From NCBI RefSeq assembly GCF_964204645.1, contig NC_134030.1:4072778-4136777 (forward strand): a DNA stretch of 64,000 nucleotides. The letters are read 5' to 3'. The stretch is from Tubulanus polymorphus. Taxonomy: Eukaryota; Animalia; Nemertea. Made by a program: the position numbers and the translations under genes. Below are positions 1-64,000 of this stretch, in pieces (position 1 is the stretch's first letter; each line of letters starts with the position of its first letter). The notes beneath the pieces were generated by a model. It saw only the letters and a program-made list of their open reading frames with translations, made no database searches and had not been told where the DNA came from.

Positions 1-238
1 TGAAGCATTTACCATCCTCGCATTACCTCTTACAACACCTTATTAACTAAGGTTCATTGTGCTTCTCATGATGCTGAAGCATTTACCATCCTTGCATTAC
101 CTCTTACAACACCTTATTAACTAAGGTTCATTTTGCTTCTCATGATGCTGAAGCATTTACCATCCTTGCATTACCTCTTACAACACCTTATTAACTAAGG
201 TTCATTGTGCTTCTCATGATGCTGAAGCATTTACCATT
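1..238. repeat. 74-bp tandem repeat, ~3.2 copies (may extend left of the window)
   Basis: TGAAGCATTTACCATC recurs at 1, 75, 149 and 223; the unit contains hairpins ACCTTA-TTAAC-TAAGGT and TGCTTC...GAAGCA. Confidence 0.95.
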
Positions 239-1410
239 TTTGCATGGTCTTTCTTATGAGTCATCTATTCTAACGCTATGGTCGGCCGTTGCAAAATCTC
301 TTTCGGGATAAGCAGGGAATCAATTCCTATAATAACTCCTATGGAGTTTGAAAAAGGTGGATTTTTCAAATCAAAAGGAACAGCATTCACATGTGATTCC
401 TTATCGAACTAGGAAGGTGGAGAAGGAATAGCTATGTTTCACACATAATGCGTTTCCTTATGAAGCTGAAAATAACGTGGAGAAGGAACAGCTATGTTTC
501 ACATAATGCGATTCCTTAGGAAACTACATTGAAACAGATTGTTCAATGTTCCATGTTGCCCCTCCCCACAAATACTATGACGTTTATACGTCAATTGTAA
601 AACGATTATATCGTTATTAACATACTTGTTTTTCTAATTACAGAATTAAAGATTAATTTAATATGACATGAAAACTTGAATGATTGAAATGTTAATATCT
701 AATGCTCAACAACGCATGAAAATCCTTCACATGTGAGCGGAAGGATTGAAAATGTTTACTCAGGAAGGAAAAGGAATATATATTTATATACGTGAGATTG
801 CCTGGATTAAAAATTGCACAAGAAAGGAAACCACAGCAAAGACTATGGTAATCAATTTCATCACATTTCTAAGGTGCGAAAGTTCGCTGGATCAGTGATC
901 AATCAATGAATTTATGAGTTCTTAATTGAACATGGAAAATCTGCAAAAATGCAATGATAAAGAATCTTGGATAAAAAAAGAATAAAATAAAGATCTTGGA
1001 TTAGAGATTTAGTCGTAATCACTTCAGTGATCAGGTTTTATTGATTGATATTGATCTCTACTTATTCTAACGATCACCAGGATGATGATTTGAGTTTAAG
1101 ATTCTTGTTAGATTAATCTGCATCTCTTGTTGAAATCAATAAGGCATATGAGAGAGGAGGTCTGAGATATGAGAGAGGCAGTTGGGGAGGTATGAGAGTG
1201 GAGGTTCAGGAGAGTGGAGGTTCAGGAGAGAGGAGGTTCAGGGAATATGAAAGTTTATGGAGATATAGTAGAGAGTGTATGGAAGTATGATAGAGGAGTT
1301 TAAGGAGATATCATAGAGGAGATTGTCTTAAAGGAAAATTGTTAAGTTCATAACAATCGAGCAACTCGGTAATAGACACCGCTCTGATAAAGTAACGTCT
1401 TCTGGTCCTC

Positions 1411-1545
1411 GATTGCGGTCTGAATTGCAAGAATTGTGTTAAGCAATTTAAATATGGTTGATAGAGCGTGGAATTGTTTCCATGTAGGCATGCAATGCAC
1501 AAAACACACATCAGATTAAGGCTGTTGAGAGGGAATTATCAATAG
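1411..1545 (+). pseudogene. Disrupted RING-H2-like zinc-finger fragment
   Basis: Manual translation DCGLNCKNCVKQFKYG**SVELFPCRHAMHKTHIRLRLLRGNYQ* fits C-x2-C...C-x-H-x2-H, with two in-frame stops and the last Cys pair lost. Confidence 0.5.
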
Positions 1546-3904
1546 ATTTAAGAAATCGACGATGAATTTGGTTTCAAGAGGTTGATCATTCATATGGCAG
1601 TTAATCAGATCAGGTTCTCAGGCACTTCCTTGGTCCCCAAAAACTGCATAAGTTGTATCAAAGTATGTGATATAACCTACTAATTTATTACATGAAAAGA
1701 GGCTACTTGTAGTTTCTCAGCCACTTCACAATTATTGTTGCAAAGAGGTCCCAAAATCCGACCAGCACCACCAATAGATTTCTACAGAACAGTTAGTGTT
1801 GTAATTTTTGTGGTTCCAGTTTTTTTTTCACTGTCCGAGATAATAGAAAATTCCTAAATTTTGAGTCCTTCAGTGCTGAAATTCCATTTTATCACAAATT
1901 TTAAGTTTCCTAATCTTAACTTTGCAAAAATTTGAACTTTTCCTATTCTATTTCTTGTCAAAGATTTCATTCCAGTTCTCAAAATTATTTGCAGTTTTTT
2001 AATGTCTGCGAAATATCGTCAGTTATTTTCCTGGTTTCATATTTATTATTGCCCAAAATCATATCTCATATGAATTATTATTACTATTATTGGATTTTTT
2101 TCGCTGATTGATTATAGATCTTTTGGGGTTTGGTTTGATATTATGATTGATCAAGGTGATCCATCTAAAACTGTTTCATAAATTTTGAAATATTCATATT
2201 TGAAAACAATTTCGTTGATACTTCTAAACTAGTAATTCTACAAAAATTCTAAAAACAATTTTACACGTATCTTACGACTATTCTAGAAATGAGAATTATA
2301 TCAATTTTAATGTAACTATTTTATCTGAATTTTTAATCTATTAAAGTAACTATTTTATATCTGAATTTTGAAATACCTATGATATCTAAAAACTATTTAT
2401 CTGAATTTTAATCTATTAAGGTAACTATTTTATATCTGAATTTTAAAATACCTATGATATCGAAAAACTATTTTATCTGAATATTATACTATTTAATTTG
2501 TGTGTATTTTATCTCAAAGTATCTTTAAACTATTTTATTTGTATGTATATAAAAAAAGTATTTCATTTGTATATATTTTAAAACTATTTAATTTGTACAT
2601 ATTCTTTTAGAACAATGTTTTTTTTGTATTATAATACTAGCTAAAAGTTCAATGTGATGAAATATTTTATATTTGACTATCACTATGTATATTCTAACCT
2701 CAGTGATTTCATGAATGGAATAACTGAAGGTCCAGGTTTTATCACCGAATACTCTTTGACACAATTACGTGGTCCACAACACATATATAAATAGTGGTTA
2801 TATAAAAGGCCCGTGTTGTATATAATGCACGCATAAAGAGCTTTTACTCATAGTTGATATAGGCTCAGTAAACATGACATGTGTTCGAGAACTTTTTCTC
2901 GTACTTATTTTACCTTTTTTCTTGAGAATTTTTTTTTTCAATTTTCTATTTTACAACGGAAGATCTACTCATTTTTCGTAGATGTTTCACTATCATGGAA
3001 TGCGATAAATAATAAGAAACAGTCCAAGTGTATTTTTGATAGGATATTTTCAGCTTCCCGACGTATGAAATTGACATAGGTTATTCAAGCCTAGGTTCAG
3101 AAAATCACTACTAGGTGGCATGTCAGATTATTACCGTAGTTCAATTACATCAAATGAATATGATAACATAACCACTTGTAGTACGAACAGTAACAACAAA
3201 CTTAATTTTCCTGCACAAGATACAGAAAGTCCAATACTATTTCTGAATTAGAATTTCCTCTAGCCTAAATGCTAGCGGTCATGTTATTATTTTTATCCAA
3301 CGTCGTCACGGCTTTTTCAAAACTCGTCTTTGAACGTAATGATAATCTATAGTATTTTTGGAAATGATATAGATCAACACAAATTTGATGTCATCATAAC
3401 AAAATATGTCGCTGAAAACATCATATGAAAAATACACTCCGATTGTTTTTTTTTATTTATTTCGTTCCATACAAAACCGTACTCAGCTCCACAGTTTGAT
3501 TCGGATACAAGACTTACAAGAATTTAGATACATGAAATTACATAACTGTTGAACTGGGTTTTGTTAAGTTGTGAGCATGACGTTTATAATTCACTAGTGT
3601 GTTTGTTTCAAGTTAGCCTTATTTTAAATTAGTTAGATTTGGTTTAGTTATTTGTATCAATTTTTGCTGTTTTGAATTTAATTCGTTCCAGTTGATTTAA
3701 ATCTAGTTTAGTTTAAGTTTTAGTTAGTTTAGGTCAAGTTGATTTACTAAATGCAGTTAACTTAAAACCTCTGATAAACTGAGGGTCTATTTATCTTATG
3801 ATAAGTTACACTCAGGTACATTAATCAATAATCCCGTTTAAGATCTCATTATTTTATGCAGTTTAGAGATTTTCACTGAATAGAATAGTAACAATAGAAT
3901 GTGA

Positions 3905-4447
3905 TGGGAACTGAGGGTAAATTCATCATTGTTGAAATTACTCTCAGGATCATCATTAAAACAATGAATGATCTGAGGGTAAATTCATCATTGTTGAAAT
4001 TACTCTCAGGATCATCATTAAAACATGAATGAATTGAGGGTAAATTCATCATTGTTGAAATTACCCTCAGGATCATCATTAAAACAATGAATGAACTGAG
4101 GGTAAATTCATTATTGTTGAAATTACCCTCAGGATCATCATTAAAACAATGAATGAACTGAGGGTGAATTCATCATTGTTGAAATTACTCTCAGGATCAT
4201 CATAAAAACAATGAATGAACTGAGGGTAAATTTATCATGGTTGAAATTACTCTCAGGATCATCATAAAAACAATGAATGAACTGAGGGTAAATTCATCAT
4301 TGTTGAAATTACTCTCAGGATCATCATAAAAACAATGAATGAACTGAGGGTAAATTCATCATTGTTGAAATTACTCTCAGGATCATCATTAAAACATGAA
4401 TGAACTGAGGGTAAATTCATCATTGTTGAAATTGCTCTCAGTTCATT
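3905..4447. repeat. 62-bp tandem repeat, ~8.6 copies, each unit an imperfect palindrome
   Basis: CTGAGGGTAAATTCATCATTGTTGAAATTACTCTCAG recurs every 61-62 bp (3911, 3973, ...). Confidence 0.95.
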
Positions 4448-6259
4448 GAAAATATTTTAGCGTTAACACCAGTTTTAATTACCCCTCCCCCTGTTTTCTT
4501 GTTAATTGATAGTTACATCACAAGTTATAGAATAGATGATTGGGTTTTTTTGGGACCTAAGTGTGTTCACTTTTTATCTGTAATTTGTCTGTTTTGGAAG
4601 CGCTTCAATGGATTGTCTTGAGATTTTGGTTTATGCACATATCTACCCTAGACACGCATCTGCAGCCCAAAACTGACAGAGAATCAAGATAGCTGACTGG
4701 TAGCCATCATGGGAATTGAATTATATACAATTTTTTCATCAGTTTTGGTACCTACGCATTTTACTGCAATCAATTGCAAATTTCTAGCATTGGTTTTTGT
4801 TGTGTTTACCAAGGGCATTGAATATTGAAATTGTCAGATTCTCAAGCATTGCACATGGTGTGGGCATGGTGTCCCTGCACCCTTTGTTTTTTTTATTTTC
4901 TCACTGCTTTCAAGGTTCTCGTACACATTTCATGCAGCTTTTTCATTCAATATCGATGTCCTCACTTGCCAGGTTTTAATTGTCATCTGCCGAAGCTCAT
5001 GCCAACACGATCCTTGGCCGCAAACTCTTCATTGGTCTATTACATTGCTCAAGATTTCCTGGTTAGACAGGTTACCACTGAGCGGCCACCAGTCTATGTA
5101 TTAAGTGAATCGGATGCGTTGTTTTTCGCCGGTAGTTTCGCTACGCATCCGATTGACTGGATATAAAGACTGGTGGCCACTTAGCAGCAACCTGTCGACC
5201 CGAGAGATCTTGGACAACATAATGGACCAATGAAGGGTTTTGCGTGCAGGGTTTGTGTTAGCGTGAGTGCCGGTGGGCGGCAATAAAACCCTGGTGATTG
5301 AGGATGTATCGATGTACATATCAACACATAAATAGGCAAACATTATAGGCGGCATTATTATTGGGAGGTTCACCTGGCCTTATATACTGCGCGGTAAAAA
5401 AACCACTCTTTCTGTGGTTGTGTAGTACCAGTAATTGATGATCATCGAGTGAGTGATTGGCCTGGCCCAGTTATTCCAATTGGAAATCACTTTGGTTTTG
5501 ATTATGATTGGTATAAGATATTTCATCAAATCGATTGACACATTTTATCCGTACTAACACTACTTGTACATATTGTAAAGTTGTAAATAGCTTTTTATTT
5601 ATATTTCTTTTATTTTATCATTTTATATTCTTTTCTTTTATTTTATATTATATTTCTTTTTAGATTTTTAATTGATTTCGATTTTCTAATTGTAAATATT
5701 TTTTAGATATCCTTTTAACTTTGGATTTTTAATGATTATTTAAACTTTTTAAAAGTAATTTTAAAACTTTTTAATTTTCTTAACATCATAATATCTATAC
5801 ATCGAATAGGACTATTTTAGTGCAAATTTTGATATAGATTTAATTGATGATTAATATTTTTAATTTTATTGAATAATTTTAGTATTCAAAACAACAGAAT
5901 GAATGCATTCCATCTTAGTTTGATACTGATATTTCTTTTCACTGGTTTTTCATTGACTCATGTCGAATCTATTGTTTTAGCCACATTTGTACCTATAAGT
6001 TTGGATTAGCCCTGCCTCCTTGACATTGCTGATGGTTGATTTCAGATTTTCAGCGTCTGATAACATTTGGTATTAATTCAATGCTACGTTCTTTTTTGTT
6101 GGTTTTATTTCATATGAACATTTTTAAAGATGACCTTTGTCGAATACTTAGTAGTGCAGAGGTTAAAATAATTATAGAATTTTATAGAATTGTCTAAAAT
6201 ACTGTACCTAGTAACATATGAGTAGTGTTGCTAGTGTACCTCTATTTACAAGTTGTCCT

Positions 6260-7130
6260 GTGGTACGATGTAAAACTGCCTCTTTTAAACAATACGTTTT
6301 AGCAATACATTTTATCAGTGATTTTTATTTGTTTGTCCTGTGGTATGACGTTAAACTGCCTCTTTTTAACAGTTTTTATCATTTTTTATCGTTTTTACCC
6401 ATATGTTTTATTGTTTTTACCCATATGTTTTATCATTTTTATCACCCCTTCTTTTTCTACCTGTCTCTATTCTATCCCTTTCTGTCTCTATCCTATCCCT
6501 CTCTGTCTCTATCCTTTCCCTCTCTGTCTCTATCCTTTCCCTCTCTCTATCCTTTCCCTCTTCTATCTAACCGACTAACTCTCTCTTCTTCTCTCTCTAA
6601 CCCACTAACTCTCTCCTCTCCTTTCTTCCTCTCACCACTCTCCTTCCTACTCCCCCTCTCTCTCTTCTCTCTCCCTCCTCACTCTCCTTTATCTCTCTTT
6701 CTTTTCTCTCTCTCCCTCTCTCTCTTGTAAATATTGTAAATTTGTAAATAGTAGTATTTATTTCTCTTTTTGTATCTTTCTTGTAAATATTGTACATTTG
6801 TAAATAGTGGTTTTTATTTCTCCTTTTTTAACTTTCTTGTAAATATTGTACATTTGTAAATAGTAGTTTTTTTTTCTCTCTCTCTTTTTTAACTTTCTTG
6901 TAAATGTTGTAAATTTGTAAATATTAGTTTTTATTTCTTTTTTTTAACTTTCTTGTAAATTTGTAAATAGTAGTTTTTATTTCTCTTTCTTTTCTAAACT
7001 GTCTCTTTTAAACAATACGTTTTATCAATAGATTTTATCAGCGATTTTTATCTGTTTTGTCCTGTGGTATGACGTTAAACTGCCTCTTTTAAACATACGT
7101 TTTATCAATACATTTTATCAGTAATTTTTA
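6260..7130. repeat. Low-complexity block: CT-rich tract (~6470-6725), TTGTAAATATTGTAAAT-type repeats (~6725-6990), flanked by a ~110-bp direct duplication
   Basis: CTCTTTTAAACAATACGTTTT...GTCCTGTGGTATGACGTTAAACTGCCTCTTTT occurs at ~6280-6370 and ~7003-7092. Confidence 0.85.
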
Positions 7131-7439
7131 AATACATTCGTAGCATTGATACCATTGCAATACATTAGTCCCTCCTCCTTTTGATTAAGTACACCCAATC
7201 ATTTACTAACAAGTGATGGTTAAATACACTTGCAAACTAGCAGATCAGAGATCTCAGGACGCAACATCACTTCAATCCTTATTTCTTGACATATACCTGG
7301 TAATATAAAATGCTCTTTTTAGCTTGTGACAAAATGTCTTTGATATAAGAAGCTACTATTTGCTTAACTAGAATCTTCTTTCAAATATTATAATATCACT
7401 GGTTTGCAATATACTTAACCCTCATTGGTCGCAGCTGTT

Positions 7440-8460
7440 ACAATCATCTCAACAACGATTGAGCATACTTTCTCCTCATTAGTTTGAGGTATAATTCCCC
7501 CTCACTGGTTGCAGTTCACTTCATTTGTTGCAGCTATGAACAATCATCTCAATGATTGAGCATACTTTCTCCTCATTAGTTTGAGGTATAATTCCCCCTC
7601 ACTGGTTGCAGTTCACCTCATTTGTTGCAGCTATGAACAATCATCTCAATGATTGAGCATACTTTCTCCGCATTAGTTTGAGGTATAATTCCCCCTCACT
7701 GGTTGCAGTTCACTTTAGTTGTTGCAGCTATGAACAATCATCTCAATGATTGAGCATACTTTCCCCTTATTAGTTTGAAGTATAATTCCCCCTCACTGGT
7801 TGCAATTCACTTTAGTTGTTGCAGCTATGAACAATCATCTCAATGATTGAGCATACTTTCCCCTTATTAGTTTGAAGTATAATTCCCCCTCACTGGTTGC
7901 AGTTCACTTCATTTGTTGCAGCTATGAACAATCATGTCAATGATTGAGCATACTTTCTCCTCACTGGTTTGAAGTATAATTCCCCCTCACTGGTTGCAGT
8001 TCACCTCATTTGTTGCAGCTATGAACAATCATCTCAATGATTGAGCATACTTTCTCCTCATTAGTTTGAGGTATAATTCCCCCTCACTGGTTGCAGTTCA
8101 CCTCATTTGTTGCAGCTATGAACAATCATCTCAATGATTGAGCATACTTTCTCCTCATTAGTTTGAGGTATAATTCCCCCTCACTGGTTGCAGTTCACTT
8201 TATTTGTTGCAGCTATGAACAATCATCTCAATGATTGAGCATACTTTCTCCTCACCGGTTTGCAGTATAATTCCCCCTCACTGGTTGCAGGTCACTTTAT
8301 TTGTTGCAGCTATGAACAATCATCTCAATGATTGAGCATACTTTCTCCTTATTAGTTCGCAATATTATTCCCCCTCACTGGTTGCAGTTCACTTTATTGG
8401 TTGCAGCTATGAACAATCATCTCGGCATACTTTCCCCTCGCTGGTTCATTGGTTGCAGTT
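7440..8460. repeat. 97-bp tandem repeat, ~10 copies
   Basis: AATGATTGAGCATACTTT at 7551, 7648 and onward; the unit junction contains the palindrome CTCAAT-G-ATTGAG. Confidence 0.95.
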
Positions 8461-8994
8461 TTCAACTTTGGTTTGATGATGATGAATGTTGGTTCTGTAA
8501 ACAGCTCTACGCGAGCAGTTGTCAAAATGTTGAAGTCTTTGCCAGACATGGGTTTGATCTCTCTAAGAAAAAGCTAAAAGGGTTTCGATAAGAATACAGC
8601 ACCTAATATTAAAAGTCTAGAAAAGACTGATTTACATTTGTAAAAACGCTGTGAAAGGTGTATCGCTAGATTTCTCACATGACTCCTCTCCCTCCTCTGA
8701 CAAATAAGTAAGACACAAATCTTTTGTTGACTGCTGAATCAATTGATAGTAGTGAAAGTTTAGTGTTCAGATACAATGAAAGTGTGAAGTTGAGTTTTAA
8801 ACGTTATGTTAGGTAGGTGTACATGCCTCCTCTCTCTCTCTCTCTCGCCTCTCCTCTCTCTCTCATAAACAATTAAATAAGACACTCAATTGTTTGTATA
8901 CATTTAGTTTTTTGCTGTGGTTTTCTCAATAGAAAAGTTTGAACTGCTCATTGATTGCAGCTCATTTCGAACTATGATAAAAGTGAGGTAAAAG

Positions 8995-9197
8995 TGGGTG
9001 AATTACTGCTAAATCAATTGGTAGTGATGAAAGTTAAGTGTTAAAAACACTGTGAGTGAATTAATTACTGCTTAATCAATTAGCAGTGATGAAAGTTAAG
9101 TGTTAAAAACACTCTGGGTGAATTACTGCTAAATCCATTGGTGGTGATGGAAATTAAGTGTTACAAAACACTGTGGCTAAATTACTGCTAAATCAAC
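8995..9197. repeat. ~60-bp tandem repeat, ~3.3 copies
   Basis: AATTACTGCTAAATC...AAGTGTTAAAAACACT recurs at about 9001, 9063, 9121 and 9180. Confidence 0.85.
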
Positions 9198-9269
9198 CTG
9201 ACCTTCTTGAATTGTCAAGTAGAACTGTGAGGTACAAGGAATTGGCAGTGACTTACAACACTGATAGCT

Positions 9270-11830
9270 GCCTTATTCAAATACTGCTCGTTGCTGCTGT
9301 GTGTTTTTGATTTAGAGGTGATATTGAGAATTGTATCTCTTTCCCTTACCTTCGCGTATTACTACATTAAACATTATTACAATAGAATTATTACATTAAA
9401 CATTATAACATCATGAATCATTACATAATTACATTATTAAATTACACTGATGACCTCCTTTAATACTGCTGCTTGCTGCTGGTGTTAATTGATACACTCC
9501 GTTATGGGGTGATATTGAGTGCAGGAGTCTCCTCCTTCCTTCTTCAACTGTCATGTAGAAACTTGACATACGAACTGAATTATCAGTGTGTTACATCACT
9601 GATCACCTCCTTTAATACTGCTGCTTGCTGCTGGGTGTTAATTCTTTGATTTAGAGGTGATATTGAGAATTGTTTCTCTTTCCCTTACCTTCTTGAATTA
9701 TTACATTAAACATTATTACAATAGAATTATTACATTAAACATTATAACATCATGAATCATCCTCCTTAAATACTGCTGCTTGCTGCTTGGTGTTAATTGA
9801 TACACTCTGTTTTGGGGTGATATTGGGTGCAGGAGTCTCCTCCTTCCTTCTTCAACTGTCATGTAGCAGTTTGACAAACGGACTGAATTATCAGTGTGTT
9901 ACATCACTGATGACCTCCTTTAATACTGCTGTTTGCTGCTGGGTGTTAATTGATACACTCTGTTTTGGGGTGATATTGAGTGCAGAAGTCTCCTCCTTCC
10001 TCTTTCAACTGTCATGTAGAAACGTGACAAACGAACTGTATCATCAGTGTGTTACATCACTGATGACCTCCTTCAATACTGCTGCTTGCTGCTGGGTGTT
10101 AATTGATACACTTCGTTTTGGGGTGATATTGAGCGCAGGAGTCTCCTCCTTCCTCCTTCAACTGTCATGTAGAAACGTGACAAACGAACTGAATTATCAG
10201 TGTGTTACATCACTGATGACCTCCTTTAATACTGCTGCTTGCTGCTGGGTGTTAATTCTTTGATTTAGAGGTGATATTGAGAATTGTTTCTCTTTCCCTT
10301 ACCTTCTTGAATTATTACATTAAACATTATTACAATAGAATTATTACATTAAACATTATAACATCATGAATCATCCTCCTTAAATACTGCTGCTTGCTGC
10401 TGGGTTTTAATTGATACACTCTGTTTTGGGGTGATATTGGGTGCAGGAGTCTCCTCCTTCCTTCTTCAACTGCCATGTAGAAACGTGACAAACGAACTGA
10501 ATTATCAGTGTGTTACAACACTGATGACCTCCTTTAATACTGCTGCTTGCTGCTGGGTGTTAATTGATACACTCAGTTTTGGGGTGATATTGGGTGCAGG
10601 AGTCTCCTCCTTCCTTCTTCAACTGTCATGTAGCAGTTTGACAAACGGACTGAATTATCAGTGTGTTACATCACTGATGACCTCCTTAAATACTGCTGCT
10701 TGCTGCTGGGTGTTAATTCTTTGATTTAAAGGTGATATTGAGAATTGTTTCTCTTTCCCTTACCTTCTTGAATTATTACATTAAACATTATTACAATAGA
10801 ATTATTACATTAAACATTATAACATCATGAATCATTACATAATTACATTATCAAATTACACTGATGACCTCCTTTAATACTGCTGCTTGCTGCTGGGTGT
10901 TAATTGATACACTCCGTTATGGGGTGATATTGAGTGCAGGAGTCTCCTCCTTCCTTCTTCAACTGTCATGTAGAAACTTGACATACGGACTGAATTATCA
11001 GTGTGTTACATCACTGATGACCTCCTTCAATACTGCTGCTTGCTGCTGGGTGTTAATTCTTTGATTTAGAGGTGATATTGAGAATTGTTTCTCTTTCCCT
11101 TACCTTCTTGAATTATTACATTAAACATTATTACAATAGAATTATTACATTAAACATTATAACATCATGAATCATTACATAATTACATTATCAAATTACA
11201 CTGATGACCTCCTTTAATACTGCTGCTTGCTGCTGGGTGTTAATTGATACACTCCGTTATGGGGTGATATTGAGTGCAGGAGTCTCCTCCTTCCTTCTTC
11301 AACTGTCATGTAGAAACTTGACATACGGACTGAATTATCAGTGTGTTACATCACTGATGACCTCCTTCAATACTGCTGCTTGCTGCTGGGTGTTAATTGA
11401 TACACTTCGTTTTGGGGTGATATTGAGCGCAGGAGTCTCCTCCTTCCTCCTTCAACTCTCATGTAGAAACGTGACAAACGGACTGAATTGTAAGTGTGTT
11501 ACAACACTGATGGCCTCCTTTAATACTGCTGCTTGTTGCTGGGTGTTAATTGATACACTCTGTTTTGGGGTGATATTGAGTGCAGGAGTCTCCTCCTTCC
11601 TTCGTCAACTGTCATGTAGAAACGTGACAAACGGACTGAATTGTCAGTGTGTTACATCACTGATGACCTCCTTTAATACTGCTGCTTGCTGCTGGGTGTT
11701 AATTGATACACTCTGTTTTGGGGTGATAATGAGTTTAGGAGTCTCCTCCTTCCTTCTTCAACTGTCATGTAGAAACGTGACAAAAGAACTGAATTATCAG
11801 TGTGTTACAACACTGATGACCTCCTTTAAT
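9270..11830. repeat. Satellite with two related monomers (A 153 bp; B 187 bp or ~155 bp) in higher-order arrangement
   Basis: The shared head CTGATGACCTCCTTTAATACTGCTGCTTGCTGCTGGGTGTTAATT (few mismatches) occurs at 9447, 9599, 9907, 10060, 10213, 10521, 10674, 10861, 11014, 11201, 11354, 11507, 11660 and 11813 (truncated). Confidence 0.95.
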
Positions 11831-11844
11831 TTTAAATTTGAATT

Positions 11845-13445
11845 CTAAATTATTCAAAAGAGCTATCCATTGATAGCTTTGTGGTGGTTGTATCATTAAA
11901 ATGGCGCTGGTGTTGGGTCTGTGTACATATTGTATTATATGTCGGTGAATTGGGATTGATTATTTTGTTTCCTGATCGTCCTTATTGCGACTTTACGTTT
12001 TAAATGTATGAATATTCAAAAGAGCTATCCATTGATAGCTTTGTGGTGGTTGCATCTTTGAAATGTCATTGGTGTTGGTTCTGTGTACATATTGTATCAT
12101 ATGTCGCTGAATTATGATTGATTATTTTGTTTCCTGATCGTCCTTATTGCGACTTTACGTTTTAAATGTATAAATATTCAAAGGAGCTATCCATCGATAG
12201 CTATGTGGTAGTTGTATCATTGAAATGTCGCTGGTGTTGGTTCTCTATATATTGAATCATATGTCGCTGAATTATGATTGTTTCTGCTTCCCGATTGTCC
12301 TCATTAGGACTTAATGTTTAGAATTTGAAAATATTGAAAAGAGTTATCCATTGATAGCTTTGTGGTGGTTGTATCTTTCAAATGTCGCTGGTGTTGGTTC
12401 AGTGTATATATTTTGTCGGTGAATTGGGATTGATTATTTTGTTTCCTGATCGTCCTATAACGACTTAATGTTTTAAATGTATAAATATTCAAAAGAGCTA
12501 TCCATTGATAGCTTTGTGGTGGTTTGCATCTTTGAAATGTCGCTGGTGTTGGTTCTGTATATATTGAATCATATGTCGCTGAATTATGATTGATTCTGTT
12601 TCCTGATCGTCCTTATAACGATTTAAAGTTTTGAATGTATAAATATTCAAAGCAGCTATCTATCGATAGCTTTGTGGTGGTTGTATCATTGAAATGTCGC
12701 TGGTGTTGGTTCAATGTATATATTGTAATATATGTCGGTGAATTGGGATTGATTATTTTGTTTCCTGATCGTCCTTATAACGACTTAAAGTTTTAAATGT
12801 ATAAATATTCAAAGGAGCTATCCATCGATAGCTTTGTGGTGGTTGTATCATTGAAATGTCGCTGGTGTTGGTTCTGTGTACATATTGTATCGTATGTCGC
12901 TGAATTATGATTGATTCTGTTTCCTGATCGTCCTTATAACGACTTAAAGTTTTAAATGTATAAATATTCAAAGGAGCTATCCATTGATAGCTTTGTGGTG
13001 GTTGTATCATTGAAATGTCGCTGGTGTTGGTTCAATGTATATATTGTAATATATGTCGGTGAATTGGGATTGATTATTTTGTTTCCTGATCGTCCTTATT
13101 GCGACTTTACGTTTTAAATGTATAAATATTCAAGGTGCTATCCATTGATAGCTTTGTCGTGGTTGCATCTTTGAAATGTCGTTGGTGTTGGTTCTGTGTA
13201 CATATTGTATCATATGTCGCTGAATTACGATTGATTCTGCTTCCCGAATGTCCTCATTACGACTAAACGTTTAGATTGTAAAAATATTCAGAAGAGCTAT
13301 CCATTGATAGCTTTGTGGTGGTTGAATCTTTGAAATATCGCTGGTGTTGGTTCTGTGTATATATGGTATCAGCAAATTATCATTACATACGGAGTTGCGT
13401 TTTAAGATTGTTATATTCAAAGATGCTATTGTTTGATAGCTTAAA
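11845..13445. repeat. ~160-bp tandem repeat, ~10 copies
   Basis: The palindromic core AGCTATC-CATT-GATAGCT (or close variant) occurs at 11861, 12023, 12185, 12342, 12496, 12654, 12816, 12975, ~13136 and 13295. Confidence 0.95.
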
Positions 13446-14176
13446 TTTGGTTCTTTGCACCTGAAGGTTGTCAGGTGTTATTAGAAAACACTAATAGTGG
13501 GGTTGAATTAAGTTACTGCTTTCATTAGGCAGTCAAAGAAATTGTCCAAAAAGACCAATGAGGTTAAATTACATTGCTGCGTTATATCATGACTCAACTC
13601 ATCTTCGTCGCTGACTGAGTGACCCTTTTTCTCTTGCGGAGGCCACCTTGTTTTACCGCAAGAATTCTGGTCCACGCTAACAAAGCTGAATATCGTTCAA
13701 GTCTTTGGGATGACAATTATCAGCTGGATTCTCCTTTCTGGATACATGTTAACTGATATTCAATTTTTATCATTTTCTTCTTGCAAAAGTTCTTAATCAA
13801 TATATAGGTGTAAAAGAATAATAGATATGACAGAGTATAAAAGAATACTAGATATAAAAGAATGATGTAAAATAATTATAATGTCCTTTGAACTTTACAT
13901 GTCAACTAAACATTATTGGAAATACTGCTGCCTGTTAATTACTACATTCTGTTTTAAGGGTGATGATTAAAATTTGGATGAATCATTACTTTGTTCAGTA
14001 GATGCGTTAAATAGCCCTTGAAGCAGCTAAACTGGGTCAGAGTGTTTTATCAATGCTGATAAACTCTAAACCTGAGTTAACAAAGCTTCAAAACATTGCA
14101 GCCAATTCTTTAAAAGTCTTGTCCATTATAGACTTAAAAGTGAAGATCGATCATCATAAACACCGGTGAAAACAAT

Positions 14177-14232
14177 TGACGTCTCACTTAGCACCTGACG
14201 TCTCACTTTGCACCTGACGTCTCACTTTGCAC
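14177..14232 (+). repeat. Three 19-bp direct repeats, each starting TGACGT (CRE/ATF-like core)
   Basis: TGACGTCTCACTT(A/T)GCAC at 14177, 14196 and 14215. Confidence 0.85.
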
Positions 14233-14549
14233 TGATGCATCCATGCACTAACGCACTTGCATGAAATGGCACTAAATACATAAAGACACACAGATTGTGT
14301 TTATGTATTTTTCAGGGTATACACATGCACACCCGCGGGTCCATGTAGCGTGCTATCTTTCTTTGTTCGTGTGTGGAAATAATTTGTGATAAGATTAAAC
14401 ACCCATTTTGTAGAGAAAAATGTGAAAGGTTAATGATTAATTGTAAAAGTGGTAGAAATTAAATGTGAAAAAATCAATGTCTGAAATAATATAGTGAAGA
14501 TTCAGTCGCAGTGATTATAGAGAGATTGTAGTGTCAGATCAACCAGATC

Positions 14550-15875
14550 AGTTGTACTGAGTTATCTCCCTCAAAGTCAGGAGCAACGTGACAAAGAGTC
14601 ACAGTGAAAGTTAACAGTTCCAGAGGAACATCGAGTCATGAGTCTGAACTGACTTTAAATCAGGTATGATATTGAAATTGTATAAATCAATTTTCAAAGT
14701 CTCAAAATTGAAAATTATTCATATTTTGTGTTTTCTTGTAGCAAATATTGAGAGGTCCAAAGAACTGAGTCACCAGAGATGAGACAATCACCAGCCATCC
14801 GTTAGATGAATGTCGCCACTGAGATCAGTGGTACTGATTCATCTCCGTCAAAGTCAGCAAAAAAGTTACAGTCGCAAAGGAAAGTAAACAGTTCCAGAGG
14901 AACGTCGAGTCATTAGTCTGAACTGACTATAAATCAGGTATGATATTGAAATTATAGGGATCAATTTTCAATGTCTCAAAATTAAGAATTATTCATGCTT
15001 TGTGTTTTCTTGTAGCAAATATTGACGAATAAAGTGTCACCAGAGATGAGACAATCACCAGGCATCAGTTAGATGAATGTCACCACTCAGATCAGTAGTA
15101 GTGAGTAATCTCCGTCAAAGTAGGGAACAAAGTTACTGAGTCACGAGGAAAGTTAACAGTTCCAACGGAACGTCGAGTCATTAGTCTGAACTGACTATAA
15201 ATCAGGTATGTTAAGATACAGATAACATTGATTTCTTGTTTTAGGAAAAGTCCCAAACATTATGATGGTTTGTTACATGTTTTCTTATAGCAAATCGTTA
15301 GACACGCAATACCAGAGGAATGATCAGTCACTGAACAAACTATAAGTCAGTCATGAAAATTATTCATATTTTTTGTTTTCTTGTAGCAAATGTGGAGAGG
15401 TTTACCACAGAACTGATTGTCACCAGAGATGAGACAATCACCGGGCATCAGTTAGATGAATGTCACCACTGAGATCAGTAGTACTAAGTCAACTGCCTCA
15501 GTCAAGCTGCAAAGTAGAGTCACAAAGTTAACAGTTGCAAAGGAACGTCGAGTCATTAGTCTGAACTGACTATAAATCAGGTATGATATTGAAAATTACA
15601 TCAATTTTCAAGTCTTACATTATTCAAAATTATTCATATTTTGAGTTTTCCTGTTGTAATAAGGAAATATCTAGAGATGGTATGTTACTACAAGATGGAA
15701 AAATACCTGCAGGGATTTACATGAATATTCCTTAGTTGAAAGGATGAAAGAATGGATGAGTCATGAATCTGAATTGACTATAAATCAGGTATATATTGTA
15801 ATAGATAGATTAATTTTATTGATTTAGTGATTGTTGAAACTATCCTTTAAAGTTCGTTGTTTGATTGTCTTGTAG
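14550..15875 (+). pseudogene. Tandemly duplicated exon-intron module (~270 bp, 5-6 copies) with intact splice signals but interrupted reading frames
   Basis: Donors AATCAG|GTAT at 14664, 14938, 15206, 15581 and 15789; acceptors TTTTCTT(G/A)TAG|CAAAT ending at 14741, 15015, 15290 and 15386; introns of 78-87 nt; Ser/Thr-rich residual frame with stops. Confidence 0.6.
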
Positions 15876-15956
15876 GTGAAAATATGTGAAACATCTAATT
15901 AAACACGATGTTGGCTTTGATATTCAGATGGCATCTGTTGACCATTTGAGAATACC

Positions 15957-16445
15957 TGCGTTGCTGGAACTTGTAGAACACTAATGCGTTGCTGGAACTT
16001 GGAACTCTAATGCGTTGCTGGAACTTGGAGAACACTAATGTGTTGCTGGAACTTGGAACTGTAATGCGTTGCTGGAACTTGGAGAACTCTAGTGCGTTGC
16101 TGGAACTTGAAGAACTCTAATGCGTTGCTGGAACTTGGAGAACTCGAATGCGTTGCTGGAACTTGGAGAACACTAATGCGTTGCTGGAACTTGGAGAACT
16201 CTAATGCGTTGCTGGAACTTGGAACTCTAATGCGTTGCTGGAACTTGGAGAACACTTATGTGTCGCTGGAACTTGGAACTCCAATGCGTTGCTGGAACTT
16301 GGAGAACTCGAATGCGTTGCTGGAACTTGGAGAACTCTAATGCGTTGCTGGAACTTGGAGAACTCTAATGTGTTGCTCGAACTTGGAGAACTCTAATGTG
16401 TTGCTCGAACTTGGAGAACTCTAATGCATGTTAAGACTTGGAGAA
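15957..16445. repeat. 28-bp (and 25-bp variant) minisatellite, ~17 copies
   Basis: AATGCGTTGCTGGAACTTGGAGAACTCT repeated head to tail. Confidence 0.95.
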
Positions 16446-17445
16446 TTATTGTCTGGGTGCAACTGACCCTGTATGTGAACATGTGTGTTCAATTTGAATT
16501 TTATTTTAATTTAAATAAAACAAGTTAGAATATCTTTGATTGTTTCTAAAGAGTATTTGATGTTGTTTTGAGGTGGAACTGAAATGCAGCAGTCAGTTCC
16601 GTAGTGTGTTTGAATATTGACATAACATGATGACTGACCTTGATTTATTTGTGTTGACTTCTGTCAGTGTTTGTTAATTACGACTGTTTTAATTCATTTG
16701 TTATTGCAAATACATATTTATTTCAATAAAATGGTATGAGGATCTGTAGAGGAGCTGAGTCAACTTGGTGTTGAATAAGTAAAACGAGGTGGTTAGTACT
16801 TTATAGGTGTGACTTGTGTATTTGAAGTACCGGCACGAGCTTTTAAATTTATTGATTTCATGGTGTTTAAATGTTTAAATAAATTATATTGATTTAAAAT
16901 GGTGTTTGATAATTGGTTGAATGAAGTCTTTGTTTACTTATGTTTACTTATATGATACATGTACGTATTGAACTATTGATCACAACTACTGATCTATTCG
17001 TGGTTTAGTTGTTCGCTACAAATTGTTTTGTGGTTCTTTTTCTGTAATCTACAGTAGACTCGGCTCTTGACTCGAATCTCATTAATCAAGTATAGTATCG
17101 CATTGACTCGAGCTCTCCCTCTCTCTCTCCTCGACTGACTTGTTCGAATGGATTTTAGTTAGAACTCGGGCTACTCATGGACATGTAAACTAGTTAAAGT
17201 CCAGATTATATTTACACTTTTATAAAGTGTAATGAGAGATAACTTCAGTAAACTTTCACTTCAATTCGTGCCAATCTTGGTCTCAGTTCGTCCCAGTAAG
17301 GGTGAGCCGGTTTACTGTAGTGTTTGTCACCTTACCCCAGACCTGCTGGATTACAATCTTATTTAAAGATGAATATTATAGACAGCAGATTGATACAGTT
17401 TTATTTTACAAACAGAAGATGTGTTAGAAATAAACTAATCTAATA

Positions 17446-17705
17446 GAGGTTCATAGTATACTGCGAGATGAGTTGATCCCTACACTGTACAGAGGTGTCC
17501 CGGGTTCGAATCCAGTAATAACTGACGCTGATTCAGAGTGGTCCTGATGCTGAATAGAAGATGTACAGGGATGTCCTGGGTTCGAACCCAGTAATCACCG
17601 ACACTGATTCAGAATGGCCCTGATGCTGAATAGAAGATTTACAGGGATGTCCTGGGTTCAAACCCAGTAATCACCGACACTGATTCAGAATGGCCCTGAT
17701 GCTGA
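17446..17705 (+). repeat. tRNA-related (SINE-like) sequence amplified as three 76-bp units, each with a Pol III B-box
   Basis: GGGTTCGAATCC, GGGTTCGAACCC and GGGTTCAAACCC at 17502, 17578 and 17654; no full cloverleaf found. Confidence 0.7.
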
Positions 17706-20070
17706 AAAGGGGATCTATTTAATTGTTTTTGTTACCTCGCACAAATCTTAGCGCGCAAAAACGAAATAATTTGTTTTTGCGCGGGAAAATTTGTTTTTTG
17801 TGGAGGATGAAAAACATATCCGTATGTCCCGATCAGCCACCATAGTTGTTCTAGAAGAACATGGCTGATTATTCCAAGCGAATAACTTTCCTTTTCGACT
17901 ATAATTAACAACCAACAATCATTACTCACTTAATATTGATGTAAACATTGCATTAACCTTGGGATTTACGAAGTTGTCGTCGAAGCGTTCGTTATCGCGC
18001 AGATAACTTAACAGTACAACATTATTCTGACGACATAAAACTGTCAAACTCGCGAATTACCGGACAGTGAAGAATTATGACACGGGATTAATTGTATACA
18101 ACATACGTCACAGGACGGAATAATACAGCGATATTGTACGTGTCCTTTTATTCATAATTCATCGTAAACTACTCGCATCCCTTCTCGTATTCAGAAACAA
18201 ACATTGATTATTATCATATCGACCGGCTTATAAATTGCGACTGTTTCTCCTCGGAGATACTATTCCTGTCCCAGTGGCTTAAATAAGACTGTACAACTGC
18301 CGATTGTCATCAATCGCCGTCTCGATCGGCACAGTTGTTTCCGGGTCAGCGAACGCTTACTATTTAATTTGGCAAAATCTGTCTCTGGATTCGATTGAGA
18401 ACTCGAAAAGAAAATGAATTAGTGAAAATTGTTACATCGACGCAAAATTTGAATTTATCGGTTCGAAAACCTCGTAACGCGATAAAACGGTCGAAATTAA
18501 ACTGACGCCTTTAGATCTCGCTTTTATGACTCGAAACTATCTACTAGTCTTAATAAACATATATCATTTAATGCCCCCCGATGAAAAAAGCCGCTCTCCG
18601 GCCGAATAAAGCAATTTGCTACAGTGCGACGAGCTGCTCAATTTGGCGACAGGATTATCGACAACTCGTCTCAAATCATGGGAAGCAATATTTCCCTGAG
18701 GAGTATACGATCAACTAACAGCGTTCTCATTTCAGCATAGTGATCCGTTTAAAACGTATAATATCGTTAGCTACTTCTACGATACATACGCTAATTATAT
18801 ACTTAATGCTTTCGATCATATTGAATTCCATCTGTCAAGACGAACAACGAAACAGTTAAAACGGCTCTCATATTGTTGACGCGTTAGAAAAATAAAGAAC
18901 CGAACGATATTTTGTGATGATCTGGTTTTCAGAAATCAAGAGAAGATATTTCGCAATTAACACAGTTTTCTAAAAACAGATATCATCCCTATAAACTACA
19001 AGTTTATTACCGATGAGATTTCATATCAAAATCTGCAATAAAAAATCCAGGCCAAATATATATACCCGATACGGGTGGATAAGAGTAGATACATTTCCCA
19101 TGATATTGTACTTGGGGGGAAATGTAGGCTACGTCGAGAGCGTGTCCATTTTATAGGAACGGTCGTATCTGAATCTGTCCATATGTGGTATTATAGCGAA
19201 CATGACTGATTGCTGCTGAATTAAACTTTCGGGTTTAAATGTGACACTGGCCTATAAAACTCGCCCTGAATTATAGTAAATGAAATCCGTCTGTCAGAGA
19301 CACATGTAATCATCAACCCGAGTACAACATTGTCTCCATTTGAATTGTATTTCCCGCAGAAATCAATTCCTAGATCCGATTATCAGATTGTTAATGAGCT
19401 ATGAATATTATATTGGAAGGGTTGCGTTGCCATTTCACTTGCGTTTATAGTGTTATATCATCGTATGTCGGGATTGATTTCCGAACTGGGTTTGATGCGG
19501 CCGGCTTGTAAAGCACCTCTCACACGGTCCATAAATTGGGTAGAGGGAAGAAAATCACATTTTAAGTACATCCAAATTTTATTTCAACGTCAAATTCCAT
19601 AGGTTACATATCGTACAATTAAAGAAACAACGCATAAATGATATAGACGACAGACTTGGCTCGTATTGTAACTTTCATTGTTTCTTATTAAATTCTATGA
19701 TCAATCCCGATTGATAGGTTACCTCGAAAATCAGGTTTTTTTTTACAAATATCAACTATCTTTTCATTTACCGAGTGAGATGTGCTGAAAAAGTTTTAGG
19801 TTGATTTTCTATGTTGGATCACACTACAGAATGATTATACATCCATCTTCCTAAACGATGTAAAAAGAGACAATTTACGAGTATGATAATAAATGGCCAC
19901 ACAACACATGACAATAATACACATATAAAAAACATATACAGATATTAGATGTACACATCTTAAGACTATAGACATTAAGGAGGCAACTTTTAGTGACGGA
20001 ACTTTAGAACGTAGGTAGATATGGACCCGTATACTGTCGAACACGAAACAGACTCTTTCGGAAGGTCAAA

Positions 20071-23000
20071 TTAGATGTAGCTTCTCTTCTCCTCTTCATC
20101 GGGGTCGACAATTTTCCTTTTACGACACGACTGATATCCGAGCAGATCCAACACTTCGAACACCGTCAGAACACTGGCTCCGATAAATAAACCCATGGCA
20201 CCACCTATATCACCTGTAAGCACGACACAAAGACATCAAACAATAATTGGCTTTTGTTTCGATCTCGGTCGTTAACTAATGATCGTGTTTTTGCTACTCA
20301 CAAAGTAACGCGAATATATCGTAAGCGATCTGTTGTTCGACCAATTCGTAGTTCAGTTTGCGATAAAATATGTCGATTTGAAGGAAGTTCTCTCTGAAAT
20401 ATAAATATACGTATATACTCATGTATATTTATCTATTCGTAGCAATGTTACAAGTAGAAAATAAAAAAAGAGTCAAAGAGCAAAAAATTACTCTACTTTT
20501 ACTATTTACTTGGGGTGAGAAACATAGACATGTGCGTGATTATTTGAGGGGTTATTCCAATTATGTGTACGTAGATGCGTGATGAAGGTCACATCATGTA
20601 ACGACTTCAATATATTATACCTGCATTAGTTTACGGACTAGGTCCGATGTTTATGTGCTGAATGAAGTTTGAATTCGAATCGAATTTGAAACGTATTACG
20701 AACGATGCATATGATGTGTTGGTCTGATCGGCTGAATTTGTTGAAAAACAACCGCGCTTGCTTTGGTTTTCGATTAACATACAAGCATTCATAAACTCGT
20801 GGCCCAATCCGCCAATAATTTACCTGTAAAACTTAGTACCGATCTTATTATCGGCTAGATATTGTCTCTGCTGACTCATGAGACGCTGCAGGGATTCAGT
20901 TAATTCTATGTCTAGACCCGATACAGGATCGACCAAGTTGAATCCCGATTCGACCATTGCGGCGATGACACCCTTCTTGAACTCTGTATAATTGGTTTGC
21001 GCCCAACTGATGTTGCGACTGACCAGAGTATCGCTGTGTAGCCGGTAATAGGGCTGACTGTCCTCATCAGTCAGTATGAACTTCCAGATATCGAGGGATT
21101 GGCGCCGCATTTTCACCCAATTGTCCTATCATTAAAGAAACTTGACCATTAAATGTTCGTGTTAAATTTTAACACGACGGGCATTACCAGTGAAAAGTTG
21201 AAACATCCACAATTCAAACAACACCAATTGATACCCTTTACGTGCTACTCGCTTTTCCAGGGTTTTCCATGGGCGTGTATATAAGAGTGAAGGGACGAGG
21301 GATTTGGACTATTTAATGCTTACATGTTTTTTCCTAATTTCCTATTGCACAATAATATTTTTACTCTGGTTGCTGTGTTTTCTAACTATTATCATAGAAG
21401 TGTAAGTGATTACATGATATCATGTATCCACAATCTTTGTAACAAACGGATTATGCAAAATAAACTACAACTATGATTCGCCAACTTCTTTTTTCGCGAT
21501 GCTTCTGAATACTGAAAGTCGTCGTACGGTTTCGATTACCTTCAATGACTGCGTTCTCGTGCGCACCTCGTCAAAGTACGTGCTGATACCAGCGAGGATG
21601 TCTTCCATTCGTGGCGCAGTCGTCTGTCTAGAAATACTCGTCCATCCGATAGTTTGATTCGCCAAATAATCGTGCAACAAATTACTAGTTTCCAGGAATT
21701 GCGGCCACAGATTTGTGATCATCCATTTGACGCCCTTACGAAGACTGTTTAGATTTATTTTCATTTCTGAGTAGGTTTCGGAGACCGAAGATTTCAAGTC
21801 GTCGAATCGTTCGATGCGATCGGCGAGCACGCGTTCCGGGTACGAATACACGTCCGACAACATGAAATCGCGATCTCGGTAAAAACCGCGAATCGCCGAC
21901 AAAAATTCGTCGATGATCGCGCGCATTTTGAACGACGATTGAAACCCTTTATCGTAAACATGTCTCAGATAATCGGTCATATTATCGCAAACTTTGTCGA
22001 TACGTTTCAAGTGATCGGCGGCGCTTTGAATGTACCTTTTCACATTCGGCGTTCGCGTAACTGCGTCTTGAAGAAGTTGTATAGGCGCGATGATTCGAGC
22101 GTCTAATTCAGTGAAACTCTTGTACGGATAGTTGAATATAGCTTGACCGCGGTTGTAAGACGCAAACGCCTGCGTACAGTTCTCCAGGGCTAACAGCGCT
22201 AGGCCCTTACGCGCTTTGATCGCTTCGAACATGGTCAAATACAGCATTTGACGTTGGATGGGATCGTCGTTAACGGCGAAGACTAAACGGTTCAAATACT
22301 GTTCGTAAGTATGAACGAATGTGAAATATCCACGCGGTACTTCACTCCAGGTCGCTTCGTCCATAGCCATAACACCGCGATAGAAATTCTTCAGGCAGAC
22401 ATGTTGCTGTAACGACGAAACTCGTTTCTTCTTCCTCCACGCGGATATCAGTTCATCGAACGTATCATCGACGTGATCTGTGTATTTGATGACGGTGCTG
22501 TTTATCTTTACCAGGAGTTCTTCTACTTCCCGCGCTGCTCGCAGTATCCGGGCGATATTTTCCGAATTCTCGTTGAAGTATTTGTTCACAACAGCCGCCT
22601 TAGTGTCTCGAGCTTTTATGTAGCGTTCAAGAAGTGCCGAACTGTTGAGCATTGACTTAACCGTGTCAACGTCGAGATAAGACGTGGTCGAGTAGGAAAA
22701 ATTCGGTTCGTATATCGTGCTGGTACATGGAAGATCACATTTACACATATGCGCCATATATCGCCGATAATACACTGTTGAGAACAAACGTTTCCGATAA
22801 TACGACAGGTTACAAAATGTAGGGGATGCAAAAACACTTTAAAGAGGTCATCCATGCATAATTATAGCCTATATATTTCTAGCGTCCGATACCTACTTTT
22901 ATTTTCCTTTATGCAACTTTCTTGTGATATGGTGCAAACTGGTGGATTACCTACAAAATGAGCGATTAATGTTCTCGTCAGGCTCTATATATAGCTTTAA

Positions 23001-26000
23001 CAACCGTCTTACTCGTTATCAATTTCATTTGAACAAAGTACCATTTTTAGAAGGCATGTACGCTAATCGGCAACCACACATGGTCTCATAAAAGTTTGTT
23101 TTGCACGACATTCGGCACCCGACTTGCGAGTATGTTTCGTAATAGTGAGTTGGATTGCCTTCTGTGCAATTTCCGTGCGGTTTTGGCAAGTTCTTCATCT
23201 GCAAACGAACAAACAACTGTTTGCATAAAAATAAACGACATTTCTAGATATTTTCAAAAAAACGTGCATAACGTATATCAGAACATGTTTTCCAAATAGA
23301 TATCGCCTGACAACTGCCATTAATTAGCCCTTTATACAACGGCCATTAAAATCAATTTGTTGCTTCATATGCAAAAAAATGATTCGGCGCCATCGGGCTG
23401 TTTTATTTCAAAGCTTATAACTTGGATTTGTATTCGACATTGTAGAAGTTTGATAAACTTAGAAGCTCGTCTATGTGCTATGCTCCATCAGTCTTACCAC
23501 GGTAACTTTGATTCCAGCATACGTATGCGTTCCAGTTGATAGAGCTTGTCCCAAGTCGTGCACGAGTGGAACTTCGTTATGTTCGTACAGTAACATTTTG
23601 ATTCCTGCCGAATCATGGGGTCCTCTCATGTATTCGTATTGCTCCACGTTCATTATCAGTCGTAGACCGTTCTCTGAACCTAGAAAACGAAATGAAGATA
23701 AAACATACGATAGTTCACAGTCATTAATAAGTTTTTATTAATAGGGCTTTTGGAATCCAGGGCAAGATAGACTCAGAGAGGGACAGGGCCGGATCCAACG
23801 ATCTCAAGGGTTTTCCAAAAATATAAGGGCACTCAATAGTATGGGCTTTCGTATCCATGCCTCGCAAGCGCGAAGCCATTGAAGGGGTCTGGGTTGGGGA
23901 ACCTCCACCAGAAAATCTTTGGATAATTTTGGGCCATTCTGGTGGTTTTTGGAGGCATAAAAGCTGATTTGAAAAACATGACATTGATGCTAAGTTCTAA
24001 ACCAAGACTGAGAAGAAAAGGACTTGCTTTCAAGTGATAGGATAATGAAGTTTAACATTTCACTGATATGACACAAAAAATAACTTGTAATACATGTAAT
24101 GCAAAATAGAAACAAATGAATTGACATCTTTATCAACTTTCAAGTAGATTTTTTTAAAAAGGGTACGGGCAAAGCTCGACATTGTGTTCGCACCCCTCGA
24201 AGCCCCCTGGATCCGCTACTGGGTCCAATATGGGACTGGCTAAGCAACTTACCAGTTTCTGAGGATCTGATTGGAGGTTTCGCACCATGATTGAACGCAT
24301 AACAGGGGCCAAAATCCGTGAAAATCGGAACGAAATCATCCGAATCGCAGCGACCGTCATTCCAACGACACCTTCAACAAAATAAGCATCGTAATTATAA
24401 ACCGAACAATCGCTTTATACAAAATCGATTCGAAAATCATTCGAAAATCGCTTTGCAGATTTTACTGGTAACATAATTGCATGAATTAGAATTTTGTGCG
24501 AATGTACTTTAACACTTCGCCATTTTTAACGTCGGTATTCCTTTTTCCAACTTAATGGTGCTAATAGTGTTGTACTTTTATTGTAGCGATATAAACCTGT
24601 TAATAGTGATGTTTGTCTTGAATAATTGAGTCGCAATTCTAGTGGATCTGCGACGTATTGAAGCTTAAAAGCGATACGACTGGTTCTAGTTATCCATAGC
24701 GATAGTTGAAAAATAACTGCTGATAACGATGTTGTATTTATTTTATAAATTCGAATTCAAACAAATTGTTCTACTTGATATCTGCTGGTAGATTTCACCC
24801 GTCACGAACGCTTCAAATGTCTACCTCGCTAATTAACCAGATATTTTCGACGACCCTTGTCTCGAGTGGGAGGTTGACATAACAAAATATGACAACGCGA
24901 GGGCAGTGCATGAGGGCGAAATCAGAAAAACACTTTTTTTCTCATGTCCACCGGACGCTCCCGTACGAAGGCGATTATTTTTCAGGCACTGATATATTTC
25001 TATTACGATTTATTTCTCATTGCGGAATTATTTTCACTTGCGAACATATTTTGATGGAATTTATTTTAATTATGTGTCAAGAAAATATTTCATGGCCCTT
25101 ATCAGTCACTATACGTCTTACAATTCATGAAAGAATAGAGTTGTGAATCATGTTTATTCATTTATTCGTGGAAATATGAATCGGCATTTTGACAATTCGA
25201 TGCAGAAATAAATTCAAATCTTACCATACAATCATGTCCTCTTTTCTATGCGATGTTTTAGCGAGTAGTTCTTGTGAGTTGAGATTTTCAGCGTTGTACA
25301 TCGTTAGATTCAACTTCCAGCCGTCTCCGCCCTCTCTGTTGTGCATATCGTCCAGTAATGGATAGAGTCCCAATCGAGTAGCTTCAGTTACTCTTCAAAT
25401 AGATCCATACATTCATCGTAGGAATTAAAGTAATAATAATAGTAATAGTAATTTAGTAAAAGATGATAATAATTCATTTTCATTTTACAACTAAAGCATG
25501 TTCCGATGTCGCGATCTCAGAAATTTAAGAGAATGCTCAGAACACAATGAGAACAATTTCTGGGCATGATATATGATTTGAAAAGAGATTGTAGCAGGTT
25601 TCCCCCGTATATATATCATATTGTATATGAGCGTACGTAGTATGTATATAGACAAACACTTCCATGTAGAAACTGTTGTAATCCGACTAACCTAAACCAG
25701 TTCATGTTACAAAGAACCACTGACGGAAAAGTGAGAGTTTCATTAAAGTTGATCTCCACGTTGACGGTGACTGGATAACCGTAATAATAGATGATTCGAT
25801 CTACAATCTGCCTGGTCATCACTGCAGTGCATAAACTAATGACGAAAAACCAGGCTAATCTGAAACAAATGAACAACGAATAAAGCTACGTAACGTAGTC
25901 ATTTATGAATTGCTTAAGTAGTCTAGAAGTTCTGTCAATCAGAAATTACGATAGAATTTTTAATTACAGTCGAATTGGTCAGTTTTTCATTTAATTGTTT

Positions 26001-28109
26001 GTGGCATGAATAATTTAACTCGAAAGTTACATCAAGTTGGCAATTCTGTTTGAAAGAAATAACGATTATCGATGATATAAAGCTATACGCCTGAACCATT
26101 TGAAAAATGTACAAGAGATTCGAAACTACTCGACGTAGCAATGCGTGTTTGTTGTATGTGTAATAAAAATGAAGTAGAATCCGAATTACGTTTCCTTTGT
26201 GAATGCAACGCGTATCATGATTTAAGAAAAGACCTATACAACAAAACTGAAGATGTACTAACTGTTGATATAACATCCCTGTCAAGTACCGAGGTAGTAA
26301 CTCAAATTCTTTCAAATTGTAAAATAGTTAAATATGTTGGCATTATGTTGAAAGGATGTCCTTACGACGTAACGGTAACATGCCATGAATATGTTATATT
26401 TGTATGAAAGATTGTGTCTTGTAAGCCTTTTATAGCCTGGCTTTACTTGTAGAGATGACAATTTAATAAACTATATATATACCGATTTCCCACAGCTATA
26501 GATAATTCGATGCTAACCTGATTTTGTTCCGTAGAAAAAAAATATATATGATTTACGCGGAACGACATACATTTCCAATATCCAACTTTTTAAGAAAAAA
26601 ACGGCTTCTTTCCTGCTCTATTTATGCATGCATACTTAACGCATATTAGATTAACAATATGATATGCTTACAAAGTCCATTTACAAAAATTAATTACCGA
26701 AATGCAAACTACTGAGATCTATTACAGATAACAAAGTACCTTTTATTGCGCAATTTTCTGATATATCCACAATTTTTCGGTAGCATATAATTGAATTCAG
26801 AAAAAGCTCAGTGACCATTTAGGAACTTTTGTACAACAGTCGCAAGGGAATTAAGTACAGAAACAATTGAGTTATTCGCTGCCTTTCGTAAATCATAGTT
26901 GATTAGTAAAAACCACCGAATTGCGAATATTCCGTGTAACGATGATGCATTTCTTCATGTTTAATAAATCACTTTTTTTCGGACATAAAAAAGCGTAAAA
27001 AGCAATATGACCAAGGTCACACCGAGCATAATCTTATTTTCAGAACAAATCGGGTGATAAAACGACCTCGGAAATTAAGTTAGAAATAAGAGCGACAGAA
27101 AAATCGAACCAGGTTTTCCAAAGACTAAACAGCACATTCTGATCAAGATGAACATATTCAGTATATTTGAAACCCGACTTTGAAAAATAGCATTGGCGTC
27201 ATTGATGACTTAGTTAGGATTGCCTTCGAGGCAAATCAAATAATGACTTCATCGCACACGATGATCAGGGCCCTTGTGTGTAATATCGTGACCATTACAT
27301 ATGAATTTACTTTAAACGCACTGTTAACGGTCGTAAAATATACGTTTCATCAACTTTGAAAGGAATTATTATCTATTTTCCCGGATGCGAAATGATTTCG
27401 CCACGCGACATAAAATTTCGGGTCATAAACCTAACGGAAGCGTCCCGAGGACATAATTACTTCATAAAATCATAAAATTAAATAAAAATTCGATTTTTAA
27501 TTTTATGATTTTATCAATCGGCAAAAAAATTTAAAAAACAGTATTATGTCCCCAGGACGCTTCCGTATAAACCCGACTTAGAAACATTATACTTTCGTTT
27601 TTATTCTATAATATTAAAAATCAATTTGATTCAAAACATAAATATTCATGTACATTTTCATTCAAGCGAAGAAAGCCGTTCATTTAATCAACAGTAGGTT
27701 TTCGATATGGGCGAAGATCATGCGTGTCATCAACCTGGTGTCATACAGGACAAAACCAAGGGCCCATTTGCACAGTCGTGAGTCCAAAAGTGGTCTTGAC
27801 TGGTCTCGCTATAAAACGAAGATGGTCTAAGACTGATCGTGCTATTCTGTGTCCATGATATCTAAATATATTTACGTACCTTCTCAGAACGACCGAATCT
27901 TCGGCACTGACGTATCTGATACCATGAAAGGTCGTATTCTGTGTAAAATCGTAGAATGCATCCCTCCACGTCACCGGTTTTATTGTCAATTTTGGTTTCG
28001 GATAATGATGATCTCGATCGTTATGCACGTTCGGTTTCAAGTGGTTACTATCGTCTAAGACAGTCAAGTGGTATTTCGTATTCTCTGCTGCGTCGTCCTT
28101 TTTGGTCAT
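20071..28109 (-). CDS. DEG/ENaC (ASIC/BASIC-like) sodium channel subunit, 11 exons, 949 aa, with a ~480-aa extracellular insert
   Basis: Exons 28109-27880, 25859-25692, 25392-25225, 24371-24253, 23679-23498, 23198-23042, 22950-22897, 22774-21540, 21125-20824, 20393-20302, 20213-20071. All introns are GT-AG and phase-compatible; total 2850 nt. Motifs: TTFHG, TM1, FPSVVLCNMN, TDFGPCYAFN, GLRLIMNVEQYEY, Cys-rich thumb, CKCDLPC, DIGGAMGLFIGASVLTVFE. Confidence 0.93.
23784..24221. mobile_element. Non-autonomous TIR element (PIF/Harbinger-like ends) in a channel intron
   Basis: Left end CAGGGCCGGATCCA, right end TGGATCCGCTACTG (imperfect TIR); no clean TSD seen. Confidence 0.55.
26125..26480 (+). 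mobile_element. 5'-truncated non-LTR retrotransposon 3' end in channel intron 1
   Basis: RVCCMCNKNEVESELRFLCECNAYHDLR matches the LINE ORF2 C-terminal zinc-knuckle pattern (R.C..C...E.E.HFL..C..Y..LR); it is followed by AATAAA and a (TA)n tail. Confidence 0.75.
27434..27566. mobile_element. MITE-like inverted-repeat element
   Basis: ACGGAAGCGTCCCGAGGACATAAT ... ATTATGTCCCCAGGACGCTTCCGT; flanks ATAAACCTA and ATAAACCCG resemble a degraded 9-bp TSD. Confidence 0.7.
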
Positions 28110-29530
28110 GATGCCGGTGGCTCCGCGTAAAGATTTAATACACCTACGAACTTCACCCGTGCGATATAAATCTCCGACGTTTTCCTATGTCTACGTGTCC
28201 TCGGTATATTTTCGTTAAAAGTGGTTACAACGATGTTGCTTCGGCACCTTTTTGCTTATGAAATGATCAACTGATACAAACAGTGTATCTATTGCCACCA
28301 GCGGTTGCTGAACCAGACTCAACACCTCACACGAAAGTCATGAAGTCCGTCACAAGAAATAAATGAAATTGTGCCAAGAGCCAAAATCCATCAGTTATAA
28401 ATCGCCGTTTGTAAATAATCTAATAGCATATACGCACTTATGTTGATAGTTATTGCGTTTGCGCAATGCAGTGTATATAAAGAGAGGGAATTCATATAAA
28501 TCCAGAGTTACTGACTGCGAGTCCGGGGACAAAATGGAATAGTCTGCTCGCGGAATGTCGGCGGAAAAAATCTAATTGCTTATATATAATTGGATAAAAA
28601 TCTCAGTACTTATTTCACAAAGTTACCAATCGAATAAATCAGTTGTTTAGAATGTTGAATACAAAACAGACATTAACTTCGATATTGACATATCGCTGAA
28701 TATTATAAATAACGTATGAACCGCGGAGCTGTAAGCAATTTCTATACGACGTACGTCCTTGAACTGAGTTCCGCAATATCGTAACTCGGTAAATTGCATC
28801 AAATGTGAAGTATCTACTCAACAATTTACTCATTAGGAACCTTATGTGAAAAGAAATACTCGAAACCATTATGTAATAATCGTTTATTTCTCTCCGAAAA
28901 CAAGAAAAACGGATCTTACGTTATTTCATACAATTTTCAGTATCGGTAAATATCCGTATTCGTATCTGTTATTATAAACTTAGCTTTTATGAAATTAGCG
29001 AATTGTAAGATTGTCTTGCGGATAATTTATGGATCGTCAACAAACATACAAATCAACGATGATTATTTCGAAGGTGATCATTGAACTAATTGGCTTCAAC
29101 AACTGGTCTTCATATGCATACATCCATCTCTAGAAACAGGAGATTGGAGAGGTGTTCTTTGCATCCACGTTGATGTCAATGTTGGAATTATACATGTGCG
29201 GTAAAGATTAACTGAATACGGTTTTATTACTTTCACCGATGGGTTCTTCACGATACATACCGCTTCTTAGGCAATATCAATATCAATATTCTTTTTCTTG
29301 TTAGAAATATGATAGTCAGAATCTAAAGAGGTCACTTATCGCGATTCGTTAAACATTTAAAAAGCTTTTTCCATGAATCAATTGAAAATTAGAAATGATT
29401 TGACTAATGAGAGTACGACATGTGTTCTCAGTGATAAATAGCAATAGCTGTGAGCGAGTATTGACAAAAGGTATTTGCGATAAAAATGCAAGCTTGATTT
29501 CAGGTGTAGTCATTATAGCAAGTGGTAGAT

Positions 29531-32524
29531 ATGTTACACCGACTCGCGATACTTGTAATTTGCGTTCTCTTTCCCGAAAACCGATGTAAGTCTATTCTTT
29601 ATTATTTGTTTGATTTTATCTGAATTTGAATGATATTTAGAAATTGTTTTAGCGTGGTTTACGGAGAATGAGGTTTGTTTTGACGGACTCGGTTGTTTCA
29701 ACAATGAACATCCATTCGACAATGCGGCGCTTGTTTTACCAGATGAGCCATCAGAGGTTGGTACAGTGTTCTATCTGTTCACTCGTCACTCAGCGTCGCC
29801 ACAACTACTCGACTATACGCGTCAGGAAACACTGGAACAGTCGTTTTTTGATCCGTCGACACCGACGAAATTCATCATTCACGGTTTCAATAACGATGGT
29901 AAAACGAGTTGGGTGACAGAGATAGTCATAGCACTTCTCAATTTGGTAAGTAACGACAAACGATTTTAATAGGGAAGTTTCCAGTTACCAGACGCCATTT
30001 TGAGGCTCTCCCGCAGGTCCCGCATTGTTGGACAGATTTATTCGGCCAATGCATTCGTCCTCCAAGAGATGATGAGGGAATGTGTTGGCTCTCATAGTAC
30101 AGTAACATCGCTGCTACAGGCCCGATGGTACAGACACATAGTACACTATAGTCTGGACGGTCTCAAATGAACCGGTTGATAGCAATTACCCATTCCCTGA
30201 ACAGGTGGCAATGAATTGTTTCAATGTCCATAAAAAGGTATAATTCTCAGCAAGCGGAGAACACTGTCAATCATCGGTATATTGACATCAATTGCTATGA
30301 TCTTCGTGATTATTTTCACAGGAACCCATGAACGTCGTTGTCGTAGATTGGGGCCAAGGTGCGGCTTTTCCTCACTACGTACAAGCTGTCGCAAACAGCC
30401 GCTTGGTGGCGAGACAAACACGCGTTTTATTGGACCAGATGCGATCGTTAGGAGCCCGAATGAGCGAGGTGCATCTTATTGGCCACAGCATCGGGGCGCA
30501 CGTAGCTGGTTACATAGGCGCAGCGTTAAATGCATCAATTGGTAGAATTTCAGGTAAATCTGAATTTATCAACGACAGTCGACTTCAAATTAGCTATAGA
30601 CATCTAACGCGTATAAACGTATTTTGTAAAGGTCTTGATTTGGCGGACCCCCTTTACGGTGATCACGATAAGGCAGTTCGATTAGATGCGTCAGATGCCA
30701 AATTTGTCGACGTAATACACACGAACGCCCGACCGTTTCTGGAAGGAGGTTACGGTGATTACGAGGTGTCTGGTCACGTAGACTTCTACGTAAATGGCGG
30801 AATAGTACAACCAGGATGCGAAGGTCTTGTTGAAACGGTGAAGAACTTAGCTAAAGGTTTAGTGTCAGGTAACTTTTAAAAATCTAAATGATGCAATTCA
30901 TCTACAATCAGTTATTCGTCTATTGCGAAATTAGGTAAATGCTTCCTTTTTCCAATTTCCAGCCGCTACAAAAATACTGTCGTGTAGCCATAGTAGATCA
31001 CATGAAATATTCATTGAGTCTATCTATACGAAATGTCCATTCATCGCTTTTCCATGTAAAGATATGGTAAGTACGCGAGTGTGTTCCTGTTATTACACTG
31101 ACAACCATCAAAACATTATACTTGTGTATAGTAATTTTGTTCATTTATTAAGGCATATCAACGGAAATCGTAAAACGCTCAAAGGCAATGAGCATTGGAT
31201 TTTCAAAATCGTTCGGGAGGAGGGTTCCAAATTCAATTCCAACAAAATCAAAAGCGAACCCATCCCGGCCCCACATAAACATTCGCTACGGGCTTGACGT
31301 AGCCCAATATAATATAACTCTCTCGCATTGTCAATATGTATATCATACTGACGTGTTTCTTACTTTAGGATACTTTTATATGCGGACGATGTATGAGATG
31401 TCCAGAAGAAGGATGCATTCGTATGGGTTATCATTTGCACAAGCCTCCGATACGCGGGAAATTCTATATTGACACGAATAAAAGTCCACCGTATTGTGGT
31501 AAGCAGAATCTATCAAAACCTAAAACATGAAAACATGATGAAATATAAGAAAAAGTTTTAAAAAATTTAATTATCAAGTTTTATGGACTGTTTCACTTTT
31601 GTCTTGTTCATCTTCTGTCTTCGTTTAGGATACCATCACAGCCTCAAACTATTACCTATGAACGACGATGCTAAAGGTTACATCAATGCTCGCTTGTACG
31701 GAAGCGACTCCACGTCGGTAGAGAAAAAGATCTTCAAGTATGTCTGATGACAAATACTTATACAAATCTACGTAAACATTTGATACGATATTACGAGAGT
31801 GTTCACATAAACAACCCACAATTATTGATGATTAACAGTTCCAATTGGATTACAGCGTCAAAGCCGGCGCAACTGAACCAGAGAAAAGTCTTCTACTGAC
31901 TTACACCATAGACTATAAAACGATTCGTTTTACAGCCCATACTTACACTAAGATGCTAGTAAAATCCTCTCAAATGACGTATAATTTCGCTTGAAATGTG
32001 GGAGATTTACAACGTCGTGGTTCTGGATCGCCGCCATCTTGTGCTACAATCAAGAATGCGACTGTCCAAATTGATCACGCATTGCAGGAGCGTTCTGATA
32101 AGGACACTGACATTGGGAACATGTTTGAAGCAGAACTTGTAGGCCTACATAATACATCGGTAATTCATCGCCATTCTTGGTTTCAGTGAAGATTATGAGT
32201 ACGAAGCGGGTAAATACGCAGCCTGGGTGGTTGTTGTGAGGAATGATATCGGACATCCCAAAAGCATCGAACTAACTTATGTCAAACGGGAAGGTATATT
32301 TTGGGGAAGCGGAGCTGATCAGTTAGAAATAGAATCACTCATCCTAAAATCTGGCGTCACAGGAAACGAGTAAATATCTGTTTATTATATTTTCAAGATA
32401 ATGAGTCAATTTTGTAAGTAATATTTTGATTTTCTTACTTTTTAGGCATTATTATTGCGGTGATACACTGGTGCTAAATTCAGGCGAACCTAGAATCATA
32501 AAACTCTCAACAAATTCATGTTGA
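29531..32524 (+). CDS. Pancreatic lipase-related secreted lipase with C-terminal PLAT domain, 9 exons, 473 aa
   Basis: Exons 29531-29585, 29653-29945, 30322-30553, 30632-30868, 30963-31066, 31369-31498, 31629-31737, 32187-32369, 32446-32524. Signal peptide MLHRLAILVICVLF, EVCFDGLGCF, IIHGF, VVVVDW, catalytic GHSIG / GLD / CSH, DAKFVDVIHT; AATAAA at ~32553. Confidence 0.92.
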
Positions 32525-34541
32525 TATTATTTTGTGGTTTAAACTCCTTTTCAATAAATCATTATATTCTTGCGCTAGGATTCGGTCTGTTTCTTATGTT
32601 TGATCTGTAAAAGAGGAGTATCTCTCTGACTCGGCGTCAACAACTTCTCCAACCTGATCAGTCATCACACGTGGGCATCTTGAGGGCATTGGAATTTGCG
32701 AAATCCATTTAATCAAATGATGTGATCACGGGGCGATGGACTCAAAAAAACATTACAATGACATCCCTTCACCAAGAGCCATAGTTTCAGATGTTACAAC
32801 AGGTGATTTAGGCTACAAGCCTTGCGTAGAAACATATGGCCCATGCCCCAGGACTGGGTGAATGACATCGTTTGAATTTTAAGTGGAAATAATGTTAATT
32901 GGTATTCATTGATCAGCGCCATATTAAAGATTGTATAACGTGTAAAAAATCAGTGACCGTTGTTTTGGTCATTGTGGATATATTCAATTCAATTCAATAC
33001 TTTAATACAACTTAAAAGTTTCACAGTGAAACATACAAGTATATAATGCGATAAAGGAAAAAAAGGACAATTAATTTTACAGAGTAGAAAATTACAATTC
33101 AAAATAGACAGGATAACACATTTACGGAACTAGCATGATTTAGCATAAGACACACTCCGGGGCTCCGTCATGAGAAAACTGGAAGAAGCATACGTATATA
33201 CTACCAGGGAGGTGGGAGTGAAAAACGAAGAAGAGGGTTCACTCCCACCTCCCAGGCATATCTAACAAAAAGACCCGTTTCTTTTGTCTGTTATTTGCTG
33301 TATATAGTTACAGAAAAGGTTACAGGATATATACTTCTTATATATCAGACAGTGACCGTCGAAAGGCTTGACGTAAGTCTCCATCTTTATCCAGAGTAAA
33401 GTCTTTAAAACGATCTTAATTTATTAATTTCCCAGGTAGATGAATCAACATAATTCTATACCTCTTATCTTTCAGTCTCTATCTTGGAGAAATCATTTGA
33501 CCAAATTATTACTGAAAGCTCGGTCTTACCACCTGTACAATACTCAGTTCATCTGAATGATTAATAAACCTCCTCTCGAAAGGTTCATAACTACGGCATT
33601 GATTAAATTGGTTGACGTATCTGTGAACACCCAATAAATCTAGCGCGGGTTCACGGTAGGGTTGCACTGATTAAAGATTAATTCACTGATGTAGAACGTA
33701 TAACTTTTTAGAAAAACGTGTTACAAGTTTAAAAGGGCCATTTAATGACCAACTCGTTACTCATAGATATGGCATCGTCCGTTTAAAACGGTTACAACTA
33801 TCCCAACCAACACCTTCAATATTTTGCACCTTTGCATCGCGTGGGTTACGTGCTCTTAGTTTTCGAATCGGACGTCTTTTTTAATGAAAACAAACTTGCG
33901 GTATTCGTGAGAAGGGAGAAAGCTGTTGTCGAGGACGCTATTTACCGCGTACGGTATAAATTATTCAATCGAGTTTAATCTAGTCACGAATTTAGCTGTT
34001 ATCCGGCCGTTTGGGAAATTATGAACTCGTTCGGTTATTGGTTAATGTCGCATTGTTTGGTTATTAATGCCGAGATAAATTCATCGCGTCAATAAAAATT
34101 AAAACCGGTCAATTCGCTTAGAGCATTGCTGATAACTACAGGTGGATTTACATACGTGAACTATCTATTGAACTTATCGTTGTTATACAGAATTCTTTGC
34201 ATATCGTAAGTGGAATCAAACATTTAATTTTGAAAGTCGCGCAAGAAATCGACACATTATGAATGAAGGGTTCGTATGCAAGATTGAATTCAGTTAATCT
34301 ACAATAAATCTATTGTATTTTTCTATCATTCAGATATTTCTTGACACAGGGAAACCATTTCAGTGAATAATCACGTATTCATTCATACGAGAGTGTATCC
34401 TTTTTAGAAATGAAACGAAATCCTTGCTTTTTGCATGTTCGGCATGTATCGTAGCACTCGGTGTCGTTGCGATCTCTAGATATTTTCTACTATTCAATAA
34501 AAGGGGCATTAAAAACCCGATTTCATTTTCCAATTTTGTAG

Positions 34542-37365
34542 TCGATGGTTTTTGGGACAATTGGATATCGTGGTCTGACTGTTCATCATCATGTGGAACC
34601 GGACAGCGTAAACGCGCTAGAAGCTGTTTCGGTCCACAGCACGGCGGATCCGAATGCGAGGGCGTAACCACTGAAATCGAACCTTGCAATACGCATCCTT
34701 GTCCAGGTAAGTGGTAGTGGTACCTTCGGGAAGGTCCATTCGGCTATATACGGCCACGTACATGCCTTTGTAAAAATTTGATACGAAATCCCTAAATTTT
34801 CGAAAGTACCTGTAGTCGATTTGTTTTTACGAATGAAGTTGATGGTAAATGGCGAAGCTGGTCGGTATGGGCGAACTGCACTTTGCCATGTGGTTCTGGT
34901 ATTCGTAGTAGAATTCGACAGTGTGTGCCACCTCAACATGGCGGTCGATCATGTAACGGAATATCTACTGAAAGTGAATCATGTAATGAACATCCCTGTC
35001 CTGGTAAGCGTGGCTTATTTCAGAGACAATCTAAAAGATCAATTTCTATGAATCTCGCTATTACGGACTAACTTTTCAATTTCATGAAGTTGATGGTGTG
35101 TGGGAGATGTGGTCGGTTTGGTCGAACTGTTCACTGGAATGTGGAACTGGTAATCGTACTCGCAGCAGGCGCTGTGTTCCACCTCTTCATGGTGGAAAAC
35201 CTTGCGAAGGTGTTGAAACTAATACCGAGTTATGCAACGAGCATTCTTGTCCGAGTCAGTATTTTGATAAAAATCAAGTCGAATTAATGTTCGAGTTCAA
35301 AATTGTCTTCGATGATCGGTGCGAGGGTATGTATCGTTTTGATTGATATTTTTCAGTCGATGGTCAGTGGAATACCTGGTCTAACTGGTTAACCTGCAGC
35401 CGGTCGTGTGGAAATGGAACGACCTTTAGAACGAGAAATTGTATCCCTCCGCGTTATGGTGGACAAAACTGTAGCGGTGATGGACAACAGCTCAAAGCTT
35501 GTAACACACGTCCTTGTCCAGGTGATCTGTCCTCACCAAATGCTCAAATCGCGTAGTCATTCTCCTGATTCTAATTCTCTCTCTCCACTTAATCGTTCTT
35601 TTAGTCGACGGATATTGGTCGAATTGGGGAAATTGGTCGCAATGTTCGAAATCGTGCGGCGGTGGAGCGAGTTTCAGATATCGAGATTGCTCGCCGCCTT
35701 TATATGGCGGGGAAAACTGCACTGGCCTCGACATCGCCCAACAAGAATGTAACACACGGATGTGTCCAAGTAAAGATGAATGCTCGGTTTCGACGATATG
35801 GGAATAGACTAGAGAAAATTAAATCCTTTTTCATATTTGTCTACATACATTTTAGATGATTCCAATCGCGCTTTTATTGCTTAAACACTCTTGCAAATCT
35901 CATATTCAAGCTCACACTTTGCTGCTTTTGATGTCTACGTACTAACAATTTTGGTCAGCCACCTGTAAAAGGATAGATACCGATAGATAGTTTTCGTTGA
36001 AATGCAAATCACAAAATCTAATTCTCTAGGACCTGGATCGTGGCTTCAGTGGGCGACATGGGATGACTGTAGCGCCACGTGTATGGGTGGTATCCGGAAT
36101 CGAGTTCGAGAATGCAACCTGACGACCCATGGAGAAGAGTTAACCCTTCCTTGTGTGGGAAATGCAACACAAACCGAAATCTGCAATGATTTATCATGTG
36201 ATCCGGGTAAGTTCGCAGAATGGAGCCAAATTTCAATCTGTTCTTGAAGTGTACATTGTAATTATCTTCATTCCAAATCCTAGTTCGGAGTTGTACGGAA
36301 CTACGGCAAAGAGGACTTCGGGAAAGCAACTGGGTAACGATCGATCCCGACGGACCCACGGGATTTGAACCGTTTCGCGCGTATTGCGACATGGAGGCCG
36401 AAGACGGTATCGGAGTCACATTCGTTTGTAAGTAACATACACCCAGGATACAGGTCTCTGGAATCGTATTCACGAAACACCCGCAATCATGTTTCTCGTG
36501 TAACATATGGGCGGACACTAGTTACGAGTGCTTCGTAAGTAAGGAATTTTCTCTAAGTTTGAACATAGAAGTACGGCGTGAACTTACTGGGGGTAGATGA
36601 TGGTTCGGCCAGAGTCATTTGCGTTAATGACTTTCATATTTCCTTGAATATTTCAGACCACAATCGAGTGAATTACTCGTCTGTAACTGGTTACGAAGGC
36701 TCGTGTGAATATAGAAGGACGCTGGTATATGATTCGCAGGTGATTTCCCCGCTCGTCGATCTCGTTACATCGTCTGATCAATGTAAGCAGTATCTGTCGC
36801 TTCGCTGCAAAAGCGCCGCAATCAGTAACGATCGGATCATACAATGGCACAAAAAGATGACCTACTGGATCAATCACAATTCAGAGGAGAGGTACGTGTG
36901 TCACTTAGATTTTCTAGCTGATAACGGCAGAACAACAAGATTAAAAACGATTTATTATTTGAAAGGTTTTACTGGGGAGGAACACCTGGCGGTACTGACT
37001 GTGCGTGTGCCGTTAATTCGACTTGTATCGAGCCGCAATTGAAATGTAACTGCGATAAAAATGACAAAGTTTGGAGAGAAGATGCCGGTTATGTAAGGGT
37101 CAAGGAAGATTTGCCTATTTCTAAGATATGTATCGGAGACACGGGTATGTAACATCCAGTTCCGTGAACGACTCCAGTGCTTTAAACCGCAGACAAGTCT
37201 TAAATCTAAAAATCTGTGAAAAAGATTGCATCTTCATAAGCATTTCATCAACTGACATGTATCGAATTTCATTTGTACTTTTATTTCTCAGGTTCACAAC
37301 CGGACGAGGCAGCAAAATACATGGTCGGTCCACTGATTTGTTGGGGAATGGCGGATTCAGTCTAA
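34542..37365 (+). CDS. Extracellular protein with six thrombospondin type-1 repeats and a C-terminal Caspr/neurexin-IV-type fibrinogen-like domain (5' end unresolved)
   Basis: TSP1 exons 34542-34706, 34839-35003, 35090-35254, 35357-35521, 35605-35769 (each 165 nt, phase 1-1) and 36030-36206. Then 36284-36427, 36657-36891, 36966-37144 and 37292-37365 encode SCTEL...IDPDG...AYCDM...[10 protein letters not shown]...YWGG...CACA...CNCD...W.EDAG...LPI...IGDTG...VGPLIC. Confidence 0.88.
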
Positions 37366-37548
37366 GTCGACTAAGATACCACGGACGAAAATCTATGTGA
37401 TTACTGTCAGAATTATGCTGTATAACTTTATCTTATGAATGGAAAATATCTATGGGAATAAAAGGATATCCAATAAATGATTCGTTGGTTTTTAGAATTG
37501 AGTGGATTCCATCCCGCCGCTAGATTGGTGTCAGATCATAACTGTTCA

Positions 37549-37678
37549 GTGCTGCCCCTACATATGTCATAAGCGGTTAACATGTGAACTAACAGGACTG
37601 CACAATATTCCTCCTGTGGCAAGTGAGCAACAAGTTAGTTCGCATATTCGCCGTTAACGCTATTTTTAGGGGCAGCAC
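37549..37678. mobile_element. Small inverted-repeat (MITE-like) element upstream of RSU1
   Basis: Perfect 12-bp TIR GTGCTGCCCCTA / TAGGGGCAGCAC, plus internal GAACTAAC / GTTAGTTC. Confidence 0.6.
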
Positions 37679-37777
37679 CCAGCTTGACATTCCTACTGTG
37701 GCATGCGAGTAAAAACCAGGAAGTAAAAGGAAAAATTGTCAGTTTTTGGAGTTTTTTGATCAAAATCGTACCATAAA

Positions 37778-40700
37778 ATGTCTAAAATAAAGAAAATTAT
37801 CGACGAGGTGAAAGAACACAATGGAACTGAAGTAGATTTAGTAGATAAGGCTATAGTGAACATCCTTGATGTACCAGGAATTCGTGAGTCCTTACTTTAT
37901 TTTGATTAAAATTGTCTGACTGATCACATCCGTCTACCCTAGGCCTAGGCCTAACTACTGATTACTGAGACTCTGTCTATGGCTTTGTCCTTTTTACTAT
38001 GGCAGCTGTCCTGTCCTTGGTCTTTTTTACGATTTCTATTCTTGAAATTTCAGTGAGTTTACAGCAAATAACCAGACTGAGCTTGAGTCATAATAAGATT
38101 GTTGGTAAGTTTTTTTAGTAAATTATTCATTTCGAGTAGTGAACCATGTCTTTCTTTCAATAATCTCTCACTTTCAAGGGGGCGGGGCTTATAGTTGAAG
38201 TTTGGGGGTGAAATGTAGCTTAGGTCATCCAGTATCCCTGGTTCTAATGTCTGTAAAAGTGTATTGGGATAGGCCTATTGGTTGAACTACAACACTTCAC
38301 CCCCAAACTTCAACTACGAATCCCCTGTGACTATAAGAACCAATTAGGTTGATTATTTTGATAATTTCCAGTCATACCTCCTCGGATAGCTGACCTAATC
38401 AACTTGGAAATTCTGAATTTGTTCAACAACCATATCGAGGTCAGTCTTTAAACATAGATATTGCTTTTGTAAAACATCTTATTTTGTAAAAAAAAAACCA
38501 CAATAATTCTAATTCCTGAAATTTAAGGTGCAATTGAACAATAGACAGTTTATATGCTATGTTATCTTTGCTATTCTAGGAGCTTCCTTCTTCAATCAGC
38601 ACACTACCAAAGCTGAAGATTCTCAGTGTTGGGTAAGTTGTTTTTTATCAGGTTCATTGGCAAATTTCATTTGATATTATTCTAAAATCTCACAATTGTT
38701 CGATGATTAAACAGTTTATCAAAATGTAAGAAATATTTCAGGCGGTTCGTGTCACCCTTCTTCAGTCTAATAAGTCTCATTTAGACTTAAGCAGGGTGTT
38801 AGGAACCACCTGAAATATTTCTTATATCTTAATAAACCTTTTACTGATTTAACTATTGTGGAATTTTACGGTTTCATCACATTGTGATCTACTGAGTCTT
38901 TATTTGATATCGACTTTCTCTGTAGAATGAATCGTCTTGATTTACTTCCGCGTGGATTCGGCGCTTTTCCTTCGTTGGAGGTATTGGATCTAACATACAA
39001 CAACCTGAGTGAAGATAGTCTACCGGCTAATTTCTTCTGTTTAGGAGGTAAAACTACTATAAAAAGAGAGTTACATAGATATCTGAAATATAGATGAATG
39101 TTTCCTATGTAGCTAATATCTGATTATTTTTCAGATACACTACGTGTCCTGTATATGGGTGACAATGATTTTGTTCGTCTTCCCCCACATTTCGGACTCC
39201 TGAAGCATCTACAAATCGTAAATATTCAAATCTCATTTTCATTTGTCGTAAATCCTGTAAAATGTTGTAGTTTTCATAATGTTTTTTTTTCAGTTGGTTT
39301 TGAGGGATAATGATCTAATAGATATACCGAAAGAATTGGGCGATTTGTCTCGATTGAAAGAACTTCACATTCAAGGCAATCGATTGACGGTGCTCCCTCC
39401 TGAATTAGGTCAGTATGAATATGAAAAAAATTTAGGTTATAATCCAAAAGGTACAATGCAGTGTAAATCTTTACCATGTCAGCAATTACAACACGATCAC
39501 AACTAAGAAAATTCATCCTTGTATAGTATATTACAGCACGATCGAGTCATTTCAGCCTCATCAGGTATAATATATGAAATAAACATTAGTTTTGAATATT
39601 TCATATCATGTGTTATACCGGGTGAGGAAAAAGTGATTCGGCGAAATCAGTCGTATTGAAATACTTGATTTTCAAGGATGAATTTTGTGATTCTATTGTG
39701 GCTTTATTGATCATTCAACTCTCTACCAAAAATCTGTCGGTTAACATTCGACAAACGTTTGAACAACTGACCCCTGTTTGCCAAAATCCCTTTTAATGTT
39801 AGAATTTTGTTTACATTTCGTACTCACTGTTATGTAGGTAACCTGGACTTGGTCGGATCGAAGCAAGTTTTTCGCGGTGAGAATAATCCATGGGTAACGC
39901 CTATCGCTGATCAGTTTAAACTAGGAGTGTCGCATGTCTACGATTTCCTCAGATCTGACATGTACAAATAGTAAGTGCCTTTCGATCAGCTAAATCTCAG
40001 GTTTTGTAGCCAGTCTGAAAAGTTTTTCAGGTAAAATCTTCGAAGTGCTGAAAAGTACCTTTTGGATTCAACGTCATCGCAGAAAATATTTCTACCAACA
40101 AATTCTGTTTTGGACTGATGTATGTAAATATGTGCCTTCATGAAATATACCGGAAAATTGTCTTAGTCTTCAGGAAAATGTGCTGACTTTTGACTATGCC
40201 TCAGTCTGATTGCTACAAACCCTGAATCGACTATCTAGTACTTGGTGCCGTTTACCCCAATGTTAACCTTACCCGACTCATACTGATTGTTACCAAGCAC
40301 AAGAGTTAATGTCATCCTCCCTCAGCAGGGATTCGAACCCGATGGCATCGCTACACTCAGCCACGGCACGAACCCCTGCCACAGTAGACTGGTTGTGCAG
40401 GTACATGCGCAGCTGGGCCGCACGAAATCTTGCAGCACCAATCAGAATGCTCGTTGTATAATCGCTGAGTTAAATTTCACGGAAGAACTATAAACGGGAA
40501 AACCTATGCTAAAATAAGACGGGATATCTGATTTGCTGATAATGACATCACCTAATCTGCGCACTCGCTCTAGTGTGGTAGGGCTTCGTACCGCGGCAAT
40601 CTCGATGCCATCGGGTTCGAATCCCTACCGGGGGAGGATGGTTAATATTGATATTGGCAAAAGTTGAAGATACAGATATCGTCAACAAAAATGATCTATT

Positions 40701-40794
40701 ATTTTTCAGTTTGTACAATCGACACATGTCAGCGAACCCTCCTCCTCCCGACGTCACTAATGACAAATCGAAAAAGATCAGTCGCAAACGTTAA
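37778..40794 (+). CDS. RSU1: Ras suppressor protein 1 (LRR protein), 9 exons, 271 aa
   Basis: Exons 37778-37883, 38054-38104, 38372-38439, 38580-38632, 38926-39047, 39135-39217, 39294-39408, 39838-39970, 40710-40794. Recognisable segments: GMNRLDLLPRGFGAFPSLEVLDLTYNNLSEDSLPANFF, LKELHIQGNRLTVLPPELGNLDL, NNPWVTPIADQF, NDKSKKISRK. Confidence 0.97.
38184..38325. mobile_element. MITE family X, copy 1 (RSU1 intron 2)
   Basis: GGGGCTTATAGTTGAAGTTTGGGGGTGAA ... TTCACCCCCAAACTTCAACTACGAATCCCC; a second copy lies at 47393-47683. Confidence 0.75.
38729..38768 (-). ncRNA. Minimal type-I hammerhead ribozyme motif (Penelope-like-element type) within an inverted repeat
   Basis: Minus strand reads AGA-CTGAAGA-A-GGGTG-acacgaac-CGCCT-GAAA-TA-TT-TCT; a degenerate mirror copy lies at 38782-38823. 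Confidence 0.55.
40290..40660. mobile_element. Element bounded by two outward-facing tRNA-like (B-box) arms in the last RSU1 intron
   Basis: CGATGCCATCGGGTTCGAATCCCT occurs on + at ~40603-40626 and on - at ~40327-40350, with further flanking similarity. Confidence 0.7.
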
Positions 40795-41575
40795 GAGAAC
40801 GAACTATGAGATCAGGAGGATGCAAGTCTCAACTATCGGTCCTCTTCGCGCGAGAAATAACATTCGCCGTTAACTACTGCTGATGACCGACGACTGACTG
40901 TAGAAAAATGGATGCATTTAGACGAAGTGTTTTATTTTATAAGCGAAAAAATAGCGAGAAATTTCAGTTACCCCGGTATTTAGTGAATTCACGCGCAGCT
41001 TAGGACTTTGACATTTGATAAGATTATGATACAGTTCCCCTCTCTTAACACTCAGTGATCTGCCACCTGCTGTGGATTAAGTTCAACTGTATACTGGACT
41101 TGTTTTTTTATCGTATTATATAATGGTGCTATTCTTATAAACAATACCGGTATTCTATTCTGCATATATAGATAAACGATAGATAATGATGATTAACAGT
41201 ATACTTTACTTTTCTGTGTCTGTTTTTATGTTTGCAGTAATCCATCGATGATTAATCTAATAGGTTTTTGTTCAGTTTTCATTGTTATCTATGTTCAATA
41301 TCAACTTGTTTGAGTAGGAATGTCCTTTAGTATTTTGTTTTTGATTTATGCAATAAATATGCATGTCTCTTTATCCTAATTATTTGTTATTCACTAAATC
41401 TGGATGATATCGAGGTCAAGCTGTCCAACAAGATACAAAGTCTCCTGATCGACGCTCAATGCTAAGAAGGAAGGAAATAGTTCAGGACTTTTTTGGCAAA
41501 GAATGTGAGAAGTATCCACTTGACCTAGGAAATTTAACGTCAGCTATCTTGACAAGTTTGGACTTGTGATGTGAT

Positions 41576-41724
41576 TTCCGCAGCACCAGTACCTGTTGTG
41601 TTAAAGTAGGGTAGGTACTGGTGCTGCGCTAGGAACACCCACTATATAGGATGTACGTAGGATACTGTTAAGTAAATCTAAGTGACGAGGGGTCTAGTAT
41701 CCAGCCATTTTTCCCAGGGTCCCT
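41576..41724. mobile_element. Interspersed ~145-bp repeat with a terminal hairpin (Helitron/Helentron-derivative-like), copy 1
   Basis: Hairpin GCAGCACCAGTACCT...AGGTACTGGTGCTGC; a homologous copy lies at 47778-47921. Confidence 0.7.
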
Positions 41725-43938
41725 GACATAATGTCCGATGTGATAAAAGGATGAGAATTTCAGTAAGTAATTTGTCATTTATTTTATATATATAGATATA
41801 CTTATATACATCGACAGAGCAGTAATAATGTTGTACATTATGTGACACAAGCCTGCGGCCACCACACGTCGACAACAAGAAACATATCCCCCAAAAAGTA
41901 GAAGATGCAGCAATTTACATAATGAAAATAATGTATACGTACGTAAAAGGGCATAAATTAAGATGAACTTTACACGAAGAAAAAAGAAAATAAATACAGT
42001 GACGTGCGTCGCGATGACTAAATATTTATAATAAACGAAAAATCATCGATTAACCTGCTTTTAATTCAATATCAATTGAAGTCTCAGCGGCCTCGGTTTT
42101 TTAAACGAGAGACCATCCGAGAAATGCGCACCACATATTTCCCGTCCTCGATGTCCATCGAGTTCATTTTACGATGATACAAATGCAAAAATAATCTGAA
42201 AACGCGACTACAAACAAAATGATTTTAATGTAAATGAAACGAAAAGTATTTTTTCCCATGAATATTTACACGATGATTTCGAAGGTCTATATGACGTATT
42301 AATACATAAGTAATTATTCCGTTTTCAACGAAATGTACAAAATCTGAATCGCGGCTAAACCTATCGTATTGGCCGCAAAGAAAGACATTCATCGCACGCA
42401 AGAATGACCGATACCTTATTACCTAAAACTCTGTTTAAGCCTAGGGCTATACCACACCATGCCTACTCTAATACAACAAAACCTCTTTATCAAGATAATG
42501 AATTTTCGCGCAACAGGAATGTTCAACTTAATCACAATCTGAAAGCTTTTCAAAAACATATGATACAATAACACCTGCAGTAATGTTTTCTGGCCAGCAA
42601 CTTTTCATTCAAGCTTCTCTGAAGTCAGGGCTAAAATTATAACGTAACATTACTTAATGTCACACAATGCAATAAACTATGGATATATTCGCTCTTACAT
42701 CCTTTATCATCATTAGCTTGATATTTCTATGCTACAGCCTGATATAATGAGGAACGAACGTATCAGTCATTCAATGATATATCCATAGTTAGCTTTACTA
42801 TATTCATTACTTACAATACGGAACATTTTGCCAAGCTACATTCAATCCAGATAGGGCTGCAGTCATACGTTAAGGGTTTAATATCATGCACGAGAACAAC
42901 AACATACGAATCTTTTATCATACGTTATTTCTAGAAAGGCTATAATGTACCAGCATGAATGCAAAATTTTGCATATTTTCAAGCTTAGAAGTAGCCGATT
43001 TTACACCCACACTTTACAAACTGCCTCAGAGATGCATTGATCTAGCAGATCATACGCAAAGCTCGCAATAGTGAGTAATACCAGTCTCCCTAAACCGGTA
43101 CATGCAGATGGCCAACATATGTGAGTGCATTAAATTTAAATTTTATCGTATATATATATATGTATCACAATATGCATGGACATTAAGTTGAAAGCGTAGA
43201 GGTTAACATTACCGTAAATCATCTAAAATAACTACAACCACATTCATTCTACATGTAATAAGTAGTATTGTAGGACCTCTGAATCACAAGGATAGATAAT
43301 TGTAATACATGTACATGTACTAACTTATCAATTTAGGAGGCCTACGCGGTATTTATGATGACACCAATTTGACAATATCGAGCACATTATTTTTTAGATC
43401 ACATACCGACGGGGTACATCTATTTCACGATCATAAGATAATTGAAACATCAGATTATTAAACTGTAATGATGCGTTAAACAAGTAGACTTCTCTTCACT
43501 TGATTAACTCAAAAGTTGCTCAAAATTTAGTGATTTTTCTACGAGTATTTCGACTTCGCCAATTCTCGACTCGGTTATGGTTTCGGAATCTACTGTATAC
43601 AATGCGATGGTGCGCAGTAAAAGACCCTTAGGTAAAATTCGGACATGGAAGAAATCATCATGTAAAAATCCCTCACTAATATCCATTCAAGACGCGAAGT
43701 TAACAAGAAGGGAATACCACAATTACCGTATTTCTTCCATGGACTATTGGTATTTCCTCCACACAGAATTTTTTCCTTGGGTGCTTTTTACCTACAACCA
43801 TTAACTGGTCTATTTTTGATACAGTGCGTACGATGTAATACACTACTACATACGTCAGCGATTGTCACTATCGAAGAGGCTTTCATTCATTCATTCATTT
43901 ATTTGTTAGAGATTTTGACGTGCAAACTACACTGATTA

Positions 43939-44220
43939 CAGTCAAACTCACTTATGCTGTCAGTGCAAGACCCTCGTTATGTTAATGACTCCATATAAAG
44001 ATTTACACTCAAATCGCCTCAGATCTCACAGGGCTAATATCATAAATTCTCTCCAAAAAACGCAAACCCACGACAGGATGGTTTGTTATTATGATGCATT
44101 TGAGCCAGAAAATCTGTGATATATTGTCCGAGGCAGGTGATAATCAGAGGCTAAACAGAGTCTACTGTAAGATCGAATTGGAAACAGCTCATCTAACGAT
44201 GAACTAAGTGAGTTTGACTG
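43939..44220. mobile_element. Tc1/mariner-superfamily (pogo/Tigger-like) MITE
   Basis: TA + CAGTCAAACTCACTTA ... TAAGTGAGTTTGACTG + TA: a perfect 16-bp TIR with TA TSD. Confidence 0.9.
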
Positions 44221-44285
44221 TATTAAAGTATCGATAATAAATTGAGATTTCTAGACATTCGCGTTTCGCGCGTTTTCAATTATCA

Positions 44286-46659
44286 TTAATTATCGCCATC
44301 GTCGACGCTTTCGCACTTGACGAATGTTTTCGTTAGGTTCTGTATTTCCTCGACTAACGGCTCGCACAGTTTCTGGTAACCTTGCTCGGTAAGGTGTAGA
44401 TAATCGTACATGTCGCGATGGTTGATCTCGCCGTCGGCGTTCACGAACGTCTCGGCTTCGACGTTCAAGAACTGCGCGTTCGCCTGATTCGATAGTTTAT
44501 TCGCCAGCATTGAATTTATTTTCGCATTTTTCACTCGAAGAGGATTCGGAAACTGACCGCGCGGCGGCAAAGACTGAAAAGTTCGAGCAAAACATTTTTG
44601 AATTAAGATGGAAAAAGAAATAAGCTAAAACAAGCCCTATACTACTACAGTTAACATAGCTTAACTCAAAAATGGTCGTCTTCCCTCTGCAGGGAATTCA
44701 AACTTGACGACTTCACATTATTGACAGTTTTTGCCATGGCACAAAAGCCTGTCTGATTAGACCAAATATACGGGTAGATGCAGCTTATCAGGGGATGTTA
44801 TTTTAGGCAATCAGAAGTCACGTTTTATCTATCTACTTCATAGCTAGGCCTATTTGTGAATTAGCCTCAGCGATGCTGCTGATCGGATAGTCGTTTAAAA
44901 CTTCAACGAACTTTAGACCAACTAGCCCTTGTAAGTAAGAGTCTATTGTAAGGCAATGTACTGGTTGTATTTACCATGACAATTATTTGAGCTGAACGTT
45001 GTTTTTCTCCGATTGCTTTCACAATTTCCAGAATTCCATCGACAACTTCTTCAGCAGTGTGTTCATAATTATTGGTCCCAGTGCAAACAACAACCACCTA
45101 CAAAACAAACAGTTACTGCTTGTATTTCCTAGATTATTGGATAGTTAGCTGATGTGGCATTATATTAGTAAACATTACTTTGCCGACATACTACACTTAG
45201 TTAAAACATTCAATAAAATTCAACGAGCCTTTAGTGGAAAGACGCTGTGCTAGGAATATGCTGGCCCGGGTTCAAATACTGCTCTATCCGCTCAATTTTC
45301 AAAAATTCCGTTCCTGAATGTCACCTGCCTTATTTGAATGAACAACCCGGTTATAAAACCTCTACACCGTACGAACCTTTGGACTGATCTGCTCCAATTC
45401 TCCGTGTTGAACGCGCCATAAAACATGCTGCGTCTTATCACCATTTATACCGAAATTCAAACAATGTAACGGCTCAAAGTATTTACTCCATACCTGTAAT
45501 TGATACGGCGCACAGTTACAGGTTAGCAATTCATTATCAAATGAAATAGATTCAAAGCTAGACGGAAAGGGAGGACATCTAGACTACAGTCATTGCCTGA
45601 CTTAACTGGGCTTGGAACAAAGGAAACAGTATTTACCCTGGTTTGCGCTAGTTGCTGGATGTAGGAATCACCGATAAGTAAAACATCTGGTTCACTGTCT
45701 CTCACTTCAGACACGTAGCGTTTGTGCTATAAAGAAATAAAGATTGTAAATTAATGCGTTGATCAAATCATCACTCCTCAGGAATGTATGACGAATCATA
45801 CTCTGCAGACAGTAGTAAACAACATTATCCATGTTAACAACAAGACAAGTTTAAAACGACACGATCCATGCACGTAGGAAAAATGTTCGCAGCGACTAGT
45901 TTAGGTGTCCCTACTATGTACTAATGGTTATGTACCTAACCATAACACTTTTATTTAACAAACTGTCTACGTTTGCGGGAGTCTGCACTATATCTACGTA
46001 CGCGCATACGTGAAGGAATAGCGTTAGGGTAAGGTGAGGCTTTATATAGATTGACTTTCGTCGAGTATTCCAGTCGTGTGCTGTGGCTCAGTGGGTAAAG
46101 CACTAGACTATCGCTAGAAACTTTTGCTTTGGATTCGAATCCCAATATTGCGAGTCAGAATTCTAGTGTATTGCGCATGCGCTAACTACTAACTCCCGTA
46201 ATCAGCAGCTATCGCACTCCGTTTACGGACTCTCATAACCACAGCCACGGCGTTTCTTTAATAACACTAGCGGTATGCAGTGGAAATGAGACCTAATCAA
46301 CTGCAGTTAGACTTTAAAAAAATTATACACGTTCACAATCACAGGGACTTGACACAAAAGGATTTTGACCCACACAGACAGTATGTATCTAAGTACCTGT
46401 CTAAATGATCAACAATTACAGAAACAGGGCTTTTTCACAGGTGATAGAAGGCAAAAATATCTCGCCTTTCAATCCAGTCCAGTGGCAGCGCCAGTAGTGA
46501 TACTGTCGTACTGTGATGATACTGATGGTACCAGTGTCTATATAGAGTACTGTCGCGTCGGTCGTCGCAAGGAAGGAAAATTCCGTTACTTACCACACTT
46601 AACCAGCGACCATCGCCTTGTACATCATCCAGTTGGGTCGGTACAGCTGCTGAATTCAT
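44286..46659 (-). CDS. PAFAH1B2: Platelet-activating factor acetylhydrolase IB catalytic subunit (SGNH hydrolase; PAFAH1B2/B3 family), 5 exons, 227 aa
   Basis: Exons 46659-46594, 45726-45637, 45493-45377, 45097-44975, 44573-44286. Motifs DVQGDGRW, EPDVLLIGDS, LNFGINGD.TQHVLWR, GTNN, PRGQFPNPLR, DMYDYLHLT. It cannot be assigned to B2 versus B3. Confidence 0.96.
46078..46143 (+). repeat. tRNA-derived SINE head fragment in PAFAH1B intron 1
   Basis: A-box TGGCTCAGTGG and B-box-like GGATTCGAATCC; stems do not form a cloverleaf. Confidence 0.55.
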
Positions 46660-46931
46660 CTCGAATAATCTACACTCTTCAACACTTCGTATTAACGACA
46701 GCCTAAAGTCAGATGGGTCTCAGTTCTGTAAGAAGGGTACCCCCCAATATATTATGCAGGAAGTGTAGAAAAATACGTCAATGCGCGTGCGTAAATATTC
46801 GTTAATTTGTTTGATAGTAGCTGTAATAAATTATTTTTCGTGAATTTGTTTGAAACTGGCTGTAATGATTATTCCATAATTGTATTGAATTGCACGATAC
46901 AATTAAATTAATATTTATTCCCGTGAAAAAC
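46660..46931. promoter_or_regulatory. Probable bidirectional promoter between PAFAH1B and the TIR gene
   Basis: Divergent ATGs are 272 bp apart; ETS-like CAGGAAGTG (46757), CRE-like TACGTCA (46774), NRF1-like TGCGCGTGCG (46782). Confidence 0.6.
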
Positions 46932-49612
46932 ATGGATCCCTCCTCTGAATATGACATTAGTTTATGGTATAATGAAGATAGAAAGCAACCCGATGACAGA
47001 GTGAAGTCTACTGAAATAGCTAGACAATTGACGGTTTATTTCCTAGAAAAAGGTTTCAATGTCTACAATCCTGAATATGATTTTTTGCCTGGTAAACAAT
47101 TCAATTCTTAGAATTTTACTTTCGTTTTCATTTCACACTTCATTAGTCAGTAACCTGTCGTCTGTGGTTTAGTTTTACGATCGGATACTTTCAAAGCTCA
47201 TCCGATTATAAAAAGCTTACCACCAACGATTAGGTAACTAACTAACACTTCATATGATAATATGCATGTATTAGGGCCTAGTTTCACTCCATGATCTCAC
47301 CTCCTCTCTTCTGGTCCCTAAGGCCTAACTGATTACTTTGTCATTGCATTGACATCAGCACCCTCGTCTATCATCCCTCTTAGATAGGGTCGAGGGCCTT
47401 GTATTTGAAGATTGGGGGTGACTTGGAACTGTAGCTTAGATCGTCCAGTATCCCTGATTAGGTAGTGATAACTCGTATCCCTGGTACTTCTGGGACCTAC
47501 CTACTTCCCTAGACCTACTGGATGATCTTAGTCAGTAACCTGTCTGTGGTTCAGTTTCACGATCGGATATTTTCACGTTGGTATAAGCCCATCCGATTAT
47601 AAAAAGCTTACCACCAACGATTAGGTAACTAACTAGGATGATCTAGGCTACAGTTCTCCCCCAAACTTCAAATACAAGCCCCTATGGATGGATCCTGCCC
47701 CACTCACTTAACAGCTGCCCACTGTTCCATGGACTCGCTACACGGGCTCCTCACAAAACCGAGTGTTCAAAAAACTCTTCCGTAGCACCAGCACCTTTAA
47801 AGTAGGGTAGGTACTGGTGCTGCGCTAGTAACACACACTATATAGGGTGTACATAGGATACTGATCAAGTAAATCTAAGTGACAAGGAGTCTAGTATCCA
47901 GCCATTTTTCCCTGGGTCCCTAACAACATCTGGTATGGAGACTAAGTGACGAGCCCCTTGGTGTGATGCAATGTGCCCAGGAACGTTCGTTAACCTGTCG
48001 GCGTGTGAACTGTTTCTATTTGTTTAATTCCACTTTATTTATCTGTTCAATTTAGGTGGAAATTTTTTCAATGAAACAAAACGTGTGTTGGATGCATCGG
48101 AATATTTGATATTCCTTCTTAGTCCGGGATTTATGGAGAGTGGTTGGCATGTATTTACCCAACAGTCGACATTCAAGGAACTTTTAGACCAGAAGAAAAG
48201 CGACAGGTTTATTGCAATAACTATTCTAGGGTTACCTTGTGAAGATGTTCCCAGTGAGTTTAATATGAAACGTATTATATATGGCGACGATAATATCAAC
48301 CACATCACCGAAAAGCTTGATAAGTTACTTGAAAAAGGTAAAGAAAGAATAATCATTTCTGCCCCTGGGCCCAGTTCCATAGACTGAGTATCAAAGTTGT
48401 CCCTATCTGGGTGACAACCACCATAGTAAAAATTAGAAACCATGGTAATAACTGATAAATTTCAAAATATTCCCAGGGACTATTTTTCTTCCACATCTAT
48501 GAAACCCAGCCCTGGTTTCAAAGTTAATTGTTCAAATGTACCAGATACAGGATATTCGTAAATACATTGCAGAAAGTCATCCGATTGAAGAGACTGGAGA
48601 AAAACTAGATCCTGGTGCACAAGCTGCCGATGACCCTGAAAATGTAGCTGAAAGTGAACCCAAGGATGAAGTTGTTCCCAGACCAGACACTGCCAAAATT
48701 AGTAAGCCTTTGCTATTGAAAATAACTAATGATGGAACATATGATTATGGGTCATTTCACTCAAGTGGAACTATTCGATTTGGGGTTTTTTACAGATAAT
48801 CACTCAGGAAACGGCGGGAATACTCGGATAAAAATACCCTATCCCATCCCAGGTAATAAATGCTATTTTTTCAGAAGTTGAAGAAGCAAGCGAATCTTTT
48901 TAATGACTTGCTTCTATTTATTACATGATTTATACATGTAAGTTACTTGTAGGTAGAAGCGCTATACAAGTGACATCAGGCCAGAACGAGATAGACAATT
49001 CTGATAGTGTTTTATTAAGGTAATATAGAACACCCTACTCCAAATCTTGATGTTGACTTGTCTCAATTCCTATTACTGAATGTTTGAAATATTGTGTGTT
49101 TAGTAAAGATTCCAGTGCCTCTGTTCACGAGGTGAAGATCAACGGCGATTCTGATATTCCAGCTGCATGCACTAATGCAGAACCAGCTGCGTGTGAGAAC
49201 ACTGTTGTTACACAGAGTGAAGAAGACACTAGCGGAAAACAAATGATTCCTTCAGAAAGTGGTATGTTGAGAGTTCGTGTACGCTGCAGTGGAGGATATT
49301 TGTATTTATATATGTATGTAACAGCCTCCACTGCAGCGACACAAACATAAATAACTCATAAATAGGTGTTTTGATCGGAAATCCTTTGGATTGATTTCCA
49401 GGGCCGAATTCCTCTTGAACTTCCTTTATTTGGCTCGAAATATTGAGTTGCATGAGTATGAATTGTGGACATGTATATTTGCAGGTTGGTTTCAACCACG
49501 GAGATTCATTAGTTTTGCCTGGTCGGATATCCTGTTCCCTGTTCTGCAGAGAATATTCGCTATTGGTGGTAACGTCTTTGAGACATGGCTTCATCGTAGA
49601 TTTAACAGTTGA
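46932..49612 (+). CDS. N-terminal TIR-domain protein with acidic low-complexity tail, 7 exons, ~326 aa
   Basis: Exons 46932-47091, 48056-48337, 48573-48701, 48796-48852, 48953-49019, 49104-49261, 49485-49612 (phase-compatible, 981 nt). TIR-like motifs YDISLWYN, KGFNVYNPEYDFLPG, SEYLIFLLSPGFMESGW. The 3' exons are less certain. Confidence 0.78.
47144..47244. mobile_element. ~100-bp MITE with 9-bp TSD (Mutator-like), copy a
   Basis: TIRs TAGTCAGTAACCT / AGGTAACTAACTA; perfect TSD ACACTTCAT on both sides. Confidence 0.9.
47393..47683. mobile_element. MITE family X, copy 2 (TIR-gene intron 1), interrupted by a nested MITE
   Basis: AGGGCCTTGTATTTGAAGATTGGGGG ... CCCCCAAACTTCAAATACAAGCCCCT. Confidence 0.8.
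47529..47635. mobile_element. ~100-bp MITE with 9-bp TSD (Mutator-like), copy b, nested
   Basis: Same element as 47144-47244; perfect TSD GGATGATCT on both sides. Confidence 0.9.
47778..47921. mobile_element. Interspersed hairpin repeat, copy 2
   Basis: Aligns end to end with 41576-41724. Confidence 0.7.
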
Positions 49613-50955
49613 TTCTACGCATTTCAAACCAACATACATTTATACATGGTGCCAATCGACCATGGGAATTCATATTGTGATAAAAATCGAGAAAGTATTT
49701 TTCAATATTTTGGCCAAGATCGATACTTAATTTGTCTCTGCAATAAAATTGCATTAATGTCTGTTATCAAATATAGCTTTTAGTCAAATTTTATAACTAG
49801 AAATGTATTTACTCATAAATTTATTAATAATCATGAAATAATAATTATAATAATAATAGAATATTCATCAACAATTACGATTTTGTTTTTTCTGGCTTTC
49901 GTGGCTTTTCTTTTTTACGCTTTACCAACCCAAGACGTGTCAATAACGAATTTTGTCTTGACTTGATAAAATTCAATGCACCAATTATCGCGGCGTGTTT
50001 CTCAGGAATACGTAGAATAGCCGCAATTAAGGTCTTATAGAAACCATAGTTAACTACTGGGAAAATATTAAGCTCTTGTTCAATAGATCCGTTCGTTTTC
50101 CTTGTTTGTTAGCATTCAGTGAAGCGTGTAACTATATCTACACCTGATCCGAGGAAGGAACATCAGAATTAGGTCTCGTTATCGGTGAAAGTAACTTCAT
50201 TACCTTGCTTGGGACAGAACACAACCTTATTCCTTTTGTAGAGGTAAGTTCAATATAGTTCGGGCTTATTGTATTTGGGGATGTGTCGGGCAGAAATTCG
50301 GACCGATCTAAAAATCTTTGTTAAAACGAAAATGCATATGTATATATTCATATATACATTTTTTCCTCGCTTTTCCCTACAACATAACAGAAAAGAAAAT
50401 ATCGTGCATTTTTATATAGAACCAGTCCGCATGACTAGTAAATCGTGGGTACGTGACATTTCAAAAAGTCGTGGGGCGCAAAGTTAGGAAAATCTAATAA
50501 AAACTCTGCCAATTTAGTATAAACAGATTGGCGATTCGTATACTTAAATATATGACTTTAATACTATCGCTGTATTTGTCTTTATGATTGACGTCTCGTT
50601 GACATGTTTGTGAATGTAATGGACTTTCTAGTATAGATCGGTCTGAAAGAATCCAGTTTAGTTTATTAATAGCCGTCAACATTCAGAGTCGAACTGATAA
50701 TTGAATCTGCTCTCGCAGACCTGTGGATATATCATTATTATTACTATTTGGACGAATAATTTATGAGAAACTAATCGCGCTGCTGCTGGTGGTGTCACTG
50801 AAATTTCCCGTTCAATATCGACAGTTCATAGTCATAAAGTGTAATCGTCAATCTGGCGCGATGATGTTTGGCACTAGGTTTACCACATAGTTCCAGACGG
50901 AATTATTATATACCAATTCATTATACCATTTATCGTATCGTTAACAGATTGGAAA

Positions 50956-53097
50956 ATGCGCGTTTTGGGAAGAAGAATAGCCATCAGCGAATTGGAGTCT
51001 AGCCCGCCTCGTAATTTGGGTATAGTCATCGATACGTTGAAGAATGCTGTAGATGATGTATTAGCGAAGTTAGGAATACTCGAAAAGGAATATTGTCGGC
51101 CGTATCCGGATATATGTCGGGAAATTAAACAATGGCTTCCTCATCTAAAAGACGTGGCGCGGGCTTTACATCTGCGGGAACTATCGTCTGCGAAATTAGT
51201 CGATGCTATATTCGTTCAAGTCGACACACCGGGCGTGGTCGTCGCTGCCGATCCGGACGATTTGGAGAAACTGAAAGAAGTGACGAAAAAAGTGAAACAT
51301 TTCGTCCCCAATAAATTTGAGGAATGCCTCAGTATTATCGATAAAGTGATGATGTTCTTGCAGAAGTTTTGCCTGTCGTTCTACGATATGGCAAACGACC
51401 CGGATTACGAAACCGGTCAACATTATTCGTTGAGTATGATTCACTGGAAAGAGTCGATGAAACAGAAACTAGACAGCGTTCGTCGTCTCGCTATGAAGTT
51501 CGCGGTCGATTCCGTCTTCCCGATGCACCTGTGCGCCGCCGCGCAGAAAATCGTCACCAAGACCGAATCAGAACGATTCGCTTTCCTGTCGCTTTTCACG
51601 CACGTTTCCGAAACTATCCGCGAAGTGTGCGATACGCTGAAAGACTGGATCAAAATGGAGGAAAACTATCCGGAATTCCTGGCGCACGATATCAAAGATT
51701 TGGAAAAACAAAAGACGGCGCTGTCCAGGAAAACCCGCGACGCGCAAGAGGCCCACTTTCAAGCGATACACCGAATTAAGAATATCGACGCACAACGCTC
51801 GAAAAATGATAAACAGGATAAAATACTGAAAATAAAAGCGGACAATCTGATCGTCGAAGAAGAGATGTTGATCCGATATATATCCGAAACGAAAGTCGAC
51901 ATCGACATAAGAAAATTTCAAAAAGAGGAACTGATTAGAAACATCGGCAGTTCGGACGGCGCCGAACTTCGCGAGAAATTCGACGAAATACGCGAAGATA
52001 TGAGAATCCTCAAGGATCGTCTCCCAACCCTCGAAAAGCGTATGGTTTTTGTAAAGGAAAAACTCGATTGGATCGACAACGAACGAGACTGCCTGGAGAA
52101 CAAAAATCATGAACTGTTGCTGGAGAAACAAAGCTTGTCGAAAACGGGCGACGAAAAGAGCCGTTGTGAAAACGAACTCGATAAAGTAACCCGGTTGTTA
52201 GAACACGTTAAACTGATGGCGTTGTTTAAAATGTCGCCTGATGTTCTGGTGAAAATTCACTACGGTATACCATACGAAATGAAAACTCATTCGACGAAAT
52301 TAGCCTCGGATAAACACGAGATAAGTGAGTAATAACTGCATACAGAATAACATAGTCCCCATAAATGTCTATATGAAATTATGCGAACGAAACTCTTGAT
52401 TCAAAATTAGGAGACTTTTACTTATCTAGTGTGAGATCATGAAAACTGAAATTGCACGGTAAGAGAAGCACACATTGGTTTTTTGCTTGTTTTCTGGGAT
52501 CAATGAGTTTAGGGGTCGTCAACATAAAACGTATTGTATATGATATATGAAGTTATGCGTACGCAACTCTGATTCAAAACATAAGGCTGTTATGCAGTAT
52601 GATCATGAAAACTGAAATTGTATGGCGAAAGAAGACAGAGCACATACCGATCTGTGTAAAGTTCACTTCTTAATGTATTATTTTCTTCAGATTTGTTAGA
52701 TCGGGCGTGTAATGTAGTGGCCGAAGAAATCAGTAAAGACTGGCCGTCGTTATATTCGCTATTGCCGTTCCTTCCACCTCGAGGTCGTCTGAATATTGAA
52801 GCCGATATACAAGATATTACCCGTTCTTACCCACGCGACAGTCACGCCGACCAGGCTCTGAAATCTTTGTACAGATGGCGTCGATTTCACATACGAGCCA
52901 GACTACAAGATCTGAAAACCACATTGGCGCAGATGAATCGTCAAGATGTACTGGACGTTGTGGAATATACGCTTAATCCGCCCGTTAATTCTACAGAGGT
53001 GAAGGAAAGTACTCTTCCGACTTTTCTCGAACCGCACCTCATACCGTATTACCGGGCTGTCGAACGTTACGACCAACTACGTGCATCTCATGGTTGA
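50956..53097 (+). CDS. Coiled-coil protein with C-terminal death domain, 2 coding exons, 591 aa
   Basis: Exons 50956-52324 and 52691-53097 (phase 1). Long K/E-rich heptad region, then a death-fold pattern: VAEEISKDWPSLYSLL...IQDI...DQALKSLYRWR...ARLQDLKTTLAQMNRQDV. Confidence 0.85.
52368..52645. repeat. Diverged ~100-bp direct duplication in the intron
   Basis: TATATGAA(A/G)TTATGCG...GATTCAAAA...GATCATGAAAACTGAAATTG occurs twice. Confidence 0.7.
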
Positions 53098-54040
53098 GAC
53101 GACACCTAGCGATCTGACTGTCAGTCTGTCTACCTGGGGCCCTGTCGACATTACAGGTTTATATTCATATAGCTCCGTTGCATATCCTCCCTTAAATTAC
53201 CTGGAAATCTTAATTAACAATAATCAAGTACACACAAATATATTTTGCAAATACAAATTTATTTCAACTTTTTTTTCATCACAAATAATATGTATTCTTT
53301 GCGCGTAGACCGCTGCCAGAAAGTGAATCTGTATTGACTATATATACATATATACTCTGTTAGATACCGATAAATATATAATGTACTATATGATGATACA
53401 ATATTCATAATAGTTAAAATCAGTTAAAATATAGTTGTGAGGATTATAGAGCGATCTCAGATATACGACCAACAACATTATATATATATACGTCAAGATT
53501 TGGGCTCAAAGAAGAAATTATATCATCTTCAAATAACCGAAATTGCCCCGTGGGAATAACTTACGATATAACAATTCAAGTTCATTTTCTGAACTTTCTG
53601 ATTTTCTCCTGACGACATTAGATTTCCGTATGTAGTTATCGTATATAGTTTTTTGATGCACATGGATAGCTAGAAGACAAACGGACGGATAACTGAGTTA
53701 CGACAAGCCTAAAAGCAGGAATATATGTATTCGTGTACTGATGAAAAGTGGCAGATTTATCAGGGATTGTTTTAGTTTGAATGAACTTCACAAATAACAT
53801 CCTGAAGGGATTTGTCAATTTTCCTTCATGTCCTTACGCCATAGACCATGTGAATATTCAAAACTCTGGTTGGCATCCTTGGCGAAGTCTTGAATTCTGC
53901 TGTTTGAGAAACTATTACTGCGTTGGAACAAACACCCTCAAAACTTTACCCGGTAACAGTAATCCCTGCAGCACACTTCATAGGCTACAGTCGTTATGTG
54001 ATGAAATTACCATTATACATGAAATCATACACAGAATTAA

Positions 54041-54190
54041 AAGATAAAACCTCACTATATATAAAATCACACCTGACGATGGTCTCTAGAGAGATAGAGA
54101 TAGAGAGAGAGATTTCGAACGTCGTCTTTGATTCTTGATAGATTAATTTCATCTTATTTCATTGAAATATATGTAGTGGGTTTTAATCTT
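54041..54190 (+). mobile_element. Penelope-like relic with inverted termini and a degenerate hammerhead core
   Basis: CACAC-CTGACGA-T-GGTCTC...GAGATT-TCGAACGTCGT inside AAGATAAAACCTCACTATATATA / TATATGTAGTGGGTTTTAATCTT; related to 61122-61289. Confidence 0.5.
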
Positions 54191-57100
54191 TTTATCTATT
54201 CTCCACGTCATTCTACGATGATATATACCGTTATCTGCAGTAATATATAAATACAAAAACATAGCCGCCATTGTATATACAACATCAATGATTGTTTCAA
54301 TTGGTCATTGCGCTTAAAGAGCGGAGAGCATAAAAAGTTTTCGAAAATCTTGATGAGATCAACGAAGCTGTCGTTTGTATTTTAGTGGAAGCTTGCCAGA
54401 TGATTAAAAACGCCACTTCGGGTGAAATTGGATGCTCAACGTGAAACGTTGTCGTATCGGAAGCAAAAGATGATACATTTTTGTAAATAAGACGAGGAAG
54501 TAAGGAAGTAATTATAGATGGAAAAATTACAAGAAAGAAACGAAAGGAAGATATTTGAATATGGTATTATCGTCACAACCAAGCGCTGAGTTTGCGCTAT
54601 GATTATAGAATATACTATGTTAGTACACGTATCTATCATTCGTAAGGAAAGTAAACGATAAATTGATTACCGGGAGAGATTATTTAAAAAAGAAACGGAC
54701 AGGAATGGTACGCTATCCCAGTAACAGGATTACTGATGAATTATCGTGATTTTGAGAGACTTGTTCATTACAAATATGACAGTGAAATCGTTCAGTCTAC
54801 ATTTTACATAACCATAAAAACGGGTGCTTTATACATTTGCAGCTATTTTTCATAATTTCAAACACAGGAAGCAATAAGTTCCAATTTGCACACATTTGAC
54901 CTAGTCATATCACACTATCAGTTGCTTATAAGCCCGCATAATGCAAATTTCTAAAATTATAATGCATCCCGTTCTAATTTCTTATTCTTATTCCCGAAGC
55001 CTTCGGCCCGATTCCAGAGTCGAGACTTGGAGATAAACAAAAAAACAACGGTCTTAGATTAAAGCCCATTTTCGGCCGAAGTCTCGACTGTGGAAAGAGT
55101 TTCTGGTGCTACCTGTATTAAGACGAAACGCTCATCAAACCAACCATATGATACATATACATGTTTTCCAAATATTCAACACTAAATATCAATGTCAACG
55201 AAAGAGATAGAACAGAAGCTTGCACAAATCCCAGCAATATTTTTTACTGGCCTAAGACACACAAGATACAGGACCATTTTTGAAAAGGAATATACACAGC
55301 ACGATAAAAATGGACGGGGACATAATCATTATCGGGATTGGTAGATTGACTCCAATAGATATCACCGATACAAACATAAATAGAGAATTTACATGTATTT
55401 TAATTATATACACGTTTCTAAATCATTACGAGATACGGCAGACCGATTTGTTCATGAATATCTCTGTCATGGTTTAATTTTACGCTGACCCACGTTACGT
55501 GGAGGAACAATATTTGAAAAGCAGGAATCCGCAAAAAATATTTCCACGGATGAGCACAACGCTGGGATACATCAAACGCATTCGAACATATTTTTTGCTT
55601 ACAATCAATTATAGCCAATGTACAAAGAAAGCATTTACAACATAGAATCAATTGAAAAGTAACGATACATACATTACATATGTCACCCGTCAAAATGTCT
55701 GAACACAGACGAAACCTTTAAGAACATATATAGTGCACAACTCCTTATTTTCTGCTTTTTCAGATCCGTCCTGCTTCGCTAACTGCTATAAATATAATAC
55801 ATGCTCTTGATTTCCATACACGCCATCAACCACTGCGCTCTGAAACTATCTTCACCAAGCACGACACGGCCATCAAACTGATTGATAGCCATACACGACC
55901 GCACAGGATTATCACAGCAAAAGAGCAGCTTTTTCACCATGCGACTACACTTTAACAATTCAACGACGTAAAACTGTCGTCAATACTGTCGAAACGATAA
56001 TATCACACTAAACATATCACAACTCCAGCAAATACAAGAACTTCCTCTTCACCAAAGGCATTATTTTATTGCACAGACGTTGGACCAGTGTTCGATCCCT
56101 GCTCGTTATGAAATCTGTCCGGTGCTTAACGTATAAATACATATCGATAACAACAAGTATTTTCACGAACATGTGAACTAATCGCCCCTGAAATGTTGTT
56201 TTTTATTCCTATATTTTGAGCCAAGCAAAGAACTGATTGAATAGTGGCCATGCCTTTGTAGTTCGATATTAATATCTCATATTCTCAACACATGAGGTAG
56301 ACAATTAATACGGACCGTCTTCATCTCGCAAAAGCAAGCAAAAGGCATGTATCTTGATTAATACCATCTATTTTTTTTTTCACGCGATAGTTTCCATTCG
56401 TACATTTTGCCATTCATTATACATTAAGAGAACACCAAGCAAACGTTCTTCGTTATCGAAATATATCAGAAAATATAATACTTTCACTCATATATCGAAT
56501 ATCGGTTTTTTGCGCGCCGTTTTTTTCCGTATGACTGCTCAACAAATCACACATACATCATAAATCGTCGGTCAGCAGATATTGAATATTCATACCCTGT
56601 GTTAAATTGCATACTCCTTAAAATACTGTCGCAATTCTCAACAGTCCAACTAATTTACCTTTGAAAAACGCTATTGGCGTACAGTTCGATGCCTGACAGC
56701 AAGAACGTGACGTCACTGATTGACTGGGCTTCACGGTCAGTCGTTGGAAAATAAACGAGACAAGTTTAACTACCAATCACAATATCACATAACAGGTAAT
56801 CATTTGATTAACATTGCAGGAACGACACTTTTTTGTGTTATACATAAACCGTGGACCCTAAAACGATTTAGAGTCTATACATAGACACGCGGTGATAAGT
56901 GGACAATCACATGACACATCAAATCGTGCTAATGGTTGACTACAGCAGCTTTTCTACCATATTTTCACACACATCAGATCACAGTAACTGGAAAACAAAT
57001 ATCATCATGAAGTTATTTTGACGAAGTTTGCGTTGAAATTTCGACCAGATTTTTGTTTACATGTCAAAATACTCGTTCATCTTCATAATGACGATTGCGA

Positions 57101-57728
57101 TAGTCGTCGAGGAGGTTACGGTTTAATCGATAGAGGACGTACAGAATTAGATCGGGGAAAAGATGGTTGGTGGTAATAGTCTCAAAGAAGTTCGAAAGAA
57201 GTTTGGCCATATCATATCACGAAACATTCACTGTACTCTTTGAAATAAATTCATCAATTGAAGAATTTCTCCAATCAGTATATAGAATGTTTTGAATATG
57301 AATTTCGCAAGATGAACGAGCTATCATTCATCTGGATGGATTCTACCGGGGCTCAATATATGTATATAGCCCATACGTTGTGGGATAGTGGGGGACGTGA
57401 TTTATCCATCCTTGAAATAGTAGCTACTCGAAAAGATACAGCGGAGATTTTGAGTGCACAGTGAAAAGTAAATGGACGCACAAATTCAGTGGTATAACCG
57501 TGAAAGGAGTTACATGTATAACGTATTTTGTCTATGATAGATAGATGTTGCTTTTGTTCACGCATACTTCGGAATATGCAGTTATTTTTCACAAAATATA
57601 TGTATATAAGTACGGTTTTTATGTAATAGAAGGCTTTGGCCCAACTGGTGCCCACATTGGGCCCACGCGAGCTCACAAACGTAGCATAACATAACAGCTT
57701 TAGGACCTCATAATCTCTGTTGGATTGT

Positions 57729-60700
57729 CTAAGCGGCGCCCACCTTATCTGAATCTATAGTCTTCCTCAAACACAAGGCAAGAATGATAAACACCAACTA
57801 CAAAAGATAGAAATACAGAAAATGAGAATATTTCCTTAATCATTTTCATCTACGAAACGTTTTATAGTCGAAGGTGCGTATGACACAGATATAGAGAAAT
57901 GCTTACCTGCAACGCGCATATACAACTCAGAACGAGAACCACCCACCATTTGTTAGCTTCTATCAGATCGTCCAATCTTTTGAAACATGACTAAAATAAT
58001 TAAGAAAATTGTTGACAGCAGAAAAAAAGCCATCGCGTAGCTAGTAAACGTGAAGTGGACATAATAGCTTATGGCTAGGTCTCACTCAATCCTAGCAATC
58101 CTGAGACACCCACTGTGGGTCAAACTAATGAGAAATACGTACCATATTTTGATTCGAATTGGAGGTCGACGGATTTGTCGGACAATTCATGTCACTCGGC
58201 TGCATTTTTAGTGAGAATTTGGAATTTGCCGGAAATATACAACACGAGACTGGAATAGCAAACGTCGTCGTTCTGCCATTCCATTGCTGCGCTTTATTCT
58301 TCCACTTTGTAGCTCCATCAAACACTGTGTAACTGTCGACTCCGCAGCATCCAAACTGAAATTATACAACACGCGTGGATGATATCCCTCGAAGCAACCT
58401 AGTGACTGATCCTGTCAGTAATAATCCCTTTCAAAATCTAGAGATGAAAAATAATATGTTTGATATTTTAGGCAAGTATTGTCTAGGGATATATCCCGGA
58501 CCCCTTTGGTCGTTGAACCCATTGCTTGTTGAATACTAACAAATTAAGTGGGATATATGATCATCATAAACATTGTAGTAGGGCATTAGGCGATTTATGT
58601 CATTTGAAGTAAGCCGAGAATGTGGACGTGGAGAAAGAGAGAGAGAGTCCGAAACGTTGTGTATATCGTCAATTTATTATTGAAATGATAAGTTGACGAT
58701 ATACACAACGTTTCGGACTCAGAGTGTTTCGGACTCAACGTTTCGGAGTGTTGCTATTCTACTATTTGTTGTTTAGTATAGCATGTTTCCACCAGGGATG
58801 ATATGATGGTCAAACGAGATGATGTCCAAATATGGACATATTCTTCATTATCTTACTTGGAATTGAGCAAAATTAACGAACAACGAGAGGTAATCCGTAG
58901 CGTTGTAACCGGCAAAATTCTTGTGTATGGCATTCGTCAAGGGTTCTTTAACAGCTCCTACGATCTACAAAAACAACAATTCACATCAACGACAAAACGA
59001 TTTCGTCGCGAAATTAAAGAAACGCTCGACGATTCAAGCGTGATGTGTTCATGGTCTTACCAAATCTCGTTTGACAAAGAATATTATGATACCAGCAATC
59101 TGAACCAGCAGTATAATAGATACCAAGATTGCATACTGAAAGAAATAGATAGATAGGCTGGTTTCATAGTTCAATTAAGATCTGAATAGGCAATAAGCCG
59201 GCAAATAATCACCAGGACCACCATTTCATTCTGAATAGTCAAATCATTGCCATAAAACATGCCCAACATTACTTACTATCATCAGCAAACTACCAGAGTT
59301 GCAGCAAGCTCCGCAACATCCTAAGAACCCGAACAAAAAGAAAACGGCCCCGATGACAATCAGTGGAATGAACGCTGACTGTAGAAATGATTCGATATCG
59401 AAATCTTTCACTGGTTGCATGGTCGCACCGCCGGGTAGCGCGGCAAAAGCGGCATTAAAATAATTCGCACCCGCTACGCGCACGACGATACCAACAGCTA
59501 AGAACGCGAGTCCAATGATCTGAAAAAAGCAAAAAACAATTCCGATTTATAAACTACCCCATGACAAACGTGCATTTTTATCGGCCGGGCCACACTTGTC
59601 CAATTTAACTGAAATCAAGAAGCCAGAAAGCGTTTTTCGACCCGCAGTGAGCACTGTTTATCTTGAGGAGGCTAGGGCTTTGAGGATGGGATCACCATGG
59701 GAAGGCGGTCTACACTAGAAATTCTATCATTTTTAGCTAGTGTGAGGCAATAACTGGTACCTGTATTGAAAAACTATTGAAAGCTGACACAATTATTCTA
59801 GTCAAAATAGATTAAGTTGAAAGTTTTTATTAACACATTGACTTAAAATCCCCGATAAACGCTGAAGGCATCAACTTTCCTTTCTGCGCATTAAGTTTCG
59901 TTTTCGCTGTGACTTCAGCATTTTTGCATTTTTTCAATACATGAAATAATATTCGTCAGTATTGGAAGAGTTTTGAATTGATCTTTGTCCTAAAAAAGCT
60001 TGTTTGAAACTTTTAATTCAAGGGACCAAAGAATTGACGCCACGTGGATATAAAATGAATGGTGGCCGAAGGCGCATTTTAACACAGGATGGCGAAAATG
60101 TGATCTATATATTTGATTACTTCAGGCGCGGGCGCCGGGTATAATCAATTTATGCGTCTGCGCTATATCGCAATAGATATATGCTTTTTTATTCGAAATA
60201 ATCAGATCATAGAATATACAATGCGCTCACATATACCTTCGATCATGGAGATATTTGGATATCATGAAAACAAATTATAGGAAAACTAACTCGGAGGGTT
60301 TATTGGCCGCTTGGAAAATTACACATGCATTCTTAAAAATGAAATAAGATAAAATAAGAGTGATACAATTTTATTTATTACAAAATGAACGCCAAATTTC
60401 GTAACACCAATATAGATGACGCTCATTGACTCACACAGAACCCCTTAAATAATGCATAGTAATTACCAATAGAATAATGTTTGTAACGGGCGTCAAAATA
60501 CGTTTTACTATTACCTATATTAAACATTCACTGATGCATATAGCGCTATATTATCGAAATAAGCGATTTATATGGATCAGAACATCAGCAACATCTGTGT
60601 ACACTAAAGATATGAACTTTCAAATATGGCATATTGCAGCCATAAATCCATGTATTTTGTATTCATGTATTTAAAACATGAATAGCTCTGTTGCGTATAG

Positions 60701-61562
60701 GCCTACCGCTTATTACATACTCTATACTATAAGAACTTAGACGGTTGTGGTATAATTAGACTTGTTCATTTCGTTCATTTGTCCAAAAATGTATACATAA
60801 TCTTACAAACATTACTGTCTACGTCAACCCATAGTTGGGATGCTTTAGTTAACATAGTATAGACAATCTCAAAGCGAGCAATAGGTGACAGGGCATTTCA
60901 GTTTACAGCACCTGCCCCGTGAAACCAGCTGCCCACATAGTATTAGACAAAGATCACCAGTGCAATTCCCAAGCGTTTTAAATTTCTATTTCATCAGCTC
61001 ATATCTATTTCATACTGATTGATGACAAGCGCACTGATTACACTTTGTAGGAGTGCGCTATATAAGAAAATAAATCATTATTATCATTATTATCATTATC
61101 ATTATCATTATGATTAGTCGAATGATAGGATGAAAACCCACCATGTACAATTAAAACAATTTATAATCGAGAAAAACACACCTGATGATCTCTAGTGTGA
61201 GATCGAAACGTCGTGTTATTAACATTTCAGAAATGAATTCTCGATTTTAAATTCTTTTAATTGTACATAGTGGGTGTTTATCCTATCATCCGTTCACCAC
61301 GGTTGAGTGTGGTTATCGTACTATCTAGTCGAATGGTTTCTTCCCAACCCGCACGTATGTAGCACGTTGTAAAAATTATCACTGCATATCGAATAAAAAA
61401 GAAATTGGAAAACTAACTACGTTTAAGAGTTTTACAGTGGATTACGCATGTTTTTGCAGCATACAGATATACAAGACACGAATGCGACAATAACTAATAA
61501 CTTACCACCCATATTATATTGAAGATGATCAGGATACAGCGAGGAATAGTCGACATGCACAT
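57729..61562 (-). CDS. Tetraspanin, 7 coding exons, 282 aa
   Basis: Exons 61562-61506, 59519-59277, 59135-59061, 58964-58857, 58355-58143, 57990-57907, 57797-57729. Four TM segments, FGFLGCCGA, and an EC2 with GCCG and IPVSCC. Confidence 0.93.
58645..58720. repeat. Perfect 28-bp inverted repeat (tetraspanin intron)
   Basis: GAGTCCGAAACGTTGTGTATATCGTCAA (58645-58672) and its exact reverse complement (58693-58720). Confidence 0.95.
61025..61095 (+). mobile_element. SINE/LINE-type 3' tail
   Basis: Hairpin AGCGCACT...AGTGCGCT followed by ATATAAG, AATAAA and an (ATT/ATC)n tail. Confidence 0.55.
61122..61289 (+). mobile_element. Penelope-like relic: ~50-bp inverted termini around a hammerhead-like motif
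   Basis: ACAC-CTGATGATCTC-tagtgt-GAGATC-GAAAC-GTC-GTGT inside ATGATAGGATGAAAACCCACCATGTACAATTAAAA / TTTTAATTGTACATAGTGGGTGTTTATCCTATCAT. Confidence 0.6.
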
Positions 61563-62269
61563 GATGTTTCACCTGCAAATAACACAACTGAGAATGAGTT
61601 ATGATGACGTCGACTCGAGACGACACATGAATCAGTCGTGCAAATGAACACAATTAAGATGAGTATTATGAAATAAAAACCCAACCACACCCAAATGACA
61701 CCACACCTTTGATAACTGGACAACTGAGAGAGGTGTCAGCGAATTCAACTTCGCAAGAAACGGTCTGAAATCAGCTGGGAGACTGTTATTCCAGCTTTGT
61801 CCTACTGAAGAACTACTGTGGAACTCAACCACTATCAAAACCTATTGAATAAAGTAGACGCGACGATTGACACGTGCTTTTAATTTCAGTCGATTAGTTA
61901 CTCAAAAGCAAACGATACGAATAGACACTCGTTACCGTACAAGTGATCCGAGGAGTGAAAGGAAACTATAAATAAGTATGTTCTATCGACGGCGATATTT
62001 TCTACAGCTTCAGCCCACGGATGACAGGATTGACAGTCGAGTGTCGAGTGCAGTTCGTTGTTTTATAAGGCTATAACAACCTATTATTGGTTTCGATATG
62101 GGCATATAACGAATATTTAGTCCATGGTTTCAACAAGGCCATCGTCCGTCCAACCAGTCTGACATTTGAGATGTGTACTTTTACAAGATGTCGACACTTC
62201 ATTATCATTGACGGGATTATTCTAATGATGTGGTGATGGTGTAGTGTTTTTGACAGTTTCCGCGCTACC

Positions 62270-62479
62270 CTAAACCGACAAGAACCTGCCATCAACAGCC
62301 CCGTAATTGAACTGCTGATTCGTTTGTCGCTTTAAGAAAGAAGATTGAGAAAGAGATGGCGATGGAAAGACCTGAATTAAATTCAGTCTCACATACTTTA
62401 TAGCAATATTTGTAAGATATTCCCCAACATTCGAAGTCTCGACAAGGAAGACCAATTCAGGATTATACGTTGTAATCAT
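62270..62479 (-). pseudogene. Possible decayed AP-endonuclease (LINE ORF2 N-terminus) fragment
   Basis: YNPELVFLVET and DGRFLSV resemble the PDI..L.ET and GR...V motifs of EEP domains; short and interrupted. Confidence 0.3.
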
Positions 62480-64000
62480 CTATCATCTATTAATCATCTA
62501 TTAGCTAATTACATAGGCAAATTTGTAGACCAAGGATTTAAAGCCTTGCACACGATCTAATTCTATATCTCCACTTTTTCCATACATGTAAATATTTTGA
62601 AATTTGGTAACTTGCATCAGTGTTAATTTTCTTCTATTTCATAGATATCCTATGTACAGAGAAATTTGGTATACACCATTTTTCTTTCGTAAATTTTATT
62701 CTGTTTATCAACAATCGTGCAAGATTTCATGATTAATAAATATTGAATTGAATTGAATTATTTGACCGCATTACATAATTCGCTGTGCTCTTTGGGGAGT
62801 CTTTCATTAATTGCGATTGAAATGACATTTCGCCATTTTAAATCAAGCGAGTGACTGTGGCGCGCAATAAAGCGAACGGAAGTCCGGAGTTAGGGAGGCG
62901 TCATGTGCTTCAGATCACCGCCAAATCTGTCACATAAAATGGTAACTTAAGAATGATATATTTGGGTAAACAACGACAACATCAGAGTAATTTAATAGTT
63001 CCCTCGTTGATGCACGGAATCAATATCATGTTCGCTCGTCATACACGACAAATAGACGAAATAGAATTATGGCAGGATGGCAGCCCATGTTGGAACTTAC
63101 GTCATCGTCTATTTTCCGCAATGACATAATTTTCGTTTCAACTTAATTCCCAATTCTGCGGAAATAATATCGTTACGCCCCGGGAACTCACCCGAGATAC
63201 TGACACAGGCGTAACAATGGCCGAAAAAAAATCCATTTATTCATTGCTGCTACTGATTTTTTAGAGCTCCGTTACGCCTATGTTAACAATATAGCCGATT
63301 GTTATACCAAAATTGTTTACATTAAGAAACAAATATTAGTAAAAAGTTGAACTAAATTAGGTCAGAGTAAATACGTAACCCTTAACTGTAGTACATTCAT
63401 CAGTGCCACAAATTGGTAAAGACATATATCATTGTAAAGTAGATACGACTGTTGTGTTCCCAGGCTTCACCTAGCGGATGCCTGAATTACGAATCATTGA
63501 TCATCTAAATCTTCTAACTTTTGAAAATATAAGTAATCGTTGCAATCCAGAGCTCAGTTCCACATTGTGAGTTAGAGTAATCAATTCATTTTCAATGAGT
63601 TAACTCTAAGTCAAATCTTTGCTCAGAACTGTGGAACTGGATCCATACCAGCGGAATCGTTGTCTGATAGACGAAGCAGTTAAGGTGTACTGAAAGTGCT
63701 ACGATATCGAGTTTCGCTCCTAATAATGATAACGATCGTCCAGTGTATTTGTCGATCGTCTAAAACATGTCAACAACATGTATTCTGTTTGAGGCATGTG
63801 CCCTTAGTTTGTTAAGCAATTAATTCCGACCAAACTGATACAAACTACTCATCAATTGCCCCCGTCTACCTGAACATATTAAATGCTGTGATATATTGCT
63901 AGGTAGACGAAATGTACGGTTGTCTCCTGTGTTCCTAGAAGTCCATACCCGTTACAATAATAACGTTTTACATTCGAATTCTCAATCTGCCTTCTGTTCA

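What the first reader, a model, noticed from the sequence alone, without database searches (positions are those of the whole stretch)
20824..22700. DEG/ENaC channel with a ~480-aa helical domain grafted into the knuckle
Seen: the splice model is frame-consistent (2850 nt). It places about 480 residues, from most of one 1235-nt exon plus a 302-nt exon, between the post-thumb strand (PCTSTIYEPNFSYS) and ENFLQIDIFY. The insert is amphipathic-helical, Cys-poor, has several N-glycosylation sequons (NSS, NST, NCT, NMT, NQT, NIS, NYT) and a polybasic RKKKR. Established: in ASIC1/ENaC this interval is the short two-helix knuckle of a few tens of residues at the apex of the trimer, and ENaC is gated by proteolysis. 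Inference: the trimer would carry three long helical bundles projecting from its top. These could act as a built-in tether for mechanogating, a ligand-binding domain or a cleavable inhibitory cap. I know of no characterised channel with this architecture.
Basis: partly seen in the sequence, partly recalled or inferred. Interest (0 to 1): 0.82.

Follow-up and report, generated by a model that had tools for sequence, protein, structure and literature searches.

The report
Sodium channel with giant knuckle domain
A ribbon-worm (Tubulanus polymorphus) gene for an ASIC-like DEG/ENaC sodium-channel subunit really carries a folded, all-helical, probably glycosylated extra domain of about 470 residues at the top of its outer part; ribbon worms, molluscs, an annelid and a brachiopod share this build, it lies unnamed in public databases, I found no paper describing it, and its function is untested.

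Summary
Each exon maps to the window with canonical AG/GT sites.

Against chicken ASIC1, 472 residues (386-857) stand where ASIC1 has 10. The insertion lies between strand beta10 and knuckle helix alpha6, and the two knuckle helices are kept (858-872).

The insert is a real domain:
- 104 database clusters match it, from Nemertea, Mollusca, Annelida and Brachiopoda.
- Every member tested is a split ASC channel, and insert length is conserved.
- AlphaFold2 with the alignment gives pLDDT 87, all helical, with helices up to 78 residues.
- One N-glycosylation sequon is kept in 46 of 54 sequences.
- The genome holds at least 22 such genes.

No Pfam family or known fold matches beyond generic four-helix bundles. 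The polybasic RKKKR is unique to this protein, so the cleavable-cap idea is unsupported.

My best mechanism, which is inference at about 0.4, is an extracellular partner-binding antenna coupled to the gate through the knuckle and palm.

I found no paper describing this. The scan had already found the same build on other DNA of this genome. RNA reads could not be obtained.

The parts
27864..28109 (-). Coding exon 1 (N-terminus, HG motif FHGI at residues 61-64). The 3' boundary is approximate.
   Evidence: tblastn of P0001 residues 1-82. HSP ends only; splice sites not read.
25685..25861 (-). Coding exon 2 (TM1 and the start of the extracellular domain). Boundaries approximate.
   Evidence: tblastn residues 77-135. 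Pfam ASC profile 22-79. Hydrophobic segment at about residues 72-96.
25224..25394 (-). Coding exon 3. Boundaries approximate.
   Evidence: tblastn residues 133-189, 100% identity.
24251..24370 (-). Coding exon 4. Boundaries approximate.
   Evidence: tblastn residues 190-229, 100% identity.
23492..23680 (-). Coding exon 5 (beta-ball/palm). Boundaries approximate.
   Evidence: tblastn residues 229-291. Pfam ASC profile 210-267.
23042..23198 (-). Coding exon 6 (thumb, Cys-rich).
   Evidence: tblastn residues 290-342. Donor GT at 23041-23040 read. Pfam ASC profile 265-323.
22897..22950 (-). Coding exon 7 (54 nt, thumb).
   Evidence: AG before 22950 and GT at 22896-22895 read. tblastn.
21540..22774 (-). 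Coding exon 8 (1235 nt). It encodes the last thumb cysteines, strand beta10 (residues 377-388) and the first 383 residues of the insert (389-771).
   Evidence: Splice sites read. tblastn residues 361-771. 104 database clusters match it.
21126..21539 (-). Intron inside the insert (phase 0), specific to this gene. If retained, it would end the frame at the stop at 21473-21471.
   Evidence: GT and AG read. Paralogues L002-L004 encode the same stretch in one open frame. Residues conserved on both sides of the junction (R764, R766, D772, W785). The model helix 747-789 runs across it.
20824..21125 (-). Coding exon 9 (302 nt). It encodes the last 86 residues of the insert and the retained knuckle helices alpha6/alpha7 (residues 858-872).
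   Evidence: Splice sites read. tblastn 100% identity. Alignment to chicken ASIC1 386-401.
20302..20393 (-). Coding exon 10 (92 nt): palm strands beta11-beta12 (ENFLQIDIFY...).
   Evidence: Splice sites read. Pfam ASC profile 399-431. Alignment to chicken ASIC1.
20071..20213 (-). Coding exon 11 (143 nt): TM2 with the GAS motif, a short C-terminus and the TAA stop.
   Evidence: Read. Pfam ASC profile 430-454. Hydrophobic segment at about residues 894-929.
20869..22698 (-). The inserted helical domain proper: protein residues 386-857, interrupted by the intron at 21539-21126. These stand opposite the 10-residue beta10/alpha6 loop of chicken ASIC1. The window coordinates are computed from the exon map.
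   Evidence: boundaries; fold; conservation.

Best explanation
What it is (shown, about 0.95). This is a single 11-exon gene for an ASIC-like DEG/ENaC channel subunit of Tubulanus polymorphus. The loop between palm strand beta10 and knuckle helix alpha6 has been replaced by a self-contained, all-helical, extracellular domain of about 470 residues that carries N-glycosylation sequons. It belongs to an old lophotrochozoan subfamily that has expanded in this ribbon worm.

How it most likely works (inference, about 0.4). The domain is a receptor or antenna module. It stands on the outer top corner of each subunit and binds an external partner, either a soluble or surface-bound ligand or another macromolecule. 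It passes that event to the pore through its two anchor points: beta10, which runs down the palm, and alpha6/alpha7, which lead into beta11-beta12 and TM2. In this way it gates or tunes an otherwise ordinary Na+ channel core. The many fast-diverging paralogues would then be channels with different ligand specificities.
For: Gene and architecture:
- The exon map equals RefSeq XP_074652886.1, with canonical splice sites.
- Pfam ASC scores 305 bits in two stretches. There are only two TM-like segments and none inside the insert. The HG and GAS motifs are present.
- Chicken ASIC1 is the closest solved relative (E 3e-59), and residues 386-857 face ASIC1 376-385.

A real, selected domain:
- 104 clusters match at E<=1e-3. 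Named members come from two nemerteans, many gastropods, bivalves and cephalopods, the annelid Dimorphilus and the brachiopod Lingula.
- ASC is split in two stretches in the 10 full-length members scanned and in 3 of 4 more.
- Insert length is 477-492 residues in 28 of 35 aligned members.
- All 20 closest relatives of the channel core are 791-966 aa long, so all carry an insert.
- AlphaFold2 gives pLDDT 86.9 and pTM 0.76 with the alignment, against 37 without it.
- A 3791-nt Logan contig carries an uninterrupted 957-aa scallop homologue. It is most simply read as a transcript.

Extracellular and glycosylated:
- Sequons are twice as frequent as in composition shuffles (318 against 159.5 in 35 members).
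- N558 is kept in 46 of 54 sequences.

A receptor-like evolutionary pattern:
- The insert diverges faster than the core: 35/27/23% identity against 55/51/45% for the same three proteins.
- The genome has 5 loci of this type plus 17 checked loci of a second, more divergent type with giant beta10 exons, many in a tandem cluster at C6:7.10-7.17 Mb.
- The second type is homologous over the first ~150 profile columns (hhalign probability 99%, E 7e-18).

A position that matters for gating:
- In the FaNaC1 structure, alpha6 of the knuckle forms part of the neuropeptide pocket. The authors call this outer corner important for gating across the superfamily (PMC11026163).

Conserved patches inside the insert:
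- The motif KNFxRxxxAMEERT at residues 489-501.
- A non-helical stretch rich in aromatic residues and Pro (G569, Y575, P590, L593-L594).
Against: - No partner, ligand, current or expression site is known.
- Fold searches give only generic helical-bundle likeness: Foldseek against the PDB has its best E at 9e-3. VIA-align reaches Z 13.7 to designed bundles and Z 9-11 to 4HB sensor domains and to talin/vinculin, inside the tool's stated background for helical proteins. The Atlas gives TM<=0.36.
- Conserved motifs could be folding core and not a binding site.
- The trimer context was not modelled, so where the bundle points is not known.
- The faster divergence of the insert also fits relaxed constraint on a spacer.
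Confidence: 0.4

Rival explanations
1. Built-in mechanical tether or gating spring. The long glycosylated helical rod links the channel to extracellular matrix or glycocalyx. Displacement pulls on beta10 and the knuckle and opens the pore (force from filament).
For: - N-glycans in the palm and knuckle of alpha-ENaC are needed for shear-force responses and are proposed as matrix tethers (PMC6955349).
- One sequon is conserved in 46 of 54 sequences and sequons are two-fold enriched.
- Helices reach 78 residues, about 115 A if straight.
- There is weak likeness to the force-bearing bundles of talin, vinculin and alpha-catenin, Z 9-10.
- Several DEG/ENaCs are mechanosensory (established knowledge).
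Against: - A tether to a common matrix would be expected to be conserved and low in copy number. Here the insert diverges faster than the core, and there are at least 22 paralogues in tandem arrays.
- The bundle likeness lies within background for helical proteins.
- No matrix-binding motif or domain was found.
Confidence: 0.25
2. Passive structural module. It could be a spacer, a glycan shield, or an assembly and sorting domain that sets which subunits form a trimer or holds the channel at a given distance from another surface. It would have no direct role in gating.
For: - The fold is self-contained and confidently predicted as a monomer (pTM 0.76).
- There are no conserved cysteines and no recognisable binding domain.
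- Sequence constraint is low over much of the domain, with mean column identity of 0.21-0.35 in many 20-residue windows.
- A large paralogue family would need rules for assembly.
Against: - Length and helix pattern have been kept across four phyla.
- Specific polar motifs and a glycan site are conserved.
- The insertion sits next to alpha6, a gating-relevant corner.
Confidence: 0.2
3. Cleavable inhibitory cap. A protease cuts at the polybasic RKKKR and releases an autoinhibitory domain, as furin and other proteases do with the inhibitory tracts of ENaC.
For: - A polybasic run at residues 472-476 in an extracellular domain.
- ENaC is activated by proteolysis (established knowledge; searches list such papers).
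Against: - RKKKR is present only in this protein among 35 aligned relatives. The close paralogue P0003 has D-DWND and the Lineus orthologue-like P0002 has K-RKAT at these columns.
- It does not fit R-x-K/R-R.
- It lies in the middle of a 78-residue helix with pLDDT about 94, which is a poor protease substrate.
- ENaC's cleaved tracts are in the finger (GRIP) domain, not the knuckle.
Confidence: 0.04
4. Gene-model artefact. The large open frame would belong to another gene or a mobile element lying in an intron, and real transcripts would skip it.
For: No RNA reads could be laid on this locus. The RefSeq model is a computed prediction.
Against: - beta10 and the last thumb cysteines, which the fold needs, lie in the same open frame and the same exon as the insert.
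- Skipping the 1235-nt exon, or the 1235-nt and 302-nt exons together, shifts the frame (1235 mod 3 = 2; 1537 mod 3 = 1).
- The arrangement is colinear in four paralogues and in database proteins of four phyla.
- A scallop homologue is uninterrupted on a 3.8-kb contig.
- There is no transposon or Pfam match.
Confidence: 0.02

Closest known systems
Acid-sensing ion channel 1 (chicken ASIC1, PDB 6ave/2qts) and the ASIC/BASIC branch of DEG/ENaC
   Same: - It is the best solved relative (E 3e-59, 204 bits; ASIC5/BASIC scores 163 bits).
- Residues 54-385 and 858-931 align colinearly with ASIC1 21-375 and 386-459.
- The HG motif, Cys-rich thumb, palm strands, knuckle helices alpha6/alpha7 and the GAS belt in TM2 are all present.
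   Different: - 472 residues stand where ASIC1 has the 10-residue beta10/alpha6 loop.
- In the alignment, the positions facing two determinants of proton gating recalled from the literature (the His after TM1 and the Lys in the palm/beta-ball; the literature uses rat ASIC1a numbering) hold Val and Glu here. A classical proton-gated ASIC is therefore unlikely.
- Placement inside or outside the ASIC clade was not tested by a tree.
FMRFamide-gated channels (FaNaC; PDB 8on7, 7yvb)
   Same: - It is a lophotrochozoan DEG/ENaC.
- The ligand pocket uses the outer top corner formed by the finger and knuckle alpha6 (PMC11026163). The insert here emerges at the same corner.
   Different: - The sequence relation is much weaker (94 and 57 bits).
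- FaNaC has an enlarged finger, not an enlarged knuckle, and no large helical domain.
ENaC alpha/beta/gamma (PDB 6wth, 9blr)
   Same: - Same superfamily.
- The knuckle matters functionally: knuckle and palm N-glycans are needed for shear sensing (PMC6955349).
- The extracellular domain carries regulatory extras (GRIP domain).
   Different: - ENaC's extra tracts lie in the finger and are removed by proteases. Here the extra domain is at the knuckle, is about 470 residues long, is folded, and has no conserved cleavage site.
- ENaC beta scores only 102 bits.
C. elegans DEL-10, whose name RefSeq borrowed for this protein
   Same: Both are DEG/ENaC subunits of unknown gating. DEL-10 gave no distinct current in an oocyte pH screen (PMC10424705).
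   Different: The name is an automatic best-hit label. I did not see any nematode among the 40 named relatives of the insert or core. I could not fetch the DEL-10 sequence, so whether it has any knuckle insert was not tested.
Four-helix-bundle sensor domains of bacterial chemoreceptors and kinases (4HB/HBM: Tsr, PcaY, McpZ, TorS), and the talin/vinculin bundles
   Same: All-helical antiparallel bundles built from long helices. VIA-align gives Z 9-11 over 130-175 residues of model residues ~110-310.
   Different: - The scores lie within the background that the tool states for helical bundles. Designed bundles score higher (Z 13.7).
- Sequence identity is 4-12%.
- This is no evidence of common descent or of shared function.

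Membership tests
DEG/ENaC superfamily (Pfam PF00858 ASC) | Significant match to the ASC profile above the curated cut-off | tested here: met
   P0001 scores 305.1 bits against a cut-off of 23.6, in two stretches covering profile 1-415 and the remainder. Single exons also match.
DEG/ENaC superfamily (Pfam PF00858 ASC) | Two transmembrane segments flanking one large extracellular domain, with short cytoplasmic ends | tested here: met
   Kyte-Doolittle 19-residue windows reach 1.4 or more only at about residues 72-96 and 894-929. The maximum inside the insert is 1.19.
DEG/ENaC superfamily (Pfam PF00858 ASC) | HG motif before TM1 and G/S-x-S (GAS) selectivity motif in TM2 | tested here: met
   FHGI at residues 61-64 and FIGASVLT in TM2. 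They align to the same motifs of chicken ASIC1.
DEG/ENaC superfamily (Pfam PF00858 ASC) | Colinear palm/thumb/beta-ball/knuckle extracellular fold with conserved cysteines | tested here: met
   phmmer alignment to 6ave_A over residues 54-385 and 858-931, with the thumb cysteines aligned. The fold of the channel part itself was not predicted here.
DEG/ENaC superfamily (Pfam PF00858 ASC) | Trimeric, amiloride-sensitive Na+-selective channel | not testable with these tools
   Needs expression and electrophysiology, or a multimer model or structure.
ASIC proper (proton-gated clade) | Residues tied to proton gating (the His after TM1 and the Lys in the palm/beta-ball; rat ASIC1a numbering, recalled from the literature and not read here) | tested here: not met
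   In the alignment, chicken YPHVTKL faces YPVTVNV (His to Val), and the Lys of TMKGG faces Glu. The mapping rests on a pairwise alignment and on recalled residue identities, so treat it as provisional.
ASIC proper (proton-gated clade) | Placement inside the ASIC clade in a superfamily tree | not tested
   No outgroup set could be fetched. There are only score ranks: ASIC1 204 bits, ASIC5 163, ENaC beta 102, FaNaC 94.
Lophotrochozoan 'giant-knuckle' DEG/ENaC group (unnamed; defined here) | A helical domain of about 470-540 residues, homologous to alignment A1, between beta10 and alpha6 | tested here: met
   The window protein is the first row of A1. 104 clusters match its insert exon. ASC is split in the 10 full-length members and in 3 of 4.
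ENaC-type proteolytically released inhibitory tract | Conserved furin-type sites flanking a tract whose removal activates the channel | tested here: not met
   There is one polybasic run, RKKKR. It does not fit R-x-K/R-R, it is absent from all 34 other aligned sequences shown, and it lies inside a helix. Cleavage itself is not testable here.
4HB/HBM extracellular sensor domains | Structural match standing clearly above unrelated helical bundles, plus a conserved ligand pocket | tested here: inconclusive
   Z 9-11 to Tsr, PcaY, TorS and McpZ, which is below designed bundles (Z 13.7) and within the tool's stated helical background. Foldseek finds nothing at E<=1e-3.

The most novel reading that the evidence does not exclude
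The giant knuckle domain is a new kind of gating module for DEG/ENaC channels. It would be a built-in extracellular receptor or tether that lets the channel be opened directly by a macromolecular partner, matrix displacement or a diverse set of environmental ligands. The 20-odd fast-diverging paralogues in the ribbon worm would then form a previously unrecognised sensory receptor family of lophotrochozoans.
Probability: 0.3. Interest if true: 0.8.

Novelty: new variant of a known kind. Interest (0 to 1): 0.6.

Why it matters
The extracellular scaffold of DEG/ENaC channels (palm, thumb, finger, knuckle) is otherwise very uniform. How mechanical or macromolecular cues reach the gate is a long-standing open question, and the proposed extracellular tethers have never been identified as protein domains of the channel itself.

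A conserved, separately folding domain of about 470 residues sits exactly at the knuckle corner. That corner forms part of the peptide pocket in FaNaC and carries the shear-sensing glycans in ENaC. The domain therefore gives a direct, testable handle: it can be deleted, swapped between paralogues, or expressed alone to fish for partners.

It also marks an unnamed channel subfamily present across molluscs, ribbon worms, annelids and brachiopods. Superfamily surveys have included sequences from these animals, but the papers I read do not comment on the insert.

Tried and rejected
- The joined spliced model. I did not build or search it myself. The exons were searched by reference. For whole-protein work I used P0001, the public RefSeq protein returned by the database search, which tblastn maps exon by exon on the window.
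- Single-sequence AlphaFold2 of the 411-aa exon gave a useless model (pLDDT 37). The alignment-based job replaced it.
- The word-index search with the insert (P0001 389-872) found only the protein itself. The relatives are too divergent to share 5-mers.
- Pfam on the insert gave only sub-threshold noise: DUF3456, HisKA, DUF4455 and Intron_maturas2, all below their cut-offs.
- Fold searches gave no specific fold (Foldseek PDB, VIA-align wide, ESM Atlas fold, Atlas features).
- I rejected a transposon or foreign ORF lying in an intron, and a two-gene reading (see rivals).
- I rejected the furin-type cap.
- Literature. Six searches and seven papers read by term (plus the outline) found no description of a knuckle insert. 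A seventh attempt failed on a disallowed search term. The library lacks most subscription journals, so absence is not proven.
- I could not fetch C. elegans DEL-10 to see whether the borrowed name reflects a shared insert.
- I could not obtain model coordinates, so I did not map conservation onto the surface or measure the domain.
Full report
**Observation**

The stretch lies in a minus-strand gene. Open frames with Pfam ASC (PF00858) matches run from about 25876 down to 20071.

I read the splice sites on the reverse strand:
- The 1235-nt exon is 22774-21540 (AG at 22776-22775, GT at 21539-21538).
- The 302-nt exon is 21125-20824 (AG at 21127-21126, GT at 20823-20822).
- Then come 20393-20302 and 20213-20071, which ends in TAA.

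The open frame that holds the conserved strand ...CDLPCTSTIYEPNFSYS runs on without a stop for 438 codons in DNA of about 40% GC. That is not a chance frame.

**The model is a public protein**

An exhaustive HMMER search with the translated 1235-nt exon returned a 949-aa protein that is 100% identical over residues 361-771 (P0001). This is RefSeq XP_074652886.1, 'degenerin-like protein del-10 [Tubulanus polymorphus]'.

Whole-protein steps used this database protein by its id.

**Where exactly the insert sits**

phmmer against all PDB chains gives chicken ASIC1 as the closest solved relative (6ave_A, E 3e-59). It scores ahead of ASIC5 (163 bits), ENaC beta (102 bits) and FaNaC (94 bits).

Residues 54-385 align to ASIC1 21-375, and residues 858-931 align to ASIC1 386-459. 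So 472 residues (386-857) face the 10-residue loop between strand beta10 and knuckle helix alpha6.

The knuckle helices themselves are retained (RQYLADNKIGTKFYR, 858-872) and lead into ENFLQIDIFY (beta11).

The refinement is that the knuckle is kept and the graft enters at its N-terminal loop.

The protein has only two TM-like segments, the HG motif and the GAS motif.

**Is the insert a real domain?**

Yes, on several independent grounds:

1. The same genome (268 Mb, 77 contigs) holds three paralogues of the exon at 27, 25 and 20% identity. Each is full-length, free of stops and embedded in an ASC gene, with the beta10 motif in the same open frame and a TM2 exon downstream. In those three the whole insert is one exon. 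The intron at 21539-21126 is therefore specific to this gene. The residues on both sides of it (R764, R766 | D772, W785) are conserved across the family, and a confidently predicted helix (747-789) crosses the junction. This validates the 21540/21125 junction without RNA.

2. 104 clusters at 50% identity match the exon at E<=1e-3, and 56 match at E<=1e-10. Named members come from:
   - Tubulanus and Lineus (Nemertea)
   - Haliotis, Patella, Babylonia, Batillaria, Elysia, Littorina and Plakobranchus (gastropods)
   - Pecten, Argopecten, Mytilus, Ruditapes, Mercenaria, Saccostrea, Ostrea and Mya (bivalves)
   - Octopus and Argonauta (cephalopods)
   - Dimorphilus (Annelida)
   - Lingula (Brachiopoda)

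. All are labelled uncharacterized, ASIC-like or del-10-like.

3. The ASC profile is split in two stretches in all 10 full-length members scanned and in 3 of 4 more.

4. The region is 477-492 residues long in 28 of 35 aligned members.

5. All 20 nearest relatives of the channel core (residues 50-388, 38-55% identity) are 791-966 aa long, so all carry the insert.

6. A 3791-nt Logan contig (SRR23580857) carries an uninterrupted 957-aa scallop member with flanking untranslated sequence. It is most simply read as a spliced transcript, although I could not check the run type.

7. AlphaFold2 gives pLDDT 37 from the single sequence but 86.9 (pTM 0.76) with a 54-row alignment, with 351 of 525 residues at pLDDT 90 or more.

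**What the domain looks like**

It is all helical, with long helices. In model numbering (add 370 for protein numbering) these are 53-130, 161-198, 232-265, 270-299, 301-361 and 377-419.

One non-helical stretch lies at 199-231. A 78-residue helix would span about 115 A if straight. That figure is my arithmetic, not a measured model distance.

Other properties:
- There are no conserved cysteines (0-5 per insert).
- N-x-S/T sequons are twice as frequent as in composition shuffles (318 against 159.5 in 35 members; 7 against 3.3 in this protein, P about 0.04).
- One sequon, N558-C-T, is kept in 46 of 54 sequences, and NIS809 in 26 of 45.
- The most conserved positions cluster in KNFxRxxxAMEERT (489-501), around N558, and in the aromatic- and Pro-rich stretch with G569, Y575, P590 and L593-594.

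**Known folds and families**

- Pfam gives nothing above threshold for the insert.
- Foldseek against the PDB has no match at E<=1e-3.
- VIA-align's best rows are designed four-helix bundles (Z 13.7). It also lists 4HB sensor domains (Tsr, PcaY, TorS, McpZ) and talin, vinculin and alpha-catenin bundles at Z 9-11. All lie within the background the tool states for helical proteins.
- ESM Atlas shape and feature searches give TM<=0.36 and no usable hit.

So residues ~480-680 form a four-helix bundle in the generic sense. No descent or function can be read from that.

**The cleavable-cap idea**

- RKKKR (472-476) is found in none of the other 34 aligned sequences shown.
- It has Lys at P4.
- It lies in the middle of the longest helix, where pLDDT is about 94.

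I rate this idea at about 0.04.

**Family size in this genome**

The A1 profile finds 5 full-length loci of this type. It also finds about 18 loci where only the first ~100 profile positions match but the open frame is 392-602 aa.

I fetched 17 of them. Each is a giant open frame. Sixteen begin with C-x-x-PC plus a beta10-like strand, and L021 has CPPQC at that place. Most end in an I-x-I-x-E-x-F motif like the knuckle helix here.

Their alignment (A2) matches A1 with hhalign probability 99% and E 7e-18, but only over the first ~150 columns. They are therefore probably very divergent descendants of the same insertion. Ten lie in a tandem cluster at C6:7.10-7.17 Mb.

The ASC profile hits about 40 or more loci in the genome in total, so roughly half carry a giant beta10 exon. 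Both numbers are lower bounds or rough counts.

**Mechanism**

Shown: an intact ASIC-like channel core carrying an extra, folded extracellular domain with conserved glycosylation sequons at the beta10/alpha6 loop.

Inferred: the rest.

I favour (about 0.4) a partner-binding antenna that gates or tunes the channel. The reasons are:
- The insert diverges faster than the core. Identities are 35, 27 and 23% for the insert against 55, 51 and 45% for the core in P0002, P0003 and P0007.
- The family has expanded in tandem, which is the pattern of receptor families.
- It emerges beside alpha6, which helps to form the neuropeptide pocket of FaNaC1, in a corner called important for gating across the superfamily (PMC11026163).
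- Its two anchor points continue directly into the palm strands that lead to TM2.

The mechanical-tether reading (about 0.25) draws on the ENaC knuckle and palm glycans needed for shear sensing (PMC6955349) and on the conserved glycan here. It fits the many fast-diverging paralogues less well.

A passive spacer or assembly role (about 0.2) cannot be excluded.

The positions facing two ASIC1 proton-gating determinants appear substituted (the residue identities are recalled from the literature). I would therefore not expect a classical proton-gated ASIC.

**Novelty and literature**

Six full-text searches and term look-ups in the main phylogeny and structure papers found no mention of a knuckle insert or of this group.

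Surveys that included Lineus, Dimorphilus, Lingula and mollusc sequences exist (PMC9949801, PMC9234716). One of them removed sequences over 1000 aa.

The sequences are public but unnamed. The library lacks most subscription journals, so absence of a description is not proven.

Earlier notes of this scan on other windows of the same genome describe the same build. I used them only as leads. I re-derived the organism, the phyla and the paralogue count here.

**Limits**

- No trimer model.
- No model coordinates.
- No superfamily tree.
- C. elegans DEL-10 was not examined.

Noticed in passing
window 21126-21539 (minus strand): The intron that splits the insert in this gene is absent from the three closest paralogues (L002, L003, L004), where the whole insert is one exon of 515-619 open codons. 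It is therefore a recent intron gain in this gene, or a loss in the others.
   Followed up: partly
G000:C6:7.10-7.17 Mb (L005, L010, L016-L018, L020, L021, L023) and other places (L006, L007, L011-L015, L019, L022): A second, much more divergent set of DEG/ENaC genes with giant beta10 exons (392-600 open codons), ten of them in one tandem cluster. Only the first ~150 columns are detectably homologous to this gene's insert (hhalign E 7e-18).
   Followed up: partly
L011 (G000:C4:8.83 Mb) and L012 (G000:C6:9.87 Mb): Two 425-codon giant-exon open frames on different contigs. As printed, they are identical over the first 45 residues after the PC motif and nearly identical at the end. This suggests a very recent duplication between chromosomes, or an assembly duplicate.
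   Followed up: no
G000:C3:5626911-5628374: A complete conventional ASC open frame (profile 1-455 in one 544-codon frame, no stops). It is an intronless DEG/ENaC gene without the insert and would be a useful within-genome comparator.
   Followed up: no
window 30328-30879 (+): A 183-codon open frame with a lipase-type serine motif (HLIGHSIGAH). It looks like an exon of a pancreatic-lipase-family gene.
   Followed up: no
window 9787-11848 (+): Open frames made of a repeated unit of roughly 50 residues (…CCWVLIDTL.FGVILSAGVSSFLLQLSC…). This is a tandem DNA repeat of about 150 bp and probably not coding.
   Followed up: no
window 50956-52332 and 52693-53097 (+): A 458-codon open frame rich in charged, coiled-coil-like sequence, followed by a 134-codon frame. 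This is an unrelated neighbouring gene of unknown kind.
   Followed up: no
L009 (Logan SRR23580857 contig, 3791 nt): An uninterrupted 957-aa scallop member of the family with about 100 nt upstream and 800 nt downstream. It is probably an mRNA contig. The run type and tissue were not checked and could give a first expression clue.
   Followed up: partly
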